A stretch of 62,987 nucleotides of DNA, counting the filler, from Hausera hauseri (lineage: Eukaryota): NCBI GenBank assembly GCA_046269625.1. It is 9 parts of 9 records of this genome, joined end to end, with 100 filler letters (N's around TTAATTAATTAA, not from the genome) between each part and the next. Parts side by side here need not be neighbours in the genome. Positions count along the whole stretch, not along the records: positions 46,149 to 54,693 come from JBJURY010607665.1; positions 54,794 to 62,987 come from JBJURY010737654.1; 7 more parts are not named here. One strand, 5' to 3'. Of this stretch, positions 1 through 62,987 are shown one piece after another; the stretch's first letter is position 1; each line of letters starts with the position of its first letter. A program made the position numbers and the translations under genes. A model generated the notes under the pieces. The model did not search any database. It was given only the letters and a program-made list of their open reading frames with translations, and was not told where the DNA came from.

Positions 1-536
1 TAGAGGGAGGAAGCCAGTGGACAATTGGTAAGACGAGGCCGTGACCCAGGGCCGTGACTCAGGGAAGAAACGATCCCATTCCCAACAGTGAAATATTGGA
101 GGACAGGAGAAAAAAAGGACGCGATAATGTATTCCACATCGCATTAACAAAATTCCTTGGTAGTCAGTCTTTCCTAAACACCCGCGGGTACTTCGCAAAC
201 ACGACCAATTCCATTGGAAGAAAAGCAAGTTCATACCAATGGTGCCGATGTTTCAGTCGCAACCACGGTATCCGCGACCATTTTGGACCCTTTAGTCCGA
301 TTCAGTGACGTGTCGGGCCGGTGTGCTGTAATCGGTACTCGTTGGTTGCGGTTGAATTTACACAAAACATTCCCAATCAAATCCAAAAGAAATATTCATA
401 TTGAATTGAATAGCGAGCATGATTAATGTAAAACGAATTTTCTTATAAAAACGACTTATGAAAATCTATTCGAGAATGAATAAACACAAGAGCAAACACA
501 TTTATTACATACAGTGGATAATCTGACTCGTTAAGT

Positions 537-3500
537 TTAAATTCCATTCTGTAATTTACCAACACATGCAATGAACTCGTCGACAATCGTCTGATTAGTA
601 AATCGAATAGCAAATTTCACTTTTTTCGCTTCGCCAGTTTCCGACCCATCTATAGCTACCCAACAAAGAGTATTCTTTGAATCTTCTTTCGGAACTAAAG
701 TCGGACAGTCTCGTGTTATTAATTGGTTACAACACACTTTATGGACAATTTCTCTACGCATCAACAGACGACCCGTTACGTTTCCATCAACACTCTTTGA
801 CAAAACTTTCATCTGTCCCAGCCCACACTCTTTCCATGCATTGCAAGAATCGTCATATTTGTACAATTTAGCTCGCTGTTGAAATAGACATTCCCAACCC
901 TCCTCACCGGTAACTATATCAACCTTATCAGGCAACGCAATGATCGGATCATAATGGGGATCGTAACCATCATCATGATGACTGTCATCCTCCTCATTTA
1001 CGTTATCACCATCCTGTGCTACGGTTTTGATCGCTGATTCATTGACCGAGATCTTATCGTTCGTTAATGAACAATTGCTGCTGAAACTGTATGGAGGAAC
1101 AGTCGTTGAGAAGGTGAACGAAGGTAACGGTTTACAGAAACTGAACGATGATTTGTCTTGTTGTGATCCTCCGCTAAAACTGAAAACCGGTTTGTTTTGC
1201 ACAGTTTGTTCGACAGTACTCTGTTCTGATTTCGATTCGGTTGCTTCAACTGGAACCTGTTCGTCACCGGATGAATCAGATGATCCGTTGTCAGGTAGAT
1301 TTTCGTACGCAAAGAAGTGATCTGGAAGTTTCAGTGCCCTTGCACGTTGGATTTGATCATCTGTTACGAAAGGTTCGCTAACGAAAATGACATCACTATC
1401 ATCATCGTTCTCGTCAATATCGACTACTGCGCTTCCTTGTGGTTCTCTTTGCGGTTCTTCTTTAATCGTACCTTCTTTTGATCTTGAACAAGCGATACAA
1501 ATGTTGTCCGTTGCATTATTTTCCGTCGTGCACTCTACACACTTCCAAACCGACTGTTTACTCGATCCGAACGTAAATGGCAAAGCAGATCCGAAAACAA
1601 AAGTCGGTTTCGTTTCTTTGATATTATTCGGTTGACTACCGAATATAACAGGTCCGGTACTTTGTGTTGAATTCGGTAAATTAAAAGTAAATCCCGATGA
1701 TTGTTTAGTGTCGTTCGATTTCGACAGTTCAAAAGTAAACTTCGATACAATTGCATTGCCGGATGGTTTGGTTAATTGTGATGAACAGGGTTTTTTCGTA
1801 TTGCACGCCGCGCAACTGTCAAGGGTTGTATCGTTCATGGACAAACAAGCATCGCATTGCCATTTTCCCTTAGAGAATTTCGATAAATCGGCGCAAACGT
1901 CGCCCGTCAATTTTCCCGGGGGTTTGGTGGTTTGCGTCATGTTCGGTTTTTTCGTATTGCACGCCGCGCAAGTGTCAAGGGTTGTATCGTTCATGGACAA
2001 ACAAGCATCGCATTGCCATTTCCCCCTACCGAATTTGGCGAGATATTCGCCGATACCGGATTGCCTAACGGATGTCGTATTGCTAGTTGATGACAACCGT
2101 CCAGAACATGCCCGACACGACGCATCCGTATTGTCATTGAAGCTGCAGCAATGTCGGCATCGTAATTTAGCGGCATTAACGTTATTTGTCGATAAATTCC
2201 CAACGTTGTCAAATGATTTATCATATCGCCAAACTTCCTTTGGTGAATTCGAATGGCCGTATTTCGATTTGCGTGATTTGTTACCGGTTTTCCGTTGACG
2301 GAATTTCATTGACGCAATGTTTTCCATTGTCTGAATGATACCGGATGCGTCGTTATGGATTGATTTCAATCCAATGTCCAACATTTGTTCCAGTGAATGA
2401 ACATTGGTCGATATGACGGTTTTTATCTGATTGTTTTCCAATCGTTCAATTCGTTCGTATAATTCGCCGTTTTGCGTTTGTAATTGGCTAACGTTAACGA
2501 TCAGCTGTTCGATTAATTGATCTTTCGTTGAATTGTTGTGACGAATTCGATCGAATTCATTCGATAGCGAATCAAATCGATGGAGCATCAATTTCAATTT
2601 GACGTATAAATTCGAGTAGAGTTCCGTTTGGTGACGGATATTCGTTTGTAAATCGATAATCGATTCGTGATTGTTGTCCAATGAATTGGTTAGTTGATCG
2701 ATTTGTTGCGTTTGATGTAAATTGGACGATTTGCATTTGTCGGTAATTTCGTGCAATTTCAATTCGATTGCCGTCAATTTCTCATTCGTTATCGTATACC
2801 CGTTTTCCGATAATCCGTTACCGTACGGCCGTCCGTGCGGTTCAGTTGATTCATACGACTGCAAATTGCTGTTGCTCGTTTCCACATCGTACGTAAAGTC
2901 GAGTAGCGAATAATCCGCTGTTCCTATTGAATTGATCAATGATATTTGCTCCTCCAATTGACTGCCGATTGTTTCCCGATCATTTCGATCCACATATTCC
3001 AAATTATCCAGTCCGAACTTTACCGAATCCGATGCATCCTTTAAAAGGTCCTGAATTTGTACCGGTGATAAATTGGACCGAAGTGCGGCGATTTTCGCCA
3101 TGGATAATTTCGATTTGACTAACGACAATTCCGGATGTTGGCAATCGATTTGTTCGGCGATTTTGATCGTGTCTTCAATTTCGATGAAGTTGCAATTTGC
3201 CGATGATTTCAAATGCCAATTGACGATGAACAGACAGCCGGTAAATTTCAATTTGGTGATTTCGTCATCGGAATAACGTTTCGTGTCGAAATCGAGAACG
3301 AGAGAATTGTTGGCGAATTTCAATGGGAATTTCAATTGGGAACCGAATGAATGTCGCGATAAATTCGTAATGGGAAGATTTTTCAACAGATTATTCTTAT
3401 CCGATGGACTGATAACAGACGAATAGTATTTCACGGATTGCGCACCGAATGATTCGCTGCTGTCCGATACGAATACCGAATATTCTTGAAGCCATTTCCC

Positions 3501-4381
3501 AATGATCAATCGAACGTTTTCCGCCATGTTTTCGGACGGCTCTTGCAAAACTTCCAGGCCTTTCTTTAGAATATCTCTCAACAAACCGATTTGTGTATTT
3601 TTCTTATTGTTCAACAGAAAATCACAAATTGCCAACCAGAGTTTATTCAAACCGTCGGGAAACGAAACGTTAACAACGCCAATCGGTACGATAACGTTCG
3701 ATTTCTCTGCGAATAGTTTCTGATAAGTCAACAGACAACCGAACAAAAACGACAAAACGTCGACTTTCGTAATGTTTTCCGGTGTTTTCTTTTGAACAGT
3801 CGTAACGGGCAATTTGATGAATAATTTATTCAGAATTAAACTGAGATATTTCTTTGCCGATAATGATAAACTGTTGTTCAGTGATCCGGTTAATCCATTG
3901 ATTTGCCACATGATCGTTTGTAAATCCGGCTGTGATTTGTCGAAATAAAATAAATCCAATTCCAGTAGACGTTCGATATCGTAATTCGGTTTTTTCAAAT
4001 CGAACAATTGAACGAGATTTGAAAAATTCGATAGTTCAGCACCGAAGACAATTCGAGAAAGAACAGACAACCAATTGCCGGCAATTGGTGAAATATCCGA
4101 GTTCAATACCAAATGATTGGCAACGAATCGTCGATAGACCGATTGTTTGGTGATCCATTTCTGAACGATATCTGGAAAATTCGTTTGACTCTACGAAAAT
4201 TACAACTTAACAAGTAGCCTAAATTTAATACCGACGAACTTTCCTGGAAAATGTTTTGAGAACGAATGATAACTTCATGTGCAATTTGCGCGAGATGAAA
4301 CGCCAATTGGTAACAAAATTCCTGGCAATCGTCTGCGGTATTACAATGAAGTAACGCTAATTCCGATAATTTGTTTAGACA
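537..4381 (-). CDS. RANBP2: Nup358/RanBP2-like nucleoporin and SUMO E3 ligase, 5'-truncated by the contig end; exons 4381-4232 and 4190-537
   Basis: Leu-rich N-terminal region, coiled coil, four RanBP2-type zinc fingers (e.g. WQCDACLSMNDTTLDTCAAC), FxFG/FSF repeats, IR1-M-like segment DDSDVIFV...RALKLPDHFFAY, and C-terminal RanBD1 (DPHYDPII...TGEE...RAKLY...WKECGLG...RLLMRRE). A GT-AG intron at 4231-4191 joins the upstream exon in frame. Confidence 0.93.
1789..2026. repeat. Near-identical duplication of a zinc-finger unit, period 156 nt
   Basis: ~80 nt at 1789-1870 repeated at 1945-2026 with very few differences, both encoding GKWQCDACLSMNDTTLD(T/S)CAACNTKKP. Confidence 0.9.
4191..4231 (-). 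other. 41-nt spliceosomal intron (phase 0) in RanBP2
   Basis: Minus strand reads GTATTA...TTTTCGTAG. Removal gives continuous ...IFQESSS|SQTNFPDIVQKW...NHLVLNSD into the 1191-aa ORF. Confidence 0.85.
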
Positions 4382-4481
4382 NNNNNNNNNNNNNNNNNNN
4401 NNNNNNNNNNNNNNNNNNNNNNNNNTTAATTAATTAANNNNNNNNNNNNNNNNNNNNNNNNNNNNNNNNNNNNNNNNNNNN
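4382..4481. other. Artificial contig linker (44N-TTAATTAATTAA-44N); also at 9717-9816, 13968-14067, 22885-22984, 34527-34626, 39041-39140, 46049-46148, 54694-54793
   Basis: Eight identical 100-nt spacers whose core has stop codons in all six frames. Confidence 0.98.
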
Positions 4482-4483
4482 GA

Positions 4484-4558
<75 letters not shown>
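4482..4558 (+). repeat. (GAAA)n microsatellite
   Basis: Perfect GAAA run at the contig start. Confidence 0.98.
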
Positions 4559-4768
4559 TGTAATGTTTAAAATTGTACCAAACGCCCGCAATCATTCTAA
4601 CTTAGTCCTTTATTAGTCTCTGAAAGCGTTCGTCAAGGGATGCGATGTAACCCGAGTGTTGTCAATCTCCGTTTAATATTTGAATCGCAGATAATCACGC
4701 ACTTCAAATGTTATTTTTTAAAATATCTCATAGGAAATTTAGGATTACTTAAAGTGTCTGGGATTAGG

Positions 4769-5160
4769 CTAGTCCCCTTGTCTCCTGCATTGCACGCGAC
4801 TGTTAACATTCCATGTTCCTATATACATGATTGCGCTGGTTGAGAGATTGATTCGCAGTCTGCTGGCTTCAAGAATCTTATGGCTTTCATCACCAGGCGT
4901 TATACTGCTTCTAGGAGAAGCTCCATCCCTTCCCAGGGCGGTGGATCTTTGAGTTATTTTCGTAGTAATATTTTTTACGGTGCCGAGCAACTAACCCTGC
5001 GACCCAACCCCAACCTGGAGGACCAATGGGTCCTTCTTAGTCTGGTCACTGCTCTTTGACCTGTCCTGCTTTGTTTAACCTTTTGGTAGCAAGCTACCGT
5101 CGGCATCGCTCACAAGCCTCCCAACCACTAGAAGGTGGGGACACCATTGGGAGAGTGAAG
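4769..5160 (-). mobile_element. 5' end fragment of an RTE-type LINE (5' UTR and start of the APE endonuclease)
   Basis: Minus-strand peptide contains YIGTWNV (APE motif I); the upstream sequence resembles an RTE 5' UTR. Confidence 0.6.
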
Positions 5161-7647
5161 AGTATTTTGTAGTATTTTAATCACTGATATTTTTCTGGGT
5201 CTGAGGTTCACATGCCGTGACGTGAGAACAGTGACTGACTATCTCTGTTAATTCGTGAAAATTAATGTGTTCATAACGTAGTTTCGAGTCCTTGCCACTT
5301 TTAACAAGGAGTAGAGAGAAAACACTATAATTCTTCAACCGCGGTCCCTGAATTAGTTGACGCCGGTCGAGTGTATAACCTTACAACTACGTGCGAAAAT
5401 TGTGATGTGACCAACAGAAAAGTTATTTAAAGCGAAGTTCCAATGGCCATTGATGGGTCGTGAAAAACAGCCCAGTTTGTTTAATTCATTGATATCAACA
5501 TCTGATACCTTTATCAGATACACGACTAGTAATAGTTATGTTGTGGGTACTCGTACAGAACTATGCAACATGGGACACGGCTGATATCTAGAATTTCTTG
5601 CAATTAAGTTGTGGGTTCTTGATGATTTCTGGTAATCATTATATCACTAACTTAATCAGTCATAATCTATGATATGATATCTAAATAGAAATGTATAACA
5701 TCAATGGAGGATTTTGTCATTTATCATTGATATTAGTGACTGAGAGAAGCTTGCACAAATCGCTCGGCATGGAAGTCATCTCTGCGCTGAAGGCGTAATA
5801 ACATTCGCCAGGATGTAGGACAAAGTAATATACGCGTAGCTTGTTCCTGTTGTGACAGTGTTTGTAAGTCAAACATTGGTAGATTTAGCTATGACAGAAA
5901 ACACTATTCAGTGGGACAGGACATATTTTTGGGGTTTCTTTTAAGACGATCTGACACACACACAAAAAAAGAGGAAAATATAAAGTGTTTTCGTCAACTC
6001 CATTACCATTAATTTTCTACTGCATTTTCTTCTTCCCGTAATAAACCACTTGGCGTCTGCAGCATAGTTCTGTGATTTATGGGGTGTCTACTTTCTCGAT
6101 TTTCTTTTCTTTTTCCCTGTTCTTCTTATATGGCTCTTCTTCATATTAGAATTTAAGTACCTAATTCCTTTTTCCTTTCAAAATTGTGCTAGTATGAAGG
6201 CCAAGACTGAAGGCGCCGCCTCCTTTCGTAAATTCCGACCTGTCACATAGACGGGCTTTTAATCAAGTGAAGATCAGTCGAGTAAGTTTTAGTGATTTTC
6301 ACAGACAATGCGACGGTATATTACTGTTTGCTTGTCTCTTTTCATACGATCGTTATAGCCTGATCCAGATGTCTGGTAGATTTCTAGCTAAATAGTTCTC
6401 ACTGACGGACGCCAGGGGTGGGAACTCTACAGTGAGCTGATTACAAACAACTGGCGACGTCTATTTTTTGTGTGGCCTACAGTTCAATACAGAGAAGTTT
6501 GGTAATATGTAAGTGTTTGATTGAAAAGTGTGTGTACGAACATCAGCAAGCTAAAGTACATGTCTCTTCTACCAGAAGTTTTGTTTATAGTGTCTTCCTT
6601 ACTGAAAATCGTAAGGTATCTGAAAATTTAGCTAGCGTATGACGCTAATTGAGTGGGTGTTGCGTTCAAATTTCATTCATCTTGATAGTTATTCTCTTTC
6701 CTATACATGGCGTGAAACGCACATCTCGTACACAGTACCTAAACCCCAAAAGATCAAATCCCTGCAGTAATACTACTAAACATTTTAGTGGGCTTAATTA
6801 ATGTTAGATTTTACACAATCAAAAGTTAATAATGCCTTAACGGGCCTCTCGAATCCCGGACCCCCAGGATAGTGTTCTTCAGATCCTTCTACGTAAGGGT
6901 CATGCAGCTATTAACCATATCAAAAACTATAATGAGTTACGTCATTCAGTTAATGGTCTTGGGAAAAGGCCGATAATGTCTGTTGAAGAAAGGAAGTAAA
7001 TCACAGTGCAGTCAGTCTGTCGACATGACTGGCGTTTCCGTGAAATTTACTACAGAGTGTCTGTAGAGAGTATCTCATTGTCTGTGCTTTTGAGCGAACA
7101 ACAATGTCTTGGCCTATTGTTAATCAGAGCCTGATACTTACGTTCCACTTCGTAGGTGAACAAAAGAGTGGATTTGACAGGTGAGCAAACATTAACACTA
7201 ACTAATCATGACCATTACGGATCGGTTCGCATTTATATGTCGAAAACGGAGGGCTGAGATACTCATTCAAAAGACGAGATGGAGATATCAGAATAAAACA
7301 TATCAACACGAGGAAACCTCATCATCTGAAAGCTACAACATTTCTGACAATTTTTAGGCCTTGCTTTTTGACACAGGAAGAAAACAGTAAACATTTAATG
7401 TTCAGATATTGTCTACTTTTCTGCTATTAATTATTATTCATTAAAAAGATGGTTATTATTTGTTAGCAAGTCTTTACAATTGTATCCTTTCAGCTGTCAA
7501 CATTTCTCGCCGAATCTATATCTTTCTTTGAAAAGTGCGTATCTAAGTCATGGGGTTAAAAAAGTTGTGAAGGCTTGCAAGAATTGAAAATATGATGAAA
7601 TACAAATAGTACTGTGGGGGTGGAAGGTGAGGACAAGTTTAACCCTG

Positions 7648-8068
7648 TCAGAAGAAGTCGCCTGCCTGGAATTGAAGGGGGGAGACTCGGGAGAGAGCCG
7701 ATGATAGAATGTGTTCGGGGTACGACCTCCTGCGGAAGAAGTCCATCATCTGATGGGCGTGTTCCGTGAAATCTTTGTCGGCTTGACAAAGACGACGTAG
7801 GCGGAGAAGTTGGGAATATGGTAGGGAGTGAAGACAGGAGGGAGGGTGGGAGGAGTTGTAGAGAAGGTAGCTGTGTGCATCAGTAGGTTTGTAGAAGACA
7901 GTGGTGGAGAGTTTCGTAGGTTCAATGGAGACAGTGATGTCGAGGAAGTTGACAGAAGTGGACACAGTGGGGGTAAACTTAATAGCGGGATGGAAGTTGC
8001 TGACAAAGGAAATGAAGCGGTCGAGGTCCTCCTTGGACATGTCTGTGATGCCGATGACATCATCATAT
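7648..8068 (-). mobile_element. Penelope-like element RT fragment
   Basis: DDVIG...NFHPAIKFT...VNFLDITV...TTVFYKPTDAHSYLLYNSSHP...SLPYSQLLRLRRLC...RSYP is the characteristic PLE RT palm/thumb. Confidence 0.88.
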
Positions 8069-8099
8069 CTGCGATAATGAGTCAGAAAGGACCTGATGC

Positions 8100-9070
8100 C
8101 ACACTAGGTGTTCAAAGTATCCATCAGGGATTCACCTTTCTAATGCATAGCTTATTTTCCCCATTGTTGTCTATCATAAGCAAGCCTGAGGAATTTTCCA
8201 ATGGACTTGCCTATCAATTCTGGACACTATCTGCCTAGCATGGCTTGGGACTACCAATTTTTCTTCTCCATTTACTGTTGACATGTTAACACACCATTGT
8301 AGATTACTTGATTTTACAATTGTCAGTACAACTTTGCGTGGTCCTACAGTCTTTCTCATTACTTCTCGAAGCTTCAGAATTTGTAACATGATCCAAGTAT
8401 GATATTTGATGGATCATTTGGAAACAATGTGTTCCATCTGTTGGTATTTTTGTCACTAGATAGCTGGTTAAATTTCCATGTTCTACATGCATTAAAAAAT
8501 GCTGGCCTTGACAGTATTGCAAAATATTTAATAATAATACACTGCTTGCACAGTCATCGAGCGTCAGCTCTTATTGAGTGGGGGGTTTGTGATCAGCTTC
8601 TTTTCATAGAGTTATCTTCTATCCCATGAGGGGTGTGCAAGACATGTTGGGCACTGTACCACTAATCACTGGGGAGTATTTATCCTTGCTAGCTCCAAAT
8701 TGCTTCTGCTGATGTGTCTCTGATCTCTCCGTTTCTCACTGTCAGCTATTCCACATTCCAGTATCTACAGACTCAGTAGGGCTCACCACTGTGTAGTCCC
8801 TGCCACCAAATGACCACTATATCCTGGATATAAACAGGTTTGGCAGCTAATCTGAGCTCATGTGCTCTGCCAAAGGGATCGTCACGTCATGCAGTCCAGC
8901 TGTCTTAGGATGGTGGGAACACAAACACAAGCAAGGGAACTCAGTATAGTTTAGCCAGTCGGTTGAGACTGTTACTGGCAGATGGCTTCTGGGATCCATA
9001 CACCTGGGAGGTCAAGGTGGATGGACAGGTTTGAGCCACTGAGCAAGTGTGGCCGCTCATTCCTGAAAGA
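8100..9070 (-). mobile_element. Highly decayed Gypsy pol remnant
   Basis: Residual EEKLVVP..AR (integrase zinc-finger lead-in) and VYIQDIVV (degenerate YxDD), with many indels. Confidence 0.35.
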
Positions 9071-9379
9071 TGCTACCACTTCTGATCTCCCCCTTAATCC
9101 AGTAAGTGACCATGGTCTAATCGAGCAGCTGTAAAAAAAAATAGTCTGCCAAACACAATCATAAATGTTTATGTATCGAAATGAAATAAGGACAAAAAGA
9201 TGCAGGCTGTGCAAAAAACAGACTGAATATCAGGAACAGAGTAGCCATCTTGAATTCTCTCTGCGAGATCAGAGCCTTTGGTAGGATTTAAAGGGGTTAC
9301 CTGATTCTTCTTCTTCTTTCATTAACATTGATCTGTATCTGCAGATGTGTCTCCCTGATGAACTGCAAAGTGTTCTGGA

Positions 9380-9716
9380 GTTCTATCATGGAGCCGTATA
9401 TCTTTGTATCTAGTGATGTGTTCACTTGACCAGTGATTGCGCCTCAGTGCATCATACTGGGTGCAATTTTGAAGAATATGTTATACAGTCTGGGGTGACT
9501 GTCCACACGTGCACAGGCAGATTCACCTATTCTAAATTTTGTGCGGAATTGGTTATGTCCTATTCTGAGGCAAAATATTGTGATTTGTTCATTTCTGTCC
9601 AACATATGATAGGCATCTGGTAAAACTGAGGGTGATTTCTTGTGTATCTTTATCATACTCTTCTTGTGGTCATACGTTATTGGGATGTTTGGTTGCTCCA
9701 TTAGAGTACCGCCTTT
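9380..9716 (-). mobile_element. C-terminal fragment of an I/Nimb/Ingi-group non-LTR retrotransposon
   Basis: DAYHMLDRNEQITIFCLRIGHNQ...KFRIGES followed by HILQNC-like zinc-knuckle residues. Confidence 0.6.
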
Positions 9717-10569
9717 NNNNNNNNNNNNNNNNNNNNNNNNNNNNNNNNNNNNNNNNNNNNTTAATTAATTAANNNNNNNNNNNNNNNNNNNNNNNNNNNN
9801 NNNNNNNNNNNNNNNNCAGTTATGGCCAATAGCACTTTGTTTTGTTTCATACTGAACAGTTGTAATTACAATCTCGCTGTACCTTTGATGTTCAAAATAA
9901 AATATAAGTTATTAAAGCCTCAAGTTTAAGTCATTTTATTGGAGTGTGTTCGCAAAATAACCAAAACACATTCGAACAACCTTCGGAGTATGCTTCATTT
10001 GTATGTTAACAGCGACCTATACGGATTTACAATTTTGAGTGCAAGTACCAGTTTAAATTCTACAAACATCGAGAAAATCACATGTGCTAATATCACCTTC
10101 CCGGCTGTATATTTCCGCTATCCTTCAGAATGCATACAGATTTTGAGTGATACTCTGCACGAACAAATTTGTATTTTGGGCGGGGATTTAAAACCCTTTC
10201 GTTTATTCATCCGCGATGTTTGTCGATGGATTAGATTTACCCATATCAATTCAACAAATGCTTATAATAATTTTGGAAACAATAGACCACTGCCTGATTG
10301 TTTAGAATTACTCGACTTGGCCCAGTCATTGTTGGACGATCGTAGTTCTAATGAAACATTTTCTTCTCGAATGAATGATCAGGCATTTAAAAGGCAATGT
10401 CAAAATCATAATAAACATTATTGCTAATCTACAGACGTTATCTATTGTTTGGCCGACGGTTAAAGAAGCGTTAAAGGATAAATTCGAAGTAGAAAAACGC
10501 TGTTTTGATCCAGAAGCTTTAAGACATCATTACACGACCCTTCGACAGATACGATACTTTACATGCATT

Positions 10570-11250
10570 TTGGAATATGGATACGAATATTTGCTTTGTT
10601 CACACCGTCTTGTAATAACCCCATTAACAGACAGATGTTATGTGACTGACAGGTGCTTTGAATTTCAATCCTGGTGGCAATGCAGAAGGACCCGCAGGAA
10701 CTGGACTAACCGAAACAATTGAAGATCTTGCAAAAGCCGTAAGGCGACAGTGCGTAGTTTTCAACTGTTGGGAGAAACTGGATAATTTAACAGGGGCGAA
10801 ATTTTTGTTGGAATAATTCAAATTGTATCTTGGTGTTACTTTGACGAATTCACTCGAATGAACTTGGAAGTGTTGTCCATTATTGCTGCACAAATATATT
10901 TTCTGAAGTGTGCGAAGGACGCAAAAGTCGAGAGATGTATATTTGAAAACAACGAAATCAAACTAAATACATTTTGTGGTATATCTATCTCGATGAATCC
11001 GTCTTACGCAGGCCTTGATCGTCTACCTAATAATTTAAATTCTCTCTTTCGACCTTTTGTAATGATGGTCCCTGATTATGGCTTGATGAGTAAAATTATT
11101 CTGTCCTCCCAAGGATTTGTTTCAGCCAGACCGTTGAGCAGCAAAGTCACAAATCTATACCGATTCTGCAATGATCAGTTGTCGTTTCGACACCATTATG
11201 ACTTTGGACTGAGGTCAATTGAGTTTGTATTAATTCTGGCCGGAGATACC
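10570..11250 (+). pseudogene. Axonemal dynein heavy chain AAA1 fragment, frameshifted
   Basis: YGYEYL..RLVITPLTDRCY / GPAGTG(K>L)TET..DLAKA..CVVFNC / WCYFDEFTR / MNPSYAG..LP.NL.SLFRP..MMVPD / HYDFGLR; at least two frameshifts and one stop. Confidence 0.92.
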
Positions 11251-11399
11251 CGATTGAAAAGAATACTGAAGAATGTTTCCCAGCATTACTCAAGGGAGGT
11301 ATCCATGTGAAGAAAAAACTCAAATGGGGGAATTTATATAGAACACTGATGTTAGGCAGCCACTACAGCATAGAGAAATCTGAGTTGTTATCGAAATGT

Positions 11400-11920
11400 A
11401 AGATAATTATGTTATTGACCGGGCCAAACATGGGTAAAAAATCTACTCTCATGCGAGGAACTGCTTTATTAATCGTTCTATCTCAACTCGGTTGCTCGGC
11501 TCCAGCTGAGAATCCCGTTATTTTGACTTCAGTTAATAGACTTCTCACCCGTCAAAAGGCCAATGATGTGATTGGGCCGAATCAATTGACATTGCAAGTT
11601 GAACCAAACGAGACAGAATATATTTTAGCTTATATGTCGGAAAATTCTTTTCTACTCATCGATGAACTTGGTTGTGGAACTGCCACCTATGATTGGTGTG
11701 CTCTGGCCTGTTTGCTATTGAGTGTTATTATCACCAATTGTACTCCGAGAACTGTTTTAGGTACTCATTTTTACAAATTGCTCGACGAGAAAGATGTCGC
11801 CTTCAAAGTTGAAATACGCCACATGGCTTTTATGGTTGAAGATGAAATTAATTCTATTACAGAAAATATTTCCCTTTTGCTGAATATAACCTTTCTGTAC
11901 AAATTAGTTAAAGGCAGCCA
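11400..11920 (+). pseudogene. MSH6: MutS domain V (ATPase) fragment, MSH6-like, degenerate
   Basis: LLTGPNMG(G>K)KSTLMR..L.QLGC, LIDELG.GTATYD, GTHF, HMAFMVEDE..ITFLYK; the last motifs are MSH6-typical. Several conserved residues are lost. Confidence 0.8.
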
Positions 11921-12049
11921 ATTCGCTTATAGTACTATGCACTTCAGGAGTAGTGAGAATAGGTCAACGGGTTCCAAATTCGTCACTATTCTTCACAATG
12001 TCCTCAAAGCCTCTGGGTAATAATCTAATTAAAAGAAAGAACCAACATT

Positions 12050-13967
12050 CGAGAGATGTTGACGAGACCAGCGCCTATTTGATCAACAAGGATGATCCAC
12101 TGGGGAAAACACTTCATGTGGCCAAATTCGACATCCAGGACTCAGATATTCAAACACAGGTGGGTGAAGTTCTTTTTACTGATTTACGCCCGCCGGTGCG
12201 GCCATGTTCGTCGCATTTACAGTTACTTCATAGCTCACACCATTTTTCACTTTAAAAGGTTTTTCAGCTTAATATCTTTGGATACTCCTTTACTCCAATC
12301 ATCACTTGCCACAGTTATCCCGGCTGCACGCCCATACCTCTTGTTAACACAAAAGCAAACCACACAAGCTCCTTTTGCATTTTACCATTTTCCTGGAATT
12401 GCTTCGCTGCAACTCTCCTGCCTTATCTTCAATAACAATCAACACAACGACCATTAAGGCTCCAATCAATTTCGCGGCGCAGCTACTATACATCTCTCAA
12501 TCCTCCTCACTCGACACTGCCAATTTCTATTTTACACGTAGAGGTATCACTGTACATCCCGTCGACTCACTCTTGTCTTTCGTATGCCATGAACGTAAAG
12601 TCGTCCACCTTATGCTCCATTTCCGCCTTCGGGGTTGATCGGATCCAAATCCATCCCGCTCGGATGATAAATCCATGAATACGGGCAACATCTATCGTTT
12701 TTTACACTCCCAACAGGCCCGAGTTTTGCTAAATTTGCCTTGTGTGGAGTTTGTCCTTAATAAAAACAACTCCTGCAAGCCATGGCTCCAATTCCACCAA
12801 CAGTGGCTAAAATTGAACAACATCACAGATTCTTTTGTGCGAGACGATAGCCTTTTAATTCTTCTGCCTGCCAACGTCACGCAGCAGATCAATAATATCT
12901 CCGAGCTGCTACAATCCCCGACACCTTACGAGACACTCTGTGAAGCTGTACTGCATGTCACGGATCCTTCGATTGACAACATAATACAAAAGTATTTTAA
13001 TGACCACGCAATGGGAAACCAAAAGCCATCCGACTTTCTGCAGATGGCCATTCTGCAGCTCAGCGCGCTAGGAGTGATCCCTACGAATAAAGCGGATTTA
13101 ATTCGCCATTATTTCTTATAGTCTCTGCCCACTTCAATTAGCGCCTTACTAACCGTTGTCGATGAATCAACTGCTATCGAAAAACTGGCAATAATGGCCA
13201 ACAAATCCTTTGAGATTCTTCGCACTAATAGTTCTCGCCCTGTTGCTGCTGTAACCACATGTGCTCCAACTACAGATACAACATTTTTTACTCAACAATT
13301 GCAAATGATGCAGCAACAGTTTGACATGTTACAACAATCGATTTCGGCCATTACTACCCAACTAAGTAATCTTAATGGACCTCGATGAAGAGAAACTAGA
13401 CGTTCGCGGGAGCGAAGCACTTCATTGCACTCTTCTCGGTCAATTTCACCTGGCGGACGCATGACTTGATTCTACCACACGCGTTTTCGAAAGGAAGCAA
13501 CAAAATGTTTCTTGAGTTGTCGATTCTTTGGTGAGCGATACACTGTAAATAACCATATTTGTATATACCATAACAAATATCAGTCACAGGCCAGATCATA
13601 TGTGCCTGGTTGTAGACATTATAATAAAAAATCTCCTAGCTTTTCTTCCGCTTCTTCCTTTCCTCCAAATCTTCCAAAAAACTTATAATGCTGCCAGATT
13701 TTACGGCACTTTCTGGCGCAGGCAACATCACTCAATCTTCTGGCTGTCTTAACACCGCCTCTGCAGTCTTTCTGTTAAAGGTTGCACTGTTATGCAGTGA
13801 TACTGCACATATCGACTTCCTTATAGATTGAGGAGCTGCCTTTTTACTCCTTCCGTTATGATTCGTTCCTACTTCGATTATGATTTCCTATCCACCGCTT
13901 TTTACTGCCAGTGGTCAACCGTTGCATGTTGCAGGAACTACGGAATTGACTTTCAAATTTTCCAACT
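12050..13967 (+). mobile_element. Ty3/Gypsy (CsRn1-like) ORF1-protease, copy A: unknown N-terminal region, ubiquitin-like domain, Gag, double CHCC finger, -1 slip, protease
   Basis: Gag motif MGNQKPSDFL...LP..I.ALL...EKLA; two Cx2Hx9Cx3C-type motifs at 13467-13613; A AAA AAC at 13676; protease FLID*GA. In-frame stops show decay. Confidence 0.85.
13676..13747 (+). promoter_or_regulatory. -1 ribosomal frameshift signal (A AAA AAC plus H-type pseudoknot); homologue at 21549-21622
   Basis: In-phase slippery heptamer before the gag stop, protease in the -1 frame, and stems conserved at identical spacing in two copies. Confidence 0.75.
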
Positions 13968-14067
13968 NNNNNNNNNNNNNNNNNNNNNNNNNNNNNNNNN
14001 NNNNNNNNNNNTTAATTAATTAANNNNNNNNNNNNNNNNNNNNNNNNNNNNNNNNNNNNNNNNNNNN

Positions 14068-14308
14068 TCCCCAGCAACAACATCCAATCACACTAAAACT
14101 AAAATTTCTTTTGATAAACCCTACCAGCGGCCAGACACTACAGTAAAGGTACGCCTCAAATCCGTTACTTTCAGTAACTATAGCAGAGAATTAAACAACG
14201 AAGGAATACAACGCCCCGTACGCACGAAAACTTATTAGGAAAATTTTGTTTGTCCTCAAAACTTTCTTTCAATCTTTTCTTCCAGGTTCTGAACTAAGCT
14301 ACGGGGGG
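14068..14308 (+). mobile_element. 3' end of a Gypsy pol (integrase tail) and polypurine tract
   Basis: Peptide ...RLKSVTFSNYSRELNNEGIQRPVRTKTY* is homologous to tails at 46921-47037 and 50196-50384; GCTACGGGGGG precedes TG. Confidence 0.75.
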
Positions 14309-14734
14309 TGTATTATAGTGTCATTACCTTTTACATACTTTGAAGAGTATAGTTTTAAATCTTGACAACATTTCAAGATTCCGATTGGTAGTAGACTTTG
14401 GATTTGTCGGTTTATATATTGTTGATGGAGAATTGATTGACACCCATGGATATTAATAATTGTTTCCATATGGATCTTCCAAAAAGAACGAAAATACAGC
14501 TTTAAGAAATTTCTCATGGTCCTGTGATCTGAAACATATTTTGGCATATAACTCTTCAAGATTCAAATTTATCATCTTTTGGCATCCGTTACAAGATCTA
14601 TAAAACTGTACAGAAATCAAAGTAAGCTCGATACCAACAATGATTTAACAGAAGCTAGTGAGTATTGTCCTTAACTGTTGCTGTTTCCATGCAAACCATT
14701 ACTTAAAATGTTTCTACCATTTGAACACAATACA
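14309..14734 (+). repeat. Probable 3' LTR
   Basis: Starts TGTATT right after the PPT, ends with inverted AATACA; internal TATAAAA near 14599. Confidence 0.6.
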
Positions 14735-15299
14735 AAATATGCTCGAAAGAAAAAGTAGATTGCTGAAATTCCTCATTTTTAATTCTTAATAAAAATGTCA
14801 CCAAACCAATATAAATTTTATCTGAATATTGAAATGCGCTATCTTCTTCAAATTTCAACCTTATTTTCTTAAGAAATCCATAATATTAATAAGTGTTAGT
14901 GGACTGCTGTTAAATTCAAGCAGGAAATCGTTAATAACGCGAATAAAATTGTGCCAGCAAGGAAATTGGAAAGGTAAAGTCAAACCATCATCGTTAATAA
15001 TCATTTCATTCTGTATCGTGCTATTTGGATAATGTTGTAAATATAACGGTAACCATTTGTCTCACTTAAAATGGTATTTAGCTAAATATAAATTGTGACA
15101 TTGAACGGCCGCGGTGGAGTTTCATAGACGGGAGCCTGATTCCATATTCTTTGATTTCGCTAGACAATGTTGTTTTAATTTTCCGATATCTAATAAAAGA
15201 AAGTTGATAAGTTTTTGAACGTTTCTAATAAAAAATTTTATCTGATTGAATCGACTTTTATTCTCAAAATTTAATGAGAAGCAACAAAGAAACACACCT

Positions 15300-18200
15300 T
15301 TCATTACTTCCAAAGTATTTCAAAGGGTCCAAATTATCAAGATACAATAATATATTGTTGGTGCAAAGAAATCCAAAATTTAATATTTCGATGCACCAAC
15401 AAAGTCGGGTTAAAATTATTAAATATTCTATCCTTTTTAATTACTTCAAAAGATCAGTAACCGATACAGATACATATTCAATTAACTACAATTGCTGTCA
15501 GTCTATGTGCAGCACAGATTCCGTTGAAACAAATGATTGGAATTGTCGGATTCTGGAATACAGATTGTCACCGGTGATTTTGACAGAAATTTGTACACCT
15601 GGAATTTGGAACGATATGGTGAGTCAGGTTTTTGTGTGTGGGACACCCTGCGGTTGTTTTTTTGTCACAATTTACTTATTGAGTTAAAATTGGGGCATTA
15701 TATCATGATTAAGTTTCAAAGAAATAAAATGGGTAATGAAAACAGTAAAGCAAACTTTCGTAAACCTTTCGTTCAATTATTGCAAAAAACAGCCAATTGA
15801 TATAAACGATGATAACTTTTGAAATCAGTTTTGGTGTGAATATGATACGAATGCTCAACGCGTATTTAGTTTAATTCCATCCGATGAAATAAAAATTCTC
15901 AGAGAAGAATCACAAAGTAACAGCAACGTTGTGTTATATGTGCTTTTTACATCGCGATTTGTTTTCTAAGTCAAAATCGAAGCGCTGGCAAAGAGAAGTT
16001 AATCCCCTTCATTATTATTACTCTCCGGTAATGGCATTTACAGCAATTTAAGAAGTTGACTCTAACATGTACAATTATAATTACAACGTACTATGTGGCA
16101 GGATTCAGGTTTACACTGGTGTTCGTTTAGTTAAAAAAGCGTTTCGATATTATAGTACAGCTAGAAGTAACTATATACCGGCTGTAGTATATCTTTATTA
16201 CATTTTGAAATATTCTTACTCTCCCAGTTCTCATGATTATTATTGTTGGTCTTACTGTAAAGACGATGAACGAAGTAGATGTAATTGTATTAGAGATGCT
16301 CAAGTAGAATGTCATCCTTATTGTGTTCCTGGCTATATTCAAAGGACTGCTTTGTACAAAGTCGGGGACACCGTTCAATACACTATTGAATGTACTAAGT
16401 TAGACCTTTGTGAGGTACTCAAACAGTTTACAAATACCGGTTTACCGATCAATAATTACACATTGTTCCGTGAGAATTTCTCATTATTCTACAACAGTTC
16501 AGTGGATAGTACAAATATTACGGCATCTGTGCATTACATCAATGTAGACATTCATATTCGATTAAATAAAGAATTACTGGTTGTTAAAAATCTCACGGAA
16601 TACATTACTTTAACTTTCAACAGTACGAGATACGAAATATTTGAGTTTTAGAGGGTAGGATGATTTATTTCATAGTTTCTGAAACTGCAGAATTGGACAA
16701 ACCATATACTTTTGTTACGAGAATCAATTTAGTTCCGTGGGCTCAAACAATTGATGTCGAGAAGCATTTTGCCATTTACAAAAAAACAAGAATCGTGCTT
16801 GCTCAGCATTACCTTGAACGTGAAGATATAGTAGATATATTTACACTAGTGACCAAATAATTTGTGTCTTGACTGGTCAACCCCACTATCGCATTGTAAT
16901 TGTTTGGGAAATTGCAAATGTCGACCTTGATTTTCCCTTTGGTTACATAGTGCATATTCCATTCAATACAGCATTCGGGGCATCGATTATCAGAATTACT
17001 GAAACATTAAGTGTTAAAGACACAATTTCCATACTTAACACATTTTTGAAAAGTTGATGTCAAACCCTTTGAGTATTTTAGATGGAATACGTGCAAAAAA
17101 ATATTTACTGAACGTGAGTCAATAAGATATGAACGGAAACTTTATAATTTTTCGGAAATTGAAATCACTCAGAATACTGGTTATTCTTTTTTGGATATTT
17201 TTGGGGATACAGTGAACTTTCTTAATTCTTTTCGTGAATCGTACGATATTATTTGTCTTTTGTTCATGGGATTAAGAGTTCCATTTTTAAGAACTCTGAA
17301 ATTTTCAGTAAAAGTCACACCACAGAAATGATGTTCACAATTTCATATTGGTAAGAATAGACATAGCGAATTGAATACGATTTTTTTGTGGATTTCAAAC
17401 GGCGTTGTATTCGTATTCAATGTTGCCTTTGACGTGAAATTAGAAAAGGATCAGACATATCATGTGGATAAATCATGTGCGTTTGCATTGTTGTCGAACG
17501 AGAAATTTAGTGGGATTGAACAGTATTTCGGTATTTACAGGAGTAGTTTGTTTGCATTACAGAATACTTTACTCTGTTCAATGTCCGATCATGTTTCATT
17601 GTACAACATGATCGTAAAAATGAAATCCCTACAGAAAGAAGATCAATTGAAAGGGCAACATTTCACATATTTAGCATGACTAAAAGTAACTGGCGAGCCT
17701 TTAGATTTGCTATCTAAATCACAAACAGATGAAAATAATCAAACGAGAATTCTTTCTAAGCTCGACGCTGTTTTATTGATTGAAATCGGTAAAGCGTGTC
17801 CAATAACTGTATTGGATCTTGAAAGGATCGAATTCATTAAGGTTAACTGGATTCCGAAAATTACCGTTCTTTCTCTTGTTGATTTTAAAGTCAAATATGA
17901 CAAATATAAACGAGGTTTTGTTGGAGGCATTGATCATCGACCTGTTTCGATTATAAATCCCGATGTGATCGAAAGCCAACGACTACAAAGACTAAGAGTG
18001 TTACAAAACGATACAGAAGTCAAAAATGATTTATTAAGTATCAACTGGAGAATTTTGGGTTCGATGACTGTAGATTTAAAGTTCGATGATACGATTATAC
18101 CGTTGAGTAGTATACAAAAGTTATTACATTAAAAACAGTTAAGACTGAGGATAGTCGACATGGAATATGCAATTATTTACGGAATTTTAACAAGTTTTCT

Positions 18201-18410
18201 TTTCGACATTGGAGGATATTGGAGTACATTCCTAAAGGACATTGGAGGTCCTTTACGCCGTGTGATACATTTGAAATTCAACAACTGTAAAAGAGGCATC
18301 CCTAAAAGCCAATCATATTGTACTACGGTAGACTGTATAATTCTCGGACAAAATGTTTCATGGTCCAATTCTAATGCCGTGGATGTCATTTTCAATATGG
18401 CCGTTTGAAT
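15300..18410 (+). pseudogene. Fragmented large ORF of unknown identity, Cys-rich and rich in N-glycosylation sequons
   Basis: Successive same-strand ORF pieces (16067-16651, 16660-16860, 16869-17057, 17371-17679, 17707-18132, 18160-18408) separated by stops or shifts; sequons NYT, NFS, NSS, NIT, NLT, NST in one piece. Confidence 0.35.
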
Positions 18411-19606
18411 ATCTTATCATACTGGTACTCTGAATAGGTGTACACCGTCTGGACAGGCTATGTGTGATTCCTTGCGATGTACTCTTCAACAGTTCATTAA
18501 TATGGATCAGAGAGATCGTAATCAGATGAAATTGGATCCTTTTCTTAATAGATTTAAGTTTCTTCATTAAAACCACAACACCATCATTGAGAAAGTCGGT
18601 ATCGGTTACCTCTCACCAATCAATTGTGTATTGCTTCGTTAATAGGCCATTGTTCATAAGAGTCCAATTCTGACACAATTAATTCATCAACGATAGCGTT
18701 TCTCCAGTAGTTAGAAGGCGCATAGGCGTTAATCTCACCATATCGCTTATCACAAAGCAATCGAGTTACTCGATCAAATCAAAGTAAAGTTTTAACAATC
18801 GATTTGAATCAACAAACAAATCAACACCGGAAAATCGCCACAAAAGGCAAATCAAGTTACCCATCCATCATGATAAACGACACCAACACAGCCCCGATTG
18901 GTAGTTACCATAATCCCATTGGACAAGCATTTGATACCTTGTTAAAACTATTGAACCAACAAGTTATCCGTACGACGTTGTTGATGAAACAGGAAAACGT
19001 TATCAAAGAATTGGATGATGTCATAACTGCCAAAAAAAGCAAAAATTGATCTTTTTAAAGCCCGTATATCTATCGTCCCAAAGTTACACCCTTCAGACAC
19101 GAACATATCTGAGATAGTTGATTTACTCTCACTTTTAAAGATTCAAATTGACGAGGATATGAGAATCACGCACTATCAGGCCCTGATAAGTACCAAACAA
19201 AACTTTTCGAAACGGCCACATAAATCATTTTTGTCGACAACCACGTCGTTACTTTTGTTGATTGTGTACACGATTTCACAGGGAACTAATTACATGGTCA
19301 TACCGATGTTATTTTGAATATTTTTCAGCAAAGTTGTCAATTTCATTCGTACATATTATAGTAATATGGCGATGTCGGCCATTTCCTGTCCACATCCCAT
19401 AAAATTTTACCCCCACATAAAGAGAATTGGGGTTAACCAAAGTTTGGTCATCGCAGTTTCTGTTTGTTTCTACATTTCTTTTGAATTTGGTACCAGCCCT
19501 CTTTGGCAATATCACTTTTTCTTTTTATATTTTATGATTCCATCCTTTTCTACCGTCTCGGAATTTGGAAGCACAGCCGTTGTCTAGTGAAGGCGCTTTT
19601 TAGTGA

Positions 19607-22600
19607 CACATCTCTTTATTATTCAGGCATGACTTCTACCGACTTTGGAATTCTAAATCACGCCAGCAAAACACTCCTTCCTTCCTTCCTTCCTTTATTC
19701 CTCAGATCATAAACTTCGTTTATTATATTCCACGGTCGTGTCATTTTAACCCCTGTCCACGACATAGTATTCCGAGATATCTTGCTACTGTTGATAGAGT
19801 TAATCAGCCTACTTTGAAAGTTAAATTCGCTTCATTGAGGAAAATTGGTAAACTACGCTTTTACGTTCTGAAGTATTTTACTCTCGTAGAAATTCGTGAA
19901 TTCGATGATGGCCACGTAGAAATTAATGAAATGACCCAGTCATCTTGTGGCATTGTTAATTGCACACCACCTGTACCTTGTCTTGCCAAACCTACAAAAT
20001 TCAACACCGAACTGTCTATGAAATTCGATAAATCGGTAATGAGACAAAGGAGAATTAAAGCCCGCTATCGCATATTCGGCCCGATTTATTCTTCTGATCA
20101 CGGCGAGTTTCTGACTATGGACAGAATCAATTCTTTTCTGGGTATTGTCAACTTTATTCAGTATACATCAGTCATAAACGCAACAAATCCATTAACCTTA
20201 GGGAGGTCACAGATTGGACATATTCTTCAATAGATACTGCAACCCTCTTAACTTCGAATCACCACATTGATATACCATACTACCCAGTTTACAGTATATC
20301 ACAATCATTCTCTATCTATGTTAATAATAATCTAATACAAATAATATACGTCATATAACGCCTCAAAACATCACAACTATACGCTCTTATTCATAATACC
20401 TCCGCCCTCAGCTATTTCTATTTGATTCACAACGGTTTCATTTTAACTGACCTCCTACACATCATGGCCTCACATTACCACCTATGTATACACATCAATC
20501 CTAGAATCCGCGGCGGTTCTCTACTACCCCAAATCAAACCATCCGCCAACTTTAACCGATACAAATTCTTCTCACAAAAATCTTATCAGTCCTTCCCCAC
20601 ATTGCTCTGAATACTTTATAGACAACGAAAATTCTAGCAAAACTTGGCTCCACTTCCATCAACTCTGGCTACAGTCCAACGGTATTACAAACTCGTTATC
20701 CAAAGCCCATAATCTACTCTATATTCTACCAAACTCTACATAGGCCTCAATCCATAACTTACTGGATATTTTTCAACACCCTGACCCTTATACGCAATTG
20801 TTCAATGCTGTGTTGAAACTGCCAGAAACATCAATTGATTCAATAATACAGCGCTTTTTTAATGAAAACGCAATGGGAACACAAAAACCTAGTGATTTCC
20901 TACGTACCGCGTTGTCTCACTTACGTACTTTAGGCGTCACCAAGGAACACAATCCTAATCTACTTCGACAATATTTCCTTAATGCCTTACCTATTCAAAT
21001 TAGGGCTTTACTTACCGTTGTTGACGATTCTACAGCCTTAGATAAACTGGCTGAATTAGCAGATAGAGCATAAGAAGTCTTACAAATCCAATCGCAACCC
21101 ATCATATCAGCCGCTATTACGACCGATGACAATTAACGACATACATCCATCGAGCATCAATTGAACCAATTACGCGCCGAAAATGCGGCACTACAACATA
21201 CAATCAACACCATCAATGATAAGCTGAATTACTTTTCTTTACATCGACGGAATGTCCCCTCGCCTCATCGAACACGTTCTCCTTCCAGAAATCGAACACC
21301 GTCACCAACGCGGTCATTCATATGTTATTACCACAACATATTTAACAACAAAGCAAATAAATGCTGTTTAGGGTGTAGATATTATTTGTCGAATTTACAC
21401 TCGGATAACATAGCTTGCATCTATCATGCAAAATTCGGATCTAATGCTCGGAATTGTATTTCCGGCTGTAACTATAAAAGTAACAAAAAATACATCATTG
21501 ATAGACGTCCCAACATCTCTAACAGTAACCGTTCTAACTCACCAATCCAAAAAAAACTGATTTCGCAACCAGTATTCTCGGCAGATCCTGGCAAAGACAA
21601 CTTATTTAATTCCTTTTGCCGACACACTTCATTTGCAGTTTTCACACCAAAAGCTGCTATCTCTAATCCTAACATTCAATTCATAGATTTTCTTATCGAT
21701 ACTGGCGCAGCGATCTCACTACTCCCACTTTCTTTTCCGGTTCAACATTTTTCATCTAAAATAAAACCTTTATGCACTGCATCTGGTCAATCCTTCCGTA
21801 TTGCCGGAACTTGCAAATTATCTTTCACTCTACCAAAGTTTTCCTCTTCATTTCATTGGATGTTTACAGTCGCTAACGTCCAGACGGCAATACCTGGCTC
21901 AGATTTCCTTTCGAACTATAACTTGCTAGTCGATTGTAACCGATGCTGCCTGAAAACGCATACATCTGTTGACCGTAGCACAGGTATAGACAGCATCCTA
22001 ACGACACCACAGTCAACAATAAGTAAGCAATCTATTTTAAAACAGTCAGTACCTCGTTCTAATTCAATAAATATCATGTTTTACACAGTAAGTTTCAAAA
22101 GGACAATGTCGACATCCAATCACAGCTCAATGTCGACACCTACAATCTAGTATTTTCTGTAAAATTATGAAACAATAACACCTACCCAAACACAGTTCCG
22201 GACCCGATCATTCTACTCCAAACTCCACTTAATTCCTCATTAACAACCAATCACTATATACCAAGTACTGCTATCAACCTCAGTTCGTCGTCAGTTACAA
22301 CATTCCAGCAACTACCCGCAAGTTTACGCCAATTCGTCCATACTTCTTGTCCTCGTATACTTCAGAAAGATAGGAACTTCACTCCAGTAAACAGCATCTA
22401 CCACCATATAATCACAAGACATCAAAGACCAATTAGGCAAAAGGTCCGTCCATTGTCACCGCGACTCAGGCAGGCAGTAGAAGCTGAATTTATGGAACTT
22501 GAACAATCAGGTATTGTCCGCAGATTTAAATCACCATTGTCTTTGTCTCTGCACGTTGTACTAAAAAAGATGGATCCTTCCGACCATGCGGCGATTACCG

Positions 22601-22884
22601 CCAACTTAACATTTTAATCACAATGGATGTATATCCACTACCATTAATCAAAGACATATTACGTCGGCTTAATACTACTTCAGTTTATTCGACAATCGAT
22701 TTAGCCAAAATTACCACCAAATTCCTGTCGCACCGGAAGACATCGAGAAAACTGCAGTTACCACACCTTTCGATCTTTATGAGTATTTGTATATGCCTTT
22801 CGGTCTACGGAATGCTGCGCAGACTTTTCAACGACACATCGATTCAATACTTTCAGACTTCACTTTTGCACATCCATATATTGA
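19607..22884 (+). mobile_element. Ty3/Gypsy (CsRn1-like) ORF1-pol, copy B: N-terminal extension, ubiquitin-like domain, Gag, double CHCC, protease, RT start
   Basis: ...HINPRIRGG at 20491-20517; MGTQKPSDFL; CYYH..C..C and CIYH..C..C at 21323-21469; FLIDTGA; RT motifs RPCGDYRQLN, YPLP, YSTIDL, MPFGLRNAAQTFQR. Confidence 0.9.
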
Positions 22885-24481
22885 NNNNNNNNNNNNNNNN
22901 NNNNNNNNNNNNNNNNNNNNNNNNNNNNTTAATTAATTAANNNNNNNNNNNNNNNNNNNNNNNNNNNNNNNNNNNNNNNNNNNNAACCACCACTGCAATT
23001 ATAATTACCTACTACAAAACATAATTCACCAATTTTTCATTTGCATAAACTTATTGATTTCCATAATTACCAAAGTTTACTACATGATGTATTAACGACA
23101 ATTGTGTATATGACCAATTTTCTATCCAATAATACTCATTGACTTTACATAGGGTTTTCATTAGTAACAATCTTCGGCACATATCTGCATCATCCCACCG
23201 GCATTCGTAAGCTATGATATCGTCGTTATCTGTCATCATCATATAATGCTGATCTAAATAAAACCCAAGGACCACATTTATAAATATATAAAAATCAACA
23301 GTCGTCGTTCTCTCCAATTTTATTTTTGATCGCAACAGTCATTGAATATCGAATTTTAGTCCCCAATATTTATTTACAAAATTGAATAGAGTAAGAGCGG
23401 CTTTATTAATATTAATTTTAATTAAACTTAAATGATTTAAAATTGCAACCTGCAATTTGAAGATCAATATTATCGTTCCGGAAATTCATTATATTGTCTG
23501 ATTTCTTCGGAAACAAATGGCAATTTTCTTTTTATTATGTTACATATGATCGTTCACGTCTAATCCTAATTTCAATATCGGATAATTATGATAATTGCAA
23601 ATAATTTTGGAGTGATCCTGACACTGTATCGGAAAACTGCTACGAAATTAGGATTGATGAATATCAGTGACAAATTTACCAGATAATTTCTATAAATTAA
23701 TTCAATTCAATCCTATAGTCGAATTCTTCTGCAACTGGAGCAGCTGAATCAACGATAATAAGTCGTCGGTATTCTTTAAGAGAACCTACATCTAAATCCT
23801 TACGGATAAAGTTTAATTTCGGTAAAATCTGGTTGAGAGAATTAATGGCAAAAAGGTTTTTGTGATTGATTGTGACAGTAGTTTATATACTACTGTGAAT
23901 GAATGTGTTTTTGCTCGAGAATTTTAGAAATAAATTTTCAAAATCCTTTAGTTTTGGGTTACCTGAGATTGTTTGTTGTTGAATTTATAAAATCAACAGC
24001 GTCTTTCACTAATGGATTTTCAATATTTACTCTTTCCATTATCTACTTGAGTTTGTTGTTATAACCTGAGAATTTTGGTAATTCATTTCCGGATTTGGAA
24101 AATATGAAAACTTAATTTAAATTTCCAATGGAATACGTAATTTGTAGGGGATTTTGTAATCAAGGTGATTTTGCTCATTTTTTTAATTTAATAACTAATC
24201 TTTTAGTTCTTTTCTTTCTTTTGCTACTGTAATATTTATTCAAGACAAGGAGTTATCACCTGCTCGATATCTTTCGACAAAATGTCTCGAATCAATCTTT
24301 TTTTAAAATTTAATCTTTTTATCCAACTGTAAAATATTAATTTTCCAATCTCATGTTCGTTTACCATTTTTCCAACTTCCAAATTCGTGTTCTCGTATGA
24401 CACAACTAAACACTAAATCCATGTGCACATTTGCAGCAGTTAAATTCAAACGTCAAATTTCACTTTATATCTTCTATTTCT

Positions 24482-24860
24482 TGTATGGACAATTAATTAT
24501 ATTAATTTAGCCGACTTGGTTAACAGTCATATACATAAACAGGAATGGTAGTGATACCCATCAGGGGTTTAACAATAACAGGAATGTAAGACAATTGTAC
24601 ATACACAAGCTTTATTAATTATTACAATAATATTCACATTGTCATAGTCTTTTAATATTGAATTGCTCAAGCATAAAATCGCGTAGATGGATTCTGTTTA
24701 TTGTAATTATTTGGATCACCAATTAATTGTTAATGTTCGGGTCATATTTTTGGGATTTGATTGATTGGAATTTAATATCTGATTTGTATTCGGGTTTGAA
24801 TTTGGATTGGAATTTTGGGTTTCGGTATTTTGGGTATATGTTAATTAACAAACCCTAACA
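24482..24860 (-). repeat. LTR-like repeat, copy 1
   Basis: Clearly alignable with 27569-27924; minus strand begins TGTTAGGGTTT and contains AATAAA. Confidence 0.6.
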
Positions 24861-24879
24861 CAATTAACCAATCACTTTG

Positions 24880-25040
24880 AGTGTAATGTGGCGACGTAAA
24901 CATTTTCTTTATGTCCATCTATTTGAAGAATTCTTTAAATAATCTGAAGAGCAATTTGTTCCGCAGTCACTGTGGATATTGACAGGGGTAACAAATTTTG
25001 AAATCCAATGGATCCAAACAGCTCTAAAACTTCCGATGAT
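24880..25040 (-). mobile_element. Integrase core remnant
   Basis: WISKFVTPVNIHSDCGTN matches the W..rFG.P..ihSD.G.nF motif. Confidence 0.55.
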
Positions 25041-27568
25041 GACGGTGATGTTACAAGGGAACTCACTCCGCTGGTAGCCGGGTTTCTAGTTGCCACCTTT
25101 TCAGGAATGTACTATTTTTGATGCTGATTGTGAATATGGAAAAATCTTTGCAATGGTGCCATGATTGTTTTGAAAAATTTAAATTTCATTTTAATAGAAA
25201 ATTAACGGAATCATGACAAATTCATTATTTTGTCAATAATTTTATAAAATATGTTTTTTAAATATTTCATTTCAAATATTTATTATTTTAAATACTTATG
25301 GTTTAGATTCACTCTTCCAATATAATTGATAAACTATTAAAGGATTTTTTATTTACCCTTCAGTTCAAATTACCCGTATTGAGTTCATCAGTACAGAGAA
25401 CACTATAGTTGCTCAATTCGCCTATTTTACATGAATTCGATACTGTTTTATTTGTTGTATTTACCACTCAAATTCCAATGAAATTAATAAATCAATGAAT
25501 TTCATCTCCACCGAAATTCTTACCAACAATTTTCATCTTTGTGCCCAACAGTCTTATAACGAATTGTAAATATAGAAAATTTTACTTATTTTTCTTGTTA
25601 TAAACAATAATGAATAGCTACAAATCTGAATATCAATTTAATGTATATAATAGCTAAGAACCGATGAGTTTTGAGCATATAAATAATTCGATCTTTAGTT
25701 TCAGAAACTCAGCCGAGGCATCTCGTTTCAGTGAGATCACATTTCACAATTAGACATTTTGAATGAAATTGACCTGAAACCTAAATTTATTTAACTTCAG
25801 AGAATGCGACACAGTTTCAATTCGATTTGTTCTTACTCAACCTAATAAGTTTTATTGGACGCGTCATGGTTTTTTTGGCAACCAACATATAAAAAAGATA
25901 AGATTAATGGGGCAATAAGAACAACTGAAGGTGATAAGTTCGCATGGCTGTCTGGTAACCGAGGTTAGCCTGCGCCTGAATTTATGGAGATTTTGATTTC
26001 TTGTCTAACAAGACAAAAGACAAGGTCACTAAGATTCAATGAGTCTTATGCTGCCTATTTAAAATACATCAAACTATATGTTTGCAATAAATTTTCTAAA
26101 GTCGTCGACACCCATTAACAGTTAATTGATTTCTGTAATGTACTTGGTTCGGATATAGTAACAAACATTAACCTCTGCTGGCGATTTCAATTATAAGAGT
26201 TTAATTCATGTAGTTATTCCAAGATCAATTTATTAACATTCATGTTGCGGTTGTCCGATGTGTTATGGCCTTAACACGGCTGCCTCAGAATCGTTTGGAC
26301 GATGATTTCCTTTCCATCATTTAACTCATCAAAACCTTTCCATCGATAATTTCCCCGATAGATATTCACTCATAAAATCGTACTATTTATCAACAATTCC
26401 AAAATTCTTATTAGAAAATTTTCAATTAGGTATTCGATTTAATTTAAATTCTCTCATGCATTTTGTTCCAAATATTGCTTAACTAACTTCAGATATAATT
26501 TTACTTTATCGACTAATTAACCGATATTTTTTGTTAATAACATTTATTTATAATACAAAATCTTAAAAAAGCAGTTAAATAAGAAATATCTAATGCTAAT
26601 AACAACTTGATTCTTCGATATAAACATCTACTTATGGCTGAGAGTACAACAAATCAGAACAAATTCTTACCATTACTATCTCATTCGAAATTCTGTTCTA
26701 TCTGATTGACATTAGTTGTATTAATCTTCCTGGGACCACTTTAATTTACAGATATTAACTAATCTATTCAATTAACTTTGGCAACTTTGATTCCTGATCA
26801 ATTCCTTTCAATTCGGTTAATCGCTGAAACTGGTACTTTGTTCTCTAAACAGACAATTCTTAGTAATTGACAACTAGTAATTCGGGAACTGATTACTTTC
26901 TCACTTCAGAAAAGTTGGCAACCGTTTAAGCAATTAATGGTTTGTAGAAAAGTCATAAAAGTTTGTCAAATTTTGCAAAAGGAAGTTTTTAACCAATTTT
27001 ATGGCAGTATTTATACTGTCCTGTTGTTTTTATTAATGGAATCAATTTTCGTAATTCCATTAGTCGGTGAGTTACTAAGGTTGCTTTAGGTAGTTGCTGA
27101 TTTGAAAAATCAACAAAGTAATTTATTTAATGAGTGCGGATGTTTTTTCTTTAAGAATGTTATAAACAATCGATTTTTTCACAATTTCGGTGGATTACGT
27201 AATCAATTTGAATTTTTAAATTTTATATATTTCTTTTAATCTAATTTCTTTTGATGTGACGATATTCACCAATGACAAGGAGTCATCGTCACCTCGGTAT
27301 CGCCCGAAAATATGCCTTGAGTGTATATTTCTTCTTTCGGCACAAAATTAATCTTTCTGATTCTATGCACATTCATTCAAATTAAAAATTTATCATTTCT
27401 TTCAAATCTCTACACATATCTTTCCGAATTTCTTCAGATATAACACCTAACTTTATACACATTCCATTAGATTGTAAATTCCTTCTGCACTTCTACACAT
27501 GTACTATTCATAAACAAATTTCAAATTTATATATCTGTGTTTGTCACAAGATTTAAATTTTAAATTAC

Positions 27569-27924
27569 TGTATTTAATTATTATCTAGCCGCTCTGGTTA
27601 AAAAATTTTATACATGAAACAGGAGTGGTAAAGATACCCGTCAAGGGTTTGACAATAACAAGAAAGTAAAACAACTATATATACAAGGTTTATTAATTAA
27701 TTATTAAAATAATATTCACATTGTCAGTCTATTGTATTTGATTGATCATAAAATTGTGTAGTCTTTATTGTTTTTATTGGGAACATAAATCAATTGTCAA
27801 TGTTCGGATCATGTTTTGGAATTGAATTGGTTGGAATTTGAAATGTGGTTTTCTGATGGTTTGTATTCGGGTTTCAGTATTCTGGATATGTTAATTCTGT
27901 ATGTGTTAATTAGCAAACCCTAAC
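27569..27924 (-). repeat. LTR-like repeat, copy 2
   Basis: Same orientation and same terminal AAACCCTAACA as the copy at 24482-24860. Confidence 0.6.
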
Positions 27925-29779
27925 AGTTTGCCGATTGTCGGGACTTAGCCAAATCCGTCAGAACCGTGCAGAATTAACAGAATTTTTCAGAATAATGCAA
28001 AGTAGCCCAGAATACCAAACCTTGCAGAATTACGAAAATTTTGTTTCAAACGCTAAAGTCTGCAGTGCTACTATTATAGACTTTTTGAGAAAAATATGGA
28101 AACCGAATTTGATTTCAGATTTTACAGCTCAATTCAACAATTAATATCATTTCCATTATCTGGCTCCTGACTCAGTTTTTCATTGTGCAACCCAATTTAA
28201 TGAATGGCTTCATTTTTATTGATTCCAGTTTCGACCTGATGTTGTTCCGTTCAATTCAGGGTTAATTTCATTTATATAATTTGGTTCCTAATCCATTTTG
28301 TCCGGTATTTTTGATTTCACTTCGATTCTTTTTATTCTGTTTTGTAGTGCACAATTATACATTTCTTTTCATTGAAAATTGATAACTAGTTTATCTATCA
28401 GATGATACTCAAATTTATAACGACCCTTGGTGACAAATCCACGGTTCTATCAGTGCGCGATTTGCGAAATGGAATGCTCGGGTCAAAAGATTATCGGGGT
28501 AAATGCAAGCACCCAGAAAGGTTGTCGACTTTTAAATGCTACGTTTTATTGTTGTTTTTGAAGGAAAACAGTGGTGTTGCCAAAAAACGACATTCGGAGC
28601 TCTTGAACATTTTGAGATCCTCTCCGAATAGTCTGCGGACATGCGTCATTAATGTTCGATTTCAGCAATTTAAGAATAGTTCTTTTTAGTCCCCACATGA
28701 TGTTGTCCCGTGGTCCATTGTGGCTGGACACAGCCGGGTGCGTGAATTCGCACAGGTCGAACCGATTGGTCGGGCCTTTGATTCCTCTTCGAGGTTTTTG
28801 CTGTAGTAGCACCCATCTGGCCAGTCTAATTCCACCGAACAGTCAATCGAAAACAGTATCAGATCACTCTTAATCATCTTTCTGAACATCTCAAAATTTC
28901 CATCCTATATAGATGGAAATTATTCGACAGTACTTCCTCGCAGTAAAATAGAAAACCTTGTGATTACAGCACAATTTTAAATTGATGAAATGCGGCAAAA
29001 ATGACCGAGTTCAAAATTAGGCAGCAATTCTCAACAATCTTCAAACATGATTTTCAGAAAATTCCAAAAAAAACAATACAAATTCAGAAAGATCATTATA
29101 GTAAAAAACATGCAGAATTCATCGACTGTTTGGCCCCAAGTACAGCATTCAATCAGATGAAATCAAAACTAGAAAAACTGTGATTTTTGTATAGACTCAC
29201 AGTAACTATATTTGTATAAAAACCATTTTTATTTGGTTTGGTTTCGTTGTAATATATTTACACATTTTTCACATGTGGAGTTGCAAGAGGGATTTCATTG
29301 ATAATAATCGGATTCGCTCAACTTTCATTCCGGAAAATTTTCATTCTTTTGTTTAAATGAATGCAAAAAATTTTTACGGACAGTTTTAAAAAGGACACAT
29401 TCAATTTTTGTCAACACAGCTCACTTAGCAGACATTTTTATCGTTTAATCAAAAATAAAATTATTTCATTTTCAATTGTATTTCAATTTTTTGTGGAATT
29501 ATTACAATAAAATTCCCCTTAATCAGAGATGTTGCAAAGAGTTTGGTGCTAGGGACCCTTCGTGGAGGTAGGTTGGTGTACCAACAAATTGAGGTTTCGA
29601 ATCCTATTTTTGACAAACTTATTTTATGCGAAGAACGAGTTGATTTGGTGCAGATCCTTAGAAGCGGAATCAATATTCCTATATCTGTGTCATCTTCGTA
29701 CTCATATCAGCAAGTAATTCATTCGTTTTGATGGATATATTCCTTGTTTCATTATCCATAGCACTATATTCCACATGAA

Positions 29780-31060
29780 CTTTATTTCAAATTTTTATGG
29801 GTTATAAATGTTTGAGAAGGCATTGCTTACAAGATGGTAAACGGGATAATGCATTAGAATTATTATAGTCTTTACCTGCTCGACAGATTATATTCATATC
29901 ATAAATCTGAAGTTTTACTTTCCAGACGCGATAATGTGTTGTATTTCGAGATTTCCAATTAAGTAGATACTTCAGCGCTTGATAATCTGTTCTCACATCG
30001 AAATTTCGTCCTAACAAAGTGTTTAACCTTCAACGAAACTGTATGTTCAAAATAATTCTTTCGGCGTTATACATAGTCAGGTGCTTCGATGCATATACTA
30101 TAATTCGTTTCTTTTAATCTTGTACATGTGATAGTACTGTTCCAATGCCATAGAAAGATGCATCGGTATCTAATAAATTTTTTCCATCTATGGTTGGAAT
30201 ACTAATCACTGGAGATATCGATAATTTACTTTTTAGATTTTCGAATGCTGCAATACTAACATCAATCAATTCCATTTCATTTGATTTTCGAAGTATTTCG
30301 TATAGCGGTTCATCCAGTCTGGCAAAATTCTTTATAAATCGTCTATAATAATTACATGGACCCAGAAATTCTTTCAACTCTTTCTTACAACTTGGTAACT
30401 TCCATTGAGTAACATTATGAATTTTTAGGGTCTGTTCCAACGTCTTTTCTACTAATGACATGACCTGGGTTGTTTACTTCTATCTATAAAAATTGGCATT
30501 TATGGGGTGCCAGTCTAAGTCCCGCTTCTAATTCGTCCAAGAACTTTATCAAGCCTTTCGTAGTGTTCTTGAACAGTTCGGCCAAATATTAAGATATCAT
30601 CTAAGAAAATTACACAGTTCAACCAATTTTCACATTTCAGTACGATGTTCATCAATCTCTGAAATGTCGCCGGAGCTGAACAGAGTCCGAAGGGCATTCT
30701 AGTAAATTCGAATTGTCAGAATTTAGTACTAAATGCGGTTTTTTCAACGTCTTCTTTATCTGCAGTTGATGATATCCGCAAGTCAAATCCGGTGTTGGTC
30801 GTAGTGTTTTTGAATTAAGCTTTATGCAATCGACACACATTGTGATGCTCCTATCTTTCTTCCTCACAGGAAAATTCTACGTGGATGTACTTGGACATAC
30901 ATTTCCGGCCTTTAGTAGCTCATCAATCATGACTTACATCTTCTAAACTATTAAGTATTCGTCTGAGTTTAAATTCGATTTGGCTATATCGTCCGTACTA
31001 ATAGTGTGTTTGACCAAATTAGTGACAACAACATCCACTCGATTTGGGCTAAAAACTGAA
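29780..31060 (-). mobile_element. Gypsy pol RT-RNase H, degenerate
   Basis: RKKD..MCVD..KLN; MPFGLCSAPATFQRLMN..FLDDILIF; FLG.CNYYRRFIKNFA; LDTDAS.YGIG.VLS; F.VRTDYQAL. Confidence 0.9.
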
Positions 31061-32199
31061 CCATGCTTGGGGTGCCGCGGTTTTCAGTTACGATCACTTT
31101 TTCCAGCATTACAGATGCACTTTTTGGATCTCTACACCATTGCAGTATCTGGCTGCTGTTGCGGTTGGTGCTGATATGTTGAATTGCCCATCCAGTCGGA
31201 CGTTAAACAGCACTCAATCTTAGAGGTAACGAAATTTCAATTCATATTTCAAGCTATGTTAACACTTGGAACACACTAACAGAAATCGACTGAAAAAAAT
31301 CCCATAATCAATCAAATCATATTACAAAATTGAAGTTTACTCTCTTGGTCAGGTTAGATATTGGAGTCAACAAGAAATTGTGAAAGAAAATGCCAGTTTA
31401 ATCGACAGCTAACAAAATTCAAATAATTTCTCCAGAAACTGTTTATAACAATACACCGTCACTGTGTCTCGAGTATATTATACACTGTAAATAAATGTGG
31501 AAGTATGCCAAATTAACCTGCCTAATCTGTGAAAAATTATATTAATGACGATGCTCACATTATCAGACATCCAGTTGTGCAAATGCATGGGTAAATCTAT
31601 ATGGTTGATTTGCCCGACTTGAAATTTTATGTTAAAAAGGCTTTTTGCTTTAAAAAGTTTTGGTTTCGTTTTTGTTGGAACTATATCTTGAAAAATTCAG
31701 CTACATTTCCTGGTTGTGTTTTCAAGTGGTTTATACAGTTGCAATTATGATCCCAGACCAGAATTTACGATATTTTAAGAAAATGGGCGCATGAATCTGA
31801 TTTTAGTCGGGGTAGATTTAAACACCCCAAAGGTTACTTATTCATTATTGACAACAAGTTTTGATTTTTAATCGATAGGCAAGCTCCTACAATCCCCAGC
31901 TTCGACAATGCTTCATTAAAATATTCTTAATTAAATAAACGTCTTCAATGTCCTGAGATTTAACCTTCATAATGAGTGATTCTACCAGTTTTTTCTCATA
32001 ATTATCGATATCCGCTAGCATGTTACATAACCGCCCATTCTTTCATTGAGTGTCAATTTCTGTGACTTTTCACTGACCACAATTTTATCCCTTGTGTTTC
32101 CCCTTCATGCATTCGAATTCTAACCCATAATCGACCCTAGATAACCATTACCAGTCCATCACTACAAAAAGATCACATTTCTAACATTACCCTTATCTC

Positions 32200-33230
32200 C
32201 AATAAATAAAAACAAATCGTTAAAATCATCTTAAAGTAACCATCCACCGCCAATCCTCTGACAAAGTATTCTCCATCATCTTGAAACCGCATATCCTTCG
32301 ATAAAATAACCGTGAAAGACAACAAAATTCCTCGAGCCTTACCTTCATAAAGATCTACATTGGTTCGTACTTTTCTTGCGGACGTTTTGGATTTATTGCA
32401 TTACCGTTTATGCTATCTAGCTAGTGATCTTCCAAATCTATCTTCTTATTCCAATCTCTCATCCTGTTGTATGGCGTTTATCGCTTTTCCCCCTTCCACT
32501 TCAATCCAACAATCCTTCTCCAACGTTCAAAGATTGTTGGTTTGATTATCTATGACATGTGTCAAGTTCAGATGCTGCGTCTGTTACTTTTTTTATAAAC
32601 TCTTTCATCACTTCGTTAAAATATCGCAGTTTTTATTTCTCGGGACAGATTTTTAAAAAATGATCACCTCCACGTTTTAAACATTTTTTAGTTTTACAAT
32701 TTTTAGAATTATGACCAACTTTACCGCACATAGCACTTAATATTTTTTTAAATACTTATTAAAAGAATCCATATTAAAAGAAGCAGAATTACCGTTTACC
32801 TTCGACCTAAGTAATTCCATTTACTCTTACTTTTTCTATTTATTTTTTCAAAACAACTATTCGCTATTGTTAATTGTTTCTTCCGACGTGACTTTCACTA
32901 GCTAGACTGCTGCATCAACTGTTTCGGTTTCGGACATTTGAGAGCTTTGGATACTGTTTTGTTCTTTAACCCTCGTGTGGGCATGGCAGCAGCGCATATT
33001 CGCTTTCGGAAATCCACGGCATTTTCGCTGGATCTTTGATACAAATTTAGAACATTTGAAATCAGTTTCGTTGGCGAGTCGGTTTTTCGTAAAGGGATAT
33101 TAACAATTATATTTCCAAAATCCGAAACTGGCATCGATTCTCCAGTATATTCTTTGGTACTCCTTGCACGGTTTAGCAGACCTGTGTCTAAGTAACTCTG
33201 AAATGTTTCCATTTCCGCCTTCATTGGAAA
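32200..33230 (-). mobile_element. Degenerate LTR-retrotransposon gag region with two CCHC knuckles
   Basis: 32640-32740 reads (C)..CGKVGHNSKNC-KTKK-CLK(R)GGDHFLKIC. Confidence 0.65.
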
Positions 33231-34626
33231 TTTTGTCTTTGAATAATTTTATAAAATTTATAACTTCCCGAACATGAAAAGGGTTATCGGTATCTTTTCT
33301 TAATTATTCGTAGCCACGATCTGTATTGTTAGAAGATGAACTCTATCAAAAGCTGTCGTGACACCATGTTCAATAAGACAAAATCAAAAATAAAATAATA
33401 CATATTAAGCAACACGTGGAATATATAAACAAACAATAATTCCATGTTATCTAACACATAATGAATCACACTGTTCAAAGAAAGGATATTAAAATGTATA
33501 TTCACGCCATTATTGATTTCAAATATGAAAATAATTTAAATTGTTTGGATAAGTATCACTAAGTTACCAACCTACAGAGTGTCTATAATGTCTAAGGTGC
33601 AGTTTTAATCATTTTACACATACCAACTGTAAAGAGAACACTAAATTTCTCATATTACAAATAAGGCTAACCATTTCACTAATAAAAGCCAATTTTTAAT
33701 TTAACACACTATATTATAAATGTTCGACTTAGATTAGCGAAAGAATGTAATATATTTAACTGAGAAAAACTCTGAACATTTGTAATGACCACACTCGAAC
33801 CGTGAAAGTATTCATGGGCGTTGATAATATCATCAAGATTTCGTATCTACAATCAGAAAGTGTTGAGGATGAGAATATGAAGAATGGAGAATTGATAAAA
33901 ATTTCACGGATTCAATACGTTAAATGTTATGTATAGATTAATTGGAATACCCCCATTTAGTCAATACTGGAAGTTTTTTGTATTACAATGGTCTTATGTA
34001 TTTGATTAATAAATGTCGTTTCAATGTATATTTTGTTAGAAATTTTGAGAAAATTTTATTTTCCACCAATTGTTTATATTTTAGCGATGAATGTGTACAA
34101 GTTGTAAAACATTTTTGTTCTTTGATCATTAATAGATCATAGTATTGTAAAATAATGTGTGCATATCATATTTGAATTACATACATCCAAAATTATGCAA
34201 AATTTGTTTTACTTTTTGGCAATCTGACAGAGAATATGTAAAATTTTATTCTGACCATTCTTCAAATCTTCATCTTCAGCATTTTCATACTGTAGATGTG
34301 AAATCCTAACGATGTTATCTACGTACATCAATATTCTAACGGTAGGAAATTGTTCACAACAACGACAGCTCCCTTGTTATACATATAACTATGACTCACA
34401 TTGACCGAATAAAGGGTAGATATTTTTTTTACTATGAGCAAGAAACCGTTTTTCAACTGTCATCTTATTTTCATCGTACGTCCGATTAGACTCATATTCT
34501 CTTCTGGATTAAAGGTGTTTATACCTNNNNNNNNNNNNNNNNNNNNNNNNNNNNNNNNNNNNNNNNNNNNTTAATTAATTAANNNNNNNNNNNNNNNNNN
34601 NNNNNNNNNNNNNNNNNNNNNNNNNN

Positions 34627-35456
34627 TTTTCCAATGCCTGATAAGACGGCATTCACCGTCGCAGCTTTGTTTGTTGAAGAAATAGTTTTTCGGTATGGTG
34701 CTCTACGAAAAATATTAACTGATCAAGGAAGAGAATTTATAAATCACATGTTTGAAGATTTATGCAAATTATTTACGATATACAAGCTTAAAACCGCTGC
34801 ATATCATCCACAAACAGATGGAATGGTAGAAAAACTGAACGGAACACTATTATCAATGTTGGCAACAGTAACGAATGATCGACAAGATGATTGGGACCTA
34901 TTTATTCCAGCCTGTATGTTCGCCTTGAGATTTGCTCCACATATAGCAACGCATGAATCTCCTTTTTATCTCATGTACGGAAGAGAACCATTACTACCTA
35001 TGGACTTGGAGTTTATACCAAACGAAGCACTAGCAAAAAATGAACCTGATTATGTAAGTTATTTGAAGGAAAGACTAACGAAAGCTTGGACCTTAGCTCA
35101 ATCATTGACATTGGATTATCAAAAACAATATAAGAAGCAGTATAACAAACATGCAAGACCCCATGAAATTCAAGCAGATGATCGGGTAATGGTTTATGAC
35201 CATAACGAAAAATGGTTTATCACCTAAATTAACTCGACCATGGAAAGACCTTATCAGGTTAAACGAGTTACGGATAACAATATTTTTGTTAACACGTTGA
35301 CTGCCATGGGGGTCACCGGTGACCGGCATAGCATAATAAAAAATTCGTGTTGGCAGTCAACGTGTTAAGAAGAAAGTTGGAAAACGTAATGATGCTGTTT
35401 GCCTAGCAGCTGAATGGTGTAAATTAACCTCTCAGCCTATATCAAAAGATAAAAAT
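34627..35456 (+). mobile_element. Gypsy integrase core and GPY/F domain
   Basis: RYG...ILTDQGREF, TAAYHPQTDGMVEKLN, SPFYLMYGR, KL.RPWK(G)PYQV. Confidence 0.93.
35293..35364. mobile_element. 72-bp piggyBac-type MITE with TTAA target-site duplication
   Basis: TTAA-CACGTTGACTGCCA...TGGCAGTCAACGTG-TTAA (perfect 14-bp TIR); excision restores the integrase frame. Confidence 0.85.
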
Positions 35457-36916
35457 TTGGAGATAAAACAACCCGAAGTGGAAAAGAAAGGTCACACAAA
35501 GCTGCCAGATATTGCTGCATCATCTTGTCCTATAACTGTTGAAAATCGTACATTATATTTGACACTTCTGTTTACTATAATTTGTTGCGGAGAAATTTGT
35601 GTTTGTCGACCAGTGATATACATGGAATGCAGACACCAAAACCAGATAACACACCTATATACAAATATTCCCCATACGATCAACACTGTTAAAATTTTAA
35701 TATTTCATATTTGGAATAAACAATCAACGGAATTCATTGGCCTTTGCACAATTGAACCGCCTGGTGGCGCATGTTTCATTCCGTGGATAAGCCTACAGTA
35801 CTGCTAACCTTTGCTCTTTTTAATCAGGAAACAACGACAATAGTTGATGGATGGGAAACACCTCGCTTACGAACACCTTCGTTTCAAATTTTCAGAGAAC
35901 CATTTTTAGTTTATCAGTATTTATAGACTGAGGGACAATCTGGAGTTTTAGTACAAATTGAAGGAATTAGATTAAATTTTACTAGGCTGATAATTACACC
36001 AAAATAATCCCTGGACGTACCGCGTTTTCCTATATATTATAATAAACCGACATGGGTTAGAATTACTATTCCGATAACTGAGACGAACATATATTTCATA
36101 CACAATTGGTTAATTCCCCTGTTCAATCTTTATATATATCAGAATCATTTTTGTGGAAAGCAGTTTCTTATTCTTCTGTTATGTTACGAACACTGTGGAA
36201 TCCACCAGCAGTGGAAGCAAATACATAGGATAACATTTATCGGTATTTGTTGGACCTTTTCCGCCTCGACTTGTGATAATAAAAAAAGAAGATATTCATT
36301 TTCGACCCTCAGTATGTCGAATCCAGTTCGCAGTTTTAGTAAAACCCTCACATCATGTTATAATTAATACTACACTAAATTTAAAACATTTATTCTCATC
36401 TAGATCATCACCACAGATAAAACCAAGAGTTACCACGTTAGACTCGGGAACTGTTTCTATGAAGCTGGTTCTCCTAACTACAACAATTAAATTTACACCT
36501 AATCAATCTTTATTAGATTTAGCAACACGTAGACACAATGCAACACGCTTTATAACTTCTAAACCTTTGGAAAAGCCCATATTATTCATTACAAATTTTT
36601 CAAATTGGAAACAAAAGCTCCCTTTTTATTTCTTTTCACGTATACCTGCCGCAACAACTAGTACACTTGTAAAATCAAGAAAACCTCATTTGCTCTCTTT
36701 TACATATGGGTTGTTGTATTCATTGCTTCAGGTATAGTAATAATAGTGTTTTCCCTCGCCCTGTATTTTAAAAGGCCTAACGAAGCGATCTATACAGAAT
36801 ATCTTAATGAAAATGAAAATATGCTACAATAGGATATTAATTTTAATCTGAATTACTTCGCGCCCGACGCGTTTGCTGGTAGGCAAGATAACGATGGTTA
36901 CACGACAGTTTTATGA
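35457..36916 (+). pseudogene. env-like type I membrane glycoprotein downstream of the integrase, fragmented
   Basis: Signal-like LYLTLLFTIICCG, Cys/sequon-containing ectodomain, Thr-rich stalk, TM FALFYIWVVVFIASGIVIIVFSLALYF followed by KR, and a Tyr-containing tail. Confidence 0.6.
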
Positions 36917-39140
36917 CAATTAAATTTGGCCACGACCTATCATTTTCGGGCTTGGGCACAGTTGTTTAAACCCCACTTTATATTTTTAGTAAATCCAATT
37001 CCTCAGACAGATCCAGCATTCGACAATGACAGTAAGCAGAAACACTCCTGTGGTGTTCACATTTATCCAATCCGTGATTTGCATTCGAAAGACTTTTTAT
37101 GTAAAACTTTTTGTTTGAATAAGAAAAAGACAAATGGTGATATTTAAAAAAATAAAATTTTCTTGTGTTCAGCCAATTTCGAACGTTTAATATTTCACAC
37201 CTATTTTTCGCTTTGTCACTCGAATGTGCCTAATTTTGATATTTAATTTTCTCATCATTATGAAATGGTTTTCAATCGCGAGCAGCTTTGTTGTTATATG
37301 ATACATTTCAGAATTTGTTAATATTGTACAGACGAAATACAACACGCGCATTTCAATTTACTCTCTATTGATGTTGGATTTAATATAATTATTTTATTTT
37401 CTGTCGAGTTCTGGCTATCCATGAATAACCGTACAATAGAGCAACAAATTATAAACCAAAACTTCGATAAACCCAACAACTCCCAATCAAATAACGAATT
37501 CTTGTCAACTAGCTTTTATACAATCCACAATCTATGTGGAAGCTCAGGAGACATCCGTCGTACGAACCTTGAATAGTGTTCCACAACCCTTACTCGTTTT
37601 TCAACTTTTTTCATCATCTTATTCCGAATCATCTTAATTTTTACAGTATGCGCCGCCACTTTGGACTATTGGACAAAGTATTCAATTCGCAAATCTGCAA
37701 CAAATGCCGCGATTACCCATTTTTCTACCCGTGGTGCTCACCGCGGCCAGACGCCCGTTGTCGGCGCGTTGGATCAATAGTCGGGTCCAACTTTTCGCTT
37801 TAAGCATTATCTCATCGGCCTAGAAAGTGGATAAACGTTAGAAAATATTTAATCTGTTGGACGCGGAGAGTAATATGTTGTTTCCAACCTCAAAAGAAGA
37901 AAACGCAGAACTGTTCGGATTAGTAGTTCGCCTTCGTTGGACAGTGAGGATGAATTTAAGATTAGTGAGATTTCTTTATCGAAGGTTAACTTTAAGAGAC
38001 GATTCAACCAAATGAGCCCCATTGATATTACCGACTCTCTACCGAAATTGAAATATTCGGACCCAAATTTTTGGACTACAAAGGTTTTCGCACATAGGGA
38101 ATCCGATAGTACTATTCGAATATTCGAAATCGATCAAAAAGTCGTCTTTTTTATTTAAGCCTATTTTCGAATATCTAACGTTATATTCCGATTCTCCACA
38201 TATGGATTTCTATCCCTCTACGCTTTTAGATTTTTCGATTTTTGCTTCTATTCGAATAGAAAATAAATTATTCGAAAAGGTCGACTTGTATTCGAGTTTT
38301 CGAATATCTGATGTCATAATCGAATACAGCACATGTTAGTTTCTGTGTGTGTATGCTTTTACATTTTTTGATTTCCACTTGCTTGTGTGCTAAAATCAAC
38401 TTTATAGGTTTTATCGGAAAACATTTATTATTGATTAAAGAACACTTGCACATGTGCGACACATCTGAAAAGTGCTATATAGATGCACTAAGACATGGGG
38501 AGTCGCCTGGCGTTCTCAGATTTCTGAAAAGTATTTATGGAAGTCAAGATAATCGATACTATTCGGTGGAAATCGATATTTATTCGAGTTGTGCACCGAA
38601 TTTCGGAAATCTGAGATGGAAGACCCCGGTTACAATGTAACACTTCCTATATGTTCCCGCTTGAACAGTTGTCAAATGTTGACTCTAGGACCTAAAAAAC
38701 CTAAGGGAAGTCTGCACCAGTTGCACTTTGGATCGATATTGTGGTGCCCATAGCGGCCGGTGCCCTTCGGCCCATTTGGTTGGGCACGGTTGGGCCTCCG
38801 TTGCCGCCGCGTCGAGCCCAGATTTTTCGCCCTGGAAAGAAGTTACGTCAAAGAGCACCTCCAATATCACAAATGACAGCACTGTCCATCCGTCAAACGA
38901 TGCACAATATACAGTCATCAACCGCTCATCAACTTCAATTACCCAACAGCTCAACAACCTCTGAAATAATTCGACAATTATTTCAGAATGTTACATTGGT
39001 GAAAATCAAAATAAACGAAGAAAAGCTAACAAAGGACTTTNNNNNNNNNNNNNNNNNNNNNNNNNNNNNNNNNNNNNNNNNNNNTTAATTAATTAANNNN
39101 NNNNNNNNNNNNNNNNNNNNNNNNNNNNNNNNNNNNNNNN

Positions 39141-40537
39141 GGAGAAAAAAATCACAACATTAGAAACCAGATAGATTATATAATGATAAATAGAACAGGA
39201 CATCACTCATGGTTGTAAAAACAATGCCAGGAGCTGACTGCAATAGTGATCATGTACCAGTGGTAGGGAAAATAAAGACAAAGTTAAAAAAAATTAAGTA
39301 TAACCCAAAGAACATCAAATTAAACCTGGAATTACTAAAAACAAATGAGGAAATTAAAGAAAAGTATAATATTGCTGTACAAAATAGATATAATGCAGTT
39401 GAAATAATAGAATGCATTGACAACCAGTGGAAATGCTGAAAGAATCAATACAACAAACATCTCAGGAAGTTTTTCCAAAGGTGAAAATGCTAGGTCGCAT
39501 AAAATGGATGAAACAGGAAATTCTGCAATTAATGGACAAAATAAGACAAATGAAACCCAATGATGATGAATGTAAACGTTTGAACAAAGAAATAAAAAAA
39601 AAATGTTATGCACCAAGGCTAAACATGAATGGCTGGAACAGGCGTATAGTGAAATAGAAAACAATAAACAAGATGCAAGATCCATGCACACAAAAGAAAG
39701 GGAGTTAACAGGAAAGAGATTCCATAATAACACAGGTGGATTAAAATCAAAGTTAGGTACAATAACAATGGACAAAGACAAGAAGCTGGAAAGATGGACA
39801 GAATATCTAGGTGAACTGTACAGAGATGATAGAACAGACATGGACATTTATAATGATTGAGAAGATCCACCAATGCTCAACTCAGAAAACTCAGAAACTG
39901 CGGATGCCATAAAGAAAATGAAACCGAGGAAAGTACCAGGACCAGACAATATATCAAAAGAAGAAATAGAAGCTATGCATGACTTTGGGATAGAAGTTAT
40001 AGCAAAGCTACTGAATGATATTTATAACAGTGGTTACATTCCAATGAACCTACTGCTGTCAGTATTCATAGCCTTGCCCAAGAAACCAAACGCCATTGAA
40101 TGTGAAGTTCATAGAACAATTAGTCTTATGAGACATGTGACTAAAATATTACTAAGAACCATCATGAGAAGATTAAGAAACAAAATGAAAACCGAAATAG
40201 CAAACGAGCAGTGTGGATTTGTAGAAAGTAAAGGGACAGCTAATGCCGAATACATACTATGCATACCATGCACATTAATTGAAAGAGCATTAGAAGTTCA
40301 GAAACACCTGTATGTATGCTTTATAGACTATACAAAGGCATTTAATAGAGTGAAACACAATGAAATAATTAATATTCTGGAAAGCATAAACATAGATGGG
40401 AAAGATTTGAGATTAATAAAGAACATATACTGGTAACAAATAGCTGCGATAAAGATGGAAAATGAGATAGGAAAGTATCAGCAAGTAAAAAGAGGGGTGC
40501 ATCAAGGATGTGTCATATCATCTGAGCTGTTCAAGAC
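39141..40537 (+). mobile_element. RTE-clade LINE ORF fragment (APE end to RT)
   Basis: NQIDYI..PGADCNSDH; K.PGPDNI; LPKK..A.EC..HRTISL; EQCGF; FIDYTKAF; GV.QGC..S..LF. Confidence 0.92.
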
Positions 40538-42498
40538 ATGATGCTGTTGATGAGTCTGTTCTTGGAGTATATCTTTCTATTTTTCTCTTGTTGCTCCATG
40601 ATATTCTTAGGACCTTTCTGTAACACTTTGTTTCAAATGAATCTTTTTCTTTATTGCTTGTGTAATAATCCATGATTCACTTCCATAGCTCGCCACGGGG
40701 AAGATACATGTTCTTAGAAGCTATATTTGGATTGAGTTGCTCGTGTCGTGCCGTAGGATCTTCATGCTACTTAACCTTTGCATTGCTAGGCTAACCTCCT
40801 CAGCTCCTTTGAGCAATCTTCATTATTGTATATTGTGGAGCCAACATATTCAAAATTTGATTTTTTTTTTTATAATTTCTTTGTTGTCGATAATGATTTT
40901 GGGTTGGCGACTGGTTTTGTCAGTTTTCATTATTTCAGGTTTTTTTTTTTTTTTTTTGTTGTGTGGAAGCATAACAAACAATATGCAACACAGATGGTTA
41001 CTATAAAACATCACACCGCAGAGAGAAGTAGAAAGCATGTTTTTGCTGCCCATAAGACATCACAATGAAAGCGACTGCTTTAAAGATCATCACCGAGGAG
41101 AAATGATGATGATAATTTTACTCGCCATTATGTTTTCTGTACATTCACTGCTTTTCCACATTGTGGCGTTGAATTCCTCCAGTATCAACGCGGCATTATA
41201 TCTGGGAATTGTATTCACCACATACCCCATGCTTATAAGAAACCTTTCATTCGAGTCTTCACCTCTATTTTCTGTTGGGCCGTGGAATACTATTAAATAC
41301 AACTTAGCGTATGATAACTTGAACATCGTGTATGATTCTTTCAACAAATTGGTTCCCGCTTTGCGTGGCTTTAGTGGGCTGTTTTAAACAGTAAAAGTGT
41401 TACTCTCTGTTGAAAATTATCTGTTTTTCCTGATCACAGCAAAATGCTGTTTAAAATAAGTGATATTTGTACATGTCCAATCCATCGTTCTTCTCGTATT
41501 CATAAAGGGTCCAAAATGTATTGTTCATTTTTCGTTTTCATATTTTCAGTTTTTTACCTGGAATTAAATGCACCGAGAAAGGTGGTGGCTTCCCTACTCA
41601 CAAAGCCGAAGCCTTAAAAAAATTAAGGCACTAACAATTCATTCCCTACGGCATTTACCAATGCTATGGGAGTGATCACTGAAACATGTCGACACTATCT
41701 CCACGTTCTCTTATACGTCTTAAGGCGTGAATGGGGTTCCTTTATTTTTACTTTAGAAACAAGGCATGTAGTTTTATTCTGTTACTATAAGCAATTCAGG
41801 CCTATCGTCAATACATAAAACATTTCATTTCAACGAATAAAAATATTGACTCTTAATGCTTGTTCTCATTGCTTGGAATAAAATTAAGGTAATAACAAAA
41901 ACACACTTCTGAAAATTATCTTTCTTAACTTTTTTGTTCATCTTGCCAATAATCTACTTTTTTTTAATCAAACGCTGACTATCGACCACAATTAAGATGG
42001 CACATTCTGACACACATTTCTATGAGCAACTTTAACTTCCACAGTTCGTATTAGGTGCCGTGTCGGTAGACGTGGGCGATAATGCCTTTTCATAATGCCC
42101 TTTGCCTTCCTGCACCCATACTACCTGGTCATCCCGTCAGAAATCTTGGTAAATCCTTCAAATAACGTTTCTTTTATTCTTCGCTTTCTTTTCTTTGTTT
42201 ACTTTTTTTCTATTAATTGCCAAATTCTTCAGCTGCTGTCTTCTCAAAACGTGCCCAAAACGATTATTTGTCTGTCTTTTCCATAAGCTGCTAATAATTT
42301 TGCGATGTTCTCGAACTTCGTTCAATGGTCCTTAATTTGTTTTCTTTGCTGTCAGGCACCTAGTTTCCTTTCTGCGCTACATTTCTGTAGTTTCTATGTC
42401 TTTTTTCATTTCTTCTTTTTCTTTTTTAAAAAAAATGTGTTAGTACATTTTTCCCTCATTTATAATGCAAGACATTTATTTGCACGTATCTTCTTCCT

Positions 42499-42762
42499 GG
42501 AGCCGCGCTAGCTAAGTCGATAGTGGGCTTGCTTGCGGACGGCAAGGTCTCAGGTTTGATACCAGCAGTGGCCTATTGAATTTTCCGGACCTGAACGGCT
42601 CCAGGTTCACCCAGCCTTAAATGGGTACCGGGGTTTACTCCGGGAAAAGTAAAGCGGCGAGAAAGGTGGTGGCGTCCCTACTCACAAAGCCGTACGCCTA
42701 GAAATGTGAAAGCACTATCACTTCACACCCACACGGTCTGCAAAGGCCATGGGACTTTACTT
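42499..42762 (+). mobile_element. tRNA-derived SINE
   Basis: A-box-like TAGCTAAGTCG, B-box-like GGTTTGATACC, central GTTCACCCAGCCTTAAATGGGTACC; the 3' part recurs at 41576-41610. Confidence 0.7.
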
Positions 42763-43670
42763 ATCTTCTTCCTGTTGTTCATGTTGCGAAAGGCTGCTTT
42801 TGATTTTGGTTTTTCTAAGTTTGATTCACTTGTGCATTTGCCACAGACGGTTACTATTGTTCCAAGGTAGGTGAATGTATGCATTTGTTTCATTGTCTAT
42901 CCCTGTGCTTTAATGTTACATTTTGGGATTTCATTTGAAATCTAGTTATGGATCTCTTTTTTATCTTTCTTCATTAAGCAGGCTATATATCACAGTTTAT
43001 GTATACTGGGCTTTGAGTTGTTGGTTTGTATGGACTTCATTTACTTCACCTATTAGTTTTGTATCATCTACATATTTATATTGTTATTATTCTGAACTCC
43101 TGCATGTACAAGTGTTACATCCTTTTAATTTTCCATGTTGTTTGTATCATATAAAGAGAAGATATTTGTTTACCTCTACAGAGCTGACACTCGATGACTG
43201 TGGATCAAAGACAAGACAAGACAAAAAACACCCATAATATTATGTCAAGAGTGGGAATAGGAAAAGTCAAACTTCAGAAAGGGAAAACAAAAGTTATAAA
43301 ACCGTCTTACCTTTATACAAACATTATGTAGAGAATGGCAGCGATACTGCGGGCAACACTTAAACTCACTGTTACAACGTTGTTCATGGTTCTGACAGTA
43401 AGACTGGTAGAAAGGATGACAATATGAACAAGTGCAGGAATTAATTGACTGTATTATTTTGACTATTTTTAAACTATTTGATTAACTGACAGCTAAGTTA
43501 GTTATTTATCATCATCATCATTATGTGTCCTGCCTAATGACGTTGGCAATCATGTCTCTCCGTATCTCCCTATCTCTTATGCTCAACCAGGTTGAGGTTT
43601 TGTGCCCACGTCATGTTGTCAAATCATCTATAAATTTCTGTCTCTGTCCGAAAAATAGTGATTGTCGTTT

Positions 43671-43777
43671 TCTTATGTCGAAGATGATTCTTCTTTTCTC
43701 ATCGGAAATTATTCTTCTTTTTCTCATCGGAAATTATTCTTCTTTTTCTCATCGAAAATGATTCTTCTTTTCTCATT
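43671..43777. repeat. Minisatellite, ~25-bp unit (TCTCATCGGAAATTATTCTTCTTT), about 4 copies
   Basis: Direct tandem copies are visible. Confidence 0.85.
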
Positions 43778-44302
43778 AACTTCTTTCAAAGCAAATAAAT
43801 TTGTCTCTGCCTATGAAATTTTCATCAATCTTCTCATGAACCACATCTCTGTAGCTTCTAGATTTTTTTTTGTTTTTGCTTATTCACTGTCCATGTTCCA
43901 CTTCTATAAAACAGTATAGGCGTGTTTAACACTGTATGGCCTGCTTCCTTATATCCAGTGTAAAAGAATTACTATAAAAGACATTTTTCATTTTGTACAA
44001 TGTTGCTTTACCTTGGCCTATCCTTTCTTTTCACCTCAATAATGCATATTCCATCTGCTGTTATTGTAGTTCTCAAATATTTACTTATTCACTTGCTTAA
44101 GTTTGTTAAGTCTAAATCTATTGTGCAATTTATTTGCTGCTTCCTTTTTTATAAATGACAATTATTTCTGTTTTTTTTGTAAATTTAGATTGAGACCGTT
44201 GCTGTCACTTTCTTCTACATCGTCAACAAGTGATGCAGATATTATTCATGTTAGTATTTGATACAGAAGTGTCATCAGCATAAGTAAGGCTATATATATT
44301 GT

Positions 44303-44582
44303 GTTCCCCTACGGTAGTGTAGTGGTCTGTGCCCTCGCTTTCAAACGGGGGTTCAATACCAACTGTGGCGGGTTGAATTGTTTCCGACCAAAGGGGTCCA
44401 GGGGTCCACCCAACCTCGAAAAAATGGTACCGGGAGAATTCTCTGCGAATATAAAGACGGTCTGGCGTTATGCTGACCACATACCCAATTACGTGTCGTG
44501 TGTCAATGATAAACGGGGGCGTCAATGCCACGTTCTCTTATAGGTCTTTAAGGCGAAAATGAGATTCCTTGACTTTTTTTTT
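44303..44582 (+). mobile_element. Second tRNA-derived SINE family
   Basis: GTAGTGTAGTGG and GGTTCAATACC boxes, shared core GGTCCACCCAACC..AAAATGGTACCGGG, tail CCACGTTCTCTTATA shared with 41701. Confidence 0.7.
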
Positions 44583-44737
44583 AAAAATTACTCTGTCAAA
44601 TATCCTTATTACGGTGGCGTAATACTTTATACAGGAAAATAATCAGGCGCAATGGCGGCGCAACGGTGGGGTAAGAGTTGTTGTAATATCAAGGGGGCTG
44701 TGGTCACAAGGTCTTATTGTCAGGGGGGAACAGACAA

Positions 44738-45400
44738 GACGTCCATGTAGTGACAAATGTATAAGTCATATAGCAAAATATATTGGTGTCGGCGATGGGC
44801 GTATAGGTCTTCTTATTCTACGTTGTCTACAAGCGTAGATATTAGTTCTTATCACCATGTTCCCAGGCAGAAGGCGTCACGAGGCCGTGTAGTGACAAAC
44901 ATATAAGCCATATAGGAAAGTATTTAGATGTTAAGGAATCGGGTGTGTTAGAATGTCTTCACCTTCGTTGTCGTCTTCGAGCATATGTATTATCATCATC
45001 ATGTGCCCTCGTATAGGTCGTCATGAGGCCGTGTAGTGACAAATGTATTAGCCATATAGGAAATTATTTAGGTGTCAGGGATCGGGGGAGGGTTAGGTGT
45101 TTTTCTTCTTATATAATCTGCGTGGCAGGAGCTGGCCGCCCTATAGAACCTGAGTGGCCATTATCATCATCATTATTAGCTAGGGTATGTCGTTTCACAA
45201 GATAAATATAGTTAAGGCAGGGGACTGGCAGGGGCTACCGAGCTAGAGTTGATAGTCGCGGCATACTATCAGAGCACTGGTGGTCATGGGGCATACTATC
45301 AGGACACGGGTGGGCATGGAGTTGACGGTCAGGAGGCCTACAAACAAGAGGTCCGTGTAGTGACAAATGTATAATCCACATAGGAAAAATAGGCAGATAT
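44738..45400. repeat. Diverged ~143-bp repeats with a conserved ~45-bp core
   Basis: Core GTAGTGACAAAYRTATWAG.CATATAG near 44738, 44881, 45025 and 45348. Confidence 0.85.
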
Positions 45401-46148
45401 CGAGTTATGAGGGCGTGTTTATTCTTCTTCCTTTTTATGGAATCTGGACTAGGGATAGGTCATGTAGGTTCTTATGGTCTAAGAATCTGGGGGGCAGTAA
45501 TTGATAAGATGACTGGGGGAGTGTGAGGGTAGATTTTCTATAGTGAGAAGGGGCAGATAATATAACGTCACAGGTGGGTAATAAGGTCAGACAACTTTGA
45601 TTTTGGATCTAAGGGGTGTAGATAACAGGTATTTTTGCGACTGCCGATATGAAGGAGGGCGTATATTAAATTGGTAGAGGTAGTGTAGTTATATATGGTG
45701 CCATATGTTTTTACAAAACGTATTGACGTACACAAAAATAACATACTTTTTGTTATAAAAGATTTATACAGAATTTGTTATTTTCCAAAGTTTCTGTTCA
45801 CGTGAATAAAACAGACAATGACGTAATTACAGTAACAGAATAGTTAATATAAGGAGTGGCTTACATTTTATATTGGTGATGTTAATTCATTACAGTAGTG
45901 GGTGATGGCAAAATAGTCATTTTTATTCATAATTCGTAGGTAATACATTTTAGTAGTATTTTTTAAGTTACTTAGTTAGTTAGTCGTCAGGTCATCTTCA
46001 TTGCACACGGGACAAGTCCATAGGTGCTCCGATTTCATCCTCAGTATANNNNNNNNNNNNNNNNNNNNNNNNNNNNNNNNNNNNNNNNNNNNTTAATTAA
46101 TTAANNNNNNNNNNNNNNNNNNNNNNNNNNNNNNNNNNNNNNNNNNNN

Positions 46149-47121
46149 TAGATCAGTCGGTTCCATCAACTTTTCGCCAATTTTCACCCAGGCAAAACTC
46201 CAGAAAAATGAGCCATCGCAAGATATCCTCAAATCATTCAAATCTCATCATATAATCGATGGCGTGGCCTTAGATACCTCGAAGCTAGGACAGTACAAGG
46301 TAATTCTTGCTCCACCTCTACGCAAACAGGCATTTCATAACGTACATACATTACACCACCCTGGTGCCAAAGCGACTTTCCGCTTACTTCAACGACAAGT
46401 AGTTTGGCCAACCATGCGTTCAAATGTGCAAGCATGGGTTAAAGAGTGCGTGCCTTGTAAGAAATATAAAACAATAAAACACCTAAAACCTCCATTATAT
46501 CATTTTCCATGCACATTACGCTTCGAAACTGTGCATATTAATATTGTCGGTCCTCTCCAATAGACAACGGACACCAATTTATTCTGACGCGATAATCCTT
46601 AAGGATGGAAAGGAATTAGCAGTCCATATAAATAATGTAAAATTTGCCTTTTTTGTGGATGACACCTCTCCAACTGAAACTTCGACAAATTTTCTGACTT
46701 CTACATTTCCTTCTGTTTCTGCTCCTGACTCCACTCCTACTACATTTTCTCCGGTTCCTGTTTCTGTTCACACATCCACTCCACCTACTATTCCAACCCC
46801 TACCACTCCGCCATTTTCTCCTCCCGCCTTCTTACCAACAACTACTTTTCTTCTCCGAGTTTGTTTCAACAAGACACCACATTTAACGCGACAGACTGTA
46901 ATATCTTCCCTTCCAAAGAATCTCAGCAAAAGGAGACTAAAGCAAAGAGATTGCACAAAACTGTTACTTTCAGCAAGTACAGTAAAGAAAAAAATAATGA
47001 AGGTATTCAACGTCTGGTCCATACCAAAACTGAATAATCAAATAGAAACCATCTACTTCGTAATTTTTAGTTCGCATTTCATCTTATCTGTATAGTCCAT
47101 ACTCTGCCACGGGGGTGGTGA
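46149..47121 (+). mobile_element. Gypsy integrase (internally deleted), S/T/P-rich tail and PPT
   Basis: H.LHHPGAKAT..VVWP.MR..V..WVKEC..C zinc finger, RFETVHINIVGPL, VHINNVK; tail KTVTFSKY; CCACGGGGGTGGTGA. Confidence 0.88.
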
Positions 47122-47539
47122 TGTTGTACATTGTTATTATTTTAATTTGTTCTCTTTTGTTTGTAATTGCCGGTGAATGGGTGCATTTTTGCTGGTTTTT
47201 CTCGTCGTACTCGGGTAACTCATCAAAATCAAAACAACCCAAATTCGTATACTCCTTTGTAAATTTTACACAAGGTTCTGCCAAAATGGAAATGTTTATT
47301 GAATATTCGGCTTATAGCCTCAGATTTATGTCCTGCGATTGACAGTAATTATCTTATGATATACAGATATATGTTATGGTGATAGTGTCAATACAATATG
47401 CATCATTGTTTTTAAAATTTTGAATTGAATTTTGGTGACATTAATAAACCGTTAATTTGTTTGACTCTGTTTTGCAGTTGTTCTTCTACTGCTCTTCTAT
47501 GGATTTATTAAAAATTGTCGTATTATCCGCTGAACAACA
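47122..47539 (+). repeat. 3' LTR
   Basis: TGTTGT...ACAACA inverted termini directly after the PPT; AATAAA at 47443. Confidence 0.75.
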
Positions 47540-47619
47540 AATTACGTACATCAACAGAGATACGTTCTTTCCTCGGAACCTTGCACTTCATTCACAAGTA
47601 AATTACACACTGCTTCTAT

Positions 47620-50462
47620 CACATAGTACTAGCACATCAAAGGCCAATACGTCAAAAGGTCCTCCCACTGTCGCCTCACCTCAGACAGGCAGTGGAGGCT
47701 GAGTTTCTCGAACTGGAAAATCATGAATAATCAGAAGATCCAAATCCTTTTGGTCTTTCCCACTACATGTGGTTCCACAAAAGATGGTACATTTCGCCCA
47801 TGCGGTGATTAAGGCCAACTCAACAATATAACAGTAATGGATGCTTACCCTCTGCCATTAATCAACGACATCCTTCACAGGCTCCATGGTTCCACTATTT
47901 TTTCTTGCATTGATTTGCACAAAGCATACCACCAAATGTCGGTATCCCCAGCAGACATTCCGAAATCGACTGCCATTACATATTTCGGTCTTTTCGAATA
48001 TCTTTTCATGCCTTTTGGACTCCATAGCGCTTCCCAGACCTTCTAAAGGAATACTGATACAGTTCACTCGGGTTTAGACTTTGCTTATCCCTATATAGAT
48101 GATATCCTAATTGCATCATCTTTCTCGAAATAACACTCCGAACACTTACGTTTAATATTCCAGCGTTTGCAGAAAACAATTTGCAAATTAATTTCTCCGA
48201 ATACTCTTTTTTTCAACATAAGGTTAACTTCCTAGGACATGTTATTAGCTCCTCTGGATATTCACCTCAGCCAGAGCGCATCACACAACTCAAAAACATA
48301 CAGCTACCACGTACATAAACAAAGATGCGTTCTTTCCTCGGAACCTTGCACTTTGTTCACAAGTAAATTCCACACTGCTCCACTCTAACCGCTCCATTTG
48401 CATCACTAAGCTCTGTCAAGAAAAAACAGCCTATTCAATGGACCGCCAAGCTAGTCAACGCTTTCCATCACCTCAAAGACAATCTAAAAACTGTGAAAAT
48501 CCTGGCCTATCCCTACTCCTATGCAGAACTCATCTTAACCACGGATGCATCTACAACCGCTGCAGGTGCTGTCCTCCATCAATGTAAAAATGGATACCAC
48601 GAACCATTAAAATTCTTTTCTCGAAAATTCACGACACAAGAGCAAAGATATTTCACCTTTGATAGAGAGCTGCTTGCAATGGTCCTTGCTGTAAAACACT
48701 TTAAGCATCTGTTAACCACACGAACCTTTACAATACAAATGGACCGCAAGACCTTGCTTCAAATTCTTACCATGAAATCGCCTTCTCCACGTCAGGAAAA
48801 GCAAATATCATATTTGTCCACTTTCAATTTTGAAATTAATCACTTAAACGGAGTCGACAATTTGGTAGCTGACTTTTTGTCCCGATCGATCAGCTCGACT
48901 GATTTTACACCAATTTTTCCTCAATCCAGACTTCAACAAAACCAGCCACCTCGTGACATCCTTAAATTTTTTAAATCGTGCAAAATCATAGAAGGTGTGG
49001 CCTTTGGCACCCCCAAGCCTAATAATCCTAAAATCATTCTTTCCGAATCGCTTTAAAAAGAAGCACTCAACAACATCCATTCGTTGCATCATCTCGGTGC
49101 CAAGGCCATCTTTCGACTCTTACAATGCCAAGTAGTATGGTCGTCGATGCGCTCTGACGTGCGGGTATGGGTTAGGAAGTGTGTGGCATGCCAAAAATAC
49201 AAAGTTACTAAGCATTTAAGGCCACCATTATATCATTTTCCCTGCACGTTTCGTTTTGAATCTGTTCACATTGACCTAGTAGGCCCACTACCCATGGACA
49301 ACGACCATCAGTTCATCCTCACAATGATGGACCGTGCCTCGCGATGGCCAGAGGCTGTCCCACTTTGGAAGACCAACACAGAAACAATCGCAGACTTTTC
49401 ATCCGCACTTGGATCAGCAGCTTTGGATCACCTCGCCGCATCATCTCGGCCCAAGGCCCACAGTTTGAATCCAACCTGTTTAAAGCTCTTGTCAATCGAT
49501 TAGAAATTAATCATATATACACGTCATCCTATCATCCTCAATCGAATGGCCTTACACTCCCGCTTACACTTCCACAACGTCATCATCCTCAAGGACGACA
49601 AAGAAGTGACAGTCCACATCAAAAGCGCTAAGCCGGCCTTCTTCGTTGAAGATACCTCACCCATCGAGACCATTTCTCCACCAACATCTTTACGCGACGC
49701 TCAGCAATGCAAAAATTCACCTTCTATTTCTGTTCAATCCTTTAATCCACTTTCCCCAACTTTTTCTTTCAATCCTTCTACTTCAACTTTTTCTGAGAGT
49801 TAATCCCCCTTTTCCCCATCCGAATCTGCACTTTCAAGCCTCTTAACACCTCCTTCATCCACTGGTGACAACCTGCTTTCCTCACCTACGAGACTTTCTC
49901 GCCAATCACCACTTCTACTTCACCAATCTCTCTATATACGCCTTTCATCATTCCAACCTCTTGCCTGTCACCTTCCAACTCCTCTCCTTCACCTCCTTTA
50001 CCTTCTTACTCTCTTCCATCTTGCTCCTCTTCAGCATCCCCCTCTCTCCCTCTTTCACCTTCCACACCTTCGTCATATTCGGCGCCCTCTTTCTTCCTTC
50101 TTCCTAATACACCATCTCCTACTCCTCTCATTTCCACTTCGTAACTTTCGCCTCTCTCAAACTCTGGCCCCTCTTATCCTTCGTATCATCCTCCTTTGAC
50201 ACCTTTTACTCCTTCACTTCGACCTTCACCCAACACAATCCCAAAACTAACATCGGTTTTACACCAAAATCAGCTGCAAACAAACAAACCACGTATACGA
50301 GCAAGCAAAACCGTAAGATTCAACGAATATTGCAGGGTCAAATACCAACAAGGAACTGAACGCCTTGAAACAGTCTACTTTTAAATATACCTTCACCCTT
50401 TCGCGCTTCTGCTTGTCCTTTTGTCGTGCTTTACAGTTCTTCAACTCAGCCACGGAGGGTGA
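47620..50462 (+). mobile_element. Gypsy pol (RT, RNase H, integrase, low-complexity tail, PPT), related to 22420-22884 and 46149-47121
   Basis: YPLPLI.DIL, IDL.KAYHQ, MPFGL, YIDDILI, LTTDAS, FDRELLA, VHIDLVGPL, YHPQSNG; GCCACGGAGGGTGA before TG. Confidence 0.92.
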
Positions 50463-50735
50463 TGTGGTACCTACATGGTTTGTCCCCTGGCCGGACGAGA
50501 TCGGGGTTTGCTGTTCCCCGGGAGGCGCACAAGTCCAGGACCGAACGCCTCCCTTTTCCCCGGGTTTTGTTTGGCGGTCGTGGGGTAGTGAAAAGTGCTA
50601 CATGAAGAACAAACAGGATCTCGGACTCCTTAACAGCAGTGGTTCCTCGGGCAGAACTTGTTCTAATCACGTGTAAAACCGACACTATTCATGTCTATTC
50701 TTTTGCGTTTTGCACGAGAAAGTGGCAGGGCAACA
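50463..50735 (+). repeat. Probable 3' LTR
   Basis: TGTGG start after the PPT; candidate end GCAACA. Confidence 0.5.
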
Positions 50736-51236
50736 CACGTGGCAGTCGGTGTACATGCATTGTGGGCGCTTGTTGTACAAAATGTACTAATTTTTTGTTC
50801 GTTTTTTTCTTTGTTGAAACTCAACTTTTGTTTTACTGTACGAAGAGTTTTAAAATTTTTTAGACGAAAATAAATCTTTTAATGCCGAAATTCAAAATGG
50901 AGTTTTCTTTTTGTTATACTATTTGCGGATTCTTTTTATCTAACGTTAAGACGATTAATGTCTTTAAACACAGAATTGTTTGATCTGAAGAGTTTGTTTT
51001 AGGGGAATAACTTTTCTGAATGAGCAAAGCAAGCTTTTCCTAATTCCGAATTTTCAAGTAATTTGGATAAATTTGTTTCCACCAACTATGGAGATAGTTT
51101 GAAAGGACTTCAGTCAGGATTTTGAAAGTAAACAAAATGAGATATACGATGAAATTATTCAAAATGGTTTCTATCAATTCCACATTGAGTTAAATGCTTT
51201 GGAAATCAATATTAAAAATTAGACTTCCTAGTTTGT

Positions 51237-51689
51237 CATATTTTGACAAATATGACTCGATATCAAGTGGCTGCTAGTTAAAGTGCTTCGACTTTTGGCA
51301 AAAGCTATCCAGCAAGAACCCGAATTTTCTCGATATAAACTGATGATAGCGGCAACGTTGTTTACTTTCCCGGTATCGTTGCTAAACCACCAAACAGTCG
51401 TGACAGTTATCGGTACCTGGTGTTCTTCGATGACGGTTACGTGCAGTACTCTTCCCAAGACGAAGTCTACCTCGCATTTCAGCAAAATCTCGACAATTGG
51501 GAAAACATGAATGACGAATCCCAGGAGTTCTCCAAAGGATATCTAAACAGTTATCCCGAACGACCAATGGTGCGAATAAAAGTTGGCCAGATCACCAAAG
51601 TTGAATACAATTCCGAGTGGTGTCCGATGAAAGTTAAAAAAGTCGACGCCAATCTTGCATACGTTAGCTTTGAATCGACGCATCGCGAA
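51237..51689 (+). pseudogene. SETDB1: SETDB1/eggless Tudor-domain fragment
   Basis: YFPGIVAKPP...RYLVFFDDGYVQY...YL.SYPERPMV..KVGQ..K.EY..EW...V.KVDA.L matches SETDB1 Tudor 2-3; two in-frame TAA; truncated before the WIYRGS motif. Confidence 0.88.
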
Positions 51690-51827
51690 TACAAGTTGAA
51701 ACTACAGTGACAAATACATCACCAAAATATTTCTAGAGAAATGTTCCTATTATTTCATGCAGAAGTTTTGGCAACAGACTAACTTCTTTCTCAATATGGT
51801 TCAAAAAATTCGTCCTTTTCAAGAACA

Positions 51828-53640
51828 ATGTCCAGAACTTTCTACAACACTATACGCAGAGAAGCTGCTGTTTACCCTGAGCAATACTTTCATCATGTAT
51901 CAAGAATCCCAAACCAGTTAAAGTATGGTCCAACGGTGAACCGTCATGTCAAAATAATTACCATCAGAGGTCCATCAATGAGTTCATTACGGAATGTTTG
52001 TCCATTGATGGCTTAATTCTCCATATGGCAAGAGGTACAATCGTTCTCAAGACTTTAAAAAATTTACAATTCACAATGTCCAACATCGCAGTGTTATTTG
52101 AGGAAGAGACTAGCGATAAATACGTCTATGAGTATAAACATCATTCAGTTTCGTCAAAATAGAATTCCATTGATAATTATGATTGAGTGGATGTTACCAA
52201 AAAACATTTAGCTATGTCTCGCCCAATGATCTTGGCACAAACGCCACCAGACATAATAAAGGATACCAGATTAAATTACCTGCAAACTGGTCAGTCAAAT
52301 ACAATTCGAATATTGACCGCGTCCCTAGGGTTTATGATGGATAAAACCCCAATACCAGTTGAAGCCATTGTCTCAGACAAAAAAGGAAAAACATTATATG
52401 GTACCTTAGTGGTAAATAGAGTAAAGGTCCATAATTGTAATACTGGAAGGCATGGCATCGACTTCCAAGCATTAAAGTCTCATGGAATGGATATCTATGA
52501 AGTATCCAAGGAACTAATACAATGGTTATTTTGTACCTTTGTAGTTGGAATTGATAAACACCGTATGTTTCAGATATTCGATATTTCTACAAATTATCTA
52601 GCCGGTGTTATTGATGTTTCAAAACATCCAGAAGTTACTGGAATAACTTTCAATATGATAGACATAACAATGTTGCCAAAGAGTTGAAGCTCCCGGAATT
52701 TAAAAGCGGACAAAGTTATGAGCAACACAGTGAGGGAAAATTAGACTTAACACTAGATATCTTCCAGACCATCGGTGAATTGAAACAGGTGAGTTGGACC
52801 CCAGAGAATATGATAGAAAATGTGATTGATGTCGGCGAATTATTTTATCGACGAGATAAATATCTAATAGACTTTTCTTGGATGCATAAAATCGAAGCCA
52901 GCTTCATTAACCCTAGTAATACCTTAAACAAGGAAGATTTCATAGAAGATATGGACCTCAATACACCAGAAAATATTACAATGGACGATGAAGAGTCCGA
53001 AAATTCTGATGACATAATCGATAATCTCGATATTCATCAAATTCTAGCCTCAGAAACTGACGAGGAAGAAGAAGCTGAAATTGGAAGAGGGGTTTACCCT
53101 GTAAAATCCAAAGATATTTCGATCCAAACTATGCAATTGAATTCAGACAAACTATCTGTGCAGATTAATCACTGCTTATCCTGTACTGAAAAGCCTATAT
53201 TCAATTTAGGAATAATTATTAAAAAGGATTACTGAAATCTACCAATACCCATTCATCAAATCGATCGACCTTATTATTTTGGAAAAACCATTTCAACCAA
53301 GAAACTCTCTAAATAGAATTCGGAACAGAATATTTTTATCGGTGCAATATATCAAAAACCGGAAAATCAATATTTTACCGTTCCATATTGAAAGACGCTT
53401 GAAGCTACCTGTAAATTACGGAGTCCAGTTCAATACTAAATTAAGAATCAAATTGACTGTTTCCATTGTACTCGAATCCATCACCGAAACATCCTTTAAT
53501 GGACCTTTGAAATATTTACTCCTGTTGAAACAAAATCAACAATTGCTAATCCCAAATAAACGACCCAGACCAGAACGCACACCAGACAAAAATGTTATCA
53601 ACACAAGAATTGCCATGGAGAGTGTTGATTTAGACGGTTG
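51828..53640 (+). pseudogene. Fragmented 3' ORF of an LTR element with DEDDh exonuclease-like fold(s) and an acidic tract
   Basis: IVSDKKGKTLYGTLV...NT..HGI..ALK...EV..EL..WL...VVG..VIDVS resembles the REX4/ISG20 fold; acidic residues of Exo I are absent. Confidence 0.5.
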
Positions 53641-53942
53641 ATCCAACAGACAAGCAGAACCATCTCAACTAAATCCCAGTACAACCAGTCTCGATTCTGA
53701 ATCCCATTCAGTTGACTTTAGCATTTATTTGTGGTTATGATAAAACTTTAATTGATTGCTGATTTGACATTTATTGTTAAATTCTCATTTTTTTCTCTTT
53801 CTTACTTCTTTTGTATATTGTATATCATTTCTTTCGTTTTTGAGTTGTATATTTGATCAACTGCTTACTTGAACATATTTATTGCATTTGTATTTAATAT
53901 TAATTTCTTAATCTTGCATATTCACTCTTAAGGGTAGGGGAA

Positions 53943-54456
53943 TGTTGTATAGGCCTGACAAATGTAGCTATTGATTGATCAGCTACTATACGCAGGTCGA
54001 CTTCAATCTATTCATAAATTTTGTTACTTAATTTTGATGTTAAAAATAGACCATCGGGTCTTCAATGCGATATTTTGCTTCCCCCAAATTACTACTAATT
54101 TTAGCGCTTGAATAATTATAAAAGGGAAAGAAAATTTTAGTAGAGTGAATAGTATTTTTGTGAAGAAATTTACTTGAGAAAATTTTGAATGTTTTTGTTG
54201 TTGAGTTCAGTATCAAATTGATTTGAAAATTCTGATAATTCTCTTTGTTTATTCCCGTATTGAGAGCAATGTTTATTTGGATTTTGGAAGCTTAATAAAG
54301 TTGTATTATTGATATTTATTTTTTAAATAAAATTCTCTAACCCAGATTAACAGAAAGTCGGAGTTAATTAATCAGCCTCTTTCTACACGCATTGACTAAA
54401 AATACATTATTAATTATTTGAAAATAACCCTCAGAAGGTATTTTGGTGATTCTACA
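53943..54456 (+). repeat. Probable 3' LTR preceded by PPT AAGGGTAGGGGAA
   Basis: PPT 53930-53942, TGTTG start, TATAAAA near 54117, AATAAA near 54294 and 54327, candidate end TACA. Confidence 0.6.
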
Positions 54457-54885
54457 TATTTCTGGAAACCTCCTAGTGAATCCTGAGAAATATACTTTGT
54501 CTTTATTAATTAAATCCAGCTAAAATAGCAATGCGTTGGACAATAGAAAACACCGCATTGGCCAACGATTTTAAAACAAAAACTTATTGTGTATAAAAAT
54601 ATTGCACTTCATATAGTACTAAAATTGTATAATTTAATTTTAAATAGATAAATCTCTGAATTTTTCTTCTCTACGTATGTAACTTTCTGTTCCNNNNNNN
54701 NNNNNNNNNNNNNNNNNNNNNNNNNNNNNNNNNNNNNTTAATTAATTAANNNNNNNNNNNNNNNNNNNNNNNNNNNNNNNNNNNNNNNNNNNNTTGTTGT
54801 TGTTGTTTTACTGTTCTTCTTTCATTAACTCAATTAACTAGTATAAATATATAGGAGTTTTTGTCATATTGGTATAAGACGTGAA

Positions 54886-55356
54886 ATGATAATGGATTAC
54901 GTGAAGATTATTCTGACAGATGAAAATGCAACTGTTCCGAGACGTGTTACAGCAAGCAGTGCAGGTTACGATGTGTTTTCCAATGTCAATACAAGTATTA
55001 CGGACAGCACAATCAAATGCATAACGACCGGTATTCGATTGGCAATTCCATCGGGCTATTACGGTCAACTGATATCGAAAAGCGGATTAGCAAAACTCGG
55101 ACTGACTGTTGTCGGTGGTGTAATTGATTCGGACTTTCGTGGTGAAATCAAAGTGTTGCTGGAAAACCAATCCGGTGAAACGTATGACATTTTAAAGGGT
55201 AACGCAATCGCACAAATCGTTTTTCTGCGATGTGAAGAGGCGGAATTCAGTGTAATGTCACCGGAACAATGGGGACTGTTTTGTGTCAATGAAGCAACAC
55301 AAAATGAACGCAAAGAATTCGGTTTCGGTGAAATGGACAAAACCATTTATGTTTAA
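54886..55356 (+). CDS. dut: Trimeric dUTPase (variant motifs)
   Basis: Motifs SAGYDV, ISKSGLA, GVIDSDFRGEI, IAQIV, RKEFGFG. Confidence 0.93.
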   Translation: MIMDYVKIILTDENATVPRRVTASSAGYDVFSNVNTSITDSTIKCITTGIRLAIPSGYYGQLISKSGLAKLGLTVVGGVIDSDFRGEIKVLLENQSGETYDILKGNAIAQIVFLRCEEAEFSVMSPEQWGLFCVNEATQNERKEFGFGEMDKTIYV

Positions 55357-55430
55357 TTATTGTCATGATAATAATTAGTTGTTTTGATTTCTTTTGTGTT
55401 ATAAACAAATAATGATTTTGTATATAAATA

Positions 55431-55922
55431 ATGATGACGACTGGATTTATAGATATTGAGGCTTTCCAAGATAACAATGCCCGGTACGTAATAAAGGAAC
55501 TATGCATTATGGACGTCTGCAACATTTTCCACCCACTTGTGTACGTATTCGAGCCAGACATTGAGTGGAAAGAGTTGACGGAAAAGGCGAAAATTACCAA
55601 TGCGTTTCTCATACAACATCGTCATGGACTTTATTGGCATGAGGGTGTTACAAACTTTTGCGTAACATGCATTATGAGCGACATTTGTGATCGCTTCGAT
55701 ATTCGTAAAACAATGTTTTACGTTAAAGATCAAGTTGGAGGTCAGAAGTTTACACAACTGCACTCACACTTTCCAGACTTGCGAATGACGACGTATTCAA
55801 CATTGACCGACTCAAAAATGACCGTACCTGACAATATTTCATGTCCATATCGTGAACATGGACAGTACTGTGCCTATAAAAAATGTTTAGCACTTTGTAT
55901 AAATTATGTTTCATACAAATAA
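55431..55922 (+). CDS. DnaQ-like DEDD exonuclease with C-terminal Cys/His zinc site
   Basis: FIDIEAF...VIKEL (Exo I), HGLYW.EG, YVK, CPYREH...CA. Confidence 0.75.
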   Translation: MMTTGFIDIEAFQDNNARYVIKELCIMDVCNIFHPLVYVFEPDIEWKELTEKAKITNAFLIQHRHGLYWHEGVTNFCVTCIMSDICDRFDIRKTMFYVKDQVGGQKFTQLHSHFPDLRMTTYSTLTDSKMTVPDNISCPYREHGQYCAYKKCLALCINYVSYK

Positions 55923-56028
55923 ATGTATACATACGTATGTATTTTGTTTTCATTTATTTAAACATGTTTCAGACACGATCTGAGTGATTGATATAAATAC
56001 ACATAAGTTGTAATAGTAAATAATAATC

Positions 56029-56499
56029 ATGGAAATTGCAGATCAATTGAAGCAATTGCAAAATTTTAATGTGTTATCACTTGGGGAATTGGTACGATGG
56101 TGGCAAGTAATTAACAGTGATTTAGTAGCACGAGCAGCAGCGGATTTTGGATTTAAAGAAGACTTGGCGTCAATAGCATTGATGACAACATCTGCAAACT
56201 GTACCTCTGTAGAAAATCTAATTACTGTGATAAATCAAATGTACATTCACCGATTGTACGATACAAATTATTTTGATACAGTGGAAAAGTTACGTGGTGA
56301 ATTAAGTAATATGAAAGAAAAAATAGTGAACAAAGTACAAAACTTTCAGTTTATTTGTTTAGTATGTAAACAAAGAAAAGTGGATACTGCATTTTTAATG
56401 TGTGGTCATGTTGTTGTATGTCAAAAATGTTCTAACAAAACTCACTGCCCAGAATGTAAATGTGTTATAACAGAAATTGTACACGTTTATTATGATTGA
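56029..56499 (+). CDS. C-terminal IAP/MDM2-type RING finger protein (putative E3 ligase), no BIR domain
   Basis: CLVC...FLMCGHVVVCQKC...CPEC..VI..IVHVYY preceded by a coiled-coil-like segment. Confidence 0.88.
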   Translation: MEIADQLKQLQNFNVLSLGELVRWWQVINSDLVARAAADFGFKEDLASIALMTTSANCTSVENLITVINQMYIHRLYDTNYFDTVEKLRGELSNMKEKIVNKVQNFQFICLVCKQRKVDTAFLMCGHVVVCQKCSNKTHCPECKCVITEIVHVYYD

Positions 56500-56552
56500 G
56501 CAATGATAAATAAAGTTAACATTTTCATTTTCATTCATTTTCTTCAGAAATT

Positions 56553-57131
56553 ATGAATACCTTCACTTGGACATTAGAAAACTTTACCACAGACTACAAG
56601 AACAATGTTACGGTAACCAGTAATTCATTCAGTTTACAGCAGTACAATTTCTGTATTCGAATTTACCCGAATGGTGATGGTGTAGGACAATATACTCATT
56701 TATCCGTTTTCTTTGCAATTGTCAAAGGTGAACATGATGATACGTTGCAATGGCCTTTTCGTGCAGCGATTCAAATGTCTCTACTGAATAAACAGGGTGA
56801 AGTTGTTTGCTCAGACAAATTGAAAACTGATTTACGATCAACATGTTTTATGAAACCACAAGTTGAACGCAACATTGTAAGTGGATTTCCGAAATTTGTT
56901 CCATTATCAAAATTGGAATCCTTTCTCCCTGTTAATGATGACACATTAATCATAAAATTTGACTTATTGGAAATTCTACTACCATGGAAACAGTCAGAAA
57001 CAGCAATCAAACGACCGGAAAAAGCATCGAAACAACGACTTTGGAATCTTATAGAACAATTCAATGACTTATCCACTCGTCAAATGCATGTTATTGCTGC
57101 TATGCGTGAAATTGTAGACGATTATTTGTAA
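56553..57131 (+). CDS. TRAF-type MATH domain protein
   Basis: FTW.LENF, S..F, YNFCIRIYPNGDG.G..THLSVFF.I.KGE.D..L.WPF, SGFPKF, DDTLII. Confidence 0.92.
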   Translation: MNTFTWTLENFTTDYKNNVTVTSNSFSLQQYNFCIRIYPNGDGVGQYTHLSVFFAIVKGEHDDTLQWPFRAAIQMSLLNKQGEVVCSDKLKTDLRSTCFMKPQVERNIVSGFPKFVPLSKLESFLPVNDDTLIIKFDLLEILLPWKQSETAIKRPEKASKQRLWNLIEQFNDLSTRQMHVIAAMREIVDDYL

Positions 57132-57288
57132 ATGTCATATTAATAAATTATGTCATTTTGTTTGTGCTCTTATTAGAACTAAATTTGTAAAGTAAAGTCT
57201 AATATTTACACTTGTACAGTATAAATAAAGCAATTTGATACATGTACACACATATATATAGAGGTGTAATTACACTTCATTCCTGTCT

Positions 57289-57483
57289 ATGAAAAATATG
57301 TCTTCAGAAAACAACAATTCCATCGTGCAAGATAGCAGTTCCACGAGTTCGTACAGTCCGTATTCGCTCAGAAAGTCACGGTTGTACAATGGATACAACT
57401 TGCACTATCTGCGAACCCCTATTCAATTGGCATTGTCACAGCCGGTTAAAATCAAGCAAACAAAATATGGTCTGTTGGTGTAG
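57289..57483 (+). CDS. Small hypothetical protein (64 aa)
   Basis: ATG-started ORF with TATATATA ~30 nt upstream, in the viral gene array. Confidence 0.45.
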   Translation: MKNMSSENNNSIVQDSSSTSSYSPYSLRKSRLYNGYNLHYLRTPIQLALSQPVKIKQTKYGLLV

Positions 57484-57569
57484 GATTACAACATGTCTCA
57501 TTAGCTTACATGTCTCAAAAGTTACTTACTTCATTATAAACATTCATTCTCAACACTAATACAAATCAA

Positions 57570-57845
57570 ATGGAACAGTACATTGAAAGTGAGATTCAAA
57601 AACTAACTGATGATATTTTGACTGGGTATATGTTTGACGTTCAGTTTTTGTGTGAACTGACAGAAACGAGAATAATTACCCGACGTGAATATATTGAATT
57701 AATTGTCAGATCTCTCTTCATACAACGCATCAAAGATGAAATGAGACGAAAACGTCAACAACAACAATGGATTAATATCCTTATTGGCCTCACACTTTCT
57801 GTTTCAATTTGTATCGTAATCAAAAAGTTGGTTGACCATATTTAA
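57570..57845 (+). CDS. Small tail-anchored membrane protein (91 aa)
   Basis: C-terminal hydrophobic helix WINILIGLTLSVSICIVI flanked by basic residues; TATAAA at 57535. Confidence 0.7.
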   Translation: MEQYIESEIQKLTDDILTGYMFDVQFLCELTETRIITRREYIELIVRSLFIQRIKDEMRRKRQQQQWINILIGLTLSVSICIVIKKLVDHI

Positions 57846-57953
57846 ACTATTTTGCTACATGTTTTGTTTTTATGTGTCAATTACATTTATCTCGTTTCTT
57901 TGTTATACTGTTGTATAAATACCTATGCTTCTTTGGTCCTGTATGATTATAAA

Positions 57954-58403
57954 ATGTCTCACTTATCACAACTCATTTGCCTGTATTACTCCTTCGACGG
58001 TCTCCGGAGTCACCTTTACAATCTTGATCGACCTTTGCAGTATGCTTGGTATAATTCTCCTGAAACGATACTCCTAAGTGCTGAAGAGAATTGGAAAGCA
58101 CGAAAACCCTACATTCTACACATGAAGCAAATTGTTGGCGATATGGATATATTATTTGGTCAGATTTTTCGCACATGGCAGAATTTGGCGTTGTGTGCAA
58201 ACAATCCACGTCAAATGCAGTTTGTGGATGATTTTGTCCAAGGTGACCAGATGGATTACGTTCCAGTGTGGCAGTCAGCGGTTCAGATTTGTTTTAAGCA
58301 ACATTTCAATATAATTAATTCCGACGGACTCGAACATGCACCTACTGAATTGGTAAACCCATGTTGTTTGTGTGCTCCTAATTCATTAGAGACTACTATT
58401 TAG
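57954..58403 (+). CDS. Hypothetical protein (149 aa; ATG 57954 preferred over TTG 57852)
   Basis: TATAAA at 57914 lies 40 nt upstream of the in-frame ATG in AAAATG context. Confidence 0.65.
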   Translation: MSHLSQLICLYYSFDGLRSHLYNLDRPLQYAWYNSPETILLSAEENWKARKPYILHMKQIVGDMDILFGQIFRTWQNLALCANNPRQMQFVDDFVQGDQMDYVPVWQSAVQICFKQHFNIINSDGLEHAPTELVNPCCLCAPNSLETTI

Positions 58404-58826
58404 TTGTTGTACAACAGAATATAAAAATTAAATGTTTGATATCGAGTTTATTTTCAACATTTTCTCTCTTATGTATAAAATATAACCATTAATGACCACA
58501 GTGATTATAGACACTTTAACCCTAGGATGTTAATATTATTATAAATTTATAAACATTTACTTAATCGGTAAAGACGTTAAATTAAAGTTTAATAATTTGT
58601 TTTACTGAATTAATTACATGATTTAAATCAACTTCCAAAATAAATTGTGGTACGTTATTTTGATTTTATTTTCTTATTTTAATTATTTCAGACTTCAAAT
58701 ACAGGACTTTGACAATATTAACAGTCAGATTCAACGTAGGTTACTATTTTTTATAAGTATTTAATTTTAATTTTTTTTAGAATTATTAATTTTCATTAAA
58801 ATAATTATATATTTATATTTGTCGTA

Positions 58827-61800
58827 ATGAGTAATTATTACTCTATTAAATTTAACGAACATGTTTATTTCATCTGTCCTACATGTAAAACCGCAAGCAT
58901 TTGTAAATATGTTGATTTTTATACAACCCATAAAAATCATCTTGGACCTTTTACAGGTTGTTCAAAGAAAAGTATATTACATACTTCTTTGAACAACTGT
59001 ACGGCTTACAGTAATAATCTATGTACAAATGGTCCAGACCATACATCAGTGGCAAAATGTCATGATGTAATGGAAAAATATTTTTCATACAAATATAATG
59101 GGCAAGTTTTTTACATTTGTCCTGGCTGCATGGCTGTTGAAAGTGGTCTGAGTTATAAACAATTTTATGACTCGCACACTAGCCATTTGACAGCCTTTAC
59201 GGATAAAACGAAGAGGACCATTTTCATGGACAATAGACCAGGACCATCTACGTCAGCAGGAGCAGTAACAACAACAACGGTAACAGTAAGAAGGTCAGCA
59301 ACAAATCGAAAACGGAAATTTCGACTTCAAAGTACTGAAAACAATCTGACAATTAAGAGGGACATGAATGGAATGTATGTTAGCCTCCAGTTTAATGTAC
59401 AGGATGTTGGATTGAATCATATTGAAGTCAACAATGATATACGGAAAAAACTTGAAACGGAAATAAATCGGTTTGAGCACTGCAAAATTCAATTTGGTGC
59501 ATGTGTTTTATTTGAGAAGTTGGAAGGTGATCTCAAAACTTGGTGTCTATCGGTGAAGGCTTCGGAGTACAATGATACTTTTCTCAGTACATCTTCCGAG
59601 AAACTCAATGAAAAAATTCAAACCTATGCAGAACTCGGAAGTGGATGGCGGATTAAAAACATTTTGGAATTAAGTTTTATTTTAACAAAATACTCACCCG
59701 TCATCTACCTAACTGGTCATGGGTACATAAAAACACCTAGTGCTTTGTATCAAAGTAAAGCTGTAGTAAATGTACAGAATAAAGACAACTTGTGTTTCGT
59801 GTACAGTATATTATCTGTTTTACATTATAACGATATACCACATCACAATAACCGATCATCCAAGTACAGCATGTACTTAAATGAATTAAAGTACAACGTT
59901 GACGAAATGCCCATGCAGTTGAAAAATATACCAAAATTCGAAACGGAAAACAATTTATCAATCACCGTCTTCATATATAATTCAGATGTAATATATGATG
60001 CTGATGAGACTGTATATAAAAATCCCTATGTGGACATCATCTATCGAACAAAAAATCCAAATGCTCGTTCGGTACAGTTACTGATTCTTGAGGATAAACA
60101 CGGATATCATTATGTAGGAATAGTAAACTTGGATCGACTGCTAAATATGCATGACATGTTAGGCGGCATATACATCCATTGTAAATGGTGCATATTATGC
60201 CTTCACGGGTTTCGAACCCAAACTGCATTTGACAGTCATATGGCATTGTGTAAGGCACACCTGGATAAAACAACGCTTTACGTGATGCCAAAGAAGAAAC
60301 ATTTAAAATTCACAGATCACAGTAAATCAGTAACACCTGGATACGTAATCTATGCAGATATTGAGGCCTTACTAATACCCACTAATGATGATGATGAAGA
60401 TACAACAAGAACAAAGCATATTCCAATTGCAGTGGGAATGGTGATAGTTTCGTTACGAGCTACTTATTCACCACAGTCTGATTACCAGTACTTTGTTGGA
60501 AATGATTGTTTGGTACGGTTTTTGCAATACATAGAACAATTCGTTTTGTCAACTGTTGCACCATTCTACAAGACGAATGCTCAAACTCCGATGATTCCTC
60601 TCAGCACAGTTGAACAGTTGGACTTCGATCAAAGCATAACATGTTACCTGTGTGAAAGTCATCACCAAGGCCAATCGCTGGTACGTGATCATGATCACAT
60701 TACTGGTAAATATCTCGGTGCAGCTTGCAAATCATGTAATCTGTCCCGACAAATTCGCCCACAACTACCCGTTGTTTTCCATAATTTCCGAGGCTATGAT
60801 TCACACCATATTGTTAAACATGCTTTGAGCAAATTTAAACATTGGTCACTGAGTGTTGTACCTCAGTCAACCGAAAAGTTCTTGGCGCTTTTTGCACATT
60901 TGCATGGTGTTACAATACGCTTCATGGACTCGTACCAATTTCTCAGTGATTCATTAGCACGGTTATCTTCATGTATCGACAGCTTTCCACTAACGAGTAC
61001 TGCATTTCCAAACAACACCATCCATAAAAAAGGAATATTTCCATACACGTTCGCAACATCACTGGATATACTGCAGAATACAACAAGTCTTCCACCAAAG
61101 TGGGCCGGTATAACAGATGTAGAGTATGATGAGGCACATGATGCTTGGATTTCAGCAGGATGTCAATCACTACTGGACTACATGTTGTATTACTTGCGTC
61201 TCGACGTATACCTGTTAGCAGACATTTTCCAAGCGTTTCGAACTAAAGCACTTCAGGAAGATGGTTTGGAGCCGCTTTGTTTTCTTTCAATACCAGGATT
61301 GAGTTGGTCAAGTGCTTTAAAAACTCTCACAGACCCATTGGATTTACTACATGATTCAGATATGTACAGATTTTTCAACCTGGCCATTCGCGGAGGAATG
61401 ACATTTGTCAATACTCACCATACCAAATCTGATGCTGAAACGAGCCTACTGTATATTGACATCAACAATTTGTACGGATGGGCTCTCTCTCAACCTTTAC
61501 CATGCAGTGACTTTTCATGGATACTCGGTGATGGATTGGAGCAAATATGTATGGATTTACTACAGTTGGACACAGTTACGTCAAAATATGGATACACAAT
61601 GGAAGTGGATTTAGTTATTCCCGATGAGTACCATGATAAATTAGATCAACTACCACTTGCTCCCGAACTCAAATGTCCACCAAACAGTACTGTGAAAAAA
61701 TTGCTTTTGACTCATAGTCCAAAATACAACTATGTAATACATTGGAGATTACTTCAATGCTTTGTAAATCTCGGAGCTAAGGTAGTTAAGGTACATCGGA

Positions 61801-62681
61801 TAATAAAGTACCGTCAGGCAAACGTATTTGCCAATTACATCAATTTTAACTCAGAACGTCGAGCCTCTTCCACATCACAGTTTGACAAGGATTTTTACAA
61901 ACTCAAGAATAATTCGCTTTATGGAAAGACAGTAGAAAATCTTCTCAAACGACTGAACATTAGATTGTGTAATAATGAAAAGCAATTTCTGACGTATACC
62001 AGCCATTATGGATTTAAACGTAGTATGCACATAGCAGACAGTTTAGTAGCCATTTTACTCAACCGAAATGCAGTATGTTTGGACCGACCCATATACATCG
62101 GTGAAACTGTATTGGATCTGAGTAAGCTGCGCATGTACGAACTACAGTATAAGGAATTGGAATCATACCGACATCATTTCAACTGTGGTATAGATATTAT
62201 TGCTGGTGATACTGATAGTTTTTTCCTCCGCTGCCGTAACGTTGACAAATTTGAATTGCTCAAAAAGATGCAAGAGGACAGACTACTAGACACAAGCAAT
62301 TATCCCCCTGACCATCCCCTGTATTCGAGTAATTTCGCCAATCAAATAGGATTATTTAAGGATGAGGGACATGGTGATGAATTTGATGAAGCTGTGTTCC
62401 TTAATACCAAATGCTACAGTTTGCATCGATCTGGTCATGGTCATATGCGTGCAAAAGGTGTAATCCTCAAACAGACAACAATAAATCATGATGACTACCT
62501 GAAAGTCTATAACGATGGTACGGTGTTCAATGCTGCTCAGACTACGTTTCAATCCGTTAATCATCAGATCCATACGGTAAAACGCATGAAACGTGCACTA
62601 ACAATATTCGAAGACAAACGACACTGGGTGAGTCGTAATATATCTTTAGCTTACGGTCATTGGAGGCTAAATAATAATTAA
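58827..62681 (+). CDS. polB: Protein-primed family B DNA polymerase with N-terminal zinc-finger repeats and an inserted endonuclease VII-like domain
   Basis: YADIE, FHNFRGYDSH, RFMDS, KGIFPY, YLRLDV, IRGG, YIDINNLYG, KLKNNSLYGKT, GDTDS, KCY, AKGV; RDHDHITG..GAAC..CN at 60642-60740. Uninterrupted 1284 aa. Confidence 0.96.
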   Translation: MSNYYSIKFNEHVYFICPTCKTASICKYVDFYTTHKNHLGPFTGCSKKSILHTSLNNCTAYSNNLCTNGPDHTSVAKCHDVMEKYFSYKYNGQVFYICPGCMAVESGLSYKQFYDSHTSHLTAFTDKTKRTIFMDNRPGPSTSAGAVTTTTVTVRRSATNRKRKFRLQSTENNLTIKRDMNGMYVSLQFNVQDVGLNHIEVNNDIRKKLETEINRFEHCKIQFGACVLFEKLEGDLKTWCLSVKASEYNDTFLSTSSEKLNEKIQTYAELGSGWRIKNILELSFILTKYSPVIYLTGHGYIKTPSALYQSKAVVNVQNKDNLCFVYSILSVLHYNDIPHHNNRSSKYSMYLNELKYNVDEMPMQLKNIPKFETENNLSITVFIYNSDVIYDADETVYKNPYVDIIYRTKNPNARSVQLLILEDKHGYHYVGIVNLDRLLNMHDMLGGIYIHCKWCILCLHGFRTQTAFDSHMALCKAHLDKTTLYVMPKKKHLKFTDHSKSVTPGYVIYADIEALLIPTNDDDEDTTRTKHIPIAVGMVIVSLRATYSPQSDYQYFVGNDCLVRFLQYIEQFVLSTVAPFYKTNAQTPMIPLSTVEQLDFDQSITCYLCESHHQGQSLVRDHDHITGKYLGAACKSCNLSRQIRPQLPVVFHNFRGYDSHHIVKHALSKFKHWSLSVVPQSTEKFLALFAHLHGVTIRFMDSYQFLSDSLARLSSCIDSFPLTSTAFPNNTIHKKGIFPYTFATSLDILQNTTSLPPKWAGITDVEYDEAHDAWISAGCQSLLDYMLYYLRLDVYLLADIFQAFRTKALQEDGLEPLCFLSIPGLSWSSALKTLTDPLDLLHDSDMYRFFNLAIRGGMTFVNTHHTKSDAETSLLYIDINNLYGWALSQPLPCSDFSWILGDGLEQICMDLLQLDTVTSKYGYTMEVDLVIPDEYHDKLDQLPLAPELKCPPNSTVKKLLLTHSPKYNYVIHWRLLQCFVNLGAKVVKVHRIIKYRQANVFANYINFNSERRASSTSQFDKDFYKLKNNSLYGKTVENLLKRLNIRLCNNEKQFLTYTSHYGFKRSMHIADSLVAILLNRNAVCLDRPIYIGETVLDLSKLRMYELQYKELESYRHHFNCGIDIIAGDTDSFFLRCRNVDKFELLKKMQEDRLLDTSNYPPDHPLYSSNFANQIGLFKDEGHGDEFDEAVFLNTKCYSLHRSGHGHMRAKGVILKQTTINHDDYLKVYNDGTVFNAAQTTFQSVNHQIHTVKRMKRALTIFEDKRHWVSRNISLAYGHWRLNNN

Positions 62682-62987
62682 TTGCTTTATTACGGCATTT
62701 ATAATTATCAATTATTTTATTGAATTTTCTTTGGCTGACGATGACGAAATCGGATAATGTGTGGAGAATTTCAGTCAGTGCTCAGTACAGTTAATGATTT
62801 GACATTCTGTACATAAACATGTACATTAGTCATTTGACATGATGTTAATAAAATTTGTCATTTATGTGATAATGTCAATAAATTTTACATTTCTCTTTTA
62901 TTTTACTTTTATTTTACCTTGATGAGCTCACGACTGAAAAAAAATTGCAGTTACAACGTGTTTTTGTTTCGACGAACAACGCGTTTC

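What the first reader, a model, noticed from the sequence alone, without database searches (positions are those of the whole stretch)
54794..62987. Intact-looking Polinton/adintovirus-like genome arm with a host-modulation gene cluster
Seen: eight co-oriented uninterrupted ORFs, in contrast to the decayed TEs elsewhere. dUTPase, DEDD exonuclease, RING, MATH, two small proteins and one unknown protein precede pPolB. Known: pPolB with an endonuclease VII-like insertion marks one Polinton/adintovirus group. Inference: a recently active or exogenous virus with an unusually rich accessory region.
Basis: partly seen in the sequence, partly recalled or inferred. Interest (0 to 1): 0.72.

Follow-up and report, generated by a model that had tools for sequence, protein, structure and literature searches.

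The report
Young Polinton arm with swapped polymerase
This is one arm of a Polinton (a virus-like jumping element) from a large, mostly decayed family in an animal genome; it likely stands for a recently multiplied subfamily whose polymerase and end repeats differ from its relatives', and its small extra genes are predicted to blunt host transposon silencing and immune signalling.

Summary
The eight same-strand ORFs are real, but two labels need correcting. The 64-codon ORF is a deletion remnant of a ~150-codon gene. The 'DEDD exonuclease' folds best on Maelstrom, keeps the E-C-H-C zinc site and lacks two of the four acidic residues. The stretch is a whole contig that ends inside a terminal inverted repeat (TIR). 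Related contigs of the same genome link the cassette to integrase, packaging ATPase, capsid and protease genes, so it is a Polinton/adintovirus arm. Most relatives are broken. Nine carry a different polymerase (about 50% identical), reversed, and that layout ends in a TIR sharing only the last 10 bases. In a run of the host species, exact pieces lie at about 9-35 times single-copy depth and include deletion variants. Most likely this is a young multi-copy subfamily collapsed in assembly; a replicating virus is not excluded. Near-identical copies in three other organisms' runs could be trace DNA. Polymerase replacement and MAEL, IAP and dUTPase genes are already described for Polintons, and this scan met the MAEL gene before in another genome. 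The stand-alone TRAF-type MATH gene is the least familiar part.

The parts
54886..55356 (+). dUTPase (156 aa)
   Evidence: PF00692 E 4.5e-26; median dN/dS 0.18 over 20 copies
55431..55922 (+). Maelstrom (MAEL)-like DEDD-fold protein (163 aa); predicted zinc site E23-C138-H143-C147; D8 and E10 kept, Lys at the likely third and fourth acidic positions (K106, K151)
   Evidence: Model pLDDT 73.7; top three VIA rows are Maelstrom, Z 10.9/9.4/8.9; best viral folds include a Drosophila-associated adintovirus 2 protein, E 1e-7; conservation in 105 homologues
56029..56499 (+). RING protein (156 aa) with a C-terminal IAP-type RING; no BIR domain detected
   Evidence: PF13920 E 2.7e-8; best PDB match cIAP1 RING E 8e-8
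56553..57131 (+). Stand-alone TRAF-type MATH domain plus a ~55-aa tail (192 aa)
   Evidence: PF22486/PF21355; PDB TRAF1 6.6e-27, TRAF2 2.5e-24, TRAF3/5 about 1e-23, TRAF6 6e-8; 150 matches scored in the own genome
57289..57483 (+). Truncated remnant (64 aa) of a ~150-aa gene family of unknown function
   Evidence: Relatives continue for about 90 more codons; L018 holds the full gene and then the region upstream of the next ORF
57570..57845 (+). 91-aa protein with a hydrophobic C-terminal stretch, function unknown
   Evidence: No Pfam hit; median dN/dS 0.20 over 18 copies
57954..58403 (+). 149-aa helical protein, function unknown
   Evidence: Low-confidence model, pLDDT 58.5; no informative fold match; median dN/dS 0.24 over 20 copies
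58827..62681 (+). Protein-primed family B DNA polymerase, lineage 'A' (1284 aa), with two tandem Cys/His repeats at the N-terminus
   Evidence: 743 homologues; motif positions YADIE 509, HNFRGYD 652, YIDINNLY 876, KLKNNSLYGK 1025, AGDTDS 1126 (their exo/pol labels are recalled); repeats 40% identical, E 7e-13; sister to P0001, then P0002 = lineage B
60621..60743 (+). Endonuclease VII/HNH-type insert in the polymerase (aa 599-639)
   Evidence: PF02945 E 3.2e-6
62819..62987 (.). Inner part of terminal inverted repeat type 'A'; the contig ends inside it
   Evidence: Last 77 bases 97% identical to L066, last ~168 bases 73-75% to L068/L069; L017, L066 and L069 run on to a common ...CTACCTACT end with different flanks

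Best explanation
This contig is the polymerase-side arm of a Polinton/Maverick (adintovirus) of a large integrated family, and it likely represents a young subfamily of roughly 10-35 near-identical copies that were merged into one contig, which would explain why its genes look intact. Shown: the gene content, the linkage of the same cassette to integrase, ATPase, capsid and protease on related contigs, integrated ends with different flanks, and two polymerase lineages, each found with its own TIR type, sharing the cassette and closely related capsid genes. Inferred from Polinton biology: the element would copy itself by protein-primed replication from its TIRs and insert with its rve integrase. 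Polymerase and TIR body were likely exchanged together, because the polymerase and its terminal protein must read the origin in the TIR, while the last 10 bases, likely read by the shared integrase, stayed fixed. Predicted, untested: the MAEL-like protein binds RNA through a zinc-stabilised, probably weak or dead nuclease fold and acts as a decoy in piRNA silencing; the lone MATH domain competes with host TRAFs for receptor tails; the RING is an E3 ligase; the dUTPase keeps uracil out of replicating DNA.
For: Cassette on one contig with ATPase and/or integrase in 7 contigs (L011-L014, L020, L029, L127; integrase in 4). Integrase and capsid together in 7 of 20 contigs fetched. L069 reads capsid, protease motifs, TIR-A, end. 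Capsid C-terminus: 150 of 150 scored matches at 82% or more. TIR-A end motif with a different flank in 15 of 20 loci. Lineage-B polymerase (about 50% to the window, 54-73% to P0002) lies reversed right after the cassette in 9 contigs (L012, L015, L016, L021, L054, L062, L137, L158, L161). TIR-A and TIR-B share only the terminal 10 bases. In run X2, which holds a host stretch in exact pieces at depth 6.8-20.1, exact element pieces lie at 144-542, with internal deletion variants at 85 and 65. An independent contig of run X1 bridges ORF149 and the polymerase (58168-60291, 1 difference), so the layout is not an assembly chimera.
Against: No contig shows this exact subfamily joined to host DNA or to core genes: the first and last bases have no long exact neighbour (one 32-base overlap leads into a diverged TIR). 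Apart from two short pieces at 95-97%, its nearest genomic relatives are 76-85% identical, with no graded age series. Contig depth is a rough measure and the tool warns it is no copy number; the host baseline is a single stretch. Depth in X2 is uneven along the arm (144 to 542 to 342), and X2 differs from the window at an AAC repeat. The pairing of polymerase A with TIR-A rests on two contigs (window, L017), and TIR-A also lies beside a third polymerase in L088. All accessory functions rest on fold or family resemblance.
Confidence: 0.6

Rival explanations
1. The contig comes from a free, replicating Polinton virus (a reactivated copy or an outside infection) in the sampled animal, related to but separate from the old integrated family.
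For: Depth about 9-35 times the host baseline in X2, uneven along the arm. No near-identical flanked copy found in the assembly. Near-identical sequence with run-private substitutions in runs of other organisms (X1 at 55481, 56711, 56715; X3 at 59894; X4 at 54863). Synonymous distance of about 0.6-0.7 to most genomic relatives.
Against: Collapse of young integrated copies gives the same depth and the same missing junctions. The same deletion variants occur in X2 and, in similar proportion, in X1 or X3. The arm itself carries a truncated gene. Old-family variants are seen in all four runs as well.
Confidence: 0.25
2. It is one recent insertion (single locus), and the high depth in X2 comes from library bias or from summed relatives.
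For: The window's assembly gives one unbroken 8.2-kb contig; X1 shows depth 15-20 with two MATH-region forms at about half depth (9.2 and 8.2).
Against: The X2 figures are for single exact pieces, not sums, and host pieces in the same run span only 6.8-20.1. More than two forms are seen.
Confidence: 0.1
3. It is a non-viral linear plasmid, transpoviron-like element or Helitron-borne polymerase without virion genes.
For: No virion or integrase gene lies on this contig itself.
Against: The cassette is linked to ATPase and integrase, and TIR-A to capsid and protease, on related contigs. The contig's first bases match the spacer that follows the core-side genes in relatives.
Confidence: 0.05

Closest known systems
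Adintoviruses / animal Polintons-Mavericks (Starrett et al. 2021, PMC8502044; read parts 2-3 of 6 of the text, term passages, and term hits in the supplement)
   Same: pPolB, rve integrase, packaging ATPase, capsid, adenain-type protease, TIRs and accessory genes upstream of PolB. Supplementary Fig. S2 labels MAEL (4 hits), IAP (2) and dUTPase (1) genes. Exchange of virion and PolB modules between lineages is described.
   Different: A stand-alone TRAF-type MATH gene beside a BIR-less RING: TRAF and TBP labels occur there only in figure legends of the section on non-animal datasets, with 0 TRAF hits in the supplement text held, which was cut when stored. Alpha/Beta class not tested.
pPolB replacement in nematode Polintons (Jeong et al. 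2023, 10.1101/2023.08.22.554363; term passages and section 8)
   Same: One Polinton backbone with two polymerases; HNH-type insert in the polymerase.
   Different: There the two polymerases are deeply divergent and cross phyla. Here they are sister lineages about 50% identical within one genome, the gene also changes place and direction, and the TIR body differs with it.
Replication-module mosaicism in Polisuviricotina (Barth, Ha, Aylward preprint 10.64898/2026.10.13.758929; abstract, sections 11 and 13)
   Same: Replicases reassort against capsid modules; pPolB and DDE integrase are proposed to act on the same genome ends.
   Different: Their analysis is across classes; this is a fine-scale case inside one host family.
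Maelstrom MAEL domain (Chen et al. 2015, PMC4408791; abstract and term passages); mael-linked insect polintons (Pannagram preprint 10.1101/2025.02.07.637071; term passages)
   Same: DEDD fold with an ECHC zinc site and loss of catalytic acids; a 'mael' gene marks one cluster of lepidopteran polintons.
   Different: ORF2 is a 163-aa minimal domain, 9-12% identical, without HMG box; it keeps D8 and E10; activity untested.

Membership tests
Polinton/Maverick (adintovirus) | Protein-primed family B polymerase | tested here: met
   1284-aa ORF, 743 homologues, many with PF03175 and PF02945; motifs present; the window protein itself did not reach PF03175
Polinton/Maverick (adintovirus) | rve integrase | tested here: met
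   PF00665 E 4.1e-13 on L013, same contig as the cassette; shown for relatives at 76-80% nucleotide identity, not on this contig
Polinton/Maverick (adintovirus) | Packaging ATPase | tested here: met
   Pox_A32 best family, E 1.9e-4, just under the cut-off, on a broken copy in L012; relatives only
Polinton/Maverick (adintovirus) | Major capsid protein and maturation protease | tested here: inconclusive
   Capsid and adenain labels rest on recalled motifs and gene position; the 416-aa L110 ORF had no informative Pfam hit; PF00770 rings on 14 other contigs of the genome; no fold was run
Polinton/Maverick (adintovirus) | Minor capsid (penton) | tested here: inconclusive
   Two ORFs between integrase and capsid look penton-like by recalled motif; no Pfam hit
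Polinton/Maverick (adintovirus) | Terminal inverted repeats of 100-1500 bases | tested here: met
   The same repeat lies outward of polymerase A (window, L017) and of the capsid-protease end (L069); common end in 15 of 20 loci
Polinton/Maverick (adintovirus) | 5-8 base target-site duplication | not testable with these tools
   No contig seen holds both ends of one insertion
Alpha vs Beta adintovirus / Group 1 vs 2 pPolB | Placement against named reference polymerases | not tested
   The tree held unnamed homologues only
Maelstrom-like (MAEL) domain | DEDD/RNase H-like fold nearest to MAEL | tested here: met
   VIA 9nhc_F Z 10.9, rmsd 3.3, 153 aligned; 4ybg Z 9.4; 5af0 Z 8.9; next non-MAEL row Z 8.8; Foldseek TMq 0.59-0.66 to Maelstrom against 0.42-0.49 to TREX, none at E below 0.001
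Maelstrom-like (MAEL) domain | ECHC zinc ligands | tested here: met
   E23 102, C138 101, H143 66, C147 98 of 105 homologues; geometry and zinc binding not measured
Active DEDD exonuclease | Four acidic catalytic residues | tested here: not met
   D8 (D 85, E 15 of 105) and E10 (E 53, Q 41) present; K106 (99 of 105) and K151 (K 55, N 32) stand where the third and fourth acids are expected by recalled motif spacing
Full TRAF adaptor | RING, zinc fingers and coiled coil fused to MATH | tested here: not met
   The 192-aa ORF holds MATH only; the neighbouring RING gene is separate and IAP-type

The most novel reading that the evidence does not exclude
A Polinton caught as a live virus: replicating to tens of copies per host genome, moving between host species as near-identical strains, freshly made by swapping polymerase and end repeats onto a resident backbone, and armed with a Maelstrom decoy against piRNA silencing and a lone TRAF domain against immune signalling.
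Probability: 0.12. Interest if true: 0.75.

Novelty: new member of a known kind. Interest (0 to 1): 0.4.

Why it matters
Particles of these elements have rarely or never been seen (PMC8097293, start of abstract in the search listing), so a subfamily at 9-35 times host depth is a candidate for asking whether animal Polintons still replicate. The family also shows, inside one genome, a polymerase and its end repeats changing together on a shared capsid and accessory backbone, which makes the idea that polymerase and TIR form one exchangeable unit testable. The MAEL-like and lone TRAF-domain genes give two concrete, small proteins for testing how such elements cope with host silencing and immunity. 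If the depth is only collapsed young insertions, the finding is a good but ordinary Polinton.

Tried and rejected
Scans of metagenome contigs and viral contigs with the polymerase found no confirmed locus. PDB sequence search with the polymerase gave 0 hits at E 1; NCBIfam gave nothing useful for 7 proteins. No RNA holder was listed, so expression is untested. The Atlas did not answer. ORF149: low-confidence model and only generic helical-bundle matches, best Z 7.7. The ~150-aa gene family had no PDB or PHROG match. A CTACTTACT in L052 looked like an element end but is ordinary sequence upstream of the 91-aa gene: rejected. Assembly chimera at the ORF149-polymerase joint: rejected by X1 record 6 and overlapping X2 pieces. 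Horizontal transfer to organisms of X1, X3, X4 is not claimed: X3 and X4 depths (2.3-6.8) lie well under the depth of their other long contigs (14-40), the profile along the arm roughly follows X2, and X1 has no host baseline, so trace DNA of the carrier species explains it as well. No exact extension of the contig's left end was found. Literature searches for a MATH/TRAF gene in an animal Polinton returned only the papers named above and a review whose MATH passages concern planarian LTR elements (PMC6431247, term passages); subscription papers, Repbase and bioRxiv supplements were not visible. The host phylum was not determined. No complex prediction was run.

Full report
Observation. The finding covers the last stretch of the pack, which is the whole contig G000:C737654 (8194 bases) of an 869-Mb assembly in 909,086 contigs. 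Eight + strand ORFs are present. Pfam gives dUTPase, a C3HC4 RING, a TRAF-type MATH domain and an endonuclease VII insert at aa 599-639 of the 1284-aa polymerase; ORF2 and the three small ORFs have no hit. Against copies elsewhere in the genome the median dN/dS is 0.18-0.39 per gene, so these are long-selected genes (pairwise counts, rows under 58% identity, short rows and duplicate loci left out, three lineage-B rows slipped into the polymerase set). In 72 of 107 of these comparisons the other copy has stops or is in pieces.

Family context. The contig matched 40 of 40 scored contigs, nearly all at 76-85% nucleotide identity. The cassette lies on one contig with an ATPase and/or an rve integrase in L011-L014, L020, L029 and L127, with a TBP-like gene between (PF00352). 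Seven of 20 contigs fetched, chosen mostly for length, carry integrase and the capsid-like gene together. The capsid C-terminus gave 150 of 150 scored matches at 82% or more out of 5404 candidates, many with stops. Adenain-like motifs follow the capsid gene. The capsid, penton and protease labels are recalled motifs, not profile hits.

Ends. The last 77 bases of the window are 97% identical to L066, and the last ~168 bases match L068 and L069. L017 (polymerase 85% identical to the window's), L066 and L069 (capsid-protease side) run on to the same ...ATATCTACCTACT end and then differ. A search with that end gave 40 of 40 scored matches, and 15 of 20 loci showed the end motif, each with its own flank. 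So the contig stops inside a TIR of an integrated family. Target-site duplications could not be tested.

Mosaic layout. Two main polymerase lineages occur: A (window, P0001) and B (P0002), about 50% identical and sister groups in a 38-row FastTree tree of unnamed homologues (a subset of the 120 listed hits, those under 1000 aa left out). In 9 contigs polymerase B lies reversed directly after the cassette, in at least 9 it lies head to head with the 91-aa and 149-aa genes, and those genes are followed by a different repeat, TIR-B, in 8. In the window the cassette runs straight into those two genes, then polymerase A in the same direction, then TIR-A. L018 also goes from the cassette to the region upstream of the 91-aa gene without polymerase B, and shows that the window's 64-codon ORF lost the rest of its gene by deletion. 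L019 and L063-L065 have yet another polymerase in the window's position. Closely related capsid genes abut either TIR, and the two TIRs share only the last 10 bases. P0001 with an ORF2 homologue, and P0002 with another, are each on record from contigs of equal length (10226 and 10114), which suggests both layouts exist intact in other assemblies. The joint between ORF149 and polymerase A is bridged by an independent contig. I infer that polymerase and TIR body move as a unit; the pairing rests on few contigs and L088 shows TIR-A beside a third polymerase.

Age and state. Nine runs under nine organism labels hold part of the stretch; four were laid. X2 holds a host stretch of the window in exact pieces at depth 6.8-20.1, so it is the host species and may be the source sample. 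There the element's eight listed exact pieces lie at 144-542, about 9-35 times a baseline near 16, and two internal deletions stand at depth 85 and 65. This fits many near-identical copies merged into one contig, some defective, or replicating DNA. X1, X3 and X4 lack the host stretch but hold the element at about 99.9% (X1: 8 pieces, 0-4 differences each) with a few private substitutions. In X3 and X4 the depth is far under that of their other long contigs, and the profile roughly follows X2, so trace DNA of the carrier species is as good an explanation as infection. The tool warns that contig depth is no copy number; these are estimates.

Accessory genes. ORF2 was folded from a six-row alignment (pLDDT 73.7). 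The three best structural matches among 48,161 chains are Maelstrom (Z 10.9, 9.4, 8.9), ahead of other DEDD nucleases (8.8 and lower) and Lassa NP (8.3); the best viral folds include an adintovirus protein. The family has 535 members at E 0.001 or better. In 105 of them E23, C138, H143 and C147 are kept in 102, 101, 66 and 98, matching the ECHC zinc site described for MAEL, while Lys or Asn stands where two catalytic acids are expected. The MATH domain is closest to TRAF1/2/3/5, has only 3 database homologues of similar length but at least 150 matches in this genome, and is optional: L021, L018 and L054 go from RING to the next gene without it. The RING resembles IAP RINGs. Decoy and E3 roles are inference from these resemblances.

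Comparison and verdict. Works like, and by the tests above belongs to, the animal Polintons/adintoviruses, with capsid, penton and protease shown only by motif and only on relatives. Polymerase replacement, module mosaicism and mael-linked polintons are in print. What is less familiar is the lone TRAF domain, not found for an animal Polinton in two literature searches, the fine-scale pairing of polymerase and TIR type in one genome, and the high depth. New member of a known kind; interest 0.4. Confidence 0.6 for a collapsed young subfamily, 0.25 for replicating virus.

Noticed in passing
window 537-3911 (-): An intronless 1124-aa ORF with three RanBP zinc ribbons and a RanBP1 domain; its stretch has CpG observed/expected 1.65 against 0.6-1.1 elsewhere, so it may come from another organism in the assembly.
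   Followed up: partly
window 10858-12020 (+): A dynein motor fragment (AAA_6, E 1.4e-43) and a MutS domain V fragment (E 2.9e-32) lie side by side as short intronless ORFs: captured or decayed gene pieces.
   Followed up: partly
window 52214-53235 (+): Two ORFs (157 and 141 aa) without Pfam or NCBIfam hits.
   Followed up: partly
L013:2573-2986 (+) and relatives: A TATA-binding-protein-like gene (PF00352, E 4.6e-9) sits between the ATPase and the cassette in this Polinton family.
   Followed up: partly
window 58827-59240 and 58690-58790: The polymerase starts with two tandem Cys/His repeats; upstream lie AG/GT signals that look like small untranslated or coding exons (sequence reading). No RNA was available.
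   Followed up: partly
L017:6476-8292 (-): Three ORFs of 131-169 aa without clear Pfam hits just outside a TIR-A end.
   Followed up: no
window 56750-62875 in run X2: Depth of exact pieces rises from 144 near MATH to 542 in the polymerase and falls to 342 near the TIR; unexplained (partial copies or replication from the end).
   Followed up: no
L116, L124, L125, L108: Capsid ends lie next to other copies' right ends or other polymerases, suggesting tandem or nested Polinton insertions.
   Followed up: no
L013:3180-3626, L012:5445-5912, L017:2085-2447: The unknown ~150-aa gene family occurs as diverged paralogues on both sides of the cassette and after polymerase A.
   Followed up: partly

What the first reader, a model, noticed from the sequence alone, without database searches (positions are those of the whole stretch)
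56029..57131. Adjacent RING and TRAF-MATH genes: a split or decoy TRAF
Seen: a coiled-coil plus RING ORF is followed 53 nt later by a stand-alone TRAF-C domain whose amphipathic helix (QRLWNLIEQFNDLSTRQMHVIAAMREIV) lies C-terminal. Known: cellular TRAFs are RING-zinc fingers-coiled coil-MATH, RING-less TRAFs act as dominant negatives, and IAP-type RINGs partner TRAFs. Inference: a viral two-component E3 (MATH adaptor plus RING) or a decoy that blocks TNFR/TLR/RLR signalling.
Basis: partly seen in the sequence, partly recalled or inferred. Interest (0 to 1): 0.72.

Follow-up and report, generated by a model that had tools for sequence, protein, structure and literature searches.

The report
Polinton TRAF decoy with tail coil
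A virus-like transposon, present in many copies in what is likely a flatworm genome, carries a cut-down copy of a host signalling adaptor (TRAF) that has lost its enzyme end and gained a conserved tail helix, so it likely jams host signalling, while the ubiquitin-ligase-type gene beside it is a separate gene that usually occurs without it.

Summary
The two ORFs and the 53-nt gap are real. They are accessory genes of a multi-copy Polinton/Maverick family in a probable triclad planarian. They are not a split TRAF: the RING is C-terminal and IAP-type, and is unrelated to TRAF RINGs. An obligate pair is unlikely. MATH was absent in 41 of 41 informative RING-selected contigs (1 of 42 with a known carrier added). 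Only 5 of 46 informative MATH copies have RING directly upstream, and one sister lineage runs straight into MATH with no RING. Each gene has its own TATA-like and AATAAA signals in sister copies. Both evolved under purifying selection. The MATH gene is the interesting part. It keeps most of the TRAF2-type peptide groove, lacks TRAF-N and two TRAF-C trimer contacts, and carries a family-wide four-heptad helix C-terminally, on a flexible linker. A second Polinton family in this genome carries a full-length TRAF in the same region. Viral TRAFs (ISKNV ORF111L) and planarian Burro MATH ORFs are known.

The parts
54886..55356 (+). dUTPase, Polinton accessory gene
   Evidence: Pfam PF00692 E 4.5e-26; lies upstream of O163 in many sister copies
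55431..55922 (+). O163: conserved 163-aa ORF of unknown family that precedes RING or MATH in sister copies
   Evidence: no Pfam, PHROG or NCBIfam hit; synteny
55992..55999 (+). TATAAATA, TATA-like box 30 nt before the RING ATG
   Evidence: sequence; the same motif at the same distance in most sister copies listed
56029..56499 (+). BIR-less IAP-type RING protein: helical N-terminus (1-75), short coiled segment (78-106), C3HC4 RING C110-C143 (56356-56457), 13-residue C-terminal tail ending VYYD
   Evidence: dN/dS 0.24-0.50 against 17 copies
56500..56552 (+). 53-nt spacer with AATAAA (56509-56514); shorter than in sister copies, whose CCAAT and TATAAATA elements are partly missing here
56553..56975 (+). 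TRAF-C/MATH domain (aa 1-141) of TRAF1/2/3/5 type; groove mostly kept, beta2-beta3 loop two residues short
56976..57131 (+). Pro-rich linker (aa 142-155) and C-terminal helix (aa 156-191) with four heptads (a/d: L163 L166 F170 L173 Q177 V180 M184 I187 Y191), conserved family-wide
57142..57147 (+). AATAAA after the MATH stop
   Evidence: sequence
57298..57483 (+). ORF-X remnant: 61 codons here, about 150 aa in sister copies; the usual downstream neighbour of RING
   Evidence: sequence
57570..58403 (+). two small conserved element ORFs (91 aa, 149 aa)
58827..62681 (+). 1284-aa family-B DNA polymerase of Polinton type with an endonuclease VII (HNH) insert
   Evidence: Pfam Endonuclease_7; motifs DINNLY, KNNSLYGK, DTDS; many relatives in G000; no PDB hit for the C-terminal half

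Best explanation
These are two separate accessory genes of a multi-copy Polinton in a likely planarian genome: the first encodes an IAP-type RING protein that likely works as a ubiquitin ligase on its own, and the second a RING-less TRAF-C domain whose conserved C-terminal helix is predicted to self-associate, so that it would occupy host TRAF-binding sites and likely block TRAF signalling. Shown: domain identities, independent gain and loss, separate promoter-like and poly(A)-like motifs, purifying selection, a conserved heptad tail, a kept groove and lost trimer contacts. Inferred: (1) the tail helices bundle, standing in for the missing TRAF-N stalk and giving avidity; (2) the groove binds the same receptor or adaptor peptides as host TRAF2-like A proteins; (3) with no RING, zinc fingers or cIAP-binding coil, the bound complex does not signal to TAK1-p38/JNK or to cell-death control, which helps the element persist in host cells; (4) the RING dimerises through its tail and ubiquitinates a target chosen by its own N-terminal helices.
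For: Independence: 0 of 41 informative RING-selected contigs hold MATH (1 of 42 if C452690 from the same hit list is added). In the pooled set of 128 contigs, RING is followed by ORF-X in 49 of 61 informative cases, by tandem MATH in 5 and by convergent MATH in 5. MATH is preceded by RING in 5 of 46 informative cases, by O163 in 10, by the polymerase in 13, by O91 in 3 and by nothing recognised in 15. Tandem copies sit in one subclade (SH-aLRT 95). Its sister clade of 9 copies has no RING before MATH (98), and the 7 of them that I aligned share one junction with no RING remnant. First-look candidates: 3378 for RING, 752 for MATH. Selection: dN/dS 0.09-0.46 for MATH against 17 copies and 0.24-0.50 for RING against 17. 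Groove: Y395 36 of 37, D399 32 of 37, G400 35 of 38, F410 38 of 40, S453 34 of 45, G468 42 of 44, P470 40 of 44 kept (TRAF2 numbering). Trimer contacts named in PMC8198530 (F354, F491, Y350, Y386): the Y386 loop is two residues short in 34 of 34 family rows against 1 of 12 cellular rows; the F491 position is I in 22 of 45 (F in 10 of 12 cellular); Y350 lies before the start codon; F354 is kept. Tail: hydrophobic at a 96 of 127, d 96 of 107, e 76 of 105, but f 5 of 104 and g 6 of 103; central Gln in 17 of 26; linker 14-33 aa; helix pLDDT about 90. [quoted passage not shown] Best host match among 5 host TRAFs tested is L211, the planarian TRAF2-like A type (43% for the window, 53% for L032).
Against: No binding, oligomer, expression or signalling datum exists. 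MATH lies beside a RING in 11 of 57 copies, in two different arrangements, which a functional link would also produce. Proteins from different copies could act together in trans, so gene separation does not exclude a complex. The F447 pocket position is I/L/M in 43 of 45 family rows against F in 10 of 12 cellular rows, and S467 varies (31 of 45 S), so specificity may have shifted. Tail dN/dS is noisy and often near 1 (0.23-1.72 on 17-37 codons). One of 6 copy-to-copy MATH pairs has dN/dS 1.55. The one well-studied viral TRAF, ISKNV ORF111L, activates caspase-8 apoptosis rather than blocking (PMC3352826, title and passages). This copy's MATH promoter region is shortened, and run X1 holds a near-identical variant that skips 56507-56977, so MATH may be dispensable or silent at this locus.
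Confidence: 0.55

Rival explanations
1. Two-component E3 ligase: the MATH protein is the substrate adaptor, and its tail helix pairs with the helix at residues 78-106 of the RING protein to degrade host TRAF clients.
For: Both proteins have a free amphipathic helix. MATH neighbours this RING in two arrangements, tandem (5) and convergent (6), and one more copy (L107) has a different double-RING ORF downstream. MATH adaptor plus RING ligase is a known logic (SPOP-Cul3-Rbx1; recalled).
Against: 0 of 41 RING-selected contigs carry MATH; a 9-copy lineage has MATH with no RING in its slot; BIR1 and the TRAF coiled coil, the known IAP-TRAF interface, are both absent (PMC12776124).
Confidence: 0.12
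2. The tail helix does not self-associate but recruits a host partner (a host TRAF coiled coil, an IAP or a ligase scaffold), so that ORF2 is an adaptor that poisons host TRAF trimers or re-routes their clients.
For: The broad a/d/e hydrophobic face and the variable 14-33 aa linker suit a tethered docking helix. Canonical TRAF-C trimer contacts are degraded. The genome holds many intact TRAFs and BIR domains as possible partners.
Against: A regular four-heptad a/d pattern with a central Gln is what a homo-oligomeric coil looks like (established coiled-coil rules, recalled); no partner was identified.
Confidence: 0.2
3. ORF2 is a signalling agonist: a ligand-independent TRAF mimic that clusters adaptors and promotes survival or proliferation of infected stem cells.
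For: ISKNV ORF111L is an activating viral TRAF (PMC3352826); planarian TRAFs are needed for cell survival (PMC7586133, title and passages); a sister Polinton family carries a whole TRAF.
Against: ORF2 lacks RING, zinc fingers and TRAF-N, the parts that carry the signal; ORF111L has a RING and a coiled coil (PMC3352826, passage).
Confidence: 0.08
4. Split TRAF: one TRAF gene broken into a RING half and a MATH half, or re-joined by splicing.
For: RING-then-MATH order; the spacer ends in a pyrimidine run and CAG in this subfamily.
Against: The RING is IAP-type and C-terminal; there are no TRAF zinc fingers; no similarity to L172 or L211 TRAFs; the AG before the ATG is absent from most of the more distant copies listed.
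Confidence: 0.02

Closest known systems
ISKNV ORF111L and related megalocytivirus TRAFs (PMC3352826, passages read; Foldseek hits A0A8F9RTS3 and Q4KS49)
   Same: a TRAF1/2-type MATH domain captured by a DNA virus
   Different: ORF111L is 296 aa with RING, coiled coil and MATH, binds TRADD and drives apoptosis; here the MATH stands alone, with the helix on its C-terminal side, in a Polinton
Burro/GYPSM1 giant LTR retrotransposons of planarians (PMC6431247, passages read)
   Same: a planarian mobile element with MATH_TRAF_C, BIR, RING and dUTPase cargo; in Dugesia tigrina the MATH is a separate upstream ORF
   Different: a retroelement, not a Polinton; no C-terminal coil mentioned in the passages; relationship to this family not tested (no Burro sequence at hand)
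Beta-class adintoviruses / MELD viruses (PMC8502044, passages and section 3.4 read; one supplement searched, cut when stored)
   Same: divergent PolB not matched by pfam03175, integrase, ATPase; figure legends list TRAF-like, TBP-like, dUTPase and IAP genes in some elements
   Different: the TRAF label there is a legend entry for elements of Fig. 5, which I could not see; no architecture or function given
TRAF1 and RING-deleted TRAF2 (dominant negatives; PMC7586133 passage for TRAF1, the rest recalled)
   Same: no RING, intact peptide groove
   Different: they keep the N-terminal TRAF-N coil, trimerise canonically and bind cIAP; this protein has neither the coil nor the Y386 and F491 contacts
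XIAP/cIAP/MYLIP C-terminal RING domains
   Same: C3HC4 spacing, 13-residue tail with an aromatic residue third from the end
   Different: no BIR domains; N-terminal 75 residues only faintly UBA-like

Membership tests
TRAF family (canonical, whole or split) | C-terminal TRAF-C/MATH domain of TRAF type | tested here: met
   PDB TRAF1 E 6.6e-27; Foldseek TM 0.65 to TRAF1/2/3/5
TRAF family (canonical, whole or split) | TRAF-N coiled coil directly N-terminal to TRAF-C | tested here: not met
   the ORF starts at strand beta1; a stop lies 12 codons upstream
TRAF family (canonical, whole or split) | N-terminal TRAF-type RING and TRAF zinc fingers | tested here: not met
   ORF1 RING is IAP-type and C-terminal; no zf-TRAF
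TRAF family (canonical, whole or split) | TRAF-C trimer interface aromatics (F354, F491, Y350, Y386) | tested here: not met
   1 of 4 kept (residues from PMC8198530)
TRAF family (canonical, whole or split) | receptor-peptide groove | tested here: met
   most groove positions conserved, F447 position changed; list of groove residues recalled; binding itself not tested
TRAF family (canonical, whole or split) | trimer formation | not tested
IAP family | one or more BIR domains | tested here: not met
   no BIR hit
IAP family | C-terminal dimerising RING with aromatic tail | tested here: met
   8 zinc ligands C110-C143 and a 13-residue tail; top hits cIAP1/2, XIAP, MYLIP
IAP family | UBA domain before the RING | tested here: inconclusive
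   sub-threshold alignment to the cIAP1 region; no PDB hit for that stretch alone; three-helix pattern in a low-confidence model
IAP family | E3 ligase activity | not testable with these tools
   needs a ubiquitination assay
cIAP-TRAF two-component ligase | BIR1 binding to the TRAF coiled coil | tested here: not met
   both surfaces absent (PMC12776124)
cIAP-TRAF two-component ligase | consistent co-occurrence of the two genes | tested here: not met
Polinton/Maverick (adintovirus-like) | family-B DNA polymerase of Polinton type | tested here: met
   motifs and endonuclease VII insert; assignment by motifs, no DNA_pol_B_2 hit
Polinton/Maverick (adintovirus-like) | rve integrase and A32-like ATPase | tested here: met
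   on sister contigs L097 and L098 upstream of dUTPase (ATPase just under cut-off); not on the window's contig, which starts at dUTPase
Polinton/Maverick (adintovirus-like) | major capsid, penton and protease genes | tested here: inconclusive
   no Pfam or NCBIfam hit for the candidate L096:3-488; pX-like and penton-like stretches seen by eye only (motifs recalled)
Polinton/Maverick (adintovirus-like) | terminal inverted repeats and target-site duplication | not tested
   the contigs are fragments; no whole element was held

The most novel reading that the evidence does not exclude
Planarian Polintons evolved a circularly permuted TRAF: the trimerising stalk was moved from the N- to the C-terminal side of TRAF-C, giving a RING-less multivalent decoy. 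A second Polinton family separately carries a whole TRAF, and such element-borne genes account for a sizeable part of the unexplained planarian MATH/TRAF expansion.
Probability: 0.35. Interest if true: 0.65.

Novelty: new variant of a known kind. Interest (0 to 1): 0.46.

Why it matters
Planarians have an unexplained excess of MATH/TRAF sequences (121-282 transcripts in Schmidtea mediterranea; PMC6109357 and PMC7586133, passages). Here, hundreds of MATH loci and dozens of full-length TRAF pieces belong to Polintons, so such counts may mix host genes with element cargo. This can be tested directly in chromosome-scale planarian genomes. Repeated capture of TRAF and IAP-type genes by Polintons (and by Burro retroelements) points to TRAF signalling as a barrier to mobile elements in these animals and supports a virus-like life of animal Polintons. 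A TRAF-C domain with a C-terminal coil is an architecture I did not find in searches (listings only for most papers), and it would be a natural test of how TRAF avidity can be rebuilt.

Tried and rejected
Complex prediction (three copies of ORF2) was not available; neither oligomer nor RING-MATH binding was modelled. ESM Atlas gave no result for the RING protein or its homologue P0156. The AlphaFold model of the RING protein was too poor to use (pLDDT 47.5), so no fold search was run on it. No RNA holder was listed among 5 runs; this says nothing on expression. No relative in viral contigs; in metagenome contigs only one weak 34-residue match, L272, not followed. Protein searches found only 3 close MATH relatives, one more among representatives (P0012) and 4 RING relatives, all unnamed and without context; fused forms outside 105-336 aa and 85-273 aa were not searched by length, although (all lengths) showed no long protein above 48% identity. 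Splice-acceptor reading of the spacer: rejected, not conserved. Careful trees did not finish; both trees are quick trees with SH-aLRT only. The donor of the MATH gene is unresolved: weakly with planarian TRAF2-like A (89), a polytomy. No AU test was run, so 'two separate captures' is not proven. Four rows under 90 aa were dropped from the first tree (L111, L108, L168, L169). PHROG and NCBIfam gave nothing for O163, ORF-X, O91 or O149. Depth ratios were not used as copy numbers. Fig. 5 of PMC8502044 and the cut part of its supplement could not be seen and may show a similar gene.

Full report
Setting. The stretch 54794-62987 is the whole contig G000:C737654 of an 869-Mb fragmented animal assembly, and has dozens of relatives at 72-97% DNA identity. 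It carries dUTPase, O163, the RING ORF, the MATH ORF, a cut-short ORF-X, two small ORFs and a 1284-aa family-B polymerase with an endonuclease VII insert. Sister contigs continue upstream of dUTPase into TBP-like, A32-like ATPase and rve integrase genes. This is a Polinton/Maverick family, most copies of which are decayed. The host is probably a triclad planarian: an intact genomic TRAF (L211) groups with Dugesia japonica TRAF2-like A.

Observation. Both ORFs and the 53-nt spacer are as described, and a contig of run X2 bridges the spacer without a difference. The spacer is short only in this copy: three sister tandem copies have about 114-117 nt with a CCAAT box and TATAAATA in front of MATH, of which the window lacks 73 aligned columns. 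RING has its own TATAAATA, and each ORF is followed by AATAAA. The two therefore look like separate transcription units (inferred; no RNA data).

The RING protein. Its best structural relatives are cIAP1, cIAP2, XIAP and MYLIP RINGs. It ends 13 residues after the last zinc ligand, with an aromatic residue third from the end, as in dimerising IAP RINGs (the role of the tail is recalled). It has no BIR domain and no real similarity to TRAFs of the same genome. The N-terminal 75 residues are helical and faintly UBA-like, but no test reached significance. dN/dS against 17 copies is 0.24-0.50 (simple Nei-Gojobori counts).

The MATH protein. It is a TRAF1/2/3/5-type TRAF-C, modelled at pLDDT 89.7 as the eight-stranded sandwich, a flexible linker and a helix at 156-191. 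In the 45 family rows and 12 cellular rows of alignment A4, most groove residues are kept, although the F447 position is I/L/M in 43 of 45. Of the four interface aromatics that PMC8198530 names for TRAF2, only F354 is kept: the Y386 loop is shortened in 34 of 34 rows, the F491 position is mostly I, and Y350 lies before the start. The tail is present across the family down to 45% identity, including P0001, P0004 and P0012 from other assemblies, and has a clear a/d/e hydrophobic face with a central Gln. P0002 and P0003 end before it. dN/dS is 0.09-0.46 against 17 copies; the tail alone gives noisy values, some above 1.

Do they belong together? First-look candidates number 3378 for RING and 752 for MATH. 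Of 52 contigs chosen from the RING hit list (the top 29 other than the window, plus 23 more with long flanks), 41 had 300 nt or more downstream and none held MATH; C452690, also in that list of 150, does. In the pooled set of 128 contigs, tandem RING-MATH occurs 5 times (window included) and convergent MATH-RING 6 times. MATH follows O163 directly 10 times, the polymerase 13 times, O91 3 times and nothing recognised 15 times; 11 were too short. The tandem copies form one subclade with L113, which has lost RING but keeps its first codons. The sister clade of 9 has no RING, and the 7 aligned share one junction. So whole lineages spread with RING alone or with MATH alone in that slot. The known cIAP-TRAF contact needs BIR1 and the TRAF coiled coil (PMC12776124), neither of which is present. 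Against this, 11 of 57 MATH copies do neighbour a RING, and complexes in trans cannot be excluded.

A second capture. A zf-TRAF search found an intronless full-length TRAF beside the Polinton TBP-like gene or ORF-X homologue. It has 138 matches in G000, many with stops, the weaker ones being host TRAFs; 6 of 32 contigs examined show TBP next to it. Its MATH and the stand-alone MATH form separate, well-supported clades (SH-aLRT 99-100), but their relation to each other and to host TRAFs is unresolved.

Host pathways. The 5 Rel-domain matches read like vertebrate exons, and two TNFR loci are GC-rich and fish-like (my reading). Host TIR proteins and many intact TRAFs are present. The planarian review lists TRAF2/6, TAK1, p38, JNK, XIAP and RIG-I (PMC7958881, passages). 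The likely target is therefore TRAF-TAK1-MAPK or cell-death control rather than classical NF-kB (inference).

Mechanism. Shown: identities, independence, selection, tail conservation, groove kept, canonical trimer surface lost. Inferred: the tail self-associates, replacing TRAF-N (strands beta1 and beta8 are neighbours, so both ends leave the domain on the same side; recalled); the multivalent, RING-less protein occupies TRAF-binding motifs and blocks signalling; the RING protein is a separate ligase. Overall confidence 0.55: about 0.85 for independence and about 0.6 for the decoy step. No complex model could be run.

Known systems and novelty. Viral TRAFs are known (ISKNV ORF111L, full-length and pro-apoptotic; PMC3352826). 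A TRAF-like gene is labelled in a MELD-virus figure (PMC8502044), and planarian Burro retroelements carry MATH, BIR and RING, with a separate MATH ORF in D. tigrina (PMC6431247). I read passages of these papers, not whole texts; PMC11410931 has no mention of Polintons, MATH or TRAF. Searches listed no paper on a Polinton-borne MATH with a C-terminal coil. The scan's own notes held no match to this sequence; two searches gave notes on Burro-like cargo in this genome and on flatworm TRAFs and Polintons elsewhere, all unchecked. Verdict: a new variant of a known kind, interest 0.46.

Noticed in passing
L172:364-1326 (G000:C34211), L159, L168, L192, L193, L199, L202: A second decayed multi-copy family encodes an intronless full-length TRAF (RING-zinc fingers-coiled coil-MATH). 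Of 32 contigs examined, 6 have the Polinton TBP-like ORF directly upstream and 2 an ORF-X homologue downstream; its MATH forms its own clade.
   Followed up: partly
L098:2555-2983, L096:4468-5055: The Polinton family carries a TBP-like gene (Pfam PF00352 E 1.1e-9), and most element genes read here have a TATAAATA-like box 30-50 nt before the ATG.
   Followed up: partly
window 57298-62681: This copy is mosaic: ORF-X is cut short, the convergent polymerase that follows it in most copies is absent, and a different polymerase (about 45-55% identical) follows O149 on the same strand.
   Followed up: partly
window 56507-56977, run X1: A near-identical variant skips most of MATH (depth 8.2 beside 9.2 for the intact form); run X2 has a low-depth joint skipping RING, 55924-56548.
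   Followed up: no
L157, L257-L261, L263, L265: Vertebrate-like TRAF3, Rel/NF-kB and TNFR exons on short contigs suggest foreign (prey) DNA in the assembly; my reading of the sequences, not a classified result.
   Followed up: partly
L107:3399-3851: A different, double-RING ORF (RING-H2-like first finger) lies just downstream of MATH in one copy.
   Followed up: no
G000: 451 BIR candidates, 148 scored matches, many in short frames with stops; 11 of 12 fetched loci show none of the Polinton genes tested.
   Followed up: no
L266-L270: Expanded intronless TIR proteins with long helical N-termini (35 TIR_2 matches), possible upstream partners of host TRAFs.
   Followed up: no
window 537-3911 (- strand): Intronless 1124-aa RanBP2/Nup358-like C-terminal part (RanBP1 domain, zinc fingers); a host gene in another stretch of the pack.
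   Followed up: no
window 52214-52687 and 52810-53235: Two ORFs of 157 and 141 aa without a Pfam family, in the neighbouring, unrelated stretch.
   Followed up: no
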